Shown here: positions 1-64,000 of the stretch, one piece after another
Numbering within the stretch: position 1 is the stretch's first letter
How the letters are laid out: every line of letters starts with the position of its first letter
Source of the DNA: a virus
Lineage: Duplodnaviria > Caudoviricetes
Strand: one strand, 5' to 3'
DNA: 64,000 nucleotides
IMG/VR virus record: IMGVR_UViG_3300046526_000553
Coordinates: 79,779 to 143,778 of that record
The notes under the pieces: generated by a model
Databases searched by the model: none
What the model was told of the DNA's origin: nothing
The model's input: only the letters and a program-made list of their open reading frames with translations
Position numbers and translations under genes: made by a program

Positions 1-675
1 TTTCTGGGGCTCTAAATCACCGCTTTTGAAAGCATTGGAGGTAGTTCCTGAAACTATGACATGCGTCATGATTACATAGGCTGTCTGTCCTGTTTGCTGC
101 CCATTACCATTATTTACCACCAAATTAGTGGTAGGAGCTCCAGTAATATGAGCAACGACCCAAGAACGGATAATCCCAGATTTACGCCATTGGTCATATT
201 CCCGTAATTCATCCTGTAGTTTCTGTTGATTATTGCTAAAAGCGGTTCTACCGCTGGAAATAGTATCTAAAATACGGCTGTATGAACTATTCAGTGTATC
301 AAGATTTGGATAAGCTTCATGTATAGCTGAGAATAATGACCCACCAGTTGGGTTTATGCTAGTAGGAGCGCCAGTTTTACCCTGATACCTCCCTGAAACA
401 GCATCTAACATTATTTTATCGAAACTAGCACTTTGAGCCTGTGTCACTCCAGCCTGTTCACGGGCTGTGGATAAAAAAGCGTCCAATCCAGCTTTCAAGC
501 TCTCATATTGCCGTGACAATTGTACCTCTCGCTGCACATCAGCCTTCTGGAGACCGTTTACATACGAGAACATAGAGATTATCAGGATTAGTATTAAAAG
601 TATCACAGAGATGCTTATAATAAGCCTCTTGGATAATTTAAATGTTGGCCTCGGTTCACTTTGCTCGTTTGGCAT
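1..675 (-). CDS. Membrane-anchored LemA-like phage protein, 3' end truncated by the window edge
   Basis: Not in the ORF track. Open frame from ATG at 675 (upstream AAAGGGAA) to position 1: MPNEQSEPRPTFKLSKRLIISISVILLILIISMFSYVNGLQK..., one N-terminal TM helix and an EAYPNL motif as in LemA-like proteins. Confidence 0.6.
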   Translation of the reverse strand, partial: MPNEQSEPRPTFKLSKRLIISISVILLILILIISMFSYVNGLQKADVQREVQLSRQYESLKAGLDAFLSTAREQAGVTQAQSASFDKIMLDAVSGRYQGKTGAPTSINPTGGSLFSAIHEAYPNLDTLNSSYSRILDTISSGRTAFSNNQQKLQDELREYDQWRKSGIIRSWVVAHITGAPTTNLVVNNGNGQQTGQTAYVIMTHVIVSGTTSNAFKSGDLEPQK

Positions 676-893
676 TAGTTCCCTTTCAGTTGTTATGTTA
701 ATAACTGGGAGTATACACGAACACAATCAATAAAGCAAGCCTAGGATTTATTTATCTATTTTTCGGCGGGGGTCATGACCAATGTTCTATTCCCTAAGAT
801 AGCGATACCACTTTACTGGATGTCGCACTATGTACCAAGTAAAGTGCAGCTCTAATAAACTCTTACTACCATTCCTGCGTTCAATTTCAAATT

Positions 894-1106
894 TCATACC
901 GCTGGTAATTCTTCTTTGGTATCAGGTAGGTTATCATATACCACCCTGTATCTCTTATCTCCACAGAAAGAACATCCTAAAGGTTTTCCATCTGAACCAA
1001 CCATTTGTGCAGGAGTAATTCTTCGTTTCGGATTAGTTATATCAACAACCACACTTATTATTGCTCCACAGCCTAAACATTCGTAATGTTTTTGTAATTC
1101 ATTCAC
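894..1106 (-). CDS. Small Zn-ribbon protein (CxxC...CxxC)
   Basis: CLGC and CSFC motifs. Confidence 0.55.
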   Translation of the reverse strand: MNELQKHYECLGCGAIISVVVDITNPKRRITPAQMVGSDGKPLGCSFCGDKRYRVVYDNLPDTKEELPAV

Positions 1107-1149
1107 AATTTAATTGTACAATGAGGCTTAGCTATACACAATCTAGGTA

Positions 1150-1178
1150 TTGCATATTTAATTATGTTGGTGTATAGT
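1150..1178 (+). promoter_or_regulatory. Sigma70-type promoter with GTTGGTG box
   Basis: TTGCAT-17 bp-TATAGT; spacer ends in gttggtg. Confidence 0.7.
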
Positions 1179-1185
1179 GCTAGGC

Positions 1186-1383
1186 ATGAACAAGAAGCAA
1201 TACGAAGAATCCCGAGCATTAATTGATGAAGCAGATTCTATCTATGGAGACTTACCGGATGGTGCTTACTGGGCAGCATGTGAAGAATTCGGCGCGGATA
1301 TGTATTTACAGATTGAGGTGGATGAATATGAGACAGCTCATCATTTGGGTGTGCACAATAAGGATAAGGAGAAAACGGAATGA
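1186..1383 (+). CDS. Hypothetical protein, probably leaderless (ATG 1186)
   Basis: ATG lies 7 nt after the -10 box. Confidence 0.6.
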   Translation: MNKKQYEESRALIDEADSIYGDLPDGAYWAACEEFGADMYLQIEVDEYETAHHLGVHNKDKEKTE

Positions 1384-1524
1384 GTAAAGAGATAAGTATA
1401 CCTTATAAAATGGGTAGAGATGATTTTAAACGGGTAGCAGATAGAAAGACAGTTACACAGGTTTACAACGCTAGAATATATCTAGCAATAAAACGATCTA
1501 ATGTTTTAGCGAAAAGGCTGCGTA

Positions 1525-1863
1525 ATGACTAACCCACACGAACCAACAGAAGAACCGATACATACAATAACAATAGACGGCAAGCAATTTGAACTAGTAA
1601 GTAATCTGAATGATGAAGTCGTAATCCTCAAACCCCTACCCAAACAACCCGAAGAAGAAAAGAAGCAATCATATTGGACATACATTGAATCGTATGCGGG
1701 TAATGTTTTACGAGTAGAATCTGCATGGACTCCAAGTCAAGCCCAACTAGCCGCTGATGCTGTACGGGAATTGCTGAAATATATACAGGGCGACGAAAAA
1801 CATTGGGATAAGGCTCATGCAGTAGTAATTAAAGCCCGTGACGCCCTAAAGGATTCAGAATGA
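1525..1863 (+). CDS. Hypothetical phage protein
   Basis: Part of a chain of overlapping ORFs. Confidence 0.65.
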   Translation: MTNPHEPTEEPIHTITIDGKQFELVSNLNDEVVILKPLPKQPEEEKKQSYWTYIESYAGNVLRVESAWTPSQAQLAADAVRELLKYIQGDEKHWDKAHAVVIKARDALKDSE

Positions 1864-2051
1864 GCAAATACAGCATTATCCGTGAACAAGATGACCCATT
1901 AGCATTGCGGTTGTCTATCGGTAGCCCGCATGGATTCGATACTAAAACCAATGGTTACATCGTCTACAGGGGCGATACTAAAGCTTGTATCGATTTGCTT
2001 GAGAATGCACTGGAAAAATTCAAACAATACTATGAAGAACAAGGAGAATAA
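1860..2051 (+). CDS. Hypothetical phage protein
   Basis: ATGA overlap with the upstream ORF. Confidence 0.6.
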   Translation: MSKYSIIREQDDPLALRLSIGSPHGFDTKTNGYIVYRGDTKACIDLLENALEKFKQYYEEQGE

Positions 2052-2052
2052 T

Positions 2053-2367
2053 ATGAGCAAATTTAAACATACTTTCGATGACAGCACTCAAGAATCCTTC
2101 GAGGCTAATGGAGTAAGTGGCTGGCGACCTGCAATTGCAATGCCATACTTTGTCGGCTTCGGTCTAAAAAAGAGTAAGTGCAGATGTGGTCGAGTATTTA
2201 AAACTGAGGAAGATTTTAAAGCTCATTACATTTATAGGGCAGTTTGGGAAAATGAAAGCGGATGGATTCCTAAAATACTTGCAGATGCCCAAAGAGCTGG
2301 TCGATTAGCTAATGAGCTTGAATCTTACGCCATCACCAATGAAGAAAAGGGGGAAAATCGTGCGTGA
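2053..2367 (+). CDS. Hypothetical phage protein (start revised to ATG 2053)
   Basis: AAGGAG RBS upstream of 2053. Confidence 0.6.
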   Translation: MSKFKHTFDDSTQESFEANGVSGWRPAIAMPYFVGFGLKKSKCRCGRVFKTEEDFKAHYIYRAVWENESGWIPKILADAQRAGRLANELESYAITNEEKGENRA

Positions 2368-2767
2368 TATTAAATTTAGAGCGTGGCATGTCAGTACTGG
2401 GAAAATGGAATATAACCCACTTACGATTCCCGGTTTACATGAAAGTGACGAGCGAATCAATAATTTCTTTACATCGACAGCCAATAGATTCCAACACCTC
2501 ATGCAATACACCGGCCGCAAAACCATTGACGATAAAGAAGTATACGACGGTGACATCCTTTGCTTTTTTGATAATCACGATACGAAATATATTGTTAAAT
2601 GGGACGAAGATGAAGGTGCTTGGGGCATATTTTACCGAGAAAATGTTAATGCCTTCAAAATTGGTATGAGTAGGTCCATGGAAGTTGCAGGTAATATTTA
2701 CGATGACCCAGAGCTTGTTTCACCCCCCGACACCAACCAAGCCAATGAAGAAAAGGGGGAAGTATGA
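2360..2767 (+). CDS. YopX family protein
   Basis: RDIKFRAW...LMQYTG...EVYDGDI...EVAGNIYDDPEL signature; GTG start at 2360. Confidence 0.9.
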   Translation: MRDIKFRAWHVSTGKMEYNPLTIPGLHESDERINNFFTSTANRFQHLMQYTGRKTIDDKEVYDGDILCFFDNHDTKYIVKWDEDEGAWGIFYRENVNAFKIGMSRSMEVAGNIYDDPELVSPPDTNQANEEKGEV

Positions 2768-3015
2768 ATAATTTAGAACTAGACAAAAAATTAGATATTA
2801 TTCTTACGACAGTGCATAGCCTTGTGAATACTGAAAGTTTGAAGCAGGACTTAAAATGGCTGGTAAAGACTGAACGTATTGACGAAAATCTAGCTTGTCA
2901 ACAAATCATGGCTACAAACTGGAAAACAAGCGAAATGATTGAAGCTGCTAGTAAACGTCAAAAAGAACTTGAAGCCGTTTCACCCCCCGACACCATACGA
3001 GGTACACATGAGTAA
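2764..3015 (+). CDS. Hypothetical phage protein
   Basis: Overlapping start/stop; shares the VSPPDT tail with YopX. Confidence 0.6.
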   Translation: MNNLELDKKLDIILTTVHSLVNTESLKQDLKWLVKTERIDENLACQQIMATNWKTSEMIEAASKRQKELEAVSPPDTIRGTHE

Positions 3016-3220
3016 AGAAGTTACACAAAAACTGCCAGTAGCCGTAACCGTCAAGCCAGTACTTAGCATGGTTCGAGCGCACATAGAAGATAGACCTCTC
3101 GAATTCAAAAAGTATGCGATTGAAGTTGCTAGAGAGCTTGAACTGAACGGCGAACAAGAGCTGGCAGACTATATCTACGCTCAATATCATATGATACGAA
3201 CATTTGAGGTAACAGATTGA
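3008..3220 (+). CDS. Hypothetical phage protein
   Basis: GAGGT RBS before ATG 3008. Confidence 0.6.
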   Translation: MSKEVTQKLPVAVTVKPVLSMVRAHIEDRPLEFKKYAIEVARELELNGEQELADYIYAQYHMIRTFEVTD

Positions 3221-3362
3221 TGAAAGGTATGCGCTTACGACTGACCTATAATGAGCGAATATACCTGCTTCGACTAATAGGCGAAGATACTAAATTACAA
3301 CAGGCATTAGTCTCAAAATCAATTCTCAATCTTATCAGTAAATTAACCGAGGATAACAAGTC

Positions 3363-3722
3363 ATGACCAATCCCATCCCCCAATCCGACCAAGAATTACG
3401 AAGAAAACTGGAAAAGATGCAGTTCGCTCGCCGTGTTATTGATACGAAGTTAAACTCCAAAGGCGACGTTGTATCTGCTGACCGAGTTGAATATATACCC
3501 ATGTCTGATGAATTACTCGACCAAATCCTACAGCTCATCCACTCCGCCATCACAGAAGCCAAGCGGGAGATGGTGGAACGTTTCGATAGGATTATCGGGG
3601 AATATGACCCTTCAAGTACTGGCGACTCTGACCAAGATTATGCTAACTATATCGGTAATAGATTTAGACAACAGCAGCGCCAAGCCCTAACCAAACTAAC
3701 CAACGAAATTGAGCAGTCATGA
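3363..3722 (+). CDS. Hypothetical mosaic protein (PQSDQ / AITEAKREMV / LTKLTNE boxes)
   Basis: Shares boxes with the ORFs at 3719 and 5249. Confidence 0.7.
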   Translation: MTNPIPQSDQELRRKLEKMQFARRVIDTKLNSKGDVVSADRVEYIPMSDELLDQILQLIHSAITEAKREMVERFDRIIGEYDPSSTGDSDQDYANYIGNRFRQQQRQALTKLTNEIEQS

Positions 3723-4132
3723 ATGACCAGGATTTACGGGAAAAACTCGCAGCTTTTGAACATGAGCGGTGGGCTAAATGGCAGAACTATTTACATTCAT
3801 TCCTTGTCTGGAATAACGATATTGAAGCATGGGTACTGTCACACGAAAAGAAAGACCATTGGCAAGGCTTAACCAGAACACCATTCAACATGCTCTCTGA
3901 AGAACAGAAACAATCTGACAGAAAAGAAGTTGACCAATACTGGCCATTGATTGAAAAATACATCGAAGCCGCCATCACAGAAGCCGAGCTGAAAGCACGA
4001 ATTAATGAGTTGCTTTATCTGACAAATCATGCTGACCCCTTGATTATGGATTTAGTATGGGTACAAAATCGTATCAAAGCCCTAACCAAACTAACCAATG
4101 AGGTTGCCGGAGAAAAGGAGTCGGGGAAATGA
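3719..4132 (+). CDS. Hypothetical mosaic protein
   Basis: LAAFEHERWAKWQ...LSEEQKQSDRKEVD motif; AITEA and LTKLTNE boxes. Confidence 0.7.
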   Translation: MNDQDLREKLAAFEHERWAKWQNYLHSFLVWNNDIEAWVLSHEKKDHWQGLTRTPFNMLSEEQKQSDRKEVDQYWPLIEKYIEAAITEAELKARINELLYLTNHADPLIMDLVWVQNRIKALTKLTNEVAGEKESGK

Positions 4133-4283
4133 ACAAACCGTTCCCAAAATATGAAAGCAGTTGTCACGGCGCGCCGGTACGATTCGTGCCGAATCAAAAG
4201 GTAAAATATTACTGCTCAGAGTGCGGTGAACCGTGTATTGCAGTACAGAAAAAGTCTGGTGATTCGGGGAGGGATGGGGCGGA

Positions 4284-4553
4284 ATGACAGAGGAATTTAA
4301 TTGGCCGAAAATGATAAAAATTGCGCGAGAAAGGTTAGGTGAAACGCAAACTAAATTCGCTCAACGGTTCGCCGTAACGCCTAATACGGTAAGCCGGTGG
4401 GAAACCGGCACATATAGCTTGTCTGTAGAAGCTATAGAATGGCTGCTTAGATATTCCAAACAAGAATTTTGTAAAGTATGTCCGAGATGCAATGGAATCG
4501 GTCTTATAAGTGAAAGCAATTCACCAGATAATTATGAAAGGAGTGTGTTGTGA
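4284..4553 (+). CDS. XRE-family HTH regulator with C-terminal CxxC
   Basis: ARERLGETQTKFAQRFAVTPNTVSRWETG. Confidence 0.85.
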   Translation: MTEEFNWPKMIKIARERLGETQTKFAQRFAVTPNTVSRWETGTYSLSVEAIEWLLRYSKQEFCKVCPRCNGIGLISESNSPDNYERSVL

Positions 4554-4814
4554 TTCATAGATTTATAGGACGGATTTTCTGCCACTTTCTAGGACATGTC
4601 TGGTGGGTTATAGGAACTAATGGAGTTGAACGTGAATTTTGTAAAAGATGTGAGAAAGGTTATGGAAGGAGTGTGTGATGAAAGCCTATACACCTGAAGA
4701 AATCAGTCTTATCAAAAAACAGCTAAATTTAGATAATATGCCCACTTGGATTGTATGGGCATTCATGGACGAAAAGGGCATAAGCAGTGAACAAGTATTA
4801 GAAAAGGCAAAGTT

Positions 4815-5075
4815 ATGAACCAGCCTGACACCCCCAAAACGCCAGAAGATGAACTGACCGAGATATTATTAGAATTTTTACCGGTGAAAGTCGTAGGGGT
4901 TGAAGACCAAGACGGCAAGACATGGCAGAAAGATGCCAATAAATTAAAACGTCAGCAACTATTTTTCAAACTGAAAGCCAGAGAGCAGCGGATTGCTACT
5001 GCTGCTAGGATTGATGAGCTTAATAGATTACGTCGTAATGCTACGATAATACTTAAAACTGAAATATACAGATGA
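4815..5075 (+). CDS. Hypothetical phage protein
   Basis: ARIDEL motif resembles ARINEL in the 3719 ORF. Confidence 0.55.
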   Translation: MNQPDTPKTPEDELTEILLEFLPVKVVGVEDQDGKTWQKDANKLKRQQLFFKLKAREQRIATAARIDELNRLRRNATIILKTEIYR

Positions 5076-5248
5076 AACGATATGACCGCAAATGATAAAC
5101 GCATAAAACACCTACAGGCTGCCCTGCAAGCCGTTGAAGCTTGGCGTGACAGCTTATTTGAAACTGATGCTGATGGAGACAGCTATTGCACAGACATAAA
5201 GACTGAACGTAAGTTACGGAGCATCAGGGATAGATTGAAGGCTATGTT

Positions 5249-5563
5249 ATGACTCCCCAATCCGACCAAGGAGAAATAAGCGCACAAATTGACGAGATGC
5301 TAGACGAATGGGGTTTCAGCAGTAAACCTGGCAGTCAAAAAGGACGTATGTATAGTTCCCGGTTTTATCATGTTGAATTGAAGAAACAAATCCTCCAGCT
5401 ATTCCAAATAGCCATCACAGAAGCCAAGCGGGAGATGGTGCCAAAAAGATATTTAGAAATACTTAATACTCCCGACCTAAAATTTGCTCAAGGCTGGAAC
5501 GCTTGTCGTAAAGATGTGCTAACCAAACTAACCAACGAAATTGCCAGAGAAAAGGAATCATGA
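5249..5563 (+). CDS. Hypothetical mosaic protein
   Basis: Shared boxes; GWNACR motif. Confidence 0.7.
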   Translation: MTPQSDQGEISAQIDEMLDEWGFSSKPGSQKGRMYSSRFYHVELKKQILQLFQIAITEAKREMVPKRYLEILNTPDLKFAQGWNACRKDVLTKLTNEIAREKES

Positions 5564-5787
5564 AAAAGACTTGGCAGCAATGGAGCGCTTTAGAAGCCTT
5601 TATAGTCTATATGACTTGTTTAGGTTGTATGTTTGTATTTAAGAGCTATAACGTGGTTTTCTTTAGCCTATTAGGTATTCAGATATTATCAGTATTATGG
5701 ATTTGGGTGTTATATTGTAAGTGGCCCAAAGGCGGTCAGCACATTGAGGAAGGGGAACCAAGGAGAATCAGATGGCAACAAAAGTAA
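5560..5787 (+). CDS. Small 2-TM membrane protein
   Basis: Two hydrophobic segments; AAGGA RBS. Confidence 0.6.
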   Translation: MKKTWQQWSALEAFIVYMTCLGCMFVFKSYNVVFFSLLGIQILSVLWIWVLYCKWPKGGQHIEEGEPRRIRWQQK

Positions 5788-5975
5788 CTAGCGAGGACGC
5801 AGACCAGTTATCCGGCGAGATTGATAACGAAGGTTTTGGGTATTGGATTCAGCACTACGGTACAGGAAGTTTGAATCCTTATCCTGAACTTGTAAAACTT
5901 GCCGATAAAGCCTGCACAGCCATGAATAAACTTGAAGAAGCATTGATTGATGCTGGTGTACCGCTGAATGAGTAA
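5772..5975 (+). CDS. Hypothetical phage protein
   Basis: AAGGAG RBS. Confidence 0.65.
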   Translation: MATKVTSEDADQLSGEIDNEGFGYWIQHYGTGSLNPYPELVKLADKACTAMNKLEEALIDAGVPLNE

Positions 5976-6180
5976 ACAAGCTATTAACCTTGCAAAAGGC
6001 GATTTCATTTGTGTTACTAACCTATACTACCGCTCGGCTGAAGCGGTGGCAGTTGATGTTAATAATTTAAATGAACTGATTGATGCTGGTCGCTTAGCTG
6101 AATTGCCGATTGATGAATTTGTCACATGGCAAAAAGAGCATGAGTTTTACGCCATTGCATATTTAGGAAGTGGAAAATGA
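5968..6180 (+). CDS. Hypothetical phage protein
   Basis: Continues the overlapping ORF chain. Confidence 0.55.
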   Translation: MSKQAINLAKGDFICVTNLYYRSAEAVAVDVNNLNELIDAGRLAELPIDEFVTWQKEHEFYAIAYLGSGK

Positions 6181-6192
6181 AGGCAAAATAAC

Positions 6193-6302
6193 ATGACTCC
6201 AAATGTAGTTAGTTTAAGATTATCGAAGCAGTTGTATGAACTTAGTAAGTGGAGTGATACCTATTTCTGGCATGCTAAGCTTTCAACTGGGGAATATAAA
6301 AT
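6193..6302 (+). pseudogene. Phage ORF (MTPNVVSLRLSKQLYELSKW...) interrupted by the IS left end
   Basis: Frame runs directly into the left TIR at 6303. Confidence 0.5.
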
Positions 6303-6350
6303 GGTACCTATATACTTTATCAACCCAAAGATTGAGTGATGTAGGCGCTA

Positions 6351-6650
6351 ATGATTTGGGATAAGCTACACCAGCGCTATAATAAGCGCGTGAAAGTATA
6401 TACCTTTGCTGAGCTGGCTCCTCAGATTCAAACCGCATTAAACGCCAAAGTGATGCAAGGGCTACTTGGTCGCGATACTGGGCTAACATTGATTGAAGGT
6501 TTTGTGTCTACACCGATTCAGGCAAACGTTGGTGGGAGTTACCAAATAGGTGGGCCTGCGGTGCCCATGGTAGCGGCAGTTGGTAATATAACAAACCAAG
6601 TGTATTATTTCCCCATCAAATTGCTTGTTCCATCGGTCGAATTACAATGA
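6351..6650 (+). CDS. IS passenger, hypothetical protein
   Basis: Inside the TIRs; overlaps the next ORF (ATGA). Confidence 0.65.
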   Translation: MIWDKLHQRYNKRVKVYTFAELAPQIQTALNAKVMQGLLGRDTGLTLIEGFVSTPIQANVGGSYQIGGPAVPMVAAVGNITNQVYYFPIKLLVPSVELQ

Positions 6651-7186
6651 GAGACTTTCTGAGAAGGTTGTTAACTACTGAACATAAGGTTGCGGAAGTT
6701 AAGCCAAGCGACATTGCTCATGCACCTTCTGGTGTGGCACCTTTGTCGTCGCCATCACCAAACAATCTTCCGACAGGTGCTTCGCCCAATTCAGCAAGTC
6801 CTAGCAGCGTAACATTGGGTGGTCAAAGCTTTACTGAAGGTAATGTCAAAATGGAAGATGTTAGAGATGTCGTTGATGAAGCCAAGAAGGATTTTATCAC
6901 GATTTTTGGAGTATTTGCGGCCTTACTAATATTCCTATCAATTGAAATCCAGGTATTCCAGCAAGCAAAGAGGTTTTCCTACATAATGGGCGTGAGCTTC
7001 TTCTTATTGTCAGCAATCCTAATGTTCGCACTAGCTATCCATTCGATGTTTAACAGTGATAAAAGGTACGGCTACTACTTACTGTTGTTGGGTCTTATCG
7101 TCATGCTCTTTCTTGCTTCGGCTGCCTGTTTCTTGTGGGGCGTTGAACATACGCTCGCATTCTGGAAGTTATTTAAGAAGAACTAG
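6647..7186 (+). CDS. IS passenger, 3-TM membrane protein
   Basis: DFITIFGVFAALLIFLSIEIQV followed by two more TM helices. Confidence 0.75.
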   Translation: MRDFLRRLLTTEHKVAEVKPSDIAHAPSGVAPLSSPSPNNLPTGASPNSASPSSVTLGGQSFTEGNVKMEDVRDVVDEAKKDFITIFGVFAALLIFLSIEIQVFQQAKRFSYIMGVSFFLLSAILMFALAIHSMFNSDKRYGYYLLLLGLIVMLFLASAACFLWGVEHTLAFWKLFKKN

Positions 7187-7422
7187 ATTTCTTCCGTTTC
7201 ACAATTTCTTCATTGCTAATCGGTGGAGTGTTAGCAAGAGCTTTGATAGCTTGTGCAAATTTGGGGTCTGATTTGGTAGATTTCTTGTTGACCATAGCTA
7301 AAACTCCGCAAAGTTATGAATCTTTAAGTAATGAGGCTATCGCTACGGCTTGCATAATAGTTTCCATACTATCTAAGCCAAGAGAAACTGCTTCATCGTC
7401 CATTAATTCATTTACCATACTA

Positions 7423-8040
7423 CTATTGTACCAAACTGACCTTTACCCCGTTTGAAGCCGCATTATCATGTAACATCGCGTACGACGGCGTAACTCCTTT
7501 TGGTACGTCAAACGCCACGGCACAATCCACCGATACGCCTGGATTTATAGTAGGTAGCTGTGCACACTGGCTGCTGCTCGGATTCGCTGCCGTGGAGCCA
7601 TCGTTATCCGCACTGTATTGTGTTCCATCCGCTGCATATACATATTGCGAAGAATCATCATAATCCTGTGATACGGTGCCAATATCCTTGATGGTCATCT
7701 TCATCACGCAAAATTGACCGTGGGCTGTAGCAGTTTCAAATTCATTGTCATTCTCAAGCTGCGTTTGCCCGCATTTGAAAGCGGTGATTGTAAAAGAAAA
7801 CTTGCCATCGTTGGCCGCTTGCCCGATTTTCGGAGTGCTGCTGGGTGCGGGCGCAGGAGTGCTGCTGTTTGAACTTGGGCTCTTACTGTCACTCGATTTG
7901 CTGCTGGCTACTGTGCTGCTTGGTGTATCGCTGCTGCTGGCAGCCGAGCCGATAATCCCGATTATCACGAACGCAATAACAACTGTTAAAATTTTGTGTC
8001 TTGCGAACCAGTTTTTATGCTTATCACCATGGTCTGGCAT
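7423..8040 (-). CDS. IS passenger, DUF4352-domain surface protein (Mpr-like)
   Basis: NWFARHKILT TM anchor, Ser/Pro linker, IGQAANDGKFSFTI...A.GQFC...INPG...AFDVP signature. Confidence 0.85.
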   Translation of the reverse strand: MPDHGDKHKNWFARHKILTVVIAFVIIGIIGSAASSSDTPSSTVASSKSSDSKSPSSNSSTPAPAPSSTPKIGQAANDGKFSFTITAFKCGQTQLENDNEFETATAHGQFCVMKMTIKDIGTVSQDYDDSSQYVYAADGTQYSADNDGSTAANPSSSQCAQLPTINPGVSVDCAVAFDVPKGVTPSYAMLHDNAASNGVKVSLVQ

Positions 8041-8573
8041 GGGGCGTCTCCTTTACCTTAGTTACTGCGAGGAGTTGCCCCTATTTAAAAAGCGACAACC
8101 CTCTAGATTGTCTAGACCAGCAGCAGATTCGCATCTACCGTTTTCGAGAGTTGCCGCATTTTGATGCGAATCTCTCTCGAAAGAGATAAAAAACCGCTGC
8201 TAATCTAGACCCCTAAATCATACACTACCGAAGGAGATTTTTACATAAGTTCTTGTCAGACGAACCTTGCTTGTGTAACAGTGGTAACAGGAGCTTCGTG
8301 CTTCTTGGCTTTGCGAAGGCCAATGTAGATACATCAATGACATCCGTGTTTCGGGTGGCGTAGTTATTCTTCGCAAAAGATGTATCTACTACTGCGCCTC
8401 CCAAGCCACGGATGTTTTTTAATTGGGGAAAGGAGGGAGCCTATTATGGAGCGTCCTAAAATACCCTACACGCCAAAACGTGTAGGGTTGTAGTCGAAAG
8501 GGAGCCGAGCCATCAGAAAGTTTAGCTCCCCTCTACTTTTATTCTAATGAAACGATGCAAGGTCTGGCGATAA

Positions 8574-9611
8574 CTAAAAAGGCGCTTCGCCATCACTCGG
8601 TAATGAGTTGCTCGGTTGTGCCGCAAATCCTGAAGCGAGCGCCAGCAGCAATGTTCCTTGTGATGGATTTAGCATCTGCTTCGGTCGCTTGGTGCCAGCG
8701 ATGAGGTTTTTATACAGTAAACGTCCGTTGCAATGGCTGAACCAATCGTTAAACTTTGCGCTGTCATCCATGCCACGGCGATTGAAACGGTAACAGAACT
8801 CCGCACAATATTTCTGCAAATGCTTTTTACTGACACCGACGTATATGGCTTGGATGCTTAATTTCAAATGCGCCCATGTACCTTCAAGCGAATTGATATG
8901 CGCTTCACCGCGTACGTATTCATGTTCTCCGTGATTTACGCGCATACCGATGTAGCCGAGCTTGTGTAGGGTGCGATACGGTCGGTATTCGTCTGTCATC
9001 ACTGTCGCACCCTTGGCGACATGAGACTGTATGAGCTGGTGCACAGTTGTGGCGGATGTGTCGGAAGTCGCCATCAACCGCAGATTGCCTTTACGCTCCA
9101 GTATTCCGACGACCGGCGCTTTGCTATATTGGCTCCCACGCCCTTGAGCGCCTTTGACGCGTTTGTTGTAGTGTTTGTTTGATTCTCGGCCCCCGATGTA
9201 AGATTCATCAATCTCAACGATATTGCCAAGCAGGTCTTTGTTACCTGAATTTTCAAATCCGTAACGGATTCTTTGCAGCATAAACCAACAACTTTTTTGC
9301 GTAATCTTAAGCTCTTTGGCGAGCTGTACGCTAGACACACCCTTTTTGAAGTTCATATTATAGCGAGCGGCGTAAAACCATTTGAGTAACGGTATGTGGC
9401 TGCCTTCAAATATGGTGCCGACAGTCACCGTGAATTGTTTGCGGCAGTCGGCGCATTTGTACAGATTGCCATTTTGGAACTTGTAGCTTCGCAGGCTACC
9501 ACAGTGAGGGCAGAAGCGATTCTTGCTATTCTCACCCCAGCGCTGTGATTCCAAAAACGCCACACATGATGCTTCGTCGGGAAATTGTTGTTGGAACTCG
9601 AATAAACTCAT
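8574..9611 (-). CDS. IS1595-family (ISXO2-like) DDE transposase
   Basis: Zn ribbon CPHC...CADC, VEIDESYIGG, VMTDEY, HINSLEGTW, HLQKYCAEFCYRFNRR. Confidence 0.95.
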   Translation of the reverse strand: MSLFEFQQQFPDEASCVAFLESQRWGENSKNRFCPHCGSLRSYKFQNGNLYKCADCRKQFTVTVGTIFEGSHIPLLKWFYAARYNMNFKKGVSSVQLAKELKITQKSCWFMLQRIRYGFENSGNKDLLGNIVEIDESYIGGRESNKHYNKRVKGAQGRGSQYSKAPVVGILERKGNLRLMATSDTSATTVHQLIQSHVAKGATVMTDEYRPYRTLHKLGYIGMRVNHGEHEYVRGEAHINSLEGTWAHLKLSIQAIYVGVSKKHLQKYCAEFCYRFNRRGMDDSAKFNDWFSHCNGRLLYKNLIAGTKRPKQMLNPSQGTLLLALASGFAAQPSNSLPSDGEAPF

Positions 9612-9618
9612 ACATTAC

Positions 9619-9647
9619 AGTGTACTCTCTGTTGTTGGGTTTGTCAA
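9619..9647 (-). promoter_or_regulatory. Transposase promoter, with -35 inside the right TIR
   Basis: TTGACA-17 bp-TACACT on the minus strand, 7 nt before the ATG. Confidence 0.7.
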
Positions 9648-9803
9648 GTATATAGGTACCCCATAATAATTCCTTGTAGGCTTGGTCATCCATATTGTAT
9701 TTAAGAAGCAGCCCGATAGCTTTCTTATCATTCCATGGGTTGTAGATGTCTTTATTACTTGCCACAGGATAGATGGTAACATATGGTATGATTATACACA
9801 AGC

Positions 9804-10211
9804 TTAAACCAGAACTTCTCTTCTAGCACCGGTCAGGGAATTGATATAGGCACTTTCATTACCTTCCCATGTCCAATGTTTGCATGGTTTCTCTTTTTGG
9901 CAACAAGAATAGCCTGTTTTTGGGTCTGGAGGTCTCGGGGTGAAAGGCTGTTCTGGGGTTGTGGATAAAGTTGGGGATAATTTAGATGGAATTGATGCAG
10001 TATTTTGTGGAAGTTTTAATCTTTCGGATAATTCTTTGAAAAAATATTCATTTTTAAGTAATTCATCTATCACGGCTTTTACTATTGGCTTGGTTTGTTG
10101 CATCTGCAGGTCTTGTTTTACTAATTCTTCTATATAACGGGACTTATTCGCCTTATTTTTGATGTAAACCCACATCTTTTCATCTAGTGTTATGCTCATT
10201 ACCTTCTTCAC
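9804..10211 (-). CDS. Ribbon-helix-helix-like DNA-binding protein with Cys/His tail
   Basis: MSITLDEKMW...NKSRYIEELV; architecture similar to 49353-49694. Confidence 0.55.
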   Translation of the reverse strand: MKKVMSITLDEKMWVYIKNKANKSRYIEELVKQDLQMQQTKPIVKAVIDELLKNEYFFKELSERLKLPQNTASIPSKLSPTLSTTPEQPFTPRPPDPKTGYSCCQKEKPCKHWTWEGNESAYINSLTGARREVLV

Positions 10212-11285
10212 TTGGCTATTATCCTTTCTTATCTGTTAATAATAGTAATTATAATAGTGAATTTGTTGGCTTGCAAGATATTGATGGAAAAACTTGGGAA
10301 TTTTGATTACGATACTTCGAGACATCTAACTCGTTCAAAAACCCGACTTCATTGTAGCGAACACACCCCCTTGCTTATACGTCAACTATATGTTTTATCA
10401 TGTATACTATACAACTGTTATGATAGTACGCAATATATGACATAACATGGCACATTATAAGGCGTTGTAAGCTGTTTTATTTTTGACAATGGTATAGGTA
10501 TACATCTATATACAATAGTATACAGTCGCACAAGCTACAGTGTACGACGTTGTATAATAATCTATAACAGAGGTGATACATTATTGCTACTACATTATAT
10601 ACCACTGATGATATACTTGTTGGTGTATAGAACTTGGGGTGTATAGCAATAAACTATAGTATATAATGCATTGCAAAATGTGCTTAATATGCTAATGCTT
10701 GTCTTGCGTTCCTGCATCAACATGTTAACAACCAACCCCAACTATACAACATAAAGCATTGATACTACAGATTGTATAGTATAGGGGGTGTACTGCCATG
10801 CTGTAACACGCCATGACATAGAGTACAATCAATCTAAGCTAACAATCAGACAAGCACAACAATGATACAATCAAGCGTGTAAATAAATGGTACTGACATG
10901 TAATGTATACAAAGTACTCTATTCAATGACGGTATATAGATTATAACAATGCTACCATGATACAGCATCAATCAACAGCACAACCTATAGCAACGGCGCT
11001 ACGCGCCGAATAAGCCACTATGTATTATTGTTAGCTTGCTATCATTACAATCACTCATGCTAGTGCTACACATAACTACTATGCTTACATAATCAACAAA
11101 TAATAAAGCTATTGTTATACAGTTCTATATATCAGTATCACTATTATGAGCGTAACATATCAACCATAGTACTTATGCATATTTAGTGATGATTGTTTGT
11201 GCTATCAGGTATGCAATACACTAGCGTATATTGTGCGACTCCCCATTTTTTATATACACATGAGATATAACCCATGCCAATTAAA

Positions 11286-11320
11286 AAAGCACTAGCTTTT
11301 ATACTCTAGTGCTTTTCTTT
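11286..11320. terminator. Bidirectional intrinsic terminator
   Basis: AAAAGCACTAG...CTAGTGCTTTT hairpin; similar hairpins near 11718, 12120, 13296, 14906, 15668, 15877, 16641 and 21602. Confidence 0.7.
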
Positions 11321-11321
11321 T

Positions 11322-11600
11322 CTATTTGCTATTACTGTATCTTTTAGCTAGTGTTCGTTCCCTATCTGCTTTTTTAAATTCTTTATTGCCCTGTACCAAT
11401 TTCCAGAATGCCCGCATCTGCTGTTTATCAAATTGATATAGGTTATTCAAGCTTGCGTATTCACCCGAGTGTCTATATTCATCTGATACCAGCCCATAAA
11501 CGCCCTTATGTGGTGCACAACCTTTATTCAAGTTTTTGCTTGAGCGGTCTAAGCGTTCGCTTAAGCCATCTTTTAGTTTAAACAATTCTGCTATTGTCAT
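11322..11600 (-). CDS. Hypothetical early protein
   Basis: Has its own promoter (11648-11676) and terminator. Confidence 0.7.
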   Translation of the reverse strand: MTIAELFKLKDGLSERLDRSSKNLNKGCAPHKGVYGLVSDEYRHSGEYASLNNLYQFDKQQMRAFWKLVQGNKEFKKADRERTLAKRYSNSK

Positions 11601-11764
11601 GTTTGCCCCTATCTTTTTACCCTTTAAATTGTTAAGTTACCTTAATAATTATATGATAACGCTAGTGTATATACAAGGTTTAATTTACAACTTGTGTATG
11701 TGCATAACCCATAACCAAAAAAGCGCCTTTCGGCGCTTGATTGCTTATTGTACCTTGCTTTTAA

Positions 11765-12025
11765 TCAGTCTTCCCAAACTGCGATATAAGTCATGTTATA
11801 CGGCTCAATATATGCGCTAGTCGCGCCCACTTCGATTGTGCAACCGCTAAACATTCGCATAATCTGGTTAAAATCATCTACATCCCCATCAACTTGCAAC
11901 GCTACCCCGTTTACAAAATAACCATCGAATTTACTTTTTGGCACTTGGCAAGCGATCACTACCTCGCGCCCGATTGTGTTATTAATCTTTTCTGCTACCC
12001 GATTTGTTAACATTGTTGCGTTCAT
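11765..12025 (-). CDS. Hypothetical early protein
   Basis: Has its own promoter (12065-12092) and terminator. Confidence 0.7.
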   Translation of the reverse strand: MNATMLTNRVAEKINNTIGREVVIACQVPKSKFDGYFVNGVALQVDGDVDDFNQIMRMFSGCTIEVGATSAYIEPYNMTYIAVWED

Positions 12026-12159
12026 AATTTTTTACCCTATCTTTTAATTGATGTTACAATAGTAATTATACACCAGCGTTATATATAAGCAAGGTTATTT
12101 TTACAATATACTTGTGCATAAAAAAAGCACTGTTTTTATTCCAGTGCTTTCTTAGTTTG

Positions 12160-12612
12160 CTAACTTACCCGCCAATAACCGTAAACACATCGCGTACCAT
12201 ATCTGCTACAATCATACGTGTCAAGCAACACCCCATCAATCACAGTTGCAACATGCTTTGATAATTTACAAATGATTATCCCGTTTGGTAGTTCGTCACT
12301 TCGTAAATGCGTTGTGCACCCTGTACCACGTGACATGAGCGGAACCCATGTAAACCCTAGTGCTTGCATGATGGCTTTTGTATCCTTTTTTTGTACACCT
12401 GTTCGCGCATTTGTGGTATGTCCACTAATGCCATAGTTACCCTTATTTTTAGCAAATCCGTTTACTAGCTCGTAAACTTCTTTATATGGTTTACCCGTTG
12501 CAATTGCAATTGCTCGTGTAACACAATCGCCAGTCGTGCCCTTGTATCCGGCTTGCTCGCGTCCCCCGTCGTTGTAACGGTGTTGTATACCTATGTTTAC
12601 AAATTCTTGCAT
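12160..12612 (-). CDS. Conserved phage protein with a Cys-His-Asp pattern (possibly papain-like fold)
   Basis: GDCVTRAIAIATG...HVATVIDGVLLDTYD. Confidence 0.65.
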   Translation of the reverse strand: MQEFVNIGIQHRYNDGGREQAGYKGTTGDCVTRAIAIATGKPYKEVYELVNGFAKNKGNYGISGHTTNARTGVQKKDTKAIMQALGFTWVPLMSRGTGCTTHLRSDELPNGIIICKLSKHVATVIDGVLLDTYDCSRYGTRCVYGYWRVS

Positions 12613-12673
12613 CCATACCCCTTTTTTATATGCACTTAGTTGTCAATCCTAGCGGTGTTATTATGTAGTCAAG

Positions 12674-12985
12674 CTACTTATTAATCTTAGTTACCGACAG
12701 GCTTTTATAAGTGTTAACGTACTTGCCATTTTGCCAATTCATGAAACGCCAATTTTGTGGACTTGTCCCGCAAGCCTCTATAAATTTGTGTTCATCAAAC
12801 TTGTGATATCGTTGCAAGCTATTACGCATCCCCAAGGTTAACCCCCAAAGCGTGTCAAGCTCTTTTGCTAAGTCTGCCCGCTCCTGATTATCGTATGATG
12901 CTTTGTGCATCCTATACACTGCTAATGTTGCTCGCGCTTCGCGTTCTATCACACCTGCAATTAATTCAAAGTCTTTTTTTGTCAT
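12674..12985 (-). CDS. MTKKD-family small phage protein
   Basis: MTKKDFELIA...FIEACG; paralog at 22523-22732. Confidence 0.7.
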   Translation of the reverse strand: MTKKDFELIAGVIEREARATLAVYRMHKASYDNQERADLAKELDTLWGLTLGMRNSLQRYHKFDEHKFIEACGTSPQNWRFMNWQNGKYVNTYKSLSVTKINK

Positions 12986-15223
12986 GTCTTTTGCTCCGTT
13001 CTGCTAAGACTGACAACTAAGTGCATATATTATTTTATTTAAATTGTTAAGTTTCATACTAGCGTTTTATGCTAGTATCTATAGGATACACCAGCATTAA
13101 AATTAACGCAAAGTTTAAATTACATCATGCTTGTGTATAACTCTGTATCTGTTAAGCATACATTTTACGACGTGCCATTTATTTATAATAACGCTCGTGT
13201 ATACATCTTTTTAATTTAAAACGCTTATATATGCCCTTTAATGCTAATTAAAGCATTTATCCCTAACATCTTATAGCGTGCTATTTTGAGCAATAAAAAA
13301 CGGGGCATTTCTGCCCCGCTCCTTAGTATCTGTTACTTTGCTTGTAATGATGTTCCCTTTTCCGTAGCTTCTTTTCAAGCGCGTGCAATTCGCTTAATAT
13401 CTGCTTGAGCTTGTCCAAGTCGCTCACGCTCGCATATGTACCGTTTTTAGCTGCATACTGCATATATGCGATATGGTTCGCCATTTCCTGCCCACTCACT
13501 TGATAGACACCCGTATATCACCCAGGTAACCATTTACTGTTTTTGTGCTCAAGTATTTTTTAATATCAATCATTTGATTATTACCTTATCACCACCGTTA
13601 ATTGATATTTGCGCTTGCCCCTTGCGGTTTAATGCTTTTCCAATTGACTCATATACAATTGATTCCGGCATTTTATACCCCTTTTATTTATTAGTTTGAT
13701 AAACCCTTAAGTATCATTAAACCCATTTAATAATGATACCCTTTCGACGCTCATACAAGCGCCGTAAGCATACCGCTAGTTAAATACCCCGATGTATCCA
13801 AGTATGATAAACGCGACTATTGCCCCGCCGATTAGCTCATACATGGATATTAGCTGTTTTTGTTTTTGCATTGTTTACATTCCCCGTTTATATGTTTTTT
13901 AAATATCCTTGCTAGTGCTATAGCATAAGCAATACCGATACTATACACCACAAGTAAGAAAATAACCATAGCAATATACATTTTGTTTACCCTTTCATTT
14001 TTTACCGATATATATGTTTATAGCCAGCAATATAATTTGCTTTTTGCCATTACAGCAAGTGGCACATAATTTTATCTCCTTATTATCTTATGCACTTGAT
14101 ACGCTCATACTTGACTAACGGTATTACTTTATTTGACGGTTATGTATTTTATTTCTGGTCTTTAAATGAATGCATCCACTCACTAAGTATTGTTCTAGCC
14201 TCGTACTTGTCCAATCCAAATTCATCCATAAGATACGGACTAGCGCCGAACATATTTGTTACACCGCTTTCCCGTAATTCATTTAAATAGTCAAAGTATT
14301 CTTGTTTTGTATCATTTGGCATGTTGACCTCAATTTCTTGTTAGTCAAGTATTAGCGCATAAGTTACATTTCAAATTGTTAAGTTTCGTATACAAGTATT
14401 CAACCTGTATTAATAACGACTATACACCAGCACAAATATAAAGCAAGCACTATTTTTATGACTTTTCCACAGGCCGTAAAAAGTGGGTCGTAAAATAATA
14501 TCACCCCAGTTAAAAACACGATATTTTGCGACGTTCAATAATTCTTACGCTTGTGTATGTGTATTCAACTTTCAATTTTAAACCTCTTACGCTTGAGCCG
14601 ACCCCTGTTAAATTTGTCATGTTATAATATACTTTTTATACCATATTACTATATATACAATAATGCTAGTATATGCAAAATGCATTGTATACATGGCTTT
14701 TTTATTTTAGTAACTATACATTTTAATTATTAAAGCTTTTTGCATTTTTTATGTTTTACCATAATAATCGCATATCATTAAATTATGATATATCATGTTT
14801 TTTAGTTTGCAGGTTCAATAATTGAGTCATTAAATAGTTTAATACATAAAGCTTATGCTTTTTCATGGTATGCCATAACTTGCCCATATGCATAATCAAG
14901 TATATAAAAATACCGGCTTGATTTGCCGGTATTTTATGTCTTTTAATACTTTTTATTTTTAAACTAATTTCTTAACTCGTATCACTTTTTTTGCACTCGT
15001 TAACGCAAGCATTAATTTTTTGGCTTCTTTTGCGCTCCCGCATTGCACCAGTTGCGCGGGCTGATGTGAGTTTACTATTACTTCATATAGGTGTTGCATC
15101 GTTTATTATTCCTTATTACTTATTGTCGGATATATAGCGTGTACTATTTGCTTATGCTTAATATACCATTTAACAGTTTTATAGCCCTTTTTACAGTCCA
15201 AACAGTTGTAATAGCTCATATTC

Positions 15224-15514
15224 TTACTTTACCTCTAGCCAACAATGTGCATCGATATTGTCATTACTACATAAAAATTCACTGCTTGTCAGATTTTCCA
15301 TATTATAGCACTTATCCCATGCTTTACTAGCTTTTGCTATCCAATCCCCAGTATTAGCAGTTTTATTATTATGCGCTTGCATGCATGCTTGATATGTAGC
15401 CCTATAATCTGATTGTGTAATAGCTTGAGCTTTTGGCGCTTCGTGCGCTATCAACCCCGCCGTTGCTAGTAATAACAAATAGCTACCACTTAATAACATT
15501 GTTGATATTTTCAT
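15224..15514 (-). CDS. Small secreted Cys-containing protein
   Basis: Signal-peptide-like N-terminus, 4 Cys; promoter at 15567-15595. Confidence 0.65.
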   Translation of the reverse strand: MKISTMLLSGSYLLLLATAGLIAHEAPKAQAITQSDYRATYQACMQAHNNKTANTGDWIAKASKAWDKCYNMENLTSSEFLCSNDNIDAHCWLEVK

Positions 15515-15967
15515 TTTTACCCCTTATTTTTAAATTGCTTTAGTATTATTTTTAATACCTGAGTATATCATAAGCCATTGCTAGTGTATAAGCAAGGGTT
15601 TTTTAAGCCATTTTAAGCCTGTTTAAGCGTAGTTTACTTACTACCCTGTGAATGTATCAAGTATACAAAAACGCCCCTTACGGGGCGCTTGTGGTAGTGG
15701 CTAGCTGTTAATCTTATCAAGCGGTTTTAGTACCCTGTTGATAAGTGTCAGATTATTATGCTTACACTTTACAGTAACAATGTACTATCATCATTACTGT
15801 ACTTACTATTATACGCTAGTCTGTACAAAATGTCAAGTATATTTTTAATAATCTTAAACAAAATACGAACAAAAATAAACCACCTATTATAGTGGTTTAT
15901 TGCCTTGACCTGATGCGACTAGCCTGGACGTGCCCCAAGGCGTCACGATAAGCCATTATACTAGTTT

Positions 15968-16315
15968 TTATTGATTAATCAAGTGTAACTTAATGCTTGA
16001 GTTATACCATGCTCGATAACCTGAATTTTGAAATATCTGGTATGCATACTTTGCATTATAATCAGGATTAAGCAACAGTTTTGCACTGGGGCGCGAATAA
16101 GCAAGTTTGCCGTATCGGTTCACTTGAAAACATGACCAACTATCATCATGTGTTATGTCACTGTATAGATGCGCGTTAGGGTTACCACCACTTTCAAGCA
16201 TCATAATATGTATTGCGTTTGTCCAGTATTTTTCTGGCCAATACTTTACAATCCCTGCAATGCAAGCGTTACGACTAGCCACCGATACACTAGTGATACG
16301 TTTACCCCGTATCAC
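15968..16315 (-). CDS. Lytic transglycosylase (SLT/lysozyme-like) domain
   Basis: IMMLESGGNPNA...SWSCFQVN...LLNPDYNAKYAYQI...AW. Confidence 0.8.
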   Translation of the reverse strand: MIRGKRITSVSVASRNACIAGIVKYWPEKYWTNAIHIMMLESGGNPNAHLYSDITHDDSWSCFQVNRYGKLAYSRPSAKLLLNPDYNAKYAYQIFQNSGYRAWYNSSIKLHLINQ

Positions 16316-16341
16316 TTGCTTGCTTTTTGGTATAGTGGCTA

Positions 16342-16521
16342 CTATTTTTTTATTGCGCTCAATTGTGCTTGTACTTGCTGATTAACTGTAACCTGTTGGC
16401 TTTTTTCGTAATGTATGCCAAGTGTAAAGCCGATTGCAAGCATTACCACTGTAAGCAATACCGCCGTTTTTACCTTTTCGACTATGTTTTTGATGTTTTT
16501 GTTGTTAGTGAAGTTTTTCAT
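16342..16521 (-). CDS. 59-aa single-TM protein; candidate frameshift partner of the SLT ORF
   Basis: MKNFTNNKNIKNIVEKVKTAVLLTVVMLAIGFTLGIHYEKSQQ...LSAIKK*; promoter at 16596-16624; ends ATA AAA AAA TAG. Confidence 0.7.
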   Translation of the reverse strand: MKNFTNNKNIKNIVEKVKTAVLLTVVMLAIGFTLGIHYEKSQQVTVNQQVQAQLSAIKK

Positions 16522-16871
16522 TTTTTTACCCTTTTTTTGTTTGTTATTGTTTTATTTGATATTTATTGTATATTTATGTTTTATACAACTTTTCTATAAT
16601 AGCATAGCGCTTGTGTATAGTCAAGCTTATTTTTGATATTAAAAAGCGCGACCCCCTTTTGATAGTCGCGCTTTAACTGTTATTTTGCTATTATTGCTTT
16701 TCGCCTTTTGCGTTGCTCCACTTCACGATATAAAACCCGCACAAAATATATTACAATCACTATATAGTACATATGATGTCCCGCTTGCTCAACTATTGCA
16801 ACAATTTTGTCACCTAGCATAACTTCAAGGACAATCACGTTTGCTAATTCGTCAAGCATTTAACCCCCTTT

Positions 16872-18892
16872 CTATTTGAACTGAGCGCGTCGTATCTGCT
16901 CCAGTGGGTCATTGCTATTAGCGTTAGCATTTTTGTGGTTTACCGCATGGGATAGCAAATCAATACATTCATGCCTTAACCGGTTTTCTAACTTTTGTAA
17001 TTCTATCCCTATCCCCGCATATGACATAACATTCCCGGCACCAATTATTATCGAACATGTTGTATTGTCCTTGGCTTCAAATGCAATTGCCAGTACACCA
17101 CCCGTGTAACTTTCCAATTCTTTATTGACTTTTTCCATTATTTCCGCTCGCTTTTCTTGTTTCATTTTTTCGAGTGCTTCGCGACCCCCGGAAAATGTAT
17201 CCCCACTATATTCCTTATGATTCACTTTTTTTGATTCGTCACTTGTGTTATTATTCTTTACCATATTTTTAAACTCCTGTAATTATTAATTAATACTAAC
17301 CATTTTGTTGCATAGGCTCGCCCCCTAACTTTACAATTACCTCAATCTGTTGACTTGAGCTATCAACAACAATACTTCTTATTACGCTTTGTCCCTGCTT
17401 GTCTTCAATTTCGTTTATCTTTTCAGCTAAATGATACACAAGCGGTCTTTCAAACATATTAAACATGCTTTTATCACGTCTTACAATTACCGGCTGCCAA
17501 CTCATGACACGACCCGCATTTTATTTATGTCTGCTCGCGCTTCAAGTAAATTAGAATAGCATCGCGACAAGTCAAAACGGCTTTGTATATTACCATTGTT
17601 GTCAACTTCAACAATCGTTACACCATATAGCCTATTGCTATTACCATACCCGCTTGAAAAGCCCGTCCCCGTGCTTAACTCATAGTACATTTTATTGTCA
17701 TTTTCTTTTGCTAATTCGCCATATTCTAGGATATTCGGTGTCATGAAATTAACACCGGCAAAAAAGCGCTTAATATCTAACATTCTCAAAATATACCCCT
17801 TTTCTAACTCGTGACGCTATCACGCCCTAAGCTTGTGATATTACCGTTTTTTGTAATATAACCATTATTTATTAAATTTTGGGCGCTTCGACCGTACCAG
17901 CCCTGCAAATTCCAACATACCCCCGTTTTTATCAAGTATGCCCATGCCTCTAATTCTTGTTCTGGGGATGGTTCAAAGTCTGCAAAGCCTTCGACAATCG
18001 AACAGGCTGCATAATTATCTAGTTTTAATTTTGCTTTATTCATTCTCTATATGCTCCTTATATAGTGTTATGTTTAAAATTGCCCTTTCTGGCATATTTT
18101 CAGCAACACATAATAAATGTATTGCTTTTTGCTTTGTATCAGCGGGGATAGAAAACTGTACAATCCCCTTATCATGTGAAACCGTTGCATGGTATATATT
18201 CACGGTTTACACCTTTTCGGCGCTTACTCGATATGCATTGTCTTTTATATCTGTTACGTAAGTATCCCCGTATTCCCATCCGCCATATGTAAACGGGGAC
18301 TTTACGGCACAATACCAGCGGGCATATTGTTTATTATCATCAACTTGCCACTTCTTAAGTACCCGCCATTCCCAACCTTGCCCGTTTTGCCATATCTCAT
18401 ATGGATTTTCAACAGGACGTGTTTTTGCTTGCGTATTTTTCATAATCGTTATGCTCCTTATGTTCAAACGCTCCAATTAATATTACTATTCAACTTCAAT
18501 GCATTTTCTAAAAACTCAATAAGCAAGTCTAAGTGCTCACGTGTGAACTTATCATTTTCGCTACTTAAGTTTTGTAATTGCTCACTTTCGTAGTCTTCAA
18601 AACTTAAATGCTCATATTTTGCAATGGCTTTTTTGGCTTCTTTTACCCGCTTGAGCAATTCAGTTATGCCCTTTTGGTTTAAGTCCCTATCTTTAGTAAA
18701 ATACCCCTTTTCTGTTGCTTCACTGTCAAACTGCCACCAGCTATAAGTTTTCCCTAGCGTGGCACTTAATACCGCAAAAAGTCCATAGCTGTTATATGCA
18801 TCTCGAAAATAGCCACTTTCAACAGCTTTTTTACTTACTTCAAAGCCACCAGCAGGATTTTTTGCCTTAATTAGTGTTAAGTCTGCCCCCAT
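16872..18892 (-). other. Operon of small early hypothetical genes (16872-17264, 17296-17505, 17502-17789, 17804-18043, 18207-18443, 18464-18892)
   Basis: Co-oriented ORFs, most with AAGGAG or AAGGGG RBS, downstream of a boxed promoter near 19060. Confidence 0.7.
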
Positions 18893-19167
18893 ACTTTATG
18901 CTCCTTAATTATTATATGTTTACAAAATTCCTGTTTCGACCAATACCGCTACCCCAAGTAATACGGCTGCAATTGCTAGTATTACATCTGTTGTATACGT
19001 TGCAAATTTATCGAAATCCATTTGTACCCTTTCATTTGTTAAATTAATATTACCCCTTAACTATACACCAGCGATATATCATAGCAACGTTTAAAATACA
19101 ATAATTTTTTACCCCTGTTAACTGTTCATAACTTGACTTCTCAATCTGTTAAAGTTAAAATAATTTT

Positions 19168-19413
19168 ATGCCAGGTTTGAAAAAGCGCAAAAAACAATCT
19201 TTAAAAACTTTCAATTTTAAACAGCTAGCACGTAAAAGAGTATTTCTAGCCCTTAATCGGGGTAGAATTACAAAATTAAGCTGTGAAGTATGTAACGACC
19301 CTGATACGCAAGCGCATCATAACAATTACAATAAACCCCTTGAGATTAGATGGTTATGCAAAAAACATCACTACCAATTGCATAAAGTTATGAGAGAATT
19401 ACTAAAAAAATAA
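19168..19413 (+). CDS. Small HNH-like Zn protein
   Basis: CEVC...AHHNNYNKPLEIRWLCKKHH. Confidence 0.75.
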   Translation: MPGLKKRKKQSLKTFNFKQLARKRVFLALNRGRITKLSCEVCNDPDTQAHHNNYNKPLEIRWLCKKHHYQLHKVMRELLKK

Positions 19414-19574
19414 AATCAAGTGTAGAATTTACACCAGCGTTGCCACCTCTGTTGCCACCTCTGTTAAATGCTTGTGTACAAAATATATAATCGGCGTATA
19501 ATTATAAGATGTAATACTGAGGTATAGCATAAGTATTATACGTAACATTATTGCTATTTTTACGAAAGGAGTTT

Positions 19575-20025
19575 TAAAAATTAAAAACCTCGAAAATGTG
19601 AAAAGTCAAATTTTTAAAGCTCATTTACTATAGTACGAAATTTTTTTGACCTCGATAATGCAAGTCTGAAATTTTTTGCAGTACATTATTTTCGATACGG
19701 AAAATTTTGCAGTACCAAATTTTTGAACCTTAATTTTTTTGACCTCATAATTTTAAAATCCAAATTTAAAAACCTACGAAAAATTGAAAATCAATTTTGA
19801 AAAGCTACCAAATTTCGTAACGCGATTTTTTTGAGCTACCAAATTTTCAATTTTAATTTTCAATACCTGCAAAATACAAATCCAGATTTTTTTTGACCTC
19901 TAAAATTCGCGACCAGAAAAAAATCGAGTACCAAAATTCACATCGTGAAATTTTTGCACCTCATAATTTTGCAAGTCAAATTTTTAAAGCTGTATTTTTT
20001 ACAGCTAAAATTTGAAAAGCTCATA
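19575..20025. repeat. Degenerate tandem array with 30-31 bp period, 15 units
   Basis: ACCT/AGCT/AGTA cores at 19587, 19618, 19649, 19680, 19711, 19742, 19772, 19803, 19834, 19865, 19896, 19927, 19958, 19988 and 20018, each preceded by an A/T tract. Confidence 0.85.
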
Positions 20026-20922
20026 TGCTATATAATGAATAGCAAAAATTGCAACTTTCATTTTTTCGGCAATTTTTGTTGTATAAATTATATTGTAAAT
20101 ATTACTATGATATTATCCCATTTTATTGACTTTTTGTCAAACTTATGGTAAAGTATAGAATATTTATATTATAATATATTTTTGACAATTTGTCAATTTT
20201 ATTGAAAAATAGGGAGGAGAACGTTGTAAAATTTAAAATTTCCAGGGATGACGCAAAATTATTTCCATTGTCGCAGGAAGTTTGCGAAAAATGTTTTATT
20301 GTAGGATTCAAAAAAATTTTCATTGTTGGAAACTATTTTCAATTTGTAATAAAATTTTTCTTGAGTAAAAAAACTATTTTTACCTTTTATCATAATTCAA
20401 TTATAGGACATAAAATCTAATTTGTAAATAGGGATATATCTATAGGAATTTGGCTTATAAATTCGCCAAAGATATAATATAATATGGAGATGATTTTAAG
20501 CTTGAGCCATTATTTATATTATGATAGTTCCCAAATCTGTTTTGGTTGATTTCTCGATTGATTTTGGTAATATCTTTGGAGATACGTATGAATAGATTGA
20601 AAACACTTCTATTATTAATCTTTATTTTTTATATGTTTTTAGTTTGGTTATTCCATCAGTTGTTTTTTACTTCGTTTCGATTATGAATTTGTTTTGGTTT
20701 CTGTTATGTTTGTTTAGTGAGTTTGTTTTAAGGTTTAAAAGAGAGTTATGACATATATTTGACAGAAATACCAAGAGGGGGTTTAGGTGGGGTGGGTAAC
20801 CCCCATCAAAGAGGGTACCTCAGTGGGGTACGCCCCCAAAACAATGACGGTCTTAAAGTACCTAACTTCCCACCCCAAATTAAAGGATGGTCAAAGCAAA
20901 ATCTAATTTCAGAATAACATTT

Positions 20923-21423
20923 CTACTTTTTAAACTTTCGACTGTTTGCACTTTGACTAAGCCATTGGATATTATCAATCATATATCCTTTATCACTGTT
21001 TATTCTATCAATAGTTGGTGCTAGAAAAAGAGGAAATTCCTCCGACATCCATTCATTGTAAAGTTTCATGAATTCTTTATAAACATCTTCACGATGACAC
21101 CAGCCCAAAAAATCCTCTAATGATAGTAATTCCCTGCCTTTGGCACTACTACGCCCACCATTCCCACCTTTTACCCTTTTCTTCATACCATTATATCTTT
21201 GTCTAAAAATACGTTTAATATTATAACGATTACGCTTCTTCTCATAACCTGTATCTGTTTGATATTTCTTAACTTTCGCCTTATTACATTCTTTACATTC
21301 TTTCATCAGCCCATCCTTACAAGCCCTTGCCGTATAGAACTCACTCAGCGGTTTAATCTCATGGCACTTATTACATTCCTTACTTGGTATAGCAAACAAA
21401 TCTAACTGTTTATATTCGCTCAT
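20923..21423 (-). CDS. HNH-type (His-Me finger) homing endonuclease-like protein
   Basis: CNKC...CKEC; PTIDRINSDKGYMIDNIQWLSQSAN; paralog at 25820-26293. Confidence 0.8.
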   Translation of the reverse strand: MSEYKQLDLFAIPSKECNKCHEIKPLSEFYTARACKDGLMKECKECNKAKVKKYQTDTGYEKKRNRYNIKRIFRQRYNGMKKRVKGGNGGRSSAKGRELLSLEDFLGWCHREDVYKEFMKLYNEWMSEEFPLFLAPTIDRINSDKGYMIDNIQWLSQSANSRKFKK

Positions 21424-21664
21424 AATAGAAAAATCCCTCTGCCGTGACGACGAAAGGGATTTTAGGTTACACCGAACTATAAGAATAGTACAGCCTTGAA
21501 CCCTTAGCCGTCAACATTATTTAGTAGTCGGCAGGGTTACATGTTCGGTGTAGCCATACCTTAACCTAATCATATAGCACGAATATTTCAAATGTCAAAT
21601 CAAAAAAACACCCCCGATATACCAGAGGTGTTTCAAGCCTAGTCAGCATTGCTATTAAATCATA

Positions 21665-23120
21665 TCATGGATAAACTTCTAAAAGATTATACGTTATACC
21701 CTCTTTCTCTCTTGTTTTCTTGTCGATGTTCAAAAGTTCATCAACTTTATCATTTGCATTTCCAATATCCGTAGCCTGAACGGTAATAGTTGAGAACCTA
21801 TCTCCATACTTATCCATTTTAACCTTGAACCTAAAATTATATTCGTCCATGTTATCTTCTCCTTTCATCTGTGACCTTGATAGGGCTATAATAGTTCTCC
21901 CTAAAAAGCTATCTTTACTTATTGTCATGCTTTCCCTCATCGCTTAAACTTCCGACTATCCGTTGCTTCTTTTTACCGCAACGTTTACAAACACACCTTT
22001 GACCATCAGCCACATAACTTTTTAATGCACTCTCAGCTGGTACGTCTATATAATCTACAAATGGTCGAACTTCTACCGCTACATCTTCCCACTTCCCCCA
22101 ATCATGAAACAATCTGCAAGCGTTCATATCCCCCCTAAATAACCTTAAAATACCGATGCATGACCCGTAGAAGATTATCATAATCCCCACTCATGGCTTC
22201 ATCATTGATTTTTTTCCACTCCATACCATTGTCTAATGCCACTCGCCTAGCCTTAGCTAAGATTGCAAACGCATTACCATCCGAACCCGTTAATTTTAGT
22301 TGTGGTTTCACATCTATCATTTATTCACTCCTCGATACTCACGTATCAATGCTTTAAGTTTAGTGAGCGTGAAAGCGTCTAGCACAATCACGCTGTATGC
22401 ACGCACTCCGTCCTCAATATAAGCCGTCCAGCCAGTTTTATGTCGAAATGTGGTAGGTAGTGCGGTTTTTTCGATTGCAGCGCCCATATAGAAGCTATGT
22501 GACTCAAAATTAAGGCTCATACTCATTTCACATTCCCATCTTTATCTAAACCACAAGCCTCAAAGAATATTTCTCTTTGAAAGTTAGGGTTATCTCTCTC
22601 CAAGTTGACAACAAAATTGTTTACTATATCCAGCCAATTTCCCATGAATATATTGTAATCGACATCTTGAGTATTCATCGGCATATAATCAGCTAACGTT
22701 GCTGCAATCGATTCGTAATCTTTCTTTGTCATTACTCTACCTCGATTTCTTCATTACTGCACCAATCACTGAACCATACAATGTATGCTGTTGGGTCAAG
22801 CTCTTTGACAATCTGTGATGGTAAAAATTCTAACTCACCGATTACACAACTTCCATAAACCTCATCTAAGTAATCATCATACGAATCTAAGGCTTGTTGT
22901 TCTGTTAATTTCTTCATTGTTCCTCCTTATTCGGTAGTTCGATTAAAAGCTTTTTAGCACTCAATATAATTTCCTGTGTCTTTTCTAAATCCCTTTTCAC
23001 CTTGTCGTTGTCTTCCAGCGCAATCGCTATTTCCAAAGCGTAAGCTATATTGCTGAATAAAGATGTATCTTTACTTGTAAACTCTGCCAAATTCTCCGTA
23101 TCTAAGAAAGTCACGTTCAT
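21665..23120 (-). other. Run of small hypothetical genes (about 21665-21940, 21915-22190, 22135-22320, 22317-22526, 22523-22732, 22732-22917, 22914-23120)
   Basis: Co-oriented with overlapping stops and starts. Confidence 0.65.
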
Positions 23121-23722
23121 TGTTCACCTCCTGAATACTCCACCTCAACTGGTGGATGGTTGATATCAAATACATCATACGGTGAGCCATACTCACCAAA
23201 GTTACTAACATCTTCATCTTGCCAAAAGCAGTTAACGTTCAACCCCATCTCTGTGAGCTTATCGAATATGGCTGATGGTGGACTCCATGCAGTATTAAAT
23301 TGCAGTACCAACTTTGTTGGACTCTCAAGCAATAACTTGGCTTCGTAAGCGCCCCATTTCGTTGACCAATTCGCAATTGCCCATTCATACCAACTATCTG
23401 CCCCGTAAACGCTCATACGGCGCTCCTGTTCGGCTTTTGTGATAGCTTTGATAGTCTGGTCGCTTTTGAACGGGCTATCATCTTTAGCATAGTTTAAATT
23501 AATTTTGTCGGCTTCGGCTTGCGTTGCCACAACCTCTGTCGGTGAAATTGTTTCATTAAGTTCTTTTGGCATAGGTATTATACCGTTAAAGTCAAAATAT
23601 ATTTCACTACCTATTGCTGGTTGTTCGTTGTTATTGAATTGTTTAATAGTATCCGCCTTGAGTTTAGCGATTGATTTTTCATCACCGCTTATCTCAACCC
23701 AATTTGTTATGTGATTTGGCAT
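23117..23722 (-). CDS. DUF1281/YubB ferredoxin-like domain protein
   Basis: MPNHITN...FDFNGIIPMPKEL...WYEWAIANWSTKW...FNTAWSPP. Confidence 0.8.
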   Translation of the reverse strand: MPNHITNWVEISGDEKSIAKLKADTIKQFNNNEQPAIGSEIYFDFNGIIPMPKELNETISPTEVVATQAEADKINLNYAKDDSPFKSDQTIKAITKAEQERRMSVYGADSWYEWAIANWSTKWGAYEAKLLLESPTKLVLQFNTAWSPPSAIFDKLTEMGLNVNCFWQDEDVSNFGEYGSPYDVFDINHPPVEVEYSGGEQ

Positions 23723-23737
23723 AGTTTCTCCTTATCC

Positions 23738-25144
23738 TTAATCTTCATATCCCGTTGCCCAAGCTAACAGCATTGCTATATTAATACAAGCTATGCCCTT
23801 ACCATCCCGGCAAAGCATGATGTTGCTTTCCGTATGGTCATTCATAGCATTATCAAAATCTCCACCACCAAAGACTAGCGTCAATTCCTGTTCATCTGGC
23901 TCATGCCAATCTTGTCTAACACCTAATCGCTTTTTGAGTTCCAACAATTCTTTCTTTGTTCTAATCTGTTGCATCTTACCCCTTTCGTTTACTTGAAAAA
24001 ATCTTCATCCATGTTATTAATTTCACCATTATCTAAACTTGCGTCTAGCATAACTTCATTATCACTATTTCGTACTACAGTAATGTTGGCATTACCGCGC
24101 CTATCATAGCTCAAAATACCCCTGTAATTTGCCAGTTTAGGCTGTAATGTGACGTAGTTATCTTCGTATTCTTCAAATTTAGTACCATTCACCTCTACCT
24201 TGAAAACTTTATCTAACTTTGGCATTTTACCCCTTTCGTTTAACTTACTCTACAAGCATACACCAGCAGTAACAATAAAGTCAATGATTTTTTACTTGTT
24301 TTTTACATTCCGGCATACTTCGCAGTTCTTCTACCAATTCAGATTTATGTGATTCCATTGCCAAACGCCATAAAGCCTCTTTTCCAGCTTCAGTTACGTT
24401 ATCTTGTTCATCAATATAGCCTGATTCAACCAATAAACAATTTTCATCATCTGAATTTGGCTCATTGCAATAAATTAATATTCTCATAACTAACAGCCAA
24501 AATAATACCATACCAATAATTATCATTTTACTTCCTTTTCATGGCATACGGCACAAACCCCATTGATATTACAATGCTTACCGTTATTAACTTCGGCAAA
24601 ACCACAAACATAATAATCCACATTACCCCCTATACTGTCGGCAAATTAATGTCTTTAGCTGCTTTCACAACTCCAAACTGCGTAACTATTTCAAACCATT
24701 TTGTAATACCAGATTGAATACCATTGCCATCTCGACCATTTCCGTTGATACCCACAATTCCAATCTGATAGCCCCAATTCCAACTTGGCGCACTATAAAA
24801 ACCGGTTCTGTAATAGTTTGGTTGTATATTACCAAAATATTTCTTAGCGTTATCTATGGCTGTTTCATCTTCCAAGTACCAGTCTTTCAATTCTTTGTAA
24901 CTTATCGTATTCATGGCTACTCCCTCAATTTACTTCCGTGTTATATTTATATAATCGCATTCTCTTTAAATTCTCGTACTAAACGGTATTTACGTGCAAT
25001 TTCGTAAAAAAATGCTTGCCAATCCGCTAGTTCACTCCAATACCAATCATGATTACCAAAATCTGATTGCCATTCTATAGCCAAATCCCTTGCTTGTTCA
25101 GCATTTTTGATACTGCTTATTTCAGGTATTATCATTTTAACCAT
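23738..25144 (-). other. Small hypothetical genes (23738-23974, 23989-24225, 24281-24526, 24630-24914, 24947-25144)
   Basis: Mostly AAGGGG-type RBSs; boxed promoter at 24255-24284. Confidence 0.65.
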
Positions 25145-25164
25145 ATTTTACCCCCTTATTGTAA

Positions 25165-25765
25165 TCTTAGTTAGATTGGATAACCGCTTGTGAGGCTCAA
25201 GCGCGTGACTATCGCTTGCTTCTGTGTCTACCTCGTCACAATAAGAGCTACTTACTGCCGTAGTTTACGGATAACCCCACAAGTTCGGTTATTCAATCTT
25301 GATTGAGTAGCCCACTACTGATGTAAGATAAAGCAAGAGGCATTCTAACCACGACTCTCTTTTCAGCTTTCTTAGAAGCGATACATAGTAGCTTTAAACT
25401 ATGTCCTTGCACGTAGTGGATTACGCTTACATCAGTAGTGGTGCTAGTAACAGAGGTGCTTAGTTTTAGGTCTTACGTTATTTCGCTTATCCTCATTTTG
25501 TGCCCTGACCGTGTACGGCTTTACGCTGCCAACGATGACACTTCGCATTGCTACTAGCTTGACCGTATAAGATGACGGATTCGCACCGACCAGCTGGATT
25601 TATTCCTTATACAGCCACTTTGGCTACCCAATTATTAGAAACAAGGGTGAAAGCAAGCCTATTGTGCTTATAAGTGTAGCTGCACGTAGGGCTTCCCACT
25701 CTATCCTAAGTGCTTGCTTTGCCTTGTTATGTTGTACGTTGCTTGTGCCAGTTGCTCAAGTAACT
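25165..25765 (-). ncRNA. Candidate multi-domain structured RNA or long leader
   Basis: No ORF; five consecutive domains closed by inverted repeats; promoter TTGACA-17-TATGAT at 25800-25772. Confidence 0.55.
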
Positions 25766-25819
25766 GTATGAATCATACACCAGCATAAAAATATTGTCAA
25801 TATTAATTTTGTATTTCAT

Positions 25820-26293
25820 TTATTTCACTCGTTTTATCGTATTATCTATATGTGTAAGCCACTGAATATTCCCTAGAACATAACTTTTAGTATTATCAAT
25901 CCTATCAATACTTGGACAAAATTTAATATTAAAATTTGATATCACCCATTGCTTGTATAACCTTTTAAACTCTAAGAATATTTCAGGTTTATAACACCAT
26001 TCGATAAATTCTTCTTTGGACATTAAATCTTTACCATAAACTTTATACTTTTCTCCCTTTCTTCTATACCTCTTACCAGTAGTTCTACTTTTCATATTGT
26101 AATAATGTTGATTAAATATTCTTTCAATATCGTGATGGTTTCTTGCTAATTCATATTTAGTTATCTTTCGATAATTAGCCGTTCTTTTATTGTTACACTT
26201 TTTACATTCATGCATTAACCCATCTCTATTACTTTTAGCAGTATAAAATTCAGTGAATGGTTTGAGCATATAGCAAATATTACATTTTTTCAT
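25820..26293 (-). CDS. HNH-type homing endonuclease-like protein (start revised to ATG 26293)
   Basis: MKKCNIC...CKKC; PSIDRIDNTKSYVLGNIQWLT. Confidence 0.8.
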   Translation of the reverse strand: MKKCNICYMLKPFTEFYTAKSNRDGLMHECKKCNNKRTANYRKITKYELARNHHDIERIFNQHYYNMKSRTTGKRYRRKGEKYKVYGKDLMSKEEFIEWCYKPEIFLEFKRLYKQWVISNFNIKFCPSIDRIDNTKSYVLGNIQWLTHIDNTIKRVK

Positions 26294-27761
26294 GATTAGT
26301 TGTCCCCATTTAAGAATAAATACCACACATGACCAAATAAGTACATATTGACATTTATCTATTGTTGGTGTATTATACTGTGGACAACCTAACTGAAAGG
26401 AGTAAGTCATAATGGCGTTTAGGCGTGGATACCCTGAAAAGCTAAAGATAGCTAAAAGGGCTGGATTAGAGCCGACTAAGGATAGTGTACGGCTAATTAA
26501 TAGTGTTTCAAATAAGAACCTGAAAAGGAAAGGAAAATTTGCCATATGATGTTATGGCATAGTTTGCTATATTAGCAACTCATTACATAACATTTCTATC
26601 ATGTTACCAAAATTACAACATAATTCTTACAACAAAATAATCGTTGTAATTTCTGGCATTTCAGGGTTCGTTCTCGGCGGGCGACAGATACCACCCCTGT
26701 AGAATTTTTCCTGTTGCCCCCGTCAAAAAAATTCCGTTGTCTGAAATTTTTTTGATTGACGAGCAAAATAAATTTGATTGAAGTGGAAAAAAAATTTAAT
26801 TGATTAGAAGAAATTGATTACCCCCCGATTCAAACATACCCTACAATTTGATATTCTAAGACAAATGATTCCTGATATAGCTAGGAATTATTTCTAATCA
26901 CCATCACTATCACTTGAGCTTTTGTGGGAAGTCAACATGATAATTCCAAAAGCCAATGTCCAACCACCTGCCACCAAATGGCTATGCATGAGCAAATAAA
27001 CTCCTACGAGCACCAAGAATATGCCAGCAGTAATATATAATATATATCTTAACCAGTTCATGCCATCAATCTCCTTGTTTATGAGGTGAAGATGATTTGA
27101 AATCAATAATTTCTGCTAAGTCCCATCTCAAGCTGGAATAATCGCCTTCAGATATCACTATGATGAATTTGTTAATCATTCTATTCTCGGTAATATCTCC
27201 CATATTTTTGCCTATCGATTTGGTTGAAAACTTCCCTAGAACCAAGGATGGGGTATTAATTTCGACCGCCCCCATTCCAAGAAGGGGGTACGGTTTCCTG
27301 GCTGGAATAACTTGACGGTCAGGCTGAAACCAAATTTCCAAAATCGATTTACTCTAGCGGGTTCGTTTCTCTTCACCACTTTCTTCCTTCTCTGCCGTAG
27401 ACCAACGATTCTCAGATTGTGGAAAGGATATCGCATCAGCTGTGCCAATATATCTCAGTTCATACACATCATTGTATCTCTGTATCCTCACAGGATGGTC
27501 AATCGCCTCATTAAATATTCCTTTAGAATTGTGTAATATAGCCGTTATATTATATGTTTTTATCATCGTAGTTTCTCCTCCATCTCAAGATATTCTATCA
27601 ACTGGTTGACCGCTACCACCAAATCAGGCAGTACCTCCTCTATGGGTCGGGGTTTAGTTAACCCTTCGTTGAGTGTTTCTGACAAATCTACTTTATCTGG
27701 TAAGTTCATATTAATTTTCTCGTTGATTACCGACTAGCGTTAAACCTATTGGCTGAAAGAC

Positions 27762-28466
27762 CTAGCTTTTCTTGTCAGCTTTTTCTTCCTTCTCAAGCTG
27801 TTTCAGCTTCTCCACCACTTTAGCTTTATTCTCCTTGAATAATAACCTGAGCAGAATTATTTCACCTTGCCTGGTTAATTTACCACAATTATCTGTTATG
27901 CCAAACTTCCGAAATAATCTTTCGTCTGAGTCCAGCTCAAGGTCTTCTATCTTCCCTACAATCGTTTCATCACTCATACCTTTTCCTCCTACGTTATACA
28001 CTTCGTTAAGTTTTTCGGTTATCCCAGAATCTTTTCTAGCATCTATCGATATCGTTATTTTTTCCTCATCCACCGTCTCGAACTCATCTCTTCTTAGATA
28101 CCAACTTTGACCGGTGTTTTTGCCAATATCATGAGCACCATAATCATCAAAAATATCTTTGGCAAGTTTATCTATTACGACAATTTGACCGATGTCAAAG
28201 TCGTGACCATACTTCTGTGCAATAATCTTTACCCTTGAGCCTATTTTCAAGTAATCATCTTTTACCAAATCAATAGAACTTGCATGACCACAACATTCAA
28301 GACTAGAATCATTTATGCTTTTATAGAGCGGGGTATCCCCATCAACAGTAATTTCGACGATATCACCTGCATTAAAACCATAGCACCCAGAATTCTCTGA
28401 AAACTGATACCACTGACCTTTTCTATATTTCACTATACATCTCCTTTCTGCCTTGCTAGTCAGCAA
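27762..28466 (-). CDS. Hypothetical protein: tandem SH3/KOW-like units plus a shared C-terminal domain
   Basis: C-terminus similar to 34085-34516 and 24281-24526; true start may be the GTG near 28433. Confidence 0.7.
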   Translation of the reverse strand: MLTSKAERRCIVKYRKGQWYQFSENSGCYGFNAGDIVEITVDGDTPLYKSINDSSLECCGHASSIDLVKDDYLKIGSRVKIIAQKYGHDFDIGQIVVIDKLAKDIFDDYGAHDIGKNTGQSWYLRRDEFETVDEEKITISIDARKDSGITEKLNEVYNVGGKGMSDETIVGKIEDLELDSDERLFRKFGITDNCGKLTRQGEIILLRLLFKENKAKVVEKLKQLEKEEKADKKS

Positions 28467-28530
28467 TCAACGAACAAATTGTTAATGAACTGTCTGCATT
28501 ATACACCAACACTATACAATAATCAAGCCA

Positions 28531-29649
28531 CTATGCTTCATTCTCTGCAGGAATCAAAAGATAATCTTCCATCGGAAGTGAATTTGACTCCTCATCTTGG
28601 TAATGTCTTGCGGTCACATAATCAGCATCCTTCTTCTCGTTAATATATCCGGGATTTATAAACTTAACGAATTGTCTTTCGGTACTCGCATCATCCATCA
28701 GAAGGCAATATTCAGTTTCACCCGTATCACGGAAATTCCTGCATTCATACAAACGATTACCCTTAACCCCCGTATGGATTAATTTAGCTTTCAAACCTTT
28801 TAACATTTCATTTACCCCGAGTAAAGAAAAAGCCACTTCTCTCAAGTCATTATCTTCAATGCGCATTACTTCTTCGGCAGTTATAGATTTATCAATAATC
28901 TTTTGCCAGAGAGTCTTATCAAAGTTAAGTCCTTTAAGAAAATAGAACCGCTTACCGCCCTTCCATCTAATAGCAGGAGAAATCTCTGAGTGAAAACGAT
29001 TACGCTCATCAATAAGCACTAATGGAGTTGGAACAATGTATAGTATATTCTCCCATTCGACCCTATAGCCAGCACCAGCTTCGATAGCTTTCAAAAGTAA
29101 TCCTGAATATTCAAGGTAAAGTCGGTCATTTTCGTTAGGCAATTTATCTTTATCTGGGTTCAAACAATACTCATATTCAAATACAAAATATTCAAATTCA
29201 ACATCTAAAGCTGACCAATAAGCACTCCCAGCACTCCCAGCACTCCGAGCACTCCCAGCACTCCGAGCACTCCAAGCACTCCGAGCACTCCAAGCACTCC
29301 GAGCACTCCCAGCACTCCGAGCACTCCGAGCACTCCCAGCACTCCGAGCACTCCGAGCACTCCCAGCACTCCGAGCACTCCGAGCACTCCCAGCACTCCC
29401 AGCACTCCCAGCACTCCAAGCACTCCAAGCACTCCCAGCACTCCCAGCACTCCCAGCACTTTTTCGGAATTTATTAACAAAAGGGTCTTTTAACCATACT
29501 ACTTTTTTAGGCCTAGGAAGATTAAACAAATCGTAGGTTTTTAAGATAGATTCAGCAGCTTTTTCTTTATCTAAATTGAAATCTTTGCGCTCCACTAAAG
29601 CACACATCTTATCAATCAACAATGCCGTATCTTCATGATAGTCAGCCAT
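28531..29649 (-). CDS. DUF6745-like protein with SA[G/R/W] tripeptide repeat
   Basis: P...DERNRFHSEISPAIRWKGG..YFLKG...I...R; paralog at 55378-56883. Confidence 0.75.
   Translation of the reverse strand: MADYHEDTALLIDKMCALVERKDFNLDKEKAAESILKTYDLFNLPRPKKVVWLKDPFVNKFRKSAGSAGSAGSAWSAWSAGSAGSAGSARSARSAGSARSARSAGSARSARSAGSARSAWSARSAWSARSAGSARSAGSAGSAYWSALDVEFEYFVFEYEYCLNPDKDKLPNENDRLYLEYSGLLLKAIEAGAGYRVEWENILYIVPTPLVLIDERNRFHSEISPAIRWKGGKRFYFLKGLNFDKTLWQKIIDKSITAEEVMRIEDNDLREVAFSLLGVNEMLKGLKAKLIHTGVKGNRLYECRNFRDTGETEYCLLMDDASTERQFVKFINPGYINEKKDADYVTARHYQDEESNSLPMEDYLLIPAENEA
29218..29460 (-). repeat. In-frame 9-bp tandem repeat AGTGCT[G/C/T]GG, 26 units plus a final SAY unit
   Basis: Read directly from the sequence. 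Confidence 0.95.
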
Positions 29650-29652
29650 AAA

Positions 29653-29994
29653 CTAATCTTTCGAATTCCTGATTATTTTATCATATGGGTCATATTCGGT
29701 ATCGTGATAACGCTTATAAATCCCAGCAGGCACTGTAAGCGTCCGGTGTTTATCGGTTGTTTTCTGGTGCGTTAAGTCAGTTGGTTTGAATAATCTGAAA
29801 TATAATTCTTTCTTTTCAGTTTCGGTTACTTCAAATGTTTCACCTTCTAAAACGTGGTGATGCCCCGTTTCAGAATGCCCAACTATGAATTTATTATGTT
29901 TTTCGGTTTTGCCTTTTGGTATATTACCGACTGGTATTAGCATGATTTCTCCATGACGTATTGATAGCAATCGCTCTTTGTCAGGTTTTTTCAT
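29653..29994 (-). CDS. Small His-rich partner of the DUF6745-like protein
   Basis: RHGEI...HSETGHHH...HQ...H..L.VPAGIY...EYDP; paralog at 54949-55362. Confidence 0.75.
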   Translation of the reverse strand: MKKPDKERLLSIRHGEIMLIPVGNIPKGKTEKHNKFIVGHSETGHHHVLEGETFEVTETEKKELYFRLFKPTDLTHQKTTDKHRTLTVPAGIYKRYHDTEYDPYDKIIRNSKD

Positions 29995-30050
29995 ATAATC
30001 TCCTCTTGATTAAATAGTATTCCCACTATACACCAACATCAATATTAATG

Positions 30051-30248
30051 TCAATGGTATTTATCCCATAGAGCCAGATATATAATTACTACCGCAAAAA
30101 TCAGAATCCCCACAATAATACCACCGTAAATTGGCAACAAAACTAGCCACCAGCTCCAATTTATAACTCCTACAAGCTTCAACACAATAAATATTAAACC
30201 TAGCGTCGATAGGAACCCCATTCCACCTGATGTAGTCGTGCTACTCAT
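30051..30248 (-). CDS. Small membrane protein
   Basis: LIFIVLKLVGVINWSWWLVLLPIY, a common phage TM family. Confidence 0.8.
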   Translation of the reverse strand: MSSTTTSGGMGFLSTLGLIFIVLKLVGVINWSWWLVLLPIYGGIIVGILIFAVVIIYLALWDKYH

Positions 30249-30576
30249 GAACTAATTTCCTTTTTTCTAGCATTGAATGAACGAACGATGCCCCGATTAG
30301 TAATACACCCATTAAACCTGTAACCAGTTCAGGTATATCAATGATTGTCGTTGACAGTAGTAAAATCGCCAAGCTGCCGATTGCCCAAAAAGCTCCGTTT
30401 TCCAGATATTTGTACTCAGACAACGTCCCTTTACGTACTAGATAAATCGTTAGGCTTCTGATAAAAAGTGCGCCTATTCCTAACCCAATGGCAATTAATA
30501 ATATTTGGTTGCTAACCGCTAAAGCTGACAGAACTCCATTATGAAATATTACAGGGCTTAAAATGACTGGAAACAC
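30241..30576 (-). pseudogene. C-terminal fragment of a DUF475/TerC-like membrane protein
   Basis: GLGIGALFIRSLTIYLV..GTLSEYKYLENGAFWAIG...IPELVTGL; N-terminal two-thirds absent. Confidence 0.7.
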
Positions 30577-30694
30577 TTCACATTATTTTAAGAAATCAGT
30601 GCCACCACACCAAGAACAAACACAAATATCCCCGCCACAAAGGCTAAGATTATAGTTATTATCAAGACCCAAAGCATGATAGCATCAAAAGAAC

Positions 30695-32619
30695 TCACAA
30701 ATTTTTTACCTTTTCCTGCAAAACCTCAGTATTAACGTGATACGAGCCTTGTGGCATTGAATCTTTAATCAATTCTAGCATTAGATCTTTTATCCGCTGT
30801 TTGGCTGTTTCTGGAGAGATAGTAGGATGGTCTTTGTAGGGATTACCGGCGTAAGTGCCGTCTGCCCAAACACCCTGAATAATATTGTCTAATTGGCTCA
30901 TACATCAATTCCGGCACCTTGTAATAACTCTAATGCCGTGGGATATGTTTTATACCAACTTTGAAAATCTTCTTGAACATTATTCAAAGTCATATATTCT
31001 CCCTTATTCCGGGTATAATGAATCTGTAACTTGACCATCCTACCTTCAACATAATCCAACTCTAACCTTTTAACCAAACCATCTTGCAAATTCATCACAT
31101 CATCTTTGAAATCTTCAGGTTTGAATACGTGGTCTTTGATATAATGCAACTTGCCCAACCCTATAGGCTTTGAGGCATTCACCGCATTAGCGCATAGTTG
31201 CATCAGCTGTTTATCCGTAGCTTTGAATATTATCATGTTTTAACTCCTTAATCGCACGATGGTTGCCAACACTCCCAGCGCAAGGGCTGCAACTGTAAAA
31301 AATAATTCTAACCCGTTTGGCTTGCCGGTTATAACTCGAATTATAACTGACAGAGCATAAGAAACGCCAGCTGCGATTAATAGTTTTCCGGGAGTCATAG
31401 AGCTCTCACCTTTTGCAACAGAACCGATTTCTTAATATTTTTCGAACGTGCTGTAGTTGAACTCTCAATCAATTTTAGAAACAGCGTTTTAACTGCCATA
31501 TTAAATTCCTCATCTTCCTCATGGGTTTCAGTATTTGTATAAGCGTTACAGATTTCATCTAATTTACTCATCGATAGTCTTTTTCTCAGCCCCCATCAGA
31601 GATTCTACAAAAGCATGAAGTGAATCATCTTGGGTACTCCAAAAATATGACTTGGCAGCATCAATAATCTGTTCGTTCAACGTATCAGATTTAACAGGTT
31701 CAAACGAATCTTTTATAGAGATACCTGCTTCGGGTGTAAGCTCTTCATCGGTTAATTCTGGGACAACTTCAGGAACAGATTTCTGTGTCTTCACGCCCCG
31801 AGTAGTATGATATGCAATTCTGAAGGGCTGAATGTAATCCTTGACAATCATACCTCGTTTGACCATGGTCTCTATGATATAACCCATGCTTTTAGGATTT
31901 CTCATGATTACCCCAGCGAATTCTGTATGTCTAATAGGAGTGCCAACTGGTTTGGATTCAATATAATCCATTATCTTTTCGAATTCTAGTTCTCTCTTCC
32001 TATCCTCAGTCATTTCATAATTCTTAGTTGCTGGTGTTAATGTTACTATTGATGCTTGCATTGTATTATCCTTGTGGTTATTAATTATATTTCTTCTCGA
32101 TTAACCCAAATACTATCTGGATTCTCTCGGTTCAGTTCTTCGGCTGCTTTGCCCAATTCCTCCTGGGAATCCTCTAGAAAGTCATTGGGTAAAAACATCT
32201 TGCTATCGCCTTTGATAAAAGTTAAACCATTTTCATGTAACAAAACGGTTATGCCATCTTTTTCGTAAATTGCTAAATCTTGTTCACCCATGGCTTTAAT
32301 ATACACCAACAATAAAGAAAAGTCAATGACTATACTTCCCGAACTAGATAGTAGCGGTTATTCGTTAGATGATTCACAATACATGAGCTGACGTATCTAA
32401 GGCGCTGACTGTTCATGGCAACATTACATCTTTGTTGGTAAGGTGGTTGTACAACACCGGTGTTGCCTTAATGAACGCAGTCTTTTTGTTATCCCTTCCG
32501 TAGTTTCGGCTGTTAGTTGTGAACACTAATCGGTCTAGGGTCAACTTGACGGCGTTGACCAACCCGTTAATGTTCAAACTTGGGTCTGTATTGTAAATGT
32601 ATTTGCAAATTAATTTCAC
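30695..32619 (-). other. Small hypothetical genes (30695-30901, 30898-31236, 31564-32061 winged-helix-like, 32085-32291, 32413-32619)
   Basis: Co-oriented; boxed promoter at 32298-32326. Confidence 0.6.
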
Positions 32620-32910
32620 CTGTGCTATATTAAAAATAGCGAGATACAGCAGATACGAGGCGGTAGCATAAAAACTACCGCCTTTCTCTTTTTAATCTGC
32701 GACCACTATTCCGTCTTGCGAGATGCAACAGTAGTTATTTTTAGGGTATATCATCTTAACGAGAGGTGTCAACCTATTTTTGAATAATACGCCTATCCCC
32801 AGCCAAATGAGCTCGTCGTTGCTTCTGATAGTGTTTCCAACACAAATCCTTAGCCACACATTTATTACCACAATTTTCTACCTTGCACACCTTCCCATAT
32901 TGCTGCATTT

Positions 32911-33456
32911 CTAATTCCCCATATCTGGCGCTGAAGCCGTACTAATTTGTGAAAGGTCTGGCGGAGGCGAATCGGATGGTTGAGGCGCAGGTGGTTGGAC
33001 AGGGGGAGGAGTTACAGTCGGTGGAGCTGGGTTATCCACAGGCTGTGGAGGGATTGTGGTGGAAGGTTTAGGCTGCACATAATCCACTTCCTGCTCATGA
33101 TGTTTATGACCATGCCTCCCATGTTTTGAATAGTTATAATCACCTGAATAATTACTGTAATTATTGTTGTTGTATGACGGGCTTGTATAGTATTGCGAAC
33201 CAGTATTTGAAGTATATTGGTTATCTGTTGTATTAGCGTTGGAGGCACCATAGGGCTGAGCCCCGGCAGCTGAGCCCGGAATGATAGTAATCTGCTTGCT
33301 ATTCACGAATGATGGTGGAGTCCATGGTTTATTAAATGGTGGGTTCTGGGTATCAGCTGAAGGTTTTTGGGTTGAACTTGGTATTAGGCTGATACATAAA
33401 AAAAATATCGCAACGGCGTAGAAGCACCGCTTTGGGGTTAAGTTAATGTATCTCAT
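32911..33456 (-). CDS. Secreted or anchored Pro/Asn-rich low-complexity protein
   Basis: N-terminal hydrophobic segment; Pro-rich tail. Confidence 0.65.
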   Translation of the reverse strand: MRYINLTPKRCFYAVAIFFLCISLIPSSTQKPSADTQNPPFNKPWTPPSFVNSKQITIIPGSAAGAQPYGASNANTTDNQYTSNTGSQYYTSPSYNNNNYSNYSGDYNYSKHGRHGHKHHEQEVDYVQPKPSTTIPPQPVDNPAPPTVTPPPVQPPAPQPSDSPPPDLSQISTASAPDMGN

Positions 33457-33480
33457 CTCAGTTAATAGTATACTCCAATC

Positions 33481-33804
33481 TTAAATTATTTCTTTGATTT
33501 TTTTACCAATTTTATCGTCAAGTTTTTTACTGTTCTTTGTGCACAAAGATAATCCAAGCAGCACCTTCTTATCGTTTACAGTCATATAAGACTCTCGTAA
33601 TTCATAGGTTGAACGGGTTTGGGAAGAAATCTGTTTAGCAAAAGAATTATTGAAGAATGTTATCTCCACGATGTTCTTGAACTCAGATATCTTGGCTGTA
33701 CCGATTGGCGGGTTCACGTAATCAAATTCCCACATAACCACTGGGTTAGAATCGTACTCGGATATATCTAACCCGTTTAGATTGAATATGAATGTTTTGG
33801 TCAC
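33481..33804 (-). CDS. Stand-alone HK97 prohead-protease-like fragment
   Basis: GLDISEYDSNPVVMWEFDYVNPPIG resembles the NPV.LW.HD...PIG motif but lacks the His. Confidence 0.5.
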   Translation of the reverse strand: MTKTFIFNLNGLDISEYDSNPVVMWEFDYVNPPIGTAKISEFKNIVEITFFNNSFAKQISSQTRSTYELRESYMTVNDKKVLLGLSLCTKNSKKLDDKIGKKIKEII

Positions 33805-34084
33805 AGCTAGTTTCCTTTCAATGGTTAATTAGGCTCTGTGAAGCTCTGAAAGCGTGTCTGCGTTGTCTTAGAACAATAATTGGAGAGTTTAACGTTTGAA
33901 ACCAAAATAGCCTTAGACGGGCTATATGTGCGTCTGCAGATATTCTGATTCTGTCGGATAGTTGGTGGTTTCTGGATAGGTGTAGGAATAATATTATGCT
34001 TAGTGTTAAGCATCCCGCCTACAATTAATGCAAGCGGGGTTAACACGAATATTATCAGGATGTCTCTGAGAATACCTCTAATCA

Positions 34085-34516
34085 TTATTTCTTAGCGTCT
34101 ACCTTAGTTTTACGGTTCTCTTCCAACTGTTTCAAGTCTTTAATTAATGCTGCCATATTAGATTTCAGAATATATCGCCACAGAATAGTTTGACCTTCAT
34201 CTGTGACATTCTGGCATTCATCAATAATTCCTGCCTCAGTTAATAATCTATCTTCCTCGCTAAGATTTAAGTTTTTAAGTTCATTACCAATATTACCATC
34301 TGACATATTGTCTCCTTGTTTACTATTTATTGGCTCTATTTCATAATCACACATGGTATGAGAAGTAGAGTCTGGTCGTTCAGCACGACATTGATAACCG
34401 TCATCAATGTCATTAACCTGTGTTACAATTATTATTTGCCCAGGTTCAAAGTTTTGGCTAGAATCGCTCTTAACCCGAACCCTATCTCCAACTTCAGCCT
34501 TAAATCCTTTCATCAA
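34085..34516 (-). CDS. Hypothetical protein, paralog of 27762-28466
   Basis: VGDRVRV unit plus LSEEDRLL..AGIID.C..T.EG..ILWR. Confidence 0.7.
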   Translation of the reverse strand: MMKGFKAEVGDRVRVKSDSSQNFEPGQIIIVTQVNDIDDGYQCRAERPDSTSHTMCDYEIEPINSKQGDNMSDGNIGNELKNLNLSEEDRLLTEAGIIDECQNVTDEGQTILWRYILKSNMAALIKDLKQLEENRKTKVDAKK

Positions 34517-34583
34517 TTCCTCCCAATTAGTTAATAATATCCCTTAATATACACCAACACATTGGAAATGTCAAATATGTAAA

Positions 34584-35072
34584 CTATTCAAGATATGCTT
34601 GCAGATGAGGGTATTTTTTGGCTAAGAATTTCAGCGTTGAATCCGCTTTCATAACATTGCAATAAGCGCAGCTTGGCATCAGATTGGCTATGGAATATTT
34701 ATGCTCGGGAAATCTGCTAGCAGGTAGAACATGGTCAAGCTCCATTTCCGAACCTACCAGCTTTCTCGGGCATTCAGGTGAAATTTGCAAATAACACGAA
34801 TAATGTCCATTTTCAGGTGGATTCATTTGATACCACAATTCTCTAGTTGCTAATCTCTTGATGCGGTCTTCTTTTGATTCTTCAGGGGCAATCTGTTTTA
34901 CCCTAAAGGGGCAATTACGTGAGGTATGATGGGTTTTTCTTTCGCAAAAGCTACAGTATTGTAATTTGCCTTTCTGTTGTTGGAGAGTTCGCCTCCAACT
35001 TTGGCGGATTGATGATGTATATTGTTGTAATTGTGGTTTTTTCGGTTGCTTGTTGTAATTATGTTTAGACAA
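34584..35072 (-). CDS. HNH endonuclease (NinG-like)
   Basis: ELDHVLP...NLMPSCAYCN. Confidence 0.8.
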   Translation of the reverse strand: MSKHNYNKQPKKPQLQQYTSSIRQSWRRTLQQQKGKLQYCSFCERKTHHTSRNCPFRVKQIAPEESKEDRIKRLATRELWYQMNPPENGHYSCYLQISPECPRKLVGSEMELDHVLPASRFPEHKYSIANLMPSCAYCNVMKADSTLKFLAKKYPHLQAYLE

Positions 35073-35110
35073 ACAAAGCGCTTCCTTTCTACTTGTATTT
35101 TAGCAAATTA

Positions 35111-36314
35111 TTAGATATTTATCTTGCGCCTACAATTTGAGCAAACCATTTTGCCGTCTTCTGACAAGATTATGTATGAACCGCAGCTGGGACACTTCAT
35201 ATAAGTGTCCCTTTTCTTGTCTGCTGCGCTATATGCCACGAAAGCCACCCCAAGCCCTATTATTTTCCACGCAGAAAAGTCTTTCGGAAGTATGAATACT
35301 ATCACTGCCATCAGGATTATCCACATGATGATAGTCCACAAAACAACGGGGCTATCGAAAAATTCACCAATTCTTTCAAACGTGTTCTTTTTCTTATCTT
35401 TGCTCGGTTGTACCATAGCCTTAACATACACCAACAGTATAATAAAGTCAAGCTAGCTCATTCGAAGAAATATTGTTCATGGCTATTGACCGTAATGAGA
35501 TGAAAGCCATCATCATACATTTTTCGGAATATTTCATATCTTGTCTCGAATATATCATCATCAGCTATCTTACCACCGCCCAAAGCATCCCATGCCACCC
35601 ATTTCCTCATCTCAGGATGATAAGAGGCTATTTTCAAACGAGGTTTCGGTTTTGATTGTTGAGGTATAGTTGGTAACTGGGTTGGATAAGGCGTATCTTG
35701 GGGATATTTCTGGGGAGTTGTCGGATATGGGAGATTATCATCAGGGAGATTAACACCGTGTTTTGGGATGAAATTGTCAAAATTCAATCCCATGGCTTAC
35801 CAGCGTTTCCGCTCCGATTCAATATCTTGTTGAAGCTTCCGTAAATCTGCTTGCGATTGTGAAATAAGCTCTAAACATGTAGAGACAAAAAATGCTGCCA
35901 CTTCCTCTGCACCATCCCGGTTAACTGTACAACCTTTATCCGTAAGCATCTTGGAGATGACATCTGGTAATGCTAATGTTTCGGGTAATTTTTCAGTCTT
36001 TTTCTTCCGTTTCAGTGAGAGGATTATTTGAAAAGGATTCCTGAAATCTATCATGGTACTTCTTCCTCATAAATAATTCCAGATTCCCTATCATCATGTT
36101 TCATCTGCTTGATGTCTTCACGAGCTCTATCTATAGCCTTATCTTTAGTGAAATAGACTCTCTTCTTGCTATCGACAATCGGAGCCCAATCTTCAGTCTC
36201 AATTTCTTTGACATAAACGGTATAGGAATATCTAGGGAACACGAATCCATCCCTATCAATCACAAATTTGTAGCGCCTTTGCACAATTTCATGGTATCCC
36301 AAAAGTAAAGACAA
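35111..36314 (-). other. Small hypothetical genes (35111-35434, 35458-35793, 35797-36054, 36051-36314)
   Basis: Co-oriented ORFs. Confidence 0.6.
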
Positions 36315-36348
36315 AGCAACATTGACACCATGATACTGTTAGTGTATA

Positions 36349-36678
36349 TTGGGAAAAATGAATCTATTCCATAATCCATTCCATCAGGAAGAGAATAAAA
36401 ATCAGAAAGTTATTGAAATGGCACGTGAGGAAATGAATCAATTCGCCGAAGCTGCTGTATTACTGGATACATTACCTCACGGAGTCATAGTAGCCCGGCT
36501 GGATGAAAAGAAGAAAATACCGGGGCAGAAACGTGGATATCGATATGGTGCTCGGTTCAATAAAGGTAAGCGATATTACGGCGATACTTTACTGGAAGTC
36601 TTGCAATTGCTGCAGAAACATCATGTAGAGCTTGAGCCCCTACATCTGATATACATAAACCAAGAAACAGACACTTAA
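36349..36678 (+). CDS. Hypothetical protein
   Basis: Follows the promoter TTGACA...gttagtgTATATT near 36322-36350. Confidence 0.6.
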   Translation: MGKMNLFHNPFHQEENKNQKVIEMAREEMNQFAEAAVLLDTLPHGVIVARLDEKKKIPGQKRGYRYGARFNKGKRYYGDTLLEVLQLLQKHHVELEPLHLIYINQETDT

Positions 36679-36957
36679 CACTAGTTTGGTGTTACGATAA
36701 TCTTTGGTGCACTACATGTGGTGTCATGGCTTTATTTTTGAAAAAAGTGTTGCTAAATGGTTTGATTTGGGATTATAGTTACAAATAGACTGAAGTTTTT
36801 CGGTTACCGAAACTAAACGTAAAGACTTCAGCGAACATTTTATTAAAGATTAGGCGCAAGTAGGCTTGCGTTCGTGCTCGCTGTATGCTACGATAAGAAT
36901 AGTTTCGGTAGTCGAGAACTTCAAAGCCTTTCTTGCCCTTCAAGAAGGGCTTTTCTC

Positions 36958-37617
36958 ATGACCATACGCATTGATAAAAATGAAAATTATACAACAATAG
37001 CTAACTTTGCATTGAATGACCCAAATCTATCTTTAAAAGCTAAAGGTTTATGGGCGTTTTTAATGAGCAAGCCAAATGACTGGAAGATAAGTTATCGTGG
37101 ATTGATGTCACAGCTCAAAGAGGGACAATCAGCAATCCTTTCGGCTATGAAAGAGCTGGAAAAAGAAGGATATTTAGTTCGTGGGGAAAAATTTAGAATG
37201 CCTGGAGGAACTTTTAAACAAGACGATTCAATTTTATTCGAAAAACCGTGCGTGGAAAATCTCAGCGCGGATTCTTCACGCACAAAAGTAAATACTGATA
37301 AAGTAAATACTGATAAATATATTAATGATACATTTAAAACAAACAAAAATGGGTCAACTAATAAACCGCTACTGCAAAAACTAATAGAAATTATTAACCC
37401 TAACGAAAAAATAACACCTAGTAGATTAAACCATCTCTCAGGACGGCTTAATGACGGCTACATGCCGGAAGAACTTATTGGTGCAGCTAAAGAATTTGCC
37501 AAATCAGATTGGCATATGAAGTATGGTCAGATGTCGATAGATAACTTATTAGCGCCCTCCAAAATTGGAAGATGGCACAATCAAGCTGTTAAGCCTAAAA
37601 AGAAAGTGATTTTCTGA
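36958..37617 (+). CDS. Phage replication initiator (N-terminal winged HTH)
   Basis: ENYTTIAN..LNDPNLSLKAKGLWAFLMSKPNDW...SAMKELEKEGY; lies upstream of the helicase. Confidence 0.85.
   Translation: MTIRIDKNENYTTIANFALNDPNLSLKAKGLWAFLMSKPNDWKISYRGLMSQLKEGQSAILSAMKELEKEGYLVRGEKFRMPGGTFKQDDSILFEKPCVENLSADSSRTKVNTDKVNTDKYINDTFKTNKNGSTNKPLLQKLIEIINPNEKITPSRLNHLSGRLNDGYMPEELIGAAKEFAKSDWHMKYGQMSIDNLLAPSKIGRWHNQAVKPKKKVIF
37286..37318 (+). repeat. 15-bp direct repeat AAAGTAAATACTGAT x2 inside the initiator gene (possible iterons)
   Basis: Read directly; lambda O-type initiators carry their origin inside the gene. Confidence 0.45.
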
Positions 37618-37618
37618 T

Positions 37619-37843
37619 ATGAATTACTTAACAGACATAATCAAAAATTATAAAGGCGAACCGGCAGAACGACTGGAAATAATTGCCGAACTAATAAAAA
37701 GCAACAAACAGCAGCAAGCCTACATACCAGTATTGATTTTCCTGCAGCCCGAGCGGAAAGACGAGTTGGAATCCTGCTATGATGGAATGAATATTGAATT
37801 AAAGATATTATACAAGGAGCTGGACAAATGGACGACTTCTTAA
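37619..37843 (+). CDS. Small protein between initiator and helicase
   Basis: Tightly coupled to both neighbours. Confidence 0.6.
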   Translation: MNYLTDIIKNYKGEPAERLEIIAELIKSNKQQQAYIPVLIFLQPERKDELESCYDGMNIELKILYKELDKWTTS

Positions 37844-38739
37844 AAATTAAGCTTGATAAGTTAAGCGAAGATGACAGAACCAAAGCCATAAAATATCTGT
37901 TAGGAATTAAGGACTCTGAAAAAATAAAACGACAGGAAGAAATCGAACTGTCTTTGATGTCTGACTATACTGAAGAGGCAATCGAACTGAACAAAAAATG
38001 GGGTAAAATGCAGGGCTTATCCACCGGCTATAAAAGCTTGGACATAATGACGCTGGGGCTCGTGCCAGGAGAACTGACCGTTGTGGCTGGAAAAACAAGC
38101 TACGGTAAAACAACCTTGGCAATAAACATAGCCAATCAGATAGCACTACATGGGACTCCGGTTTTGTTCGTCACGCTTGAAATGACTAAAAAAGAAATAA
38201 CGTCACGCTATATGAATATCAACGGCGGTCTGACCGACAATTACTATAAAGTGGCTGCCGTGACAGTGTTCCAGATTAAAAACCGACTGAGCTGGAAATC
38301 GATTGCCCCGTTGATTTATACGGCTAAAGATTCCATGGGCGTGGGGCTCGTTGTAATTGACCATCTGCATTATTTCACCCGTGAATTGGATAAACTATCA
38401 GAAGATTTGGGTAGAATAACCATGGAATTGAAAACGGCTGCCATCGAAAAAGATATACCAATCATGCTCATCTCGCATGTCAGACGTACTAATGACGAAG
38501 CCACTATAGATGACTTAAGGGGCTCATCATATATCGGGCAGGACGCCGATATCGTTTTGATGGTGGGGAGAGATAAAGACATACCAAATAAATTATTTGT
38601 TCAGATTCAGAAGAATAGAAATCGGGGGTTTGATTATAATAATGATAAAGCCGAGCTGGATATCGATGGTATTAAGATTACCGATGCCACAAGTATAGAA
38701 TATAAAAATTGGTATGAAGATATACCGAAGGGCTGGTGA
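37828..38739 (+). CDS. DnaB-like (SF4) replicative helicase, C-terminal domain only
   Basis: GLSTGYKSLD, Walker A GKTSYGKT, LEM, VVIDHLH, DLRGSSYIGQDAD, KNR. Confidence 0.92.
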   Translation: MDDFLKIKLDKLSEDDRTKAIKYLLGIKDSEKIKRQEEIELSLMSDYTEEAIELNKKWGKMQGLSTGYKSLDIMTLGLVPGELTVVAGKTSYGKTTLAINIANQIALHGTPVLFVTLEMTKKEITSRYMNINGGLTDNYYKVAAVTVFQIKNRLSWKSIAPLIYTAKDSMGVGLVVIDHLHYFTRELDKLSEDLGRITMELKTAAIEKDIPIMLISHVRRTNDEATIDDLRGSSYIGQDADIVLMVGRDKDIPNKLFVQIQKNRNRGFDYNNDKAELDIDGIKITDATSIEYKNWYEDIPKGW

Positions 38740-38816
38740 TGGAACACATTAGCACGATTTTAGAGCGTTATTACGCAGGTTTATTGAAAAAACGGAAAAG
38801 GGATTAACTATTAATT

Positions 38817-39521
38817 ATGACAGATACAATTACATGGAAAAACTTCACACTCGAAGATAGAAAACTATTAAGAAAATCATATAATCAATATTGGGACGAA
38901 ATATGTAACTATAAAAGGTTTAACCCTTACAGGATTCATCCTCACGATTTCTCCCCTTATATGAGCCCGATTGAAAATAACGTATGGCACGATATTAGAG
39001 TTTATGGATTACCGATGTTATTACAAGTTCCATGTGGCAAATATTTTATAGATTTTGCTAATCCTAAATTGGGGATAGCAATCGAAGCCGATGGAAAAGA
39101 GTGGCATGGGGATAGGGAATATGAAAAAGAGCGTGATGAATATCTAAGAGAAATGGGGTATTGTGACATCTATCATATTACAGGAAGAGATACATTTGAT
39201 TTTAGAGAGAATGAGGAAATTGAACCAATTGATTGGGAATATATTAAAAGAATGGCGCTTATCTATCAAGAATTTAACGGATTTTCATATGAAGAAGCGA
39301 AGGACATTGCGATTGCTTTGGAATATCCAGATTTAAGTTCAAATTCGGAAATCGTTGTAGGCAGGCTGGCTAGACGGTATACTCGCAGGCAAGCATATTT
39401 ATCAAAAAAGCAACATGATGAAATCTTTAAAGAATCTATAAGTATATATGATGGTCATGAAAGAGCGGAGAAATATATGGATAATGCCTGTATTATATGT
39501 GAGCGTGGAAAAGACCAATAA
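38817..39521 (+). CDS. DUF559/Vsr-like endonuclease domain protein
   Basis: SPIE...QVPCGKYFIDFA...IAIEADGKEWH...RDEYL...G. Confidence 0.8.
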   Translation: MTDTITWKNFTLEDRKLLRKSYNQYWDEICNYKRFNPYRIHPHDFSPYMSPIENNVWHDIRVYGLPMLLQVPCGKYFIDFANPKLGIAIEADGKEWHGDREYEKERDEYLREMGYCDIYHITGRDTFDFRENEEIEPIDWEYIKRMALIYQEFNGFSYEEAKDIAIALEYPDLSSNSEIVVGRLARRYTRRQAYLSKKQHDEIFKESISIYDGHERAEKYMDNACIICERGKDQ

Positions 39522-39524
39522 ATA

Positions 39525-39758
39525 TTAATCCTCGTCGTCAATTTTCTTAGTTCGCCTGCTTGTCCGACCACCAACTTCACCTACTTTAATAGCTCTTTGG
39601 TGCCCTGTGAGGCCGTCCCTACCAACCTTATCCGAAGCAAAACCACCTGTCTTACCTTTTTTACCTCCGGTACTACCGATATGTTTGTAAAAATCTTCAC
39701 CATATCGTTGCTTATTAGTTTCTGCAGCGGTCTTACCACCTTCTCGTGTACCTGCCAT
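39525..39758 (-). CDS. KGG-repeat general-stress-type small protein (Saccharibacteria-like)
   Basis: MAGTREGGKTAAETNKQRYGEDFYKHIGSTGGKKGKTGGFAS. Confidence 0.8.
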   Translation of the reverse strand: MAGTREGGKTAAETNKQRYGEDFYKHIGSTGGKKGKTGGFASDKVGRDGLTGHQRAIKVGEVGGRTSRRTKKIDDED

Positions 39759-40790
39759 ATCATCCTCGCTTTCGCTTGTTGCTTAAGTTAATAATTCCAT
39801 AGTACACCACCAGAACGGAAAAAGCAATACCATTACGAAACTTTGCGATATCACACCTCCTTAAACAATTAATAACTTTTGGCAGCGTGGTCGAATAAAT
39901 CCTGCTGATATGCATTCAAAGCAGCTATATCACCATGCATAGACATGGTGGTTGGGAGGTATGGATATTGAGGCATATCCGGTATGGTTCTAGCTATTAA
40001 TTTAGCAATAACCACTTTACCTTCTGGAGAATTACGCCAACGTTCTTGAATGTCAACTGCAACAGTTGCATTTTCACTTTGCTGCCATTTATATTATAGA
40101 CCATGTGAAAATGGGCATTCTGACGCACATACGATACTCTCTGGCTGGTTTTTCGAGCCTTCACGGGTTGTTGGGCATCGGAGCGATTCTATCGCCGGGT
40201 TGATAGTTTTCCAGGCACCATTGGCACATTTTCAGTATTTGTTCAATACGTGTAAAGGGAATTATATACAATTAAGCTTTTATAGTAAACACCACCATCC
40301 CAAGCAAACGTGAATTTCCAGCCTGCACTTGATTTACCGAGATGCACGTGACAAATATGTTCACAGTAACATCTGTCGCAAGGCAACTCGTAATCGGCAT
40401 AATAATTAGTCCCCATTAGCTCTTTGCCGTATACTTTACCCAACCATTGAAAATAGCAAGTTTATCTATCATTTCTTCAATCTGTGTGTTGCTATATTGG
40501 CTAAAAATCATAGTCGGTAACATTTTATGGTTAGATATTTTTACTTTATCGTCAGGGTAATGTTTAATAATATAGCTTATTACCATGCAAGCCTTTGGGT
40601 AATTCTCCTCTAGCTCGGGTAGTGACATTTTCATCGCTGCCTTGATTTCTTCATCTGTCACGATTGCGCACCTGCCTTTCAAATAACCCAAAGGCTATCC
40701 ATATCACAGCCAATAGTATACTTGCTTTTATATGATGGTAGTAGCCAAACCATGTTCCCCAGAATAGACCGACTACACCAAATAGCCATT

Positions 40791-41525
40791 TCATCTTGAG
40801 GCTTCCTTAATCGCTGCCGAAAATCCACCGAAATATTTTTTGAATGTCCATTGTGAAGGCAGGTCACGGCCCAAATCACTGGTATAGGGACGACGGTTAT
40901 GCCTTTTCTCGAAACGTTGAATCATATCTATTATTAATTCTTTGCTGTAGATAGTTTGTCTGCCTCTATTTTTACTTGGGAGTAGCCCTGCAATCTTAAC
41001 GGCAACAACATAACTCCCGAAGGTTCTATAGACAGGCCCTCTCAACCCATCGTAATGTTTACCGAATTCCCTAAGTGATGGTGTGTGCCCCAGTATAACG
41101 CTTAAATCCTTAATCTTCTGGATAAGCTGGTCTGGGCAGACCCCTTCAATATTTTTCTGTTCCAAGGTTTTACGTCCTCTTTCAGGATTACGAGGGGTTT
41201 GACGACCCATTTTGAGAGCAGCTAAACGTTTCATAATCAATTCGGAATCAGCAGCTTGAGCTATACGAACGTATTGTTCAGTTAAAGTGGGAGCTAATAG
41301 ACTTGTTTTGGCACGTAATTTGAATTTACGCTTATAATCACGGGCATTGATATGGTGCTTTTTATTAGCATGTGAACCTAAGTTGCTAAACATTCCCCCA
41401 CAAATATGACACTGGATTTTGGTACCATCTTTCGATTTACCAATAGTACCGATATAGCCGAAACCATCTTCAACTTTAGCTAGCGGCTCTTTATAGGGTT
41501 CATAATCTAAATCAGGATTCGTCAT
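40791..41525 (-). CDS. MucR-like Zn finger with homing-endonuclease-associated repeats
   Basis: IQCHICG...LGSH...H; two repeats ending FGS/FGG. Confidence 0.65.
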   Translation of the reverse strand: MTNPDLDYEPYKEPLAKVEDGFGYIGTIGKSKDGTKIQCHICGGMFSNLGSHANKKHHINARDYKRKFKLRAKTSLLAPTLTEQYVRIAQAADSELIMKRLAALKMGRQTPRNPERGRKTLEQKNIEGVCPDQLIQKIKDLSVILGHTPSLREFGKHYDGLRGPVYRTFGSYVVAVKIAGLLPSKNRGRQTIYSKELIIDMIQRFEKRHNRRPYTSDLGRDLPSQWTFKKYFGGFSAAIKEASR

Positions 41526-42136
41526 CGACCGGTAATCTCGATAACATATCTTCTATCACAGGCTGAACATGTAAAGCTAAATCTTCAGCAGGCATCCCGG
41601 TCTGCTCTTCTATCATTTTTGCTGTGTGGTCACGTATGATTTCCCAGCCCCTTGCGTTAGGAGCAACACCGCCTTCAGTAAAGAACTTAGCAAAGGTATA
41701 AATACCCAAATTCATGCCCATGGTTATTAAATCATTATCCTGTTTTGAATTATCCATTTACTTTCACTTTGATTTCTTTAACATTATCAAATATCTGCAG
41801 AAGCCTGTTACCGTCAGTTTCAGTATCGATGCATATCATCGTGAAGTCTTTACCTCTATAAACTCCGCTAGGTAGGAAAGGCGCAATGATTTCGTTAGAA
41901 TAGTAATCATGCTCATCGATACCATCTCCTTCCCATTCGAAACCATTAGCTATAATTTTTTCTAAATTTTCTTTACTTTCAGCAAAGTGCACTTCATCAC
42001 TTTCATCGTCAGATTCGGGCAGACACCAATAATATTCGGTAGCATCCTCTATGGGGAAAACTACCCAGTCTTCCTTATAGCCGAAATAATCATAGATTTG
42101 TTTCTGCAAATCAAAATAATCGTCGAGTAATTTCAT
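41512..42136 (-). other. Two hypothetical genes (41512-41757, 41750-42136)
   Basis: Overlapping ORF chain. Confidence 0.65.
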
Positions 42137-42753
42137 TACCTACCTCTCATAACGATGGCTTCAACATCTGTCACATTCCATTCCGCTAATACTAGAAAGG
42201 TATTACTATTGATACGCTCTAATAGATATGGGTCTTTGACGGGAGCAAATTTTGACCATTTATCGACTTCAAACAAAATATAGTATTTGTCTAAACTTTT
42301 CGGGGTTGGAATGTGAGCCGGGATAATCGGGACATTAGTTACAAGTTTATCTTCGAAAATATTCGCCCATGCTGCCACAGAAAGGTTACTGTTCTTCACC
42401 TTCCATGACTCAAAAGTTGATTCAGGCAAGTAAACCTCACCAGCAAACTTCCTTTCTCTCCAGTCATCAGGGTCATATTTAGTAAATCTCCCCGCCCCCT
42501 CAGCTTCTTTGGCGAAATAAACTTGCTTCGCATCAGCCCTAACTATAGCTAATTTCGGTCTATCATATTCATCTTTACCGGTATCATTGAAAGCTTGATA
42601 AATATCAATAACCTTATACCCCTTTTTCAGCGCATAGTAAACTCGCCTCAGCGCATTATATTCTCTTGACTGACGGGTTTTAGCAGCTTCCAGATATTCT
42701 TTATATTTTTGCTCTGCTACATCTTTATCTAGTTCAACTTTTGTGACTTGCAT
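42136..42753 (-). CDS. Conserved hypothetical phage protein
   Basis: PKLAIVRAD...ILFEV..W...DPYLL...VLAEW. Confidence 0.75.
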   Translation of the reverse strand: MQVTKVELDKDVAEQKYKEYLEAAKTRQSREYNALRRVYYALKKGYKVIDIYQAFNDTGKDEYDRPKLAIVRADAKQVYFAKEAEGAGRFTKYDPDDWRERKFAGEVYLPESTFESWKVKNSNLSVAAWANIFEDKLVTNVPIIPAHIPTPKSLDKYYILFEVDKWSKFAPVKDPYLLERINSNTFLVLAEWNVTDVEAIVMRGR

Positions 42754-43099
42754 AAGAATTCCCTTCGTTCATTTTTCATCTCCTCCATTTATTAACTCTC
42801 GCTCAGAATCAGAAAGAATTAGAATCGGTGAAATATATTTAAAAGTCTTTCCTTTATGTTTTATGCCCATATGTATTTTAATAGATGTCCAGTCTTTTAT
42901 CCCAAACTTGTCCACAAGTCTCTCCATAAATAACATATAATCTTCTACAGGTATATTAGGTTCGGCTATTTTTTTGAGTATTGAGTCATCAAAATTAGAC
43001 TCTTTTTGATAATCACAGAACTGACATTTGGAAATCATACTAACTCCCGTATAATCTTATTTTTCGAAGCAGATTAAGTTAATTTTGCCGATAGCTATA

Positions 43100-43516
43100 T
43101 TATACATGCCTATTCCTTTTGAGGGGATAGTCCAACCCGTCGAGACAATTACTCTTTGCTACACTTAATCGTTGGAATAATGTTTTATATGAAATATTTA
43201 TCAAATCGGCAGCATAAGATAAGGGTAAGGTTTCTCCTTTATAACTAACTAATTTAACGCTGCGTCTGTTGTTTGCCTGAGTTCTTCTATCTGCCCAAAC
43301 TACATTGCCATGTATATATCCTAACGAATTGTCTTTACGCTCCAAGGTAAGTTTTGGATTCGGAGCTATGCCAACATCAAGTTTCCAGCTCACTTGTACA
43401 ACTTCAAGATAATAATATCTTCTTGTAGTGTTTACCCTTGACCGTTTTGTTATGGATATCGAACCATCACTATCAAAAACTCCTGCTAGATATATGCTAA
43501 AATATTCCATAGTCAT
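43100..43516 (-). pseudogene. LAGLIDADG N-terminus fused to HNH C-terminus (chimeric remnant)
   Basis: YLAGVFDSDGSISI followed by LTLERKDNSLGYIHGNVVWADRRTQANNRR. Confidence 0.65.
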
Positions 43517-43635
43517 GAATTATACACGAACAGTTAAGGAAAATCAAGCAGAAATAGTTGTAAATAATGTCCTATCCAAGGCAACTAATCGCAGTGGTAT
43601 TATAAACTTATAAGTTAAATTTGGGAGTAGGATTT

Positions 43636-43878
43636 ATGACTCATATTACGATTTTTTCAAACAAAAGCTGTGCGTCTTGCAGTATGATAAAGAAATTCCT
43701 TAAGCTTAAAAATATGTCCTATAATGAAGTCGATTTGGACGAACATCCTGGGCTCCAAGCCGAAGCGTTCAAACTGAGTGGGGTTATGTCAGTCCCAGTT
43801 ATTGTTATTGTTAGGGATGAGAAGCAGTCAGTTTTGGTCGGATATAATCTTGCTAAATTAGCTCCTGCACTGGCTTAG
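43636..43878 (+). CDS. Glutaredoxin/NrdH-like redoxin
   Basis: ITIFSNKSCASC...SVPV...VGYN. Confidence 0.85.
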   Translation: MTHITIFSNKSCASCSMIKKFLKLKNMSYNEVDLDEHPGLQAEAFKLSGVMSVPVIVIVRDEKQSVLVGYNLAKLAPALA

Positions 43879-44360
43879 TTGAATAAAGGATAGTATTTCT
43901 CAAATTTCTCACTGTTTAAGAAAAGAGTCGGTTTCTGCCCCAATTTTAATTCGTGCCACCACAAAGCCATCCGACCTGACCGACCGTTACCATCCGCAAA
44001 ACTATGTACGTGCTCATAACGCTTATGCATTTCAATTGGGTCAAGATTTTGCCAATTTTCTTTCATATCCAAAAGCCAGTTATTAAGCAAATCATCCACT
44101 AACCACCAAGAAGGAGCTATTTTGTCTCCAATATATACATTAATTTTGGACATACTGCGAGTATAACCACGCTGGTCTGTTCTCAGGTCGTCTTGAAGCA
44201 AAGTTATCATTTTCTGGAGTTTACAGATATTGGAAAAAGTCAATTCTGGCTGTTTTTTGAACCAGTTCCAGGCAACTAGGGATTGTTTGTCATAAGCTAG
44301 GTCGTCGATAGACTCTATCAAATTCGATTCATGAATATACTGTTTTATATCGAGTTTCAC
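43875..44360 (-). CDS. Fic/DOC family protein
   Basis: HSFADGNGRSGR Fic motif; ESNLIE N-terminal motif. Confidence 0.9.
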   Translation of the reverse strand: MKLDIKQYIHESNLIESIDDLAYDKQSLVAWNWFKKQPELTFSNICKLQKMITLLQDDLRTDQRGYTRSMSKINVYIGDKIAPSWWLVDDLLNNWLLDMKENWQNLDPIEMHKRYEHVHSFADGNGRSGRMALWWHELKLGQKPTLFLNSEKFEKYYPLFN

Positions 44361-44366
44361 AATAAT

Positions 44367-44627
44367 TTACTTTTTCGGGCGATTTATCATTAACCTATCT
44401 ATACCGCCTGTGAAGTCCCGTAAATTTGGTACTTCTATTTCGAAAGCTTCTTCGTTTGCCTCCCAGTACAGGCTTGAAGTCATATCATCACATTTGTCGC
44501 ACCATAGATTTAGAAGAGTCGGTGGCCCAATATCATCCACATCGGGCATATCTATCCAATCTTTCAATTGGTCAAAGAAGTTTATGGGTTCATGGCATCT
44601 TGGACAATTTAAATCAATTTGAGTCAT
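44367..44627 (-). CDS. Small Zn-ribbon protein
   Basis: CPRC...CDKC; probable start MTQID after the boxed promoter. Confidence 0.55.
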   Translation of the reverse strand: MTQIDLNCPRCHEPINFFDQLKDWIDMPDVDDIGPPTLLNLWCDKCDDMTSSLYWEANEEAFEIEVPNLRDFTGGIDRLMINRPKK

Positions 44628-44794
44628 ATTTTCAATATACACCATCATAACACTAAAATCAATGCTTTACTGTTTGTGCATACATCGCCATAGGGATTTT
44701 TGCCTCGCAAAATTTTCGAGCTTTAACCATTTCGAAAATCCGAATTTCAGAATTGCTTTTTTGTGACGGTCGTGTATAATAAATAAACAGTAAT

Positions 44795-45139
44795 ATGAAA
44801 AAACATATAGTAACTTTTTCCCAAATAGTTTTTTTATTAATCTTATTTCCAATTATAATTTTGGTCATTATATCTATATCATTCTCAAGCTATTTAAAAT
44901 TGAAGTGGCACAGAAGCTGGGTTCTGCGTAGTATTATTACGATTATATTTATAGGATGTTTTATAGTTTTTGCTGCTGGTGTTACTAGGGAGCAGGATAA
45001 ATGTAATAAGTTGGCTAGTAAACAATTAAGTAAAAAACAATATCTTATAATGCAGGAGCAATATAATCGGCAGAAACCTACACCACGCATGCAATTTAAT
45101 GAATCTTTATATGTTTTTAATAAATGTATTGGCTCATGA
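44795..45139 (+). CDS. 2-TM membrane protein
   Basis: Two hydrophobic helices. Confidence 0.55.
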   Translation: MKKHIVTFSQIVFLLILFPIIILVIISISFSSYLKLKWHRSWVLRSIITIIFIGCFIVFAAGVTREQDKCNKLASKQLSKKQYLIMQEQYNRQKPTPRMQFNESLYVFNKCIGS

Positions 45140-45141
45140 GA

Positions 45142-45170
45142 TTGACATTTCCGTTACGCTGGTGTATATT
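45142..45170 (+). promoter_or_regulatory. Promoter of pentamer array 1
   Basis: TTGACA-17-TATATT with gctggtg box; array begins 8 nt downstream. Confidence 0.85.
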
Positions 45171-45177
45171 AATTATT

Positions 45178-45918
45178 GGCTTGGATAGTCCTGCTTAGAC
45201 ACCTCTGGGCTCGGTGCGTCACGGCTAGGCGAGGCAGGCGAGTTGAGTCTGGTCTCGGTGCGTCGTGGCACGTCGTGGTGCGTTGTGGTAATCGGAGCGG
45301 GGCAGGTTATGTTCAGGCAAGTCGGGGCTACGCAGGCACGTCGCCATTTGGCTAGATACGGTTAGTCTAGATATGTTTAGACAGGGCATGGCAGGCAAGG
45401 CTGGGTTCCGATGACTCGTTGGGGCTGGTCGTCACGAGTCACGGCTAGGCGAGGCAGGCTAGGAAAGTCGGGATGCGTCCCGCCATGTCGAGGCGCGTGA
45501 TGACATGACAAGATATGGACAGGCAGGCTTGGCACCGATGTCGCGGTCAGTCGAGACCTGTCAGGGTCAGACTAAGCATGGCAGGCGGGGGAAGTCGCGT
45601 CGGGTTGAGCCGGGGTTTGGTTTGTCGGGTCTTGAGTTAGCGTGTTCTGTTGAGGTTAGGCAGGCAAGTCGTTTCTTGGTATGTCTCCTCGTGGCACGTC
45701 GAGTCATGTCAAGGCGTTACACGGCAGGCATGACGTGGATGGCGAGTTCCGACGAGTCCGTGCGAGATTAGGCAATGCAGGCAAGATGTGACAGGTTCTG
45801 TTGTGTCGAGTTTTGTCAGGTTGGGGCGTAGCTAAGCAATGCATGGCAGGCAAGTCGAGTCCCGGTTAATCGGGTCGAGTCCGGACGAGTCTTGGCGGGG
45901 CGAGGTAAGGTGCGATTA
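45178..45918 (+). ncRNA. Pentamer (G-D-Y-N-N) repeat array, 12 units delimited by GCAGG; candidate guide-RNA array
   Basis: 5-nt phase such as ggcta ggaaa gtcgg gatgc gtccc gccat gtcga; GCAGG at 45234, 45302, 45332, 45391, 45454, 45523, 45581, 45660, 45724, 45777, 45846. Confidence 0.8.
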
Positions 45919-45921
45919 TTA

Positions 45922-45950
45922 TTGACTTTTAGGTGGTGTTGGTGTAATGT
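45922..45950 (+). promoter_or_regulatory. Promoter of pentamer array 2
   Basis: TTGACT-17-TAATGT with gttggtg box; same ATTATTGGC start context as array 1. Confidence 0.7.
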
Positions 45951-45958
45951 ATATTATT

Positions 45959-46057
45959 GGCGGGGAATGTCGAGGCATACTGAGTTAAGTCTTGGTGAGT
46001 CAGGTCGAGACTAGTCAATGCAGGTACGTCGAGGTTTATTATGTCGAGTCAAGGCTT
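45959..46057 (+). ncRNA. Second short pentamer array, 2 units
   Basis: ggcgg ggaat gtcga ggcat actga gttaa gtctt ggtga gtcag gtcga gacta gtcaa tgca ggtac gtcga... Confidence 0.75.
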
Positions 46058-46061
46058 CCCT

Positions 46062-47642
46062 TTATATAAACCACCGCCGTTCAGAGGTCTGAGGCGTGGA
46101 ATTGCTCCACGTCTTTTCCCTTTTTTCACTCATTCCCTCAATATTAACGTTATCATCTTCAGCCTTACTTTCTCTGTCATCAGAATATAAACTCCAAATT
46201 TTTGGAATTTTTCCGCTGGGCTCCCATACAGCTAGAGCACAACTATAGAAAGAATCTGCGTGTCCTTCAGAACTTTCCTGTGCTCGTAAATCATTGTCAA
46301 CCATTAGTATTTGTGAAATCTGGCGACGTTCATTTATAAAATGAATAAGATTTTGATTCACTAACCCACCGAAATGAGCTGCCATAGCACCGGTTCTTCT
46401 GCTACTCATAACAATCGGTTGCATACAACCGTCTAGCTTTCCTCTTTCAGCATAACTTTGCAGCTCGCCCCTAGTATCATCATAATATAAGTTACTTACA
46501 TTAAAATATTCACAAACTCTATTAACATGGTCAACCTGGTCTTTATAATCAATGCCATCAAACCAGTGTCCATAGACTTGTCTATATGAATAAATATCTT
46601 TTCCTTTATCATCCTCATGCTCGAATTTCTTGGCGAATAAAGCTAAATGTGATGGGTGAACTTTTTTACCAATGTCAAGTCCCGCAACAACAATTTCATC
46701 CTGCAATAATGGTTGTGGTTCTAGTTTACAGTTTTCTCTTGTGCTTAGCTCAATTAATTTGTCTCTTTTTATATAAGAACGTGATAATGCTACTGGCATT
46801 GCCTGATATTCTCGGTCAAATGTATCTGCATCCATCGAGATTCGTATAGCATTTAATTGGTCATAACTATATCTTTCAGGCCATAGTGTAACTTTATTTG
46901 GTTCATCAATAATTGAGGGAGCAATTGTTATTTTGAATAAAGTTCCTATACCCTTTTTATCGAAAAAGAAATCTTGGCCAGTCTGTGGGGTCCCAGCCAT
47001 TCGACAGATACCATTAGGTTTCTTAATCATAGGTAATAAGTCGCCCCGAATTGCATTATTTATTTTTTTAATCGCCACTGGGTCAGGAGCAGCGCCATCG
47101 GTTTCGGTTTTTAGCGGATCGTCAACATAAAGTCTGTCACAATGGATTCCTCGATTATTGCCGAGTAATCCTTTGGGGTGTATGGTCATCAACGAGCCTT
47201 TTTCACCCCAACTATAACTTAAGATGCTCTCGGCTTGAGGTTTCCTATCGATAAGCGTTGAGAAGAATGGATTATAAGCAATTTCTTGTTTTAATTTTTT
47301 TAGTTGATAACTAGCCATTGATTCAGAATATGAAAAATATTGTGCTTCGAAGCCTGCATTGTCCGTTGCAATAAATATCGCATAACAAATATCACAGTGT
47401 AATCTTGTACTTTTAAAATGGTCACGACCAGAAACATCAATTGTATACTTATTTTCTTCAAAGTTTTTGGCAATATCTTCCAAGTATTTTCCTGTAACAA
47501 ATGTGCTATTAGGCTCGAAACAATATCTAAATATATTATCTATGAACCAGTAGAATCCTGAAGACCTAGCTTTCTTCCGTGCCAAATCAATAGCCAAAGC
47601 TATCTTCTGCAGCTGCTGTTCTTGCTCATCACTTTCGTTCAT
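46062..47642 (-). CDS. terL: Terminase large subunit
   Basis: Walker A variant GRDHFKS, RGIHCDRLYVDDP, GTPQ, LWPERY, FDREYQ, AGLDIG RNase H-like nuclease, HADS. Confidence 0.9.
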   Translation of the reverse strand: MNESDEQEQQLQKIALAIDLARKKARSSGFYWFIDNIFRYCFEPNSTFVTGKYLEDIAKNFEENKYTIDVSGRDHFKSTRLHCDICYAIFIATDNAGFEAQYFSYSESMASYQLKKLKQEIAYNPFFSTLIDRKPQAESILSYSWGEKGSLMTIHPKGLLGNNRGIHCDRLYVDDPLKTETDGAAPDPVAIKKINNAIRGDLLPMIKKPNGICRMAGTPQTGQDFFFDKKGIGTLFKITIAPSIIDEPNKVTLWPERYSYDQLNAIRISMDADTFDREYQAMPVALSRSYIKRDKLIELSTRENCKLEPQPLLQDEIVVAGLDIGKKVHPSHLALFAKKFEHEDDKGKDIYSYRQVYGHWFDGIDYKDQVDHVNRVCEYFNVSNLYYDDTRGELQSYAERGKLDGCMQPIVMSSRRTGAMAAHFGGLVNQNLIHFINERRQISQILMVDNDLRAQESSEGHADSFYSCALAVWEPSGKIPKIWSLYSDDRESKAEDDNVNIEGMSEKREKTWSNSTPQTSERRWFI

Positions 47643-48294
47643 TTATATCCGCATCATATAAGTTATCTTCTTTCAAAACATCTCCGGCTGTATTGAACAA
47701 ATTATTTATTTGTTCAGGACTGAATTTAGCAATCGCCCCACTTACTTTAATATCCTTTTCAGTTTTCCCAGGTGAAGTAATGGGCATGCCCAAAGCGACT
47801 CGTTCTCCATCGATGGCTATTTTCAATGCCTCTGCAATATATTTCACATTCTGAGCGCTGTACATCATCCGTTTATCAGGAACGGTTCCAGCCTTTTCAG
47901 TAGTTGTAACATAATTATATTGTCTCTTTATGTAATCATTGGCAATCGCCAAGTTGGACTTAACAAAGGTTTGCATTTGTCGAAAAGTTTCTAAGTGTCG
48001 TTCATTTATATCTTCTTTGGTTTCATTCTTGCGAGTTTGAATCTCCATTTTTTGTTCAATATGCTTTTCTTTTTTTAATTCCATCCAATTTTGTTTTTTT
48101 GCCCAACGAGCTACACTCGTAACTGCGACGTTATAATGCCGAGCTGTTCCAACAAGTGAACTTTTTGGGTCGTTCACAAAATATTCACGAGCCTCGTCCC
48201 AATTTATTTTAGTAGGTATTCCGCTAGTCGGAGAGATGTTGGTGTTTAATGGTCTTATATCTGGTTCCATGTAATGAATTATAAGTTTTTGCAA
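47629..48294 (-). CDS. Probable terminase small subunit (HTH)
   Basis: INWDEAREYF...TARHYNV..TSVARWAKKQNW; overlaps the terL start; real start may be MEPDIR at 48270. Confidence 0.7.
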   Translation of the reverse strand: MQKLIIHYMEPDIRPLNTNISPTSGIPTKINWDEAREYFVNDPKSSLVGTARHYNVAVTSVARWAKKQNWMELKKEKHIEQKMEIQTRKNETKEDINERHLETFRQMQTFVKSNLAIANDYIKRQYNYVTTTEKAGTVPDKRMMYSAQNVKYIAEALKIAIDGERVALGMPITSPGKTEKDIKVSGAIAKFSPEQINNLFNTAGDVLKEDNLYDADINERK

Positions 48295-48726
48295 ATTAAT
48301 CCGTCAACCTAAGTTTTAACCATGTTTACACTAGATTTAACCCCTATGTATATGTCATAATATGTTGTATATTATATATTAGATGTTATAAAATATAATT
48401 ATATACTAAGATATAATTCTAACAACTCGATTTGTCTTTGTAATTTTTAGCTCATCTGTGATATAAATGTATTCAATTTGACCATAATTCTTAAAGTAAT
48501 ATCATGCAATTAATGTTATGGAGTACTAAAATTGTTCAAAAAAAGTATACCCCTATCAATATTGCATCTATAAATTTACAACGAAATTTTTCAACATTAC
48601 ATGGTTAGCCATAATTATTTTGGTAATGCTTACTTTGAATATTGTTTAACCAATAAACAGCCCTTGACACGGCAAAAATATTCCTATACTATGGGTATAT
48701 AATTAACGATTAAAGGAGAATTACCA

Positions 48727-49347
48727 ATGAAAACCCACATATTCTGTATTGTAGACCGTAGCGGTTCAATGCATGGCTTAGAGAAATCTACTATAGATGG
48801 TTATAATGAGTACGTGAACAATCTGCGTAAAGAAAAGAACACCAAACTAACCTTGGTTCTCTTTGACCATGAATACATCGTTCCAGTAGACGATAAACCT
48901 ATTAAAGATACTCCGAAATTAAATAACGAACTTTACCAGCCCCGTGGTAGTACTGCATTACTAGATGCAGTTTGTCGAACCATCAATGAACGTAAAAACA
49001 ACGTCAAGAAAACCGACAAAGCTTTGGTGGTCATCATCACTGATGGATTAGAGAATGCTTCCCATGAGTATAAAACAAAAGATATGCAAGACCTTGTGCA
49101 TGGATTGGAAAAGAAAGGTAACTGGGTTTTTACGTATTTAGGAGCTAATCAAGATGCATGGTCTGTGGCTCAAGCTTGGGGATTTCAGGCAGGTAATGTT
49201 GCTTCATATAATGCCACAGATTTAGGTACACAATCCGTTTATATGGCTTCAAGTGCAAGCAGCTTAAACTTCATACGTTCTGGCAAAACCACTACCGATA
49301 CATTCTTTAGTGAAGAACAGAAAACGAATCTTAAAAAGACTAAGTAA
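48727..49347 (+). CDS. von Willebrand factor A domain protein
   Basis: MIDAS motif DRSGSM, PRGSTALLDA, IITDGLENAS, YLGANQDA. Confidence 0.9.
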   Translation: MKTHIFCIVDRSGSMHGLEKSTIDGYNEYVNNLRKEKNTKLTLVLFDHEYIVPVDDKPIKDTPKLNNELYQPRGSTALLDAVCRTINERKNNVKKTDKALVVIITDGLENASHEYKTKDMQDLVHGLEKKGNWVFTYLGANQDAWSVAQAWGFQAGNVASYNATDLGTQSVYMASSASSLNFIRSGKTTTDTFFSEEQKTNLKKTK

Positions 49348-49352
49348 GAATT

Positions 49353-49694
49353 ATGGCAACGAAGAAGCATTACATAAAATTTTGGGCAAACGACGATACC
49401 TTCAACTACGTCAAAGGATTAAAGGAAGGCACTCGTGGCAATACTATCAATGAAGCCATTAGATTGTATTCTGATATGAATGATTTGGCACAACCAACAG
49501 TGATAGCAATGCGTGATGCATATTATTCTTCTGCCACTGCAGCTTCAGACGCATCATCTAAGGCTTTAAGTTCTATCAATACGGTATACAACAGTTTACC
49601 TGCCAATAACCGCTTAGTATGTCCCGCAGGGCATCTGTGGATGAACGGCAGTAACCAATGTGTCGCTAATAAATGTCAATATTCTAAGAAGTAA
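49353..49694 (+). CDS. RHH-like protein with Cys/His tail
   Basis: NTINEAIRLY; CPAGH...C....C. Confidence 0.5.
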   Translation: MATKKHYIKFWANDDTFNYVKGLKEGTRGNTINEAIRLYSDMNDLAQPTVIAMRDAYYSSATAASDASSKALSSINTVYNSLPANNRLVCPAGHLWMNGSNQCVANKCQYSKK

Positions 49695-49708
49695 TACACA
49701 GACAGTTT

Positions 49709-50431
49709 ATGCTCGACTTTTTCATTATAGAATGGTACACTACTGCCATGTCCAAAATCATATGTAAACTTGATGGTTGTGATGAAAGAATGTTAGCGAA
49801 AGGCTTCTGCAGTAAACACTATAAGCAATATAGACGAAAAGGGTTCGCCAATATTAACACTCGGAGACTGCCCAATGAATATAGGATTTGTGGCGATATC
49901 ACATATGTGGGGATATGTAATATAAGAGGCGTGATAATAGCAGAATTCATCATAGACACAGAAGATATGGAAAAAGTAAAAGCTTATGGAAAATGGTGCA
50001 TGTCCGGGGAGTATGTGGGAAGCCGTAGGGATATTGATAAGGGCCTTCGCCTGCATCGTTTCATAATGAATTGCCCTGATGGTTTAGTAGTAAATCATTG
50101 GAATCACAATAAACTAGACTGCAGAAAAATAAATTTGGTTGTATGTACGTCATCAGATAACAATTATTACAGTAAAAAACCAAAAGGTACGAAATATCCT
50201 TATAAGGGCGTTTTCTATGCCCCTACATCACGAAGAATACGAAAATGGTGTGCACAATTTGGGGTTAATTACAAAAAATGTGTCATTAGCTCTTTGAATG
50301 ATATGGAGGAGGCAGCTTGGATATATGACCAAATCATTATGCAAATAGCCGGGGAGTTTGCATATACAAATTTCAAATGGGATGACCGAAATAACTATAT
50401 CGGTGCCGATGGTCCAGATATGCTAGTGTAA
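49709..50431 (+). CDS. HNH-AP2 homing endonuclease
   Basis: AKGFCSKHY, LHRFIM...VVNHWNHNKLDCRKINL, YKGV...AAWIYD; real start probably MSKIIC. Confidence 0.85.
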   Translation: MLDFFIIEWYTTAMSKIICKLDGCDERMLAKGFCSKHYKQYRRKGFANINTRRLPNEYRICGDITYVGICNIRGVIIAEFIIDTEDMEKVKAYGKWCMSGEYVGSRRDIDKGLRLHRFIMNCPDGLVVNHWNHNKLDCRKINLVVCTSSDNNYYSKKPKGTKYPYKGVFYAPTSRRIRKWCAQFGVNYKKCVISSLNDMEEAAWIYDQIIMQIAGEFAYTNFKWDDRNNYIGADGPDMLV

Positions 50432-50466
50432 TTATGGACGGTAAGCCAAAGGATGCCTGATTCTTC

Positions 50467-51030
50467 CTACGACTGTTCAAAATCACTAGCCTGAGGCGTA
50501 TGATGAGGCTTAGGAAGATATCTTTTGTAGGTCTTAGGGTCTCTTTTGGCAGCCTTTTCCAGCTGTTCCTTATACCATCCGCTATTCCTAGATGTGGCAG
50601 GCATAAAATTTGAAGTCGGTATTTCCGGTACCTTTCTCTTAGTAGTATCAACTTTTTCCAAACTATGCTTCGGTTCAGGCTTGTCTTTCTTATCTTTATC
50701 CTGTGTTTCCACCTCATTAAGTGGTGCCAACTGCATTTTCTTATAAGCTCTTTGACAATCAGGTGAATCATAATAATGATTCCATGAGTTCGGCATAAAC
50801 TCACCTCCACAATATAAACAGGTACGCAAAGATAGATGTTCAACTGTATCTGGTTTTTTATCCTTCGGTTTGACTTCAGTCTTCTGCTTAATTCTTTCAG
50901 TTTCAGATTTTATAGCTTTTACCGTCTTAGCTATTGCAGTTTTATCAGCCTTATCTGACTTTGTGATTTTGATAACAGGTTCAACACCCTCACCTGAAGT
51001 GTCGATATTTATAGTAATAGTTATTTGCAT
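50467..51030 (-). CDS. Lys-rich hypothetical protein with Zn-finger-like CLYC
   Basis: Long ORF; CLYCGGEF...C. Confidence 0.6.
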   Translation of the reverse strand: MQITITINIDTSGEGVEPVIKITKSDKADKTAIAKTVKAIKSETERIKQKTEVKPKDKKPDTVEHLSLRTCLYCGGEFMPNSWNHYYDSPDCQRAYKKMQLAPLNEVETQDKDKKDKPEPKHSLEKVDTTKRKVPEIPTSNFMPATSRNSGWYKEQLEKAAKRDPKTYKRYLPKPHHTPQASDFEQS

Positions 51031-51279
51031 AGTTTGTAATTGTACACTAGCTTTCTGATTTTTTCAAGTGTTGACTGTTGAAGAAAAAAGTGGTTGACAG
51101 CTATTAACTCCTTATGGAACAATGATGATAACCGTTTGTTTTTACCAAAAATAGCATTCGGGGGTAAGGCATAAGACAACAAGAAAAGCGCCCTTACGGA
51201 CGCTCTTGTTTGTTCTTACCAAAAGATATTATTAATATATCACAGGCTAACAGTGTCTTGCAAATAGTAAATTAATAAT

Positions 51280-51735
51280 CTACCAGTATTTTCGGTTACT
51301 GGCACAAATCAACCGATGTTACACTCCCTGATTTTGCATATTTCACAGTGTAATTTACATCTCTAACCATTTGGCTCACAGGTTATTGTGAAACGGACTC
51401 GTCGCAACGTGAAAGAAGAATTAATGTAATTCAAACTTTGCAAGGTGTAACACGACGGCGGATTATTGCGGTTGCTTTCTACAAGCCGATTGCATGTTGG
51501 CGAAATAACATGATAAACAGATAACCTAGAGATGGATGCTATATCTGAAGAAGACTAAGAGGATACAGGGAAAAGGGTGACCACACCTAACTCCCCAGCC
51601 ACCAAGTAGGCGCAGGCATGTGCCTTACCTGTACCCGATAGCATAGATTATTGACTAGGGGCTAATCAATCTCACGGGGCGTTGTACGTGTAAGGGTAGG
51701 CGCACCACCAGATTTAATAGGGGGAGATAGTGCCT
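51280..51735 (+). ncRNA. Candidate structured non-coding RNA
   Basis: ORF-free and richer in GC; several complementary pairs (TGTTACAC/GTGTAACA, CATCTCTA/TAGAGATG, AGGTTAT/ATAACCT); strand uncertain. Confidence 0.4.
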
Positions 51736-51768
51736 TGAAATATTTTATGCTTGTGCAATAATTGAACT

Positions 51769-52095
51769 ATGAGTCATCAGAAAAAGCCAAAGACAGAAGG
51801 TTATGAATGGTTAGAGTATAGCTTTACAGCTTTCAATGGTTCCGGTTATGAAGACCGCAGTAGCCCTGTAAATTTTGTCGAAAGTTATATCATCTACAAT
51901 AGATGGAAAGAAAGACATGAAGCAATAAGCTTAACCAATAAATATTACATTCCACTATTGAATCTAGCTCAGTCGCTTATTGATAATAGTTTAGGCAGTC
52001 AACGCATTCCTTCTGAAAAAAGGTGGAAAAATTTTACAGATTTCAAAAATAAATTAAAATATGTTTCAAAAAATCAAACTTTGTTTCGCGATTGA
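51769..52095 (+). CDS. Hypothetical protein
   Basis: ORF track. Confidence 0.5.
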   Translation: MSHQKKPKTEGYEWLEYSFTAFNGSGYEDRSSPVNFVESYIIYNRWKERHEAISLTNKYYIPLLNLAQSLIDNSLGSQRIPSEKRWKNFTDFKNKLKYVSKNQTLFRD

Positions 52096-52157
52096 CATAG
52101 ATTTCTAATAGTGTATGATTGATAATCATATCTTAATAATGTTATAAAAAGGTTTTC

Positions 52158-53267
52158 ATGAATATTGAAGTCAACACAGATAGCTTGCGTAAAGTACTGA
52201 ACAAATTAGTGCCTATTGCCAAGGGCAAACAAACCCTACCAATTCTCAGTTTCATAAAGATAGAAGCCAAAGATGATACTCTGGACTTTACTACCACAAA
52301 TCTGGAAGAATGGGTAGAGAAACGAATTCCAGCTACAGTCAATGAATCTGGCACCTTATGTATCAATACAAGTATCCTGAACGATTTCATAGCAGCATTG
52401 CATGTCGAAACAATCAAGCTATCTTCTGATGGTGATAACCTGATTGTAAAAGCAGAAAATGTTGAAGCTATAATCAACGGCATAGATGTCAATGACTTCC
52501 CAACTATGCCACGGGATGATGAACAGACTAATCTACTAACAATTGAATCAACCATACTCACCCACGGCATAAGCCAGGTCATCGGGGCTGTTTCCGATGA
52601 CCTCAGCCGCCTAATCATAACCGGTGTTTACCTACATAATTCAAATGGCGGATTATATCTGGTAGCCACAGACACTCATCGTTTAGCTAGACAATACCTT
52701 ATGGAGTTTAACCATGAGGAGGCTGTAAAACTATTAATCACCTCCAAAACTATGCAGTTCCTACCAAGGCTATTTGAGGATGAGAAAACCATAGCTATAT
52801 CATTCACTGATAGTCTCGTCATATTCAAAAGCGAGCATACCTCATTGATTAGCCGATTGATAGAAGGTGCTTATCCGAATTATGAAGCCCTGCTTCCGAC
52901 CTCATTCAAAACGCAAATCAACGTAGATAAGGCGAGCTTAGAGAATGCCCTAAGTGCAGCCACCATCTTCTCCAAGACAATTGCAGACAGCGCCATATTA
53001 ATATTTTCTGAAAACGACCAGTTATTGACAGTTGAAGGTAAGTCTAATGATGGTGTTGGGCAGGCTAAGCTATCCACAGAGATTAGAATGGAAGGCAGCC
53101 CTATTTCTATAAAACTTAACGGACGCTATGCGCTTGACGCATTAGGGCATGTTGAAAAAAATGAAATCAAAATTGGCTTGAATGATGAGCTCAGCCCGAT
53201 ACTATTCACCAGTGATTTTGATTCAGATTTCTTTAGATATATTGTGATGCCATTGAAGAAAGATTAA
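52158..53267 (+). CDS. dnaN: DNA polymerase III beta sliding clamp
   Basis: LPILS, ATDTHRLA, SRLIEGAYPNYE, terminal YIVMPLK; 369 aa. Confidence 0.95.
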   Translation: MNIEVNTDSLRKVLNKLVPIAKGKQTLPILSFIKIEAKDDTLDFTTTNLEEWVEKRIPATVNESGTLCINTSILNDFIAALHVETIKLSSDGDNLIVKAENVEAIINGIDVNDFPTMPRDDEQTNLLTIESTILTHGISQVIGAVSDDLSRLIITGVYLHNSNGGLYLVATDTHRLARQYLMEFNHEEAVKLLITSKTMQFLPRLFEDEKTIAISFTDSLVIFKSEHTSLISRLIEGAYPNYEALLPTSFKTQINVDKASLENALSAATIFSKTIADSAILIFSENDQLLTVEGKSNDGVGQAKLSTEIRMEGSPISIKLNGRYALDALGHVEKNEIKIGLNDELSPILFTSDFDSDFFRYIVMPLKKD

Positions 53268-53270
53268 CGT

Positions 53271-53519
53271 ATGTCGGCTAGTAAAATGACAACCGAAGAA
53301 TTTGTTAAAGCATGGATGGATGCTTATAGGAACAATAGGTCATTGAAACAACTAGCCGACCAATACCATGCTCACAACAGCTCTATGTCTGCCAGAGCCG
53401 GAAGATTACGGCAAAGAGGTGTTAACCTTCCAAAACTACGGCACGCTAACAAAGGTAATAAATTTGCTATACGATATGATATCGAAGGATTGAAAAAGTT
53501 AACAGAAGAACAGTCTTGA
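53271..53519 (+). CDS. Small HTH-like protein
   Basis: EEFVKAW...LA...RAGRLRQRGVNLPKL. Confidence 0.6.
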   Translation: MSASKMTTEEFVKAWMDAYRNNRSLKQLADQYHAHNSSMSARAGRLRQRGVNLPKLRHANKGNKFAIRYDIEGLKKLTEEQS

Positions 53520-53582
53520 CAAACTTATAACGCTCGTGTATTCTTGTAAGACCTTTACTAATTAACTGAAAGGCTGACGAAC

Positions 53583-53852
53583 GTGAAAAAGATAGATGAT
53601 GTCTCGAAACCCTTCACAGATATTACTATGAGTAGAGAGACAAATACTAAAAATGTTCCTTCACCTGTGACGGACGGCTTTAAGACATTCATACGCATTA
53701 TCGATGCTAATGTCTTGCCCATTTTAGCTTGGGTAGTATTAGTAGGTTTGGCAGTTAGAGGAGCTATGAACTACTTTGCGAATATGACTCCACAAATACA
53801 AGTGATAGCAGCTATTGCTATCGTTGCTTTCTTGGCATTCAAATTGCGTTAA
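53583..53852 (+). CDS. 2-TM membrane protein
   Basis: Boxed promoter at 53516-53544. Confidence 0.6.
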   Translation: MKKIDDVSKPFTDITMSRETNTKNVPSPVTDGFKTFIRIIDANVLPILAWVVLVGLAVRGAMNYFANMTPQIQVIAAIAIVAFLAFKLR

Positions 53853-53927
53853 TTATAAATATGTTACAATAAAACTAATAAGAGGAGATAATGTAGCAGG
53901 CTATCGACTGTCACTTGGCTACTGACG

Positions 53928-54692
53928 ATGATACGTAATTATTTTAAGCTCATAACACTAACAGCAATAGTAAGCTTTCCATTCATACACACAGCAAATT
54001 CAGCGACACCGAATCAAAACATAAAATATATCAATTCGTCTCAATATATCCGTCCCCAATATGTACATCATCATGAGGCTTATTCAAGCCAGCATACAAC
54101 AACCAGTTTTTCCACAGGACAACCGGGGTCTATTTCAATTGGTGAAAAAAATGTAGCAGACAAACATAAACCACCCACATTACATATCTCGAAGCCTGTT
54201 GAATCTTCGTTAGAAATATCTAAAGTTGAGGTGAAAGTTGATACCCCGATTAAACCTGCGTTTGACGTGGACAAACCGGAGACATGGCCTAAATGCACAC
54301 AGCATACAGATATCGTTTGGGCAAGTGATGGAAAATGCCATCACTTATATCACCGTTATAGAACCATAGCAGCCACTTCAGCGCCAGAGCCCGCTTCTGC
54401 TCTTCCCGTTACCCCGAGTAATCATGAACGACTGATGGCATCGGCTGGTATTGCTACTGTGGATTATGGATATGTTGAATGGACTATAAATATGGAGTCA
54501 AGCTGGAACCCCTATGCCCGTGAACCTACTACAGGTGCATGTAATCTCGGGCAAGAAAACCCATGTGGTAAATCTGGTTGCACTCTAATAGATTCAGTAT
54601 GTGAATTGCGTTGGGTAAACGGCTATGTCTTAGGACGTTATGGTTCATGGGCTAATGAAGTAACCTACCATAAATTACACGGGTATTATTAG
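53928..54692 (+). CDS. Secreted lytic transglycosylase (Apf/Rpf-like C-terminal domain)
   Basis: Signal peptide; MESSWNPYA..PTTGACNLGQ...ELRWVNGYVLGRYGSW...GYY. Confidence 0.8.
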   Translation: MIRNYFKLITLTAIVSFPFIHTANSATPNQNIKYINSSQYIRPQYVHHHEAYSSQHTTTSFSTGQPGSISIGEKNVADKHKPPTLHISKPVESSLEISKVEVKVDTPIKPAFDVDKPETWPKCTQHTDIVWASDGKCHHLYHRYRTIAATSAPEPASALPVTPSNHERLMASAGIATVDYGYVEWTINMESSWNPYAREPTTGACNLGQENPCGKSGCTLIDSVCELRWVNGYVLGRYGSWANEVTYHKLHGYY

Positions 54693-54948
54693 TACACGGG
54701 TATTATTAGAAGGAGAAGAAAATGAAAGAAATTAAATTTGAGCTATATTTTGAATTCCAACCGATTAAGGGTACAATAATGCACAATGGAAAAGTGTATT
54801 ATAAACGGATGCAACAATATCCGATTAAAAATTAATTCTCTTAGTTAAGCAGCGTAAAATTTGGAAGCACGTTCCTGATATTGATATTGACAATCAGAAT
54901 GTGCTCGTGTAGAATTTAAATTACTAATATCATAGAAAGGATTTATTC

Positions 54949-55362
54949 ATGGCAAAGCACACGACAGATATTGCAAGACACGGGGACATTTCACTACACC
55001 CTGTTTCTAATATACCCAAAGATGCGAAGTTGATAGAAGGTGGCAAAGATTATCAGAATGGTAATTTTATATTAGCTCGGGGAGAAACTACAAATCACTT
55101 TCACAAACTTTTATCGGGTAAAAGTCAAATTGATTCTACTGACCCAACTATCGAAGCTATGTTTACTAATGGTAAATTTAAGATTTATGAAACCGAAGAT
55201 GGCGTTCGTTATGTCGAGGTACTTAGCCCCACACCACTAGTACATGAGGAACATAGGAGCATAGTTATTCCTGCGGGTATCTACGAACAAAAGGCTGAAA
55301 TCGAAGAGGACCCTTTCTCTGAAGCAGCTGCGCAGGAACGTATTCGCACCGTACTTGACTGA
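54949..55362 (+). CDS. Small His-rich partner protein, paralog of 29653-29994
   Basis: RHGDI...GETTNHFH...HEEH..I.IPAGIY...EEDP. Confidence 0.75.
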   Translation: MAKHTTDIARHGDISLHPVSNIPKDAKLIEGGKDYQNGNFILARGETTNHFHKLLSGKSQIDSTDPTIEAMFTNGKFKIYETEDGVRYVEVLSPTPLVHEEHRSIVIPAGIYEQKAEIEEDPFSEAAAQERIRTVLD

Positions 55363-55377
55363 TTATAATGGAGGTAT

Positions 55378-56883
55378 GTGTTGAAAAATCCTTTCTCTTT
55401 TTTCTCATCAGATAAGAATAGCGATGATATTGATAACTTGCTGAAGCGTGCATCTCAGCAGGATACACCACCCCGAGGCTATCTAGGAAGCATATACGGT
55501 ATAGATGTGAATAATACCCTCTCATCTTCAGGGTTTAATACTGTTTCAAACCAAACAACCACATTTACTACTGAAACATTCGAACAAATGCTCAAAAATC
55601 AAGTAACATCAGATTTAAATAGGGAGTTGAACGTGAAGAGTATTGACACTGAGGATATAAGAGAAGAATTTGTAAAAGAAATCCTAACTATACCTGCTGA
55701 TATGGATTTTGACGCTAATCGACAGAGAGCTGAAAAGGCTATCAGAGAACTGTATACCATGTTTGGTCTTCCTATCCCAACAATGATGTGGTTTGATAGC
55801 CCTTACGATGCATTGCACTGTGATTTGGTTAAGAAATCAAATAAATATCTGCCATATAGTTTTGCATTCAGGCATTTTAACTCCAAAGTTTTCAGCTATA
55901 ACAGAGATTCCAGTCGGTTTGGCAAACAAAGAAAGCATGAGACACAAATATTAAGAGTAGCAGGCATGGTTGAGAAAAGTTACGCTAAATATAAAGTCAA
56001 ATCACGATGGAGCGACAACTCACAGCTCAATAATATGGCGATAGCTTGTCTTAAATATGGCGATACATGGCATGGTTCACGAAGCTATGGTGAAGAAAAT
56101 GATTGGGAAAAGATAGATGCTATACTTCAAGAACTTGCCATAACTACTACGGGCTTTATGCTCACGGCAAAAGAAGCTATATTAATACATCGTCCTACCA
56201 GAATAGCTCTTAACGATTTAGGCGTATTGGATTATAGCGATGGTATGGCTGTCGAATGGCGTGATGGCAAAGGTTTACATGCACTCAAGGGAGTCTACTT
56301 TCCCTTAGATGATATTTATAATCGAATAGTGTCTCATAAACTTACCACCGGTGAAGCTTTAGGTCTTGTTGATGTTGACCAGAGAAGAGTGTCTATTGGA
56401 TTTCTCAGCCCTAAAGCGATGATTGAGGCTATGAAAGCTGAGCTAACTGATGAAGGAGTTAAAAGACATTACAAATATTATGGTCGTCGGATTGAGCGGA
56501 TTGACAAGAAACGTATTGCAGATATAACCATCAGCAATAAATTATATAGAACCAAATTTTTTAACGATGTTAGAAACAATAATAGATTCATACCTCAATG
56601 GCCGGATACCTCCCTCAGAATCTCTAATACCTCAATGAATCATGATGATTTTTTTACCAATTCACTATTTGGAAGAGGTGACAAAAAAGCTAACCCCCTA
56701 TATAAAAAAGATACGGTAAATTATCGTTGGTTCCTACACTATACCGACCCTTCAACTGGCGAAGATTACATTTCATTTGTTACACCAGCAGTAGAGAAGG
56801 TGGGTGTTGACGCTGATGCTTGCATGGCGTTCAAACACCACATGTCTAAGGAAGAATATTTAAATCTCTATTTGGAAGCTTAA
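55378..56883 (+). CDS. DUF6745-like protein
   Basis: RPTRI..ND.G.LD.SDGMAVEWRDG...HALKGV...DVDQRR; DPSTG. Confidence 0.7.
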   Translation: MLKNPFSFFSSDKNSDDIDNLLKRASQQDTPPRGYLGSIYGIDVNNTLSSSGFNTVSNQTTTFTTETFEQMLKNQVTSDLNRELNVKSIDTEDIREEFVKEILTIPADMDFDANRQRAEKAIRELYTMFGLPIPTMMWFDSPYDALHCDLVKKSNKYLPYSFAFRHFNSKVFSYNRDSSRFGKQRKHETQILRVAGMVEKSYAKYKVKSRWSDNSQLNNMAIACLKYGDTWHGSRSYGEENDWEKIDAILQELAITTTGFMLTAKEAILIHRPTRIALNDLGVLDYSDGMAVEWRDGKGLHALKGVYFPLDDIYNRIVSHKLTTGEALGLVDVDQRRVSIGFLSPKAMIEAMKAELTDEGVKRHYKYYGRRIERIDKKRIADITISNKLYRTKFFNDVRNNNRFIPQWPDTSLRISNTSMNHDDFFTNSLFGRGDKKANPLYKKDTVNYRWFLHYTDPSTGEDYISFVTPAVEKVGVDADACMAFKHHMSKEEYLNLYLEA

Positions 56884-56899
56884 ATCTAGGGTTACTTAC

Positions 56900-57679
56900 A
56901 TGAGACTATTCGGCAAAGAAATACTAGCCAGGAAACACGAAACCAAAGAGCTATATGATTTCGCTGCTTATGGTCTTTTACGTGAGCATAATTACATTGG
57001 TACTGCTGACTTAGATTTACAAGCTATCAGTGGTGATGATGATATCACTGATAGATATTTAACCAATGTTAAAAAGAATAATAAGATAGCTAAAGCAGGA
57101 ATCCCAAAATCTCCCAAAGAAGTTTACGAGTTGGAATCATTAAATGATGCTACCTATATTATTTGCTGTGACCCAACCTATATAGAAAAACACATTAAAT
57201 CTCTGCTGAAGAAAAGAGACCTGCTACCTAAAAACGAATCTCATAAAACAGGTTGGGGCGTAACTTTTTCTACTGGTGGAGCTATCCATGGCAGGGAAGA
57301 GGTTGAGTCAATGGTTGAACGGCTGAAGAATCGCTACAAATATAAAGAACATAAAGAATTCTTTGAACAATATGCTTATACAACTAGTGCATTAATTAAT
57401 GATGTCCTTAAAGCTCATACTAATCTTCGAGCCAAACGAGTTGAGGATTTCATCCCTGACTTACCAGATGAAGCCGTTGAAGTTATGGAAACTTATACTT
57501 CCGTAGTAAAAGAACTCTGCGGGAAGAAGCCAGTGTATTATATAATCGGAGATAAAGAAGATTTTGGTGAAATGGATAAGAAGCGCGACCCAATCCTATT
57601 AGTGCAATCACCGTTCAGTTTAGCATGGCAGATTTTAGGCGCATGGGATGATACTATGGTCTACCTAGGAGATTTATAA
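56900..57679 (+). CDS. Hypothetical phage protein
   Basis: C-terminal DPILLVQSPF..WQILGAWD. Confidence 0.75.
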   Translation: MRLFGKEILARKHETKELYDFAAYGLLREHNYIGTADLDLQAISGDDDITDRYLTNVKKNNKIAKAGIPKSPKEVYELESLNDATYIICCDPTYIEKHIKSLLKKRDLLPKNESHKTGWGVTFSTGGAIHGREEVESMVERLKNRYKYKEHKEFFEQYAYTTSALINDVLKAHTNLRAKRVEDFIPDLPDEAVEVMETYTSVVKELCGKKPVYYIIGDKEDFGEMDKKRDPILLVQSPFSLAWQILGAWDDTMVYLGDL

Positions 57680-57934
57680 ATGAGGATAAACATACCTGCA
57701 ATAGTAATTATTCTCATAGTTATCTTATTGTTACTGATGATATAATCCGCAGTGGAGGAATATAACATGGCAGAATTACCCAAGGTTACTAAAAAACAAA
57801 TCGTAGAAAACAAACATTGGATTGGCGGAGGAGCAGCGGTTGCATTTGCTGGAATGCTTATCTTTTTGGGGCTGAAGAGACACAGAAAGAATAAGAAAGC
57901 TGACAAATAAGTTAGTAGCAGCTACAATTAGTGG

Positions 57935-58321
57935 GTGAGCTCACTTCATTTGGTCATACAGGGAAATTTACAATCGAAAGCTAACAGCAGACGAGCCATA
58001 TCAATCAGAAGTAAGACTACTGGCAGACATCAATCACGGTTTATTAAAAGCAAAGCTGCGTTAGATTATCAGGAAGATGCTTTATGGCAACTTGCACCTC
58101 AATTGAGGGGGCACAAGCCCTTTAGCGGTGATGTTGGCTTGCGGGTAACTGTTTATTATAGAAGCAAGCGTAATGACCTTGACATATCTCTTTTGATGGA
58201 TATACTTGAAAAAGCAGGTATAATACTTAACGATAGATTGGTGCGGGAATTTTATGCTCGTAAAGAATGGGACAAAATTAACCCAAGATTAGATGTAGTT
58301 ATTTATGAAGTGCCAAATTGA
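57935..58321 (+). CDS. rusA: RusA-like Holliday junction resolvase
   Basis: SKANSRR...DLD...LMDILEKAGIILNDRLV...D..NPR. Confidence 0.8.
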   Translation: MSSLHLVIQGNLQSKANSRRAISIRSKTTGRHQSRFIKSKAALDYQEDALWQLAPQLRGHKPFSGDVGLRVTVYYRSKRNDLDISLLMDILEKAGIILNDRLVREFYARKEWDKINPRLDVVIYEVPN

Positions 58322-58928
58322 AGATTGTAATAAAATTAAATGGGCAAAAGGTTATTGTAATATGCATTATTGGAGGCTCAGAAATCTTGGTAGCCCCCAT
58401 GCTAAGACTATATTTACAAAAAATGAAATAGTTATCAAAAAAAATTATGCAGAAATTATACTTACTGACAAGAAATTTATAGAAGTGGCTCGTTCTAAAA
58501 TAGATATCAGAGATATACCATTGGTAAGTAAATACAAATGGAGGATTAGCCATCTCGGTTATATTAATCGTACAAATTATCAAAATGGGGCGAAACACTC
58601 CCAAACTTTAGGGGAATTATTAATCGGCAAAGCACCACATCCACTGGTTATTGACCATAAAAATCGCAATCCACTCGATAACAGGAAACAAAATCTTCGA
58701 TTCGCAACCAAAAGTAATAACGGTGCTAACAGAAAAAATAGAGGCAAAACCTCTAAATATAAAGGAGTACGTTTATATAGGGACAGGGTTAGATGGGTTG
58801 CCTATGCTGGCTACTTTGGCGTTAACATTTATTTGGGCATCTTCTCTTCAGAATTAAAAGCAGCAAGAGCGTATGATGAAATGGCTGTTCAACTACATGG
58901 AGAATATGCTTATCAAAATTTTGGATAA
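58305..58928 (+). CDS. HNH-AP2 homing endonuclease
   Basis: IDHKNRNPLDNRKQNLR, SKYKGV, AARAYD. Confidence 0.9.
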   Translation: MKCQIEDCNKIKWAKGYCNMHYWRLRNLGSPHAKTIFTKNEIVIKKNYAEIILTDKKFIEVARSKIDIRDIPLVSKYKWRISHLGYINRTNYQNGAKHSQTLGELLIGKAPHPLVIDHKNRNPLDNRKQNLRFATKSNNGANRKNRGKTSKYKGVRLYRDRVRWVAYAGYFGVNIYLGIFSSELKAARAYDEMAVQLHGEYAYQNFG

Positions 58929-59058
58929 TTCCATATTGAAACCTGAAGATTTTGAAATATCGGAGTAGTAAAGTCCAGTCGTTACCTCTTGCAATTTTTG
59001 GTGTCTGTGTATATAATAGCTACCATGCTATTTAACATTACAAATTTCGAGGTACTTT

Positions 59059-59295
59059 ATGGCTGATAACACAGATAAAACAAGCAATGATTCACGGACA
59101 CACGGACAAAAAATCAGAGATAGTCTGATTAAACAATACGGCAAAGACTATTACTCCAACCTAGGTAAAATCGGTGGCAAAAAATCTGATAACAGACCAT
59201 TCAGGGATAATCCCGGCGCAGCAAAAAGGGCTGTGAATGAGAGATGGAGACGGTATCGTGAAGCCAAAGCAGCTGAAGCTAATAGTAAAAAATAA
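59059..59295 (+). CDS. Second KGG-type small protein
   Basis: YGKDYYSNLGKIGGKKS. Confidence 0.65.
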   Translation: MADNTDKTSNDSRTHGQKIRDSLIKQYGKDYYSNLGKIGGKKSDNRPFRDNPGAAKRAVNERWRRYREAKAAEANSKK

Positions 59296-59330
59296 GTTGA
59301 CTTTATATTTCGTTGGTGTACCATTGATGC

Positions 59331-59792
59331 ATGGATAATGAAACAGAAGATATTATACCAAGACAACTTGTTAATCTTATCGCAATAAAAGGAATCGTTT
59401 CCACAATCCGTATCGATGGTGAGAATGCGGTGATGGCAGAATGGGCGAATGAGAATATAGCCGATTTCAAAAAGGCTCAGAAGCTGATAGCTGAAGCCGA
59501 AAGTATTTTAAAGCAACACATAATAGAAACATTGAAGCCATTTAACGTTAGAAAAATTACCGGAGAGTATTGTACGATATCATTAACTAAACCTCGTCAA
59601 TTAGCATCCAAATATAAGATTGATGCTAAGCATAAAGATGAAGTCAAAGATTTCATGAAAGAACAGATTGTATTTATTCTTGATGATGAGAAGATTGAGG
59701 CATATAAAAAACAGAATGGTTATTTACCAAACTGGATTAGTGAAAGTATTCCCGGTGAAGGTGGTTTATCGATTCGGGTAAAGGATAAATAG
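59331..59792 (+). CDS. Recombination-module accessory protein (Gp157/Gam-like)
   Basis: LDDEKIEAYKK..G.LP...LSIR tail; lies ahead of the exonuclease and RecT. Confidence 0.5.
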   Translation: MDNETEDIIPRQLVNLIAIKGIVSTIRIDGENAVMAEWANENIADFKKAQKLIAEAESILKQHIIETLKPFNVRKITGEYCTISLTKPRQLASKYKIDAKHKDEVKDFMKEQIVFILDDEKIEAYKKQNGYLPNWISESIPGEGGLSIRVKDK

Positions 59793-59795
59793 AAG

Positions 59796-60449
59796 ATGCG
59801 CATTAGCTATTCGTCAGCGAAAGCATATTGGGACGGCAGGGTTGATGATTGCTTGCGTATAATGACACACCAAGAAACTGCCCTGCCAATTATTACTGAG
59901 CTTGAACTAAAAAAAGTAAGAGGTATGGCTATGGGTAACGGGTATCATTCCGCATGGGAGCTTGAATCAAAACTTACCGGCAAACTCCCGGTAATATTTA
60001 AAGTACCAATTGAACTCAATGTAGTAGCAACTGAGTTAAAACTAAACAAGGAATTAATGAATGGCGATACACTTTCGGGAGTCATTGATGCGGTTTTGAT
60101 AAATCCAGATATACCGATGGTGGTTTTAGCGGATTATAAATCGAGTCTATCGTATGACCCAAGACAAGCTGAAACCTATCAGTATTTGGTGTATAATAAC
60201 CCACAATGGATTGAAGCTGTTGGTGATTTCAATCCAACGCATGCAATGTATTTATGCTTGAATAAGAAGACCGGTGAAGTCGAAAATTCATTGATACAAT
60301 TGTCATACCCTAAGACTGAAGAAGACTGGGAACTACCGTCTAGCACCACATACACCAGAGGTGGCAACTGGATTCTGACAATAATAAATGAACTGAGAAA
60401 TGACGAACGAGCAATGGAATATCTAAAAGAACAAGGAATTGAAGTATGA
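59796..60449 (+). CDS. PD-(D/E)XK exonuclease (RecB/Cas4-like), RecT partner
   Basis: ISYSS, MGNGYH, E, LSGVIDAV, DYKS, Q..TY. Confidence 0.75.
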   Translation: MRISYSSAKAYWDGRVDDCLRIMTHQETALPIITELELKKVRGMAMGNGYHSAWELESKLTGKLPVIFKVPIELNVVATELKLNKELMNGDTLSGVIDAVLINPDIPMVVLADYKSSLSYDPRQAETYQYLVYNNPQWIEAVGDFNPTHAMYLCLNKKTGEVENSLIQLSYPKTEEDWELPSSTTYTRGGNWILTIINELRNDERAMEYLKEQGIEV

Positions 60450-60985
60450 TGAAAGATATTGCTGGTTTTGAAGGGAAATATGCCGTCACAGAAGATGGAA
60501 AGGTTTGGAGCTACCCTAAAGAGTGGAGTGGTGGTCGTTCTAACAATGCAATATCAAAACACCAAGGTAAATGGCTCGCTCAAAGAAAAGGGAAGGATAG
60601 CGGGGCATATTATAGTGTTTCATTATGCAAATCTGGTAAGCCTAAATCTTATTACGTGCACATATTAGTGGCTAAAATATATATACCCAATCCATCAAGC
60701 TTACCCGAAGTGAATCATAAAGATGGCAACCGTTTAAATAATAATCATTCTAACCTTGAGTGGTGTACAAGAGCACAAAACCTGAAACATGCATTTGATA
60801 TAGGTCTCAATAAGAACTTTGGAGAAACGCATTATAGAAGTGCGTTAACTTGGGATAAGGTTAAAGAAATTAGAGATAAATATATACCACACCTCTATAC
60901 TATGGATAAACTTGCAGAAGAATATGGAGTGAGTAAGGGGTCGATTCAAAAAATATTGGAGAATAGAACCTGGAAGGGAAGATAA
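60446..60985 (+). CDS. NUMOD4-HNH homing endonuclease
   Basis: KDIAGFEGKYAVTEDGKVWS; VHILVA...EVNHKDGNRLNN...NLEWCT..QN..HA. Confidence 0.92.
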   Translation: MMKDIAGFEGKYAVTEDGKVWSYPKEWSGGRSNNAISKHQGKWLAQRKGKDSGAYYSVSLCKSGKPKSYYVHILVAKIYIPNPSSLPEVNHKDGNRLNNNHSNLEWCTRAQNLKHAFDIGLNKNFGETHYRSALTWDKVKEIRDKYIPHLYTMDKLAEEYGVSKGSIQKILENRTWKGR

Positions 60986-60987
60986 CC

Positions 60988-62064
60988 ATGGCTAACGAAG
61001 TACAAAAATATATCAGTAATGATAGTGTTCAGGCAAGGATTAACAAGTTACTGGATAAACGAGCCAGCCAATTTACGACAAGTCTGTTAGCAGCAGTAAA
61101 TACTAATAACCGTTTAGCAAACTGCAAGCCTGAGACAGTATTAAATGCTGCCCTTACTGCAGCCAGTCTTAATTTACCAATTAACTCCAATTTAGGTTTC
61201 GCAGCCCTCGTACCGTATGGTAATTCGTGCCAGTTCCAAATTATGGTGCGTGGATTTATACAATTAGCACAGCGTTCAGGACAATATCAAACCATTTCAG
61301 CGACACCCGTGTATGAAGGGCAGCTGGTGAGTGAAGACCCCTTAAAAGGATTTGTTTGGGACTGGTCAGTTAAACCAAAACCTGATGAACAGCCGATAGG
61401 TTATGCTGCATATTTTGAGTTACTTAATGGCTTCAGTAAAACTTTATATATGGATATGGATACCATAAATGTTCATGGGAAGCGTTATTCTAAAACATTC
61501 AATGATGGTCCATGGAAAAGCAACTTTGAAGCCATGGCATTGAAGACAGTTTTGAAATTACTTATAGCAAGATTCGGACCAATGTCTACCGAAATGGAAA
61601 CTGCATTAGAAAGCGACCAAGCTGTAATAGGCGATGATAAAGAATATATAGACAACCCACAGACAGCCCCCGAGAAGCCTAAGAAAGAAGTAAAGTCATA
61701 TGTGAGCGCCGAAGAGGTTAAGACCGCTCCAGCAGCTTCAAAAGAGCCACAGGAGCCTGTCGCAGACGAGCCAGAACATGATGAAAAAGAACTGGAGGCG
61801 ATGCGTGAGTCAATTACCTCCGCTACTGAGCTATTAGAGATTGAGCCAAAAGAATTACAAAGAATCTACTTAGAAGTATCAAGCTTAGATAACTTGGGGG
61901 AAATGAATTATGAACAGCTCAATGCCGTTTATGATTATTTAAGCGAGATTGAACATCAGCGCTCAGAAGAAGATGCTGCAGAGCAGAAGGGGGAGCAGAC
62001 AACTTTGGGTAAGGTTCAGACTATCTTCGATGGTGGTGAAGATGTAACTCCCAAAAAATCGTGA
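60988..62064 (+). CDS. recT: RecT-family single-strand annealing recombinase
   Basis: AASLNLPIN.NLGFAALVPY...QFQI..RGFIQLAQRSGQY...W..NFEAMALKTVLK. Confidence 0.92.
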   Translation: MANEVQKYISNDSVQARINKLLDKRASQFTTSLLAAVNTNNRLANCKPETVLNAALTAASLNLPINSNLGFAALVPYGNSCQFQIMVRGFIQLAQRSGQYQTISATPVYEGQLVSEDPLKGFVWDWSVKPKPDEQPIGYAAYFELLNGFSKTLYMDMDTINVHGKRYSKTFNDGPWKSNFEAMALKTVLKLLIARFGPMSTEMETALESDQAVIGDDKEYIDNPQTAPEKPKKEVKSYVSAEEVKTAPAASKEPQEPVADEPEHDEKELEAMRESITSATELLEIEPKELQRIYLEVSSLDNLGEMNYEQLNAVYDYLSEIEHQRSEEDAAEQKGEQTTLGKVQTIFDGGEDVTPKKS

Positions 62065-62205
62065 TATAATGTTAGGGTGAGTCGTAAGTCCGTTATATTT
62101 TTGAGGGCAATCTCTCGCCAATGGGTGTTCCGGCGGTAAGTCAGACTCACTATGTAAAGGTTAGTACCATTTACAAACTTTATTTGAACACCCATCAAAG
62201 TTCAT

Positions 62206-62572
62206 GGGGATGAAATAGATTTCGACAGTACATTGATAATTAGAGAAGCAGGCCGCTTGTTCAGCGTTATAGGGCACAATGTTTTAGATGCAAAATCTCA
62301 AACTATTAGCGACATGGTAGACAGTATCTTCGCTGGACGCCAGACCGCATCAGTCTCAGTCTGAAATTGAGACCACTTAATCCGAGTTCTTTGTTAGTAG
62401 GAGGCGGTGTCATATCAAACAAAGTGGTGAGTCAGCGTTTGCTAGAACGTAAAACTAGCTGGCGACGGGTGAACACACCCCAGTTGTTTGTGACTTTAAA
62501 CAAACTAAGCCTGTAGAAAACTAATTTGAAAAAATGCTGGACTCCAAGGGCAGAGCTTGGACATCTCCACCA
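62206..62572 (+). ncRNA. ssrA: tmRNA, one-piece
   Basis: Acceptor stem GGGGATG/CATCTCC with G3.U wobble and encoded ACCA end; GATTTCGAC near the 5' end; tag frame 62290-62364 AKSQTISDMVDSIFAGRQTASVSV*. Confidence 0.93.
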
Positions 62573-62578
62573 GTTTTA

Positions 62579-63826
62579 TCAGTAAAGATTCTTATAAACT
62601 TTTTGTCCAGTATTAATAGCAGCAGATATAGCTGCAGCAGTTGCGGATAGCAGAATATCTTTGTTCGAATTTATGTGAACCCAGTTAAAGCCACTTGATA
62701 GGATAATTGCGAACCATGTCTCTATAAATGTCTTGCCAGCACGTACCAATACATCTGTTAGATGGTCTTTCACCGTTACGGGATTGCTAGCACCGCCAAA
62801 CCATGTATCAAGTGAATTATGAATCGTATCAATTATACCGTTGACCTGTGCTTCAGACATGGTTGGTTCCGACGGAGGGGTAGGAGCTGTAATTGGGTCT
62901 GGTATAGACCCCGATGCAGGGGTATTTACAATCGGTGATTCAGGCTCTTCGACCGGAGGTATCGGTGTTGTTTCAATCGGAGGCACGGTTGTTACTGGAG
63001 GTTTAACCCCGTCAACATTAGTACCATTACCATTCGTTCCGTTGGTGGGAGGTAAGGCTGTAGTCGTGATGGGGGGTACCGGAGTGGGAGAGGGTGCTGG
63101 CACAGGTGTTGGCTGAGGGGTAGGGTTAGCTTTCGGAGCAGGTGGGCTGATAGGCGAGACCTTCGGTGCAGGAGTAGGTGCCGGTACTGTGACAGGACTT
63201 GGCTTCGCATATCTATCCCAAGCATCAAGACTTGTTGCAAAAATAGCATCGAGGTCAACTGGATGCAGTGAACCAACTGTTCCATTCGAACTGTATTGCT
63301 GACCGAAATAGAACGGCCAATGCTCAAGATGGACAGTACCTGCAGGAGATACAGCATAGTTGGCAATAATAAGACCGTAACCAGATTTAACAATCGTTGA
63401 CCAGTTAGCATTATTCTCTGTAGCTTGATTCATATATAACAATGGCTTGAAACCAAGTAGGGAAGTAGCGACAGTTAAGAATTCCTGCGCCCATACTGGG
63501 TCGCTAGGACCGAACGTATCAATATCCAGAATGGCAACTTCTTTAGGGTTTAGTTTACCCCAAACTTTACTCACGACGAATCGTGCTTCAGATTGCGGGT
63601 TACTACCAAGCCCAGCAAAGTGGTAAACGCCTCGTTTAAAATTAGTTGTTCGAAGTAATGCTAAGGTGTTAGCGAATTCACTATCGACATAGAGACCATC
63701 ATCGCCACCGCTGCCCTTTAAATACCAGAATACTTTGCCAGCTGCTTTGGCTGCATTTATGTCTGGTTGAGTTATTTTACCGTTCCAACGGCTTGTGTCC
63801 AATCCGTAATAGGTGTTGACTGCCAT
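62579..63826 (-). CDS. GH25 muramidase endolysin with Pro/Thr linker and C-terminal holin-like segment
   Basis: GLDTSRWNG, KGSGG, GVYHF, LDID, PLLY, QYSSNG...VDLD; tail RAGKTFIETW...AAAISAAIN. Confidence 0.88.
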   Translation of the reverse strand: MAVNTYYGLDTSRWNGKITQPDINAAKAAGKVFWYLKGSGGDDGLYVDSEFANTLALLRTTNFKRGVYHFAGLGSNPQSEARFVVSKVWGKLNPKEVAILDIDTFGPSDPVWAQEFLTVATSLLGFKPLLYMNQATENNANWSTIVKSGYGLIIANYAVSPAGTVHLEHWPFYFGQQYSSNGTVGSLHPVDLDAIFATSLDAWDRYAKPSPVTVPAPTPAPKVSPISPPAPKANPTPQPTPVPAPSPTPVPPITTTALPPTNGTNGNGTNVDGVKPPVTTVPPIETTPIPPVEEPESPIVNTPASGSIPDPITAPTPPSEPTMSEAQVNGIIDTIHNSLDTWFGGASNPVTVKDHLTDVLVRAGKTFIETWFAIILSSGFNWVHINSNKDILLSATAAAISAAINTGQKVYKNLY

Positions 63827-64000
63827 GTTAAATCCTATCTTTGTTCATTCCTATTTACATTAACGTCAGTGTAGCAGGTTTCGATATAAAATACAAGTTG
63901 TGTCATTTCTTCTTTTTCCTCCCTGCGCTCTCTTGCCATCTAATATGTTTGTTAATAGCCTCACTCAATTCATGAATCTCACGAGTCAGTTTGGTATTTT

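What the first reader, a model, noticed from the sequence alone, without database searches (positions are those of the whole stretch)
45142..46057. Promoter-fronted array of G-D-Y-N-N pentamers punctuated by GCAGG: candidate guide-RNA array with a non-contiguous code
Seen in sequence: a GC-rich island of about 880 bp with no credible ORF, in an AT-rich genome. It parses into 5-nt units with a constrained triplet (mostly GGC, GTC, GGT, GTT, GAC, GAT) and a free dinucleotide. One unit reads ggcgg gggaa gtcgc gtcgg gttga gccgg ggttt ggttt gtcgg gtctt gagtt agcgt gttct gttga ggtta ggca. A 4-nt xGCA phase break (GCAGG) divides it into 12+2 units, with delimiter spacings 68, 30, 59, 63, 69, 58, 79, 64, 53 and 69. 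Each sub-array starts just downstream of its own sigma70-type promoter with the same ATTATTGGC context. Inference: constant scaffold triplets, variable dinucleotides and regular delimiters are what one would expect if a polymerising protein binds one pentamer per subunit and presents NN for pairing, with GCAGG as a processing site. That would be a CRISPR-like array with no contiguous spacers. From memory, not verified here, this resembles recently reported phage GGY/NN-repeat guide RNAs (VIPR) paired with a RAMP/Cas7-like protein. The anchors here are more degenerate (many GTC, GAC, GTT).
Basis: partly seen in the sequence, partly recalled or inferred. Interest (0 to 1): 0.96.

Follow-up and report, generated by a model that had tools for sequence, protein, structure and literature searches.

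The report
Second VIPR guide-RNA array in phage
This GC-rich tract is a real array of about 14 five-base-repeat guide RNAs for the phage's own VIPR system (a CRISPR-related, RNA-guided DNA silencer first described in 2026); it is a new example of a known kind, lies unusually far from its protein gene, and has one guide that spells the conserved core motif of a mobile-element gene family (DUF3768).

Summary
Window 45180-46054 has a strong 5-nt period and parses into Y-N-N-G-D pentamers. The GCAGG spacings are exactly as reported. Every delimiter is a 4-nt unit (GGC-A-GGC) that shifts the register by -1.

The interpretation (VIPR-type guide array) is supported.
- The same 143.8-kb phage genome encodes a Vipr RAMP protein 47 kb away. 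Its profile hits PDB 36pp 'SUSP1 Vipr protein' (E 2.8e-5) and its fold is Cas7/Csm3-like. An accessory gene and a sister array with the same punctuation and promoter class lie beside it.
- 76 of 80 IMG/VR relatives carry such arrays beside vipr.
- Guide U12 (45851-45900), decoded by the published 1-nt-skip rule, matches codon positions 1-2 of the motif NDPYGE[HR]DFG of DUF3768. All 34 viral sites are in frame, as are 75 of 80 genome sites, and the phage itself has no such gene.
- A relative with 52% terL identity has a syntenic array converging on terL.

Not shown: transcription, processing at GGCAGGC, and targets of the other guides.

It differs from SUSP1 in a relaxed second scaffold base, no 3' pseudoknot tail, and a distal position with its own promoters.

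This scan has already noted VIPR-like arrays 168 times in at least 135 other genomes. This is a new member of a known kind.

The parts
45142..45170 (+). Promoter P1: TTGACA, 17-nt spacer, TATATT, followed by ATTATTGGC.
   Evidence: Matches the consensus at 11 of 12 positions. Belongs to the phage promoter class TTGAC[AT]-N12-13-TGGTGTA, which also drives the vipr operon and the solo unit.
45180..45915 (+). Sub-array 1, 12 guide units. Pentamer bodies: U1 45180-45234, U2 45239-45288, U3 45293-45332, U4 45337-45391, U5 45396-45454, U6 45459-45523, U7 45528-45581, U8 45586-45660, U9 45665-45724, U10 45729-45777, U11 45782-45846, U12 45851-45915. Each unit is 8-15 Y-NN-G-D pentamers. Units are separated by a 4-nt C-AGG unit; the U2/U3 break is TAAT.
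   Evidence: Information is 0.79, 0.12, 0.14, 1.19 and 0.40 bits at pentamer positions 1-5.
45851..45900 (+). Guide part of U12 (my label B15). NN = AA GA CC TA GG GA CG GA TT GG, which reads N-D-P-Y-G-E-R-D-F-G under the 1-nt-skip rule.
   Evidence: A homologous guide in L003/L004 shares 18 of 20 NN letters. The consensus pattern hits 34 viral sites, all in frame on the DUF3768 motif. The exact pattern gives at least 120 genome loci, and 75 of 80 read NDPYGERDFG.
45239..45288 (+). Guide U2 (B2). NN = GA GA TG TC GC GT AC GT GC GT, i.e. [DE][DE]W-S-A-V-T-V-A-V. Its target is only tentative.
   Evidence: Related guides occur in L085 and L080. Pattern hits are mixed. The largest coherent in-frame group is a 53-55 aa membrane protein found in AT-rich contigs.
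45922..45950 (+). Promoter P2: TTGACT, 17-nt spacer, TAATGT, followed by ATTATTGGC.
   Evidence: Fits the phage-specific promoter class. It is not called by the generic consensus scan.
45961..46054 (+). Sub-array 2, two units: U13 45961-46020 (12 pentamers), C-AGG at 46021-46024, U14 46025-46054 (6 pentamers).
46091..46125 (+). Intrinsic-terminator-like hairpin plus T-run, closing the array transcript inside the 3' end of convergent terL.
46062..47642 (-). Large terminase gene, convergent with the array. Context only, not part of the system.
   Evidence: phrog_38, E 3e-20.
44795..45139 (+). 114-aa ORF of unknown function that ends 3 nt before P1. Context only.
   Evidence: no family found.

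Best explanation
The tract is a second, distal array of VIPR guide RNAs (vrRNAs). It serves the Vipr protein that the same phage encodes 47 kb away.

Two promoters of one phage-specific class drive transcripts of 12 and 2 units. Each unit is a run of 8-15 pentamers.

By analogy with the SUSP1 cryo-EM structures (inferred, not shown here), one Vipr protomer binds each G-D-Y scaffold triplet and presents the two variable bases. The variable dinucleotides of a unit pair with double-stranded DNA, skipping every third target base. A guide therefore reads codon positions 1-2 of a gene whatever the wobble base or GC content, and the bound filament blocks transcription.

Units are delimited by a unit that lacks one base (GGC-A-GGC). 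This breaks the 5-nt register. I infer that it ends one filament and starts the next, exposing a junction for trimming.

At least one guide is aimed at the most conserved motif of DUF3768. These genes are carried by other phages and integrative elements. The likely role is silencing of competing mobile elements.

Shown here: the periodic anatomy, the Vipr gene, arrays across the clade, one decoded target, and the lack of a clear self-target.

Inferred: transcription, processing, filament assembly and repression.
For: Anatomy.

Vipr in the same genome:
- The best PDB sequence hit is 36pp 'SUSP1 Vipr protein', E 0.0028 for the single sequence and 2.8e-5 for the profile. The match covers the thumb arginine and the G-loop.
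- The AlphaFold model (pLDDT 77) matches Csm3/Cas7 subunits at E about 1e-5.

The vipr operon carries one unit, an accessory gene and a 600-bp array with the same GGCAGGC punctuation.

All four VIPR RNA loci share the promoter class.

Clade: 76 of 80 IMG/VR vipr loci have same-strand 5-nt arrays. They hold 913 GCAGG and almost no CCTGC, and the GCAGG spacing is 4 mod 5 in 519 of 822 cases.

In relatives, NN carries 0.05-0.11 bits and the scaffold 1.05-1.38 bits.

NN composition fits sense codon positions 1-2 best: -3.84 against -3.98 to -4.18 bits per NN.

Target. Control patterns of the same size gave 0, 0 and 0 hits.

Self-targeting: all guides but one fall inside the shuffled-guide range on the own genome. 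The exception is U6 at 21 of 26 (listed under evidence against). The own genome has no DUF3768 gene.

Synteny: relative L085 (terL 52% identical) has promoter-fronted arrays converging on terL. They use the same punctuation but other guides.

The rule works in this clade: the vipr-adjacent guide matches rivals' vipr genes at 22 of 24 and 20 of 24, in frame, but its own vipr at only 15 of 24.
Against: - No RNA data.
- Only one of about 14 guides has a convincing target.
- The last three pentamers of U12 do not match the DUF3768 sites.
- The DUF3768 motif is so conserved that hits span many taxa, so the natural target element is not identified.
- U6 scores 21 of 26 (81%) on the phage's own genome near window 30188. 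That is one above the shuffled maximum of 20 and at the published 80% line.
- The scaffold departs from GGY at its second base.
- No 3' tail or pseudoknot like that of type II vrRNAs is present.
Confidence: 0.9

Rival explanations
1. The array is a set of decoy or hijacking vrRNAs. It would not serve the phage's own Vipr. Instead it would load onto, and misdirect, the Vipr proteins of rival phages or helpers, as the solo vrRNAs of F5 satellites and VIPR-null phages are reported to do.
For: Solo vrRNAs far from any vipr gene are documented (bioRxiv 10.64898/2026.10.15.759431). This array is 47 kb from vipr and has its own promoters. Five complete relatives show GGCAGGC clusters only beside vipr.
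Against: The genome is VIPR-positive. The distal array shares the relaxed G-D-Y scaffold, the GGC-A-GGC punctuation and the promoter class with the array beside vipr. The one decoded target is a gene of other mobile elements, not a multicopy decoy site.
Confidence: 0.05
2. The tract acts as DNA, not RNA. It would be a packaging (pac), replication or recombination site next to the terminase genes, with the G-rich 5-nt phasing giving a protein-binding or structured DNA element.
For: It abuts terL and terS. G is strongly in excess on one strand.
Against: The same architecture sits beside vipr in this genome and in 76 of 80 relatives, regardless of any terminase gene. Three other terL relatives lack it. 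It is flanked by promoters and a terminator. One unit decodes to a foreign protein motif.
Confidence: 0.03
3. The tract is a degenerate or unusual protein-coding region, or a chance composition island.
For: ORFs of up to 88 aa can be drawn in it.
Against: The period is 5, not 3. The longest ORF drawn in it is 88 aa, and the register slips by -1 about every 60 nt. No Rfam family matches. Only 4 such islands exist in 143.8 kb.
Confidence: 0.01

Closest known systems
VIPR systems (Vipr protein plus vrRNA); characterised type II example: Escherichia phage SUSP1. Sources: bioRxiv 10.64898/2026.04.26.720920 and 10.64898/2026.04.26.720927.
   Same: A small stand-alone RAMP protein and an accessory gene, both phage-borne. 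The guides are runs of 8-15 pentamers with a fixed triplet and a free dinucleotide. Targets are read with one skipped base that falls on the codon wobble position. There is no clear self-target.
   Different: - The Vipr is only distantly related. The match to SUSP1 Vipr covers the C-terminal thumb and G-loop only, and SUSP1 W178 is an invariant Gly here.
- The second scaffold base is G, T or A rather than G.
- There is no invariant 3' tail or pseudoknot; units abut through GGC-A-GGC.
- Units are 53-79 nt rather than about 100 nt.
- This array lies 47 kb from vipr.
'Staggered vrRNA arrays' of the VIPR discovery preprint (fig. S18; only the legend could be read).
   Same: The legend says neighbouring vrRNAs derive from positions that overlap by 1 nt, so that the end of one marks the start of the next. 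That fits the -1 register break at every GGC-A-GGC junction here and in 76 of 80 relatives.
   Different: The figure and tables could not be read, so identity is not confirmed. The preprint states that the other two architectures, not this one, were confirmed by small-RNA sequencing.
Solo or orphan vrRNAs of F5 satellites and VIPR-null SUSP1-like phages (bioRxiv 10.64898/2026.10.15.759431).
   Same: vrRNA genes with their own promoters, far from any vipr gene. Guides aimed at rival elements, including rival vipr genes. Here the vipr-adjacent guide does this.
   Different: Here the genome keeps vipr and vap. The distal locus is a 14-unit array rather than 1-2 solo guides.
Cyanophage Cy-LDV1 (BK059895; host Cylindrospermopsis raciborskii), genes g34 and g33.
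   Same: It is the closest named phage record. g34 is 60.6% identical to this Vipr, and 5-nt arrays with GGCAGGC follow g34 and g33.
   Different: It is GC-rich with the canonical GGC scaffold. The genes are annotated as hypothetical, and no distal array was examined.
Class 1 CRISPR crRNA-Cas7 filaments (Csm3, Cmr4, Cas7).
   Same: The RAMP fold. A guide-bound protein filament with periodically flipped bases, as described in the VIPR preprints.
   Different: No repeat-spacer array, no contiguous spacers, no cas1/cas2, and no other cas genes nearby.

Membership tests
VIPR (Vipr + vrRNA) | A Vipr protein is available: a stand-alone RAMP with an RRM core, a thumb and a Gly-rich loop, not in a CRISPR context. 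| tested here: met
   P0001 (231 aa) lies 47 kb upstream. Its profile hits PDB 36pp 'SUSP1 Vipr protein' at E 2.8e-5, over the RP thumb motif and the G-loop. Its fold matches Csm3/Cas7. No Pfam or PADLOC family matches.
VIPR (Vipr + vrRNA) | Tandem pentamers (at least 4, typically 9-16) with a conserved GGY scaffold and hypervariable NN. | tested here: met
   There are 8-15 pentamers per unit. NN carries 0.12-0.14 bits, against 0.79 and 1.19 bits for Y and G1. One deviation: G2 is G .40, T .42, A .14. AT-rich relatives L083 and L085 share this relaxation. The preprint's text lists the alternative consensuses NNNGG, YNNNG and NNNNG but not this one.
VIPR (Vipr + vrRNA) | Targets follow the 1-nt-skip rule, with the skipped base on the codon wobble position. 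| tested here: met
   Met for one guide. U12 matches the DUF3768 motif in frame at 34 of 34 viral sites and 75 of 80 genome sites. The vipr-adjacent guide also matches rival vipr genes in frame. Other guides are unresolved or tentative.
VIPR (Vipr + vrRNA) | No self-targeting at 80% NN match or above. | tested here: inconclusive
   All guides fall within the shuffled range on the own genome except U6. U6 scores 21 of 26 (81%), against a null maximum of 20.
VIPR (Vipr + vrRNA) | vrRNAs lie in the intergenic regions flanking vipr and vap. | tested here: not met
   This array is 47 kb from vipr, between a 114-aa ORF and terL. The sister array does flank vipr and vap. Published solo vrRNAs show that adjacency is not obligatory.
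VIPR (Vipr + vrRNA) | Expressed as small RNAs that co-purify with Vipr. | not testable with these tools
Only promoter-like and terminator-like signals are available.
VIPR type II (SUSP1 / P. fulva clade) | An invariant 3' tail folding into a pseudoknot after the repeat tract. | tested here: not met
   Junction logos from 913 relatives' sites and 22 own sites show only GGC-A-GGC, with a weak A preference in the preceding NN. No Rfam match. tblastn of this Vipr against 50,697 phage records does not reach SUSP1.
CRISPR array | Direct repeats of 23-50 nt alternating with contiguous spacers, usually with cas genes nearby. | tested here: not met
   The only periodicity is 5 nt. The sole repeated block is 22 nt long and occurs twice. 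The neighbours are terminase, HNH, Fic-like and VWA genes.

The most novel reading that the evidence does not exclude
This AT-rich lineage may represent a VIPR variant in three respects.

1. Its Vipr reads only G1 and Y of the scaffold (G-D-Y).
2. Guides are delimited without any tail or ribozyme, purely by a one-base-short unit (GGC-A-GGC) that breaks the filament register.
3. A separate, promoter-fronted guide regulon has been placed beside the packaging genes.

Its decoded target, DUF3768, sits next to a serine recombinase and a replication-relaxase-like gene in an integrated element of an AT-rich Patescibacteria genome. The array could therefore be the first glimpse of RNA-guided warfare between a large phage and integrative elements of candidate-phyla-radiation bacteria. 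It would also mark DUF3768 as a gene those elements cannot do without.
Probability: 0.2. Interest if true: 0.6.

Novelty: new member of a known kind. Interest (0 to 1): 0.45.

Why it matters
This is a large, clean natural example of the 2026 VIPR code, in a lineage far from the studied E. coli and Pseudomonas systems. It offers four testable points:
- A scaffold whose second base is free, which bears on what Vipr must recognise and on guide design.
- Tail-less punctuation by a one-base-short unit. The discovery preprint did not validate this architecture by RNA sequencing.
- A guide array uncoupled from vipr. Searches confined to the neighbourhood of vipr will therefore undercount guides.
- A decoded target, the invariant NDPYGE[HR]DFG core of DUF3768. 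No paper in the searchable library mentions this family. Being singled out by a phage's silencing system suggests it matters to the mobile elements that carry it.

Tried and rejected
- megablast of the region against 50,697 phage records found nothing.
- Searching viral contigs with the terL protein found no relatives. Relatives came only from the protein database.
- The genome search could not draw relatives for a virus record. It also does not hold the Logan contigs L083, L085 and L087, so I could not tell whether L085's phage has vipr.
- Gapped-pattern scans that found nothing: U12 units 2-11, U6, U11, and all 13 units of U12 in metagenomes. The last three pentamers of U12 are therefore probably not guide.
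- The U13 pattern gave 9 hits spread over five unrelated families in AT-rich contigs. I treat these as chance.
- The U2 pattern gave 5 viral and 51 metagenome hits of mixed kinds. The small membrane protein group is only a lead.
- No other guide converges on the contigs that carry the U12 or U2 hits. A single multiply targeted element, as reported for SUSP1, was therefore not found.
- The SUSP1 W178-to-Gly change cannot explain the relaxed scaffold, because GC-rich relatives with the canonical GGC scaffold also have the Gly.
- No Rfam family, including hammerhead ribozymes, matches.
- DUF3768 and PF12599 return no papers.

Full report
**1. The observation**

Window 45180-46054 is a GC-rich (0.52), G-skewed island in a genome of 39.6% GC.
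- Base autocorrelation peaks at lags 5, 10, 15 and so on (0.41 against about 0.23). There is no 3-nt signal.
- In the whole 143,778-bp phage contig, only four islands pass a 5-nt periodicity threshold. This is the largest.

A phase-tracking HMM gives the register Y-N-N-G-D. Information is 0.79, 0.12, 0.14, 1.19 and 0.40 bits at positions 1-5. The fifth position is G .40, T .42, A .14, C .03.

Every true delimiter is a 4-nt unit, C-AGG. In scaffold terms this reads GGC-A-GGC, one base short, so the register slips by -1.

- The GCAGG at 45302 is in phase and is not a delimiter. The U2/U3 break is a 4-nt TAAT.
- Three units (U5, U7, U10) carry a second internal 4-nt slip (ATGA, ATGT, ATGG) after 2-3 pentamers.

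The count of 12+2 units stands.

**2. Transcription signals**

- P1 (45142-45170) matches the sigma-70 consensus at 11 of 12 positions.
- P2 (45922-45950) has a weak -10 by the generic rule. Both promoters belong to a phage-specific class, TTGAC[AT]-N12-13-TGGTGTA, found 17 times in the genome. That class also drives the vipr operon and a solo guide unit.
- Both promoters are followed by ATTATTGGC.
- A hairpin plus T-run at 46091-46125 closes the unit inside the 3' end of convergent terL.
- No Rfam family matches.
- No RNA data could be obtained.

**3. The protein partner**

Genome 73000-80500 (L001) carries on the minus strand, in order:
- a promoter of the same class;
- a 231-aa protein (P0001);
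- one guide unit followed by a hairpin;
- a 189-aa protein (P0002; phrog_15946, function unknown);
- a 600-bp array with the same pentamers and GGCAGGC junctions.

P0001's best hit among all PDB sequences is 36pp, 'SUSP1 Vipr protein'. The E-value is 0.0028 for the single sequence and 2.8e-5 for a 26-sequence profile.

The aligned stretch holds the thumb arginine (SUSP1 R138, R154 here) and the G-loop (SUSP1 D177-W178-R179, E193-G194-R195 here). The cryo-EM preprint reports these residues as the contacts to the two scaffold guanines and the pyrimidine.

The AlphaFold model (pLDDT 77) matches Csm3/Cas7 subunits at E about 1e-5.

**4. The clade**

P0001 has 2,445 homologues in the protein database, and at least 551 IMG/VR stretches encode a relative.
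- Of 80 loci fetched, 76 have 5-nt-periodic arrays on the vipr strand within a few hundred bases of the gene. They hold 913 GCAGG and almost no CCTGC. GCAGG spacing is 4 mod 5 in 519 of 822 cases, with modes at 44, 49 and 54 nt.
- Across 5,599 pentamers of relatives the scaffold is canonical (C .80, G .90, G .89) and NN carries 0.05-0.11 bits.
- AT-rich relatives (L083, L085) share the relaxed fifth position seen here.
- The junction logo shows only GGC-A-GGC, with a weak A preference in the preceding NN. There is no conserved tail.
- The closest named phage is Cyanophage Cy-LDV1, whose g34 is 60.6% identical. It has such arrays after g34 and g33.
- The legend of fig. S18 of the discovery preprint ('staggered' arrays whose vrRNAs overlap by 1 nt) fits this punctuation. 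I could read only the legend. The preprint says this architecture was not among those confirmed by small-RNA sequencing.

**5. Is the distal position conserved?**

- One relative with 52% terL identity (L085, a 43-kb Logan contig of 42% GC) has the same arrangement. A promoter-fronted array of about 10 units lies next to a Fic-like gene. A second promoter with two units abuts the terL stop. Both are on the strand opposite to terL.
- Its guides differ from those here, except for a recognisable relative of U2.
- Three other terL relatives lack an array there.
- Five complete GC-rich relatives show GGCAGGC clusters only beside vipr.
- The distal array is therefore a feature of this lineage, not of the clade.

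**6. What the guides read**

- NN composition fits sense-strand codon positions 1-2 of the phage's own genes better than any other frame, strand or the genome background. The score is -3.84 against -3.98 to -4.18 bits per NN, and the sister array behaves the same way.
- On the own genome, the 1-nt-skip rule gives nothing beyond shuffled guides. The exception is U6 at 21 of 26 against a null maximum of 20.

Guide U12:
- Comparing guides between phages showed that U12 (45851-45900) has a counterpart in IMG/VR relative L003/L004, whose Vipr is 59% identical. 18 of 20 NN letters are the same, while the Y and D scaffold letters differ freely. That pattern is what one expects if NN is the selected information.
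- The consensus of the two guides, written with one wildcard per unit, hit 33 viral contigs (34 sites). Every site lies in frame on the peptide NDPYGE[HR]DFG.
- All 8 ORFs tested are Pfam DUF3768, with E between 1e-29 and 1e-36.
75 of 80 read NDPYGERDFG in frame.
- Three control patterns of equal size from other guides gave no hits at all.
- The phage has no DUF3768 gene.
- Most genome hits are Alphaproteobacteria. Some are AT-rich Patescibacteria MAGs. In one of these (L236, 36% GC) the DUF3768 gene lies beside a replication-relaxase-like gene and a large serine recombinase, next to trmD. That looks like an integrated element.

Limits on the U12 result:
- The last three pentamers of U12 never match.
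- The motif is too conserved to name the natural target element.
- No other guide converges on the same contigs.
- An earlier follow-up in this scan had a similar 'guides spell conserved motifs' claim marked down on later checking. I therefore claim the match, not its biological breadth.

Other guides:
- U2 has relatives in two other phages. It matches a 53-55 aa membrane protein in AT-rich contigs, among many other hits, so this is only a lead.
- U13's hits look like chance.

**7. The rule in this clade**

The single guide between vipr and vap reads D-D-[FL]-[DE]-[HQ]-A-[KN]-[HQ]-V-S-T-[KN].
- It matches the vipr genes of relatives in frame at 22 of 24 (L033) and 20 of 24 (L006). 15 of 80 loci score at least 19 of 24, against a shuffled maximum of 19.
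- It matches its own vipr at only 15 of 24.
- This parallels the vipr-targeting vrRNAs of the October 2026 preprint.

**8. Verdict**

The tract is a second, distal vrRNA array of the phage's VIPR system (confidence 0.9).

Rivals:
- Decoy RNAs for other phages' Vipr: 0.05.
- A DNA-level packaging or replication element: 0.03.
- Coding sequence or chance: 0.01.

The kind is known from three 2026 preprints. This scan has already noted it 168 times in at least 135 other genomes. I therefore class it as a new member of a known kind.

Its particular points are the free second scaffold base, the tail-less one-base-short punctuation, the separate promoter-fronted regulon beside terL, and the DUF3768 target.

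Noticed in passing
L001:4087-4146 (-), i.e. genome 77086-77145, about 2.6 kb left of the window: The single guide unit between vipr and the accessory gene matches the vipr genes of related phages in frame, on the motif DDY.QA.H.ST. Scores are 22 of 24 and 20 of 24, and 15 of 80 loci reach at least 19 of 24. It matches the phage's own vipr at only 15 of 24. This is an anti-rival-VIPR guide that spares self.
   Followed up: partly
L002:1223-1282 (+), i.e. genome 58722-58781: A solo 12-pentamer guide with its own promoter of the same class, preceded by GGAATAGCAGGC. It is the fourth 5-nt-periodic island of the genome. Its target was not found.
   Followed up: partly
Whole genome; in the window at 24284, 25800, 26348, 28526, 30054, 32326, 34574, 35451, 44662, 45142, 45922 and 59297: A phage-specific promoter class, TTGAC[AT]-N12-13-TGGTGTA, occurs 17 times. 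It includes all four VIPR RNA transcription units, which suggests one temporal class or one phage-encoded specificity factor.
   Followed up: partly
Window about 30188 (-): Guide U6 (45459-45523) matches the phage's own genome at 21 of 26 NN positions (81%). That is one above the best of 100 shuffled guides. It may be chance or weak autoregulation.
   Followed up: no
Window 45218-45239 and 45438-45459: A 22-nt block, GTCACGGCTAGGCGAGGCAGGC, ends both U1 and U5. U1 also shares TG-TC-GC with U2. Units look mosaic, as if new guides arise by recombination between units.
   Followed up: partly
L085:7551-7750 and 8826-9325 (-): A relative (terL 52% identical) has promoter-fronted arrays converging on terL. 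Four small genes are inserted between its long array and its two-unit array.
   Followed up: partly
L236:1519-4740: In a Patescibacteria MAG contig (36% GC), a DUF3768 gene that matches guide U12 at 20 of 20 sits beside a replication-relaxase-like gene and a large serine recombinase, next to trmD.
   Followed up: partly
P0001 residues 188-196 (Vipr G-loop): The tryptophan that stacks on the second scaffold guanine in SUSP1 Vipr (W178) is an invariant glycine in this whole family, although the GC-rich members still use GGC scaffolds.
   Followed up: partly
L306:3025-4650 (Cyanophage Cy-LDV1, BK059895, g34-g33): A cultured-host cyanophage carries an unannotated VIPR locus of this clade (vipr, array, accessory gene, array). 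It lies between the cI-like repressor region and an excisionase gene, and could serve as an experimental handle.
   Followed up: partly

What the first reader, a model, noticed from the sequence alone, without database searches (positions are those of the whole stretch)
45457..46022. The variable dinucleotides read like codon positions 1-2 of target genes
Seen: NN strings from clean units include aa gt tt at tc gt ac ga at aa gt ac; gg aa gc gg ga gg tt tt gg tt tt gt ct ga ta; aa ga cc ta gg ga cg ga tt gg ga aa gc; and gg at ga at ga aa tt ga ag ga ta aa. By hand count, 58 of 78 dinucleotides in six clean units start with a purine, the bias typical of codon position 1. Inference: if every third target base is skipped, these units specify coding sequence independently of wobble (roughly KVFISVTEIKVT, GKAGEGFFGLFVLDY, KDPYGERDLGEKA, GIEIEKLDRDYK), so synonymous escape would fail. 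I found none of these peptides in this window by eye, so any targets would be other elements. Caveat: any dinucleotide string can be translated this way.
Basis: inference. Interest (0 to 1): 0.8.

Follow-up and report, generated by a model that had tools for sequence, protein, structure and literature searches.

The report
Second VIPR guide-RNA array in phage
This 0.9-kb non-coding stretch beside the terminase genes of an uncultured 144-kb phage is a second array of guide RNAs for the phage's VIPR system (a CRISPR-like RNA-guided DNA silencer described in 2026 preprints). Its variable letter pairs do look like the first two letters of codons, as published for VIPR, but I could not find what these guides are aimed at.

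Summary
Window 45142-46125 (+) is a promoter-to-terminator, GC-rich, non-coding array of pentamers nn-G(T/G)C. It has about 13 units joined by a GGC-A-GGC 4-mer junction. The four quoted NN strings and the 58/78 purine count reproduce exactly.

The kind is already published: VIPR vrRNAs (bioRxiv 10.64898/2026.04.26.720920, .720927, 2026.10.15.759431). They read targets as NN-x-NN-x, with x on the codon wobble position. The genome has one vipr gene, 47 kb upstream, with its own array of the same grammar.

Two guides of that sibling array obey the rule:
- One matches rival phages' vipr genes (up to 22/24), only with a 1-nt skip and in codon phase.
- One matches at least 120 large-serine-recombinase genes at the catalytic motif, 119/121 in phase.

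For the window's own guides the support is compositional. N1 fits codon position 1 and N2 fits position 2. The sense position-1-2 model scores +12 nats and all five other phase models score negative.

No natural target was found for them. The few hits are at chance level.

Verdict: a new member of a known kind. The stand-alone placement and the G-U-C-rich scaffold are minor variants. This scan has already noted VIPR-like arrays in at least 61 other genomes.

The parts
45142..45170 (+). Promoter P1 of the array (TTGACA-17-TATATT with an upstream TGGTG)
   Evidence: 11 of 12 consensus match. It belongs to a promoter class TTGAC..TGGTGTA found at least 13 times in the genome, including the vipr operon promoter.
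45181..45235 (+). Leader or first unit (11 pentamers), poorly codon-like
   Evidence: Parse. The sense position-1-2 model scores -2.1 nats.
45236..45455 (+). Units 2-4, with junction 4-mers aGGC at 45236, 45334 and 45393 and internal 4-mers aATC (45290) and tGAC (45412)
45456..45524 (+). Unit 5: 13 pentamers, NN = TA AA GG GC CC AT GA GC AT AT AA AT CA
   Evidence: Best own-genome match is 21/26 at about window 30187-30225, reached by 2 of 300 shuffles.
45525..45582 (+). Unit 6 (internal 4-mer tGTC at 45539)
45583..45661 (+).
   Evidence: The single IMG/VR hit to its 9-NN core extends at chance level, 5/12.
45662..45725 (+).
   Evidence: No hit in IMG/VR or in the 401 genomes sampled.
45726..45847 (+). 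Units 9 and 10
   Evidence: IMG/VR core scan for unit 10 found nothing.
45848..45916 (+). It runs into promoter P2.
   Evidence: IMG/VR scan found nothing.
45922..45955 (+). Internal promoter P2 of the same class (TTGACT..TGGTGTAATGTATATT)
   Evidence: Sequence read.
45957..46060 (+).
   Evidence: Unit 12 gave the only above-shuffle hits, but they lie in unrelated housekeeping or phage genes.
46091..46125 (+). Intrinsic terminator closing the array transcript. It lies antisense inside the 3' end of terL.
   Evidence: 10-bp stem plus T-tract
46062..47642 (-). Terminase large subunit gene (a neighbour, not part of the system)
   Evidence: phrog_38, E 3e-20. No window guide matches it or its 73 homologues above shuffles.

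Best explanation
Window 45142-46125 (+) is a stand-alone, separately promoted array of about 13 VIPR guide RNAs (vrRNAs). They serve the phage's single Vipr protein, a Cas7-like RAMP encoded 47 kb upstream at genome 77240-77872 (-).

In the published mechanism, Vipr protomers polymerise along each vrRNA, one per pentamer. They hide the semi-constant triplet (here G-[U/G]-C) and present the two variable bases. The presented pairs bind double-stranded DNA as NN-x-NN-x, flipping out every third target base. Because x falls on the wobble position, a guide reads the amino-acid-determining bases of a gene, and binding silences transcription.

Shown here:
- the array anatomy, promoter and terminator;
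- a Vipr homologue in the genome;
- the 1-nt-skip, codon-phased rule for two sibling guides;
- the codon-like composition of the window's NN.

Inferred:
- that the window units are transcribed, processed at the GGC-A-GGC junctions and loaded on Vipr;
- that they silence genes of competing elements whose sequences are not in the collections I could search.
For: 1. Anatomy. Period-5 pentamers nn-GKC form units of 7-15 repeats with -1 junction 4-mers, behind a promoter and before a terminator.

2. Same grammar beside vipr. The array next to vipr (genome 75830-76415 and 77084-77148, minus strand) uses the same GGCAGGC junction and GTC/GGC scaffold, and the same promoter class.

3. Vipr protein.
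- The only significant PDB sequence match is 'SUSP1 Vipr protein' 36pp_D. E is 2.8e-3 alone and 2.2e-5 with a 33-sequence profile. The match covers the thumb Arg and the G-loop.
- The AF2 model has pLDDT 78. The top Foldseek PDB hits are Cas7-family backbone chains of type III Csm and type VII effector complexes, probability 1.0.
- There is one copy in the genome.

4. Skip rule.
- In 83 related loci, this phage's guides of 10 or more NN reached 80% only through the vipr-proximal guide at skip 1 (11 hits). Apart from that there was one match between arrays at skip 3 and noise-level 16/20 matches of one 10-NN guide.
- Pooling 342 family and own guides, those of 11 or more NN gave 31 hits of at least 85% at skip 1. 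Skips 0, 2 and 3 gave 0, 2 and 2. 25 of the 31 are the recombinase hits collected by the scan.

5. Codon phase.
- 119 of 121 recombinase hits are in phase. The peptide is Y[AV]RKST[DE]4RQ at the start of the Pfam Resolvase domain.
- All vipr hits lie at one in-phase site.

6. Window NN composition.
- N1 fits codon position 1 (chi-square 9.4, against 54-55 for positions 2 and 3).
- N2 fits position 2 (chi-square 4.9, p 0.18).
- The sense position-1-2 model scores +12 nats, the others -6 to -22, and the swapped order -18.
- Family-wide, 4024 NN give +237 nats.

7. No self-target stands above shuffled controls.
Against: - No natural target was found for any of the window's guides (Tried and rejected lists the collections searched).
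- Unit 12's best hits lie in two unrelated housekeeping genes, a P-type ATPase and a thioredoxin-reductase-like gene. They miss the last two NN. Their number is about what the size of the metagenome collection predicts.
- The scaffold is G-U-C rich: T at the second triplet position in 38-46% of pentamers, against about 5% in relatives. This departs from the published GGY.
- Several units carry degenerate triplets and internal register shifts.
- Codon-like composition alone could come from an unknown constraint on N4/N5.
Confidence: 0.85

Rival explanations
1. It is a real vrRNA array, but an evolutionary leftover. The guides no longer have living targets, or the array is decaying and contributes nothing.
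For: No target was found for about 13 guides in any collection searched. Several units have degenerate triplets and internal -1 shifts. The first unit is not codon-like.
Against: Two consensus promoters and a terminator are intact. G at triplet position 1 is kept in most pentamers. The NN composition is still codon-like. The papers report that many vrRNAs of working systems also have no identifiable target.
Confidence: 0.08
2. It is a decoy or redirecting array. Its RNAs load onto Vipr proteins of rival phages and send them to harmless sites, or soak them up, as satellites are reported to do with solo vrRNAs.
For: The paper describes solo vrRNAs that redirect a helper phage's VIPR. The array stands apart from vipr. 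The same phage carries a guide aimed at rivals' vipr genes.
Against: This phage has its own vipr, and the array uses this phage's unusual GTC-rich scaffold, which relatives rarely use. That argues for loading on its own protein. No multi-copy decoy site was found in the 401 genomes searched with one guide.
Confidence: 0.04
3. It is not a guide array. It is a platform of G(U/G)C triplets spaced by two bases that binds a ring-shaped or filament-forming protein (as TRAP binds GAG/UAG repeats), or a DNA site for terminase (pac).
For: The triplet plus 2-nt spacing resembles the TRAP site layout (general knowledge). The array abuts terL and terS.
Against: An identical grammar sits next to a Vipr gene elsewhere in the genome, and guides from that array have sequence-specific, phase-locked targets. 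The spacer dinucleotides are not compositionally free. No guide matches terL or terS.
Confidence: 0.02

Closest known systems
VIPR systems with 'staggered' vrRNA arrays (bioRxiv 10.64898/2026.04.26.720920, fig. S18 legend). The characterised example of the family is type II VIPR of Escherichia phage SUSP1.
   Same: - A phage-encoded small RAMP (Vipr), an accessory gene, and arrays of 9-16 pentamers made of a conserved triplet plus a variable NN.
- The 1-nt skip rule, with the skipped base on the wobble position.
- Guides aimed at rival vipr genes and at recombinases.
- No self-targeting.
- Units that abut through a register shift of one base.
   Different: - The triplet here is G-[U/G]-C (GTC 28-35%, GGC 8-20%) rather than GGY.
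- There is no long invariant 3' tail or pseudoknot as in type II.
- Vipr shares only a short recognisable stretch with SUSP1 Vipr, and the G-loop reads GEGRP instead of GDWRP.
- The window's array lies 47 kb from vipr, with two promoters of its own.
Solo (orphan) vrRNAs of F5 satellites and VIPR-null SUSP1-family phages (bioRxiv 10.64898/2026.10.15.759431)
   Same: vrRNA genes stand away from any vipr gene. Guides elsewhere in the same genome are directed at relatives' vipr, with lower self-match than non-self match (17/24 against up to 22/24 here).
   Different: - The published solo loci hold 1-2 vrRNAs in elements that lack vipr.
- This is an array of about 13 units in a phage that keeps vipr.
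- Its targets are unknown.
Class 1 CRISPR effector backbones (Cas7/Csm3 filaments on crRNA)
   Same: The predicted fold is RAMP with a thumb (Foldseek probability 1.0 to Cas7-family chains of Csm and type VII complexes). Pairing is interrupted periodically by a thumb.
   Different: There is no repeat-spacer array and no other Cas-like genes beside vipr. Three guide bases and one target base are displaced every 5 nt of guide, instead of one base every 6.

Membership tests
VIPR (Vipr + vrRNA) | A Vipr protein (minimal RAMP with G-loop and thumb) encoded in the same genome | tested here: met
   A 231-aa ORF at genome 77189-77884 (-), outside the window. Its only significant PDB sequence hit is SUSP1 Vipr (E 2.2e-5 with a profile). 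The predicted fold matches Cas7-family RAMPs. Single copy.
VIPR (Vipr + vrRNA) | vrRNA made of tandem pentamers: a conserved triplet alternating with a hypervariable NN, about 9-16 per RNA | tested here: met
   Lag-5 periodicity of 0.41, and units of 7-15 pentamers. The triplet is a variant (GKC). Related loci carry the same layout with different NN.
VIPR (Vipr + vrRNA) | Targets are read with exactly one skipped base between NN pairs | tested here: met
   Met for sibling guides of this phage and for the family. For the window's own guides it is inconclusive, because no target was found.
VIPR (Vipr + vrRNA) | The skipped base falls on the codon wobble position of coding targets | tested here: met
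   119 of 121 recombinase hits and all vipr hits are in phase. For the window guides the evidence is composition only.
VIPR (Vipr + vrRNA) | No self-targeting at 80% NN match or more | tested here: inconclusive
   The best own-genome matches are at noise level for all skips. One is borderline: 21/26 (0.81) for unit 5, reached by 2 of 300 shuffles.
VIPR (Vipr + vrRNA) | An accessory vap gene next to vipr | tested here: met
   A 189-aa ORF lies between the single vrRNA and the main array. Relatives have an ORF in the same position. It hits phrog_15946 (unknown function) and no Pfam family. Its function was not tested.
VIPR (Vipr + vrRNA) | vrRNAs are expressed, processed and co-purify with Vipr | not testable with these tools
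Only the promoter and terminator predictions are available.
Type II VIPR (SUSP1 / P. fulva clade) | An invariant structured 3' tail (pseudoknot) after the repeat tract, and a strict GGY triplet | tested here: not met
   Units end in two semi-conserved pentamers and a GGC-A-GGC junction, with no long tail. The triplet is GTC/GGC/GGT/GTT. This is not a type II member. It resembles the 'staggered' architecture instead.
CRISPR array | Direct repeats of 20 nt or more separated by unique spacers, with cas genes nearby | tested here: not met
   Tandem Repeats Finder reports only a 10-nt period fragment. The structure is pentameric. Pfam finds nothing Cas-related in the neighbouring ORFs.

The most novel reading that the evidence does not exclude
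The G-U-C-rich scaffold is a private handle that only this phage's Vipr loads, which would keep rivals from borrowing its guides. The terminase-side array would then be a separately timed second magazine, aimed at genes of a host-resident element or of the host itself that is not yet sequenced. All identified targets of this phage's guides are in the sense orientation.
Probability: 0.12. Interest if true: 0.55.

Novelty: new member of a known kind. Interest (0 to 1): 0.3.

Why it matters
This case adds four things:
- The rule holds in a distant Vipr clade. That clade has about 2,400 unnamed homologues in public data, carried by phages of 41-68% GC.
- One genome can carry a second, independently promoted array far from vipr.
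- The scaffold triplet tolerates U at its middle position.
- One sibling guide spells the catalytic motif of large serine recombinases that are common in Patescibacteria, Omnitrophota and Planctomycetia genome bins. This points to integrative elements as the enemy.

None of this changes the published picture.

Tried and rejected
Searches for targets of the window guides:
1. Exact gapped-pattern scans of IMG/VR.
 - Units 8, 11 and 10: 0 hits.
 - Unit 7: 1 hit, extending 5/12, which is chance level.
 - Unit 5: 1 hit, 20/26.
 - Unit 12 core: 9 hits in five unrelated gene families, all in phase. This is what a codon-like guide gives by chance.
2. Metagenome scan for unit 12: two hits, in a P-type ATPase and a thioredoxin-reductase-like gene. 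I rejected them as targets because the genes are unrelated, the tail NN mismatch, and the count is near expectation.
3. Local scans with all guides at skips 0-3:
 - the phage's own genome;
 - 83 vipr loci;
 - 120 recombinase loci;
 - 17 whole related phage genomes, about 1 Mb.
 No window guide of 10 or more NN exceeded shuffled controls, except unit 12.
4. One guide with up to 3 mismatches in 401 genomes of the class of a Saccharimonadales bin: none.

Other ideas tested:
5. 'The guides spell the neighbouring gene as rivals carry it.' No guide matches terL, terS or 73 TerL homologues above shuffles.
6. Relatives of TerL in INPHARED and IMG/VR: none.
7. Rfam: only the tmRNA.
8. A single-sequence fold of Vipr was useless, pLDDT 36.
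10. Apparent distant arrays in a 138-kb relative turned out not to be pentamer arrays.
11. My first idea, a TRAP-like protein-binding RNA, was dropped once the Vipr gene and phased targets were found.

Full report
**What is there.**
- Window 45141-46062 is non-coding and GC-rich: 55-62% against 39.6% for the 143,778-bp phage genome. It is G/T-skewed on the + strand.
- Same-base autocorrelation peaks at multiples of 5 (0.41 at lag 5).
- A dynamic-programming parse resolves pentamers nn-G[T/G]C in runs of 7-15. The runs are separated by 4-mers, mostly aGGC within GGC-A-GGC, that shift the register by -1.
- A strong promoter (TTGACA-17-TATATT, 45142-45170) precedes the array. A second promoter of the same class sits inside it at 45922. 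An intrinsic terminator at 46091-46115 closes it, overlapping the 3' end of the convergent terL gene.

**What kind of thing it is.**
- A second array with the same grammar lies on the other strand at genome 75.8-77.2 kb.
- There the order is: promoter, a 231-aa gene, one repeat unit, a 189-aa gene, then a 600-bp array.
A paper search found three 2026 preprints describing Viral Interference Programmable Repeat systems.
- In those systems a minimal Cas7-like RAMP (Vipr) polymerises on vrRNAs made of GGY/NN pentamers. It binds dsDNA by pairing only the NN bases and skips every third target base.
- The skipped base falls on the codon wobble position. Known targets are satellites' recombinases and rivals' vipr genes.
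- The preprints also report stand-alone vrRNAs and 'staggered' arrays whose units overlap by one base.

**The protein.**
- The 231-aa protein has no Pfam family.
- Its only significant match among PDB sequences is 'SUSP1 Vipr protein'. E is 2.8e-3 alone and 2.2e-5 with a 33-sequence profile. The match covers the thumb arginine and the G-loop.
- With that alignment AlphaFold gives pLDDT 78. The top Foldseek hits are Cas7-family backbone chains of type III Csm and type VII effector complexes, probability 1.0.
- There are about 2,445 unnamed homologues in public data. This genome holds one copy.
- Related loci show the same layout of vipr, unit, vap and array, with different NN.

**Does the gapped, codon-phased rule hold in this phage? 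Two sibling guides say yes.**
1. The single unit between vipr and vap has 12 NN.
 - It matches the vipr gene of a relative at 22/24. The target codons read E D F E Q A K H I S T E, with NN on positions 1-2.
 - It reaches at least 80% in 11 of 83 related loci, always at the same in-phase site and only at skip 1.
 - The phage's own vipr scores 17/24 there.
2. A 16-NN guide of the vipr-linked array is conserved in a relative's array.
 - I scanned it as a 22-base gapped pattern over 185,579 species genomes.
 - 119 of 121 hits are in phase. They lie at the N-terminus of 450-600-aa ORFs, with the peptide Y[AV]RKST[DE]4RQ.
 - Two of these ORFs tested in Pfam have Resolvase, Recombinase and Zn_ribbon_recom domains, so they are large serine recombinases.
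 - The hits are mostly in Patescibacteria, Omnitrophota and Planctomycetia bins.

Pooling 342 guides (family plus this phage's own), those of 11 or more NN gave 31 hits of at least 85% at skip 1. Skips 0, 2 and 3 gave 0, 2 and 2. 25 of the 31 are the recombinase hits collected by the scan above. 47 of 62 ORF-located hits skip the wobble base.

**The window's own dinucleotides.**
- Over 149 NN, N1 is G 57, A 43, T 36, C 13. N2 is A 58, T 42, C 25, G 24.
- N1 fits this phage's codon position 1 (chi-square 9.4, against 54-55 for positions 2 and 3). N2 fits position 2 (4.9, p 0.18).
- A dinucleotide model of sense positions 1-2 scores +12 nats over genomic background. The five other phase and orientation models score -6 to -22, and swapping the two bases gives -18.
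- A single local mutation bias therefore does not explain the pattern.
- Across the family, 4024 NN give +237 nats for the same model.

**Targets of the window guides: not found.**
- No guide of 10 or more NN exceeded shuffled controls in the own genome, 83 vipr loci, 120 recombinase loci or 17 whole related phages.
- Exact-core scans of IMG/VR for six guides gave nothing or chance-level extensions.
- Unit 12 gave 22/26 matches in a P-type ATPase and a thioredoxin-reductase-like gene. These are unrelated, both miss the tail NN, and are about as many as the collection's size predicts, so I do not accept them.
- The nine IMG/VR hits of the unit-12 core are all in phase and sense, but in five unrelated genes. 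This shows only that the guide is composed like coding sequence.
- The guides do not spell terL or terS or their homologues.

**Differences from the published examples.**
- The triplet is G-U-C rich. T occupies the middle position in 38-46% of pentamers, against about 5% in relatives, where GGC makes up 58%.
- There is no long 3' tail.
- The window array is a multi-unit stand-alone array in a phage that keeps vipr.
- These are variations within a known kind.

**Verdict.** It is verified here on sibling guides and supported by composition for these units. The targets remain unknown.

Noticed in passing
window 62206-62572 (+): The phage carries a full-length tmRNA gene (Rfam RF00023, 62.3 bits). 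ARAGORN reported no tRNA or tmRNA in the window.
   Followed up: no
genome-wide; in the window e.g. 24284(-), 25800(-), 26348(+), 30054(-), 32326(-), 34574(-), 35451(-), 45142(+), 45922(+), 59297(+): A phage-wide promoter class, TTGAC(A/T)T..N..TGTTGGTGTA(T/A)..T, occurs at least 13 times. It looks like an extended -10 consensus shared by the two VIPR arrays and many other transcription units.
   Followed up: partly
window about 30187-30225 (-): Unit 5 of the array matches the phage's own DNA at 21/26 NN under the 1-nt skip rule. Two of 300 shuffles reach this score. The site lies in a short ORF of 59-66 codons, next to one of the promoters above. It is probably chance, but it is the only near self-target.
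   Followed up: partly
L004:5406 guide -> L014:1123; L084:11292 guide -> L195:5569 and L044:2328: Guides of related phages spell Walker-A motifs of ATPase genes in other elements (LVGDTGTGKTT, GEPGIGKS), in phase and in the sense orientation.
   Followed up: no
L043:6626 guide -> L089, L139, L146, L196: A relative's guide matches the antisense strand of the C-terminal region of the same large-serine-recombinase family (about codon 446, IKKIGSNFI). It also skips the wobble base. Several phages therefore aim at this recombinase family at different sites.
   Followed up: no
L019:9829 guide -> vipr N-termini in L024, L058, L059, L072: Another relative's 9-NN guide matches early codons of rival vipr genes (IKPANIQT), as reported for SUSP1-family solo vrRNAs.
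   Followed up: no
window 43100-44360 and 49709-50431: The array's neighbourhood holds a Fic/DOC-domain gene (43875-44360, -) and HNH-type endonuclease genes (43100-43516, -, with a weak LAGLIDADG hit as well; and 49709-50431, +). A VWA-domain gene lies just outside these stretches, at 48727-49347 (+).
   Followed up: no
17 whole IMG/VR genomes carrying Vipr homologues (handles G405, G407, G409-G423): Phages carrying this Vipr clade span 41-68% GC and 29-138 kb, so the clade is spread over phages of very different hosts.
   Followed up: no
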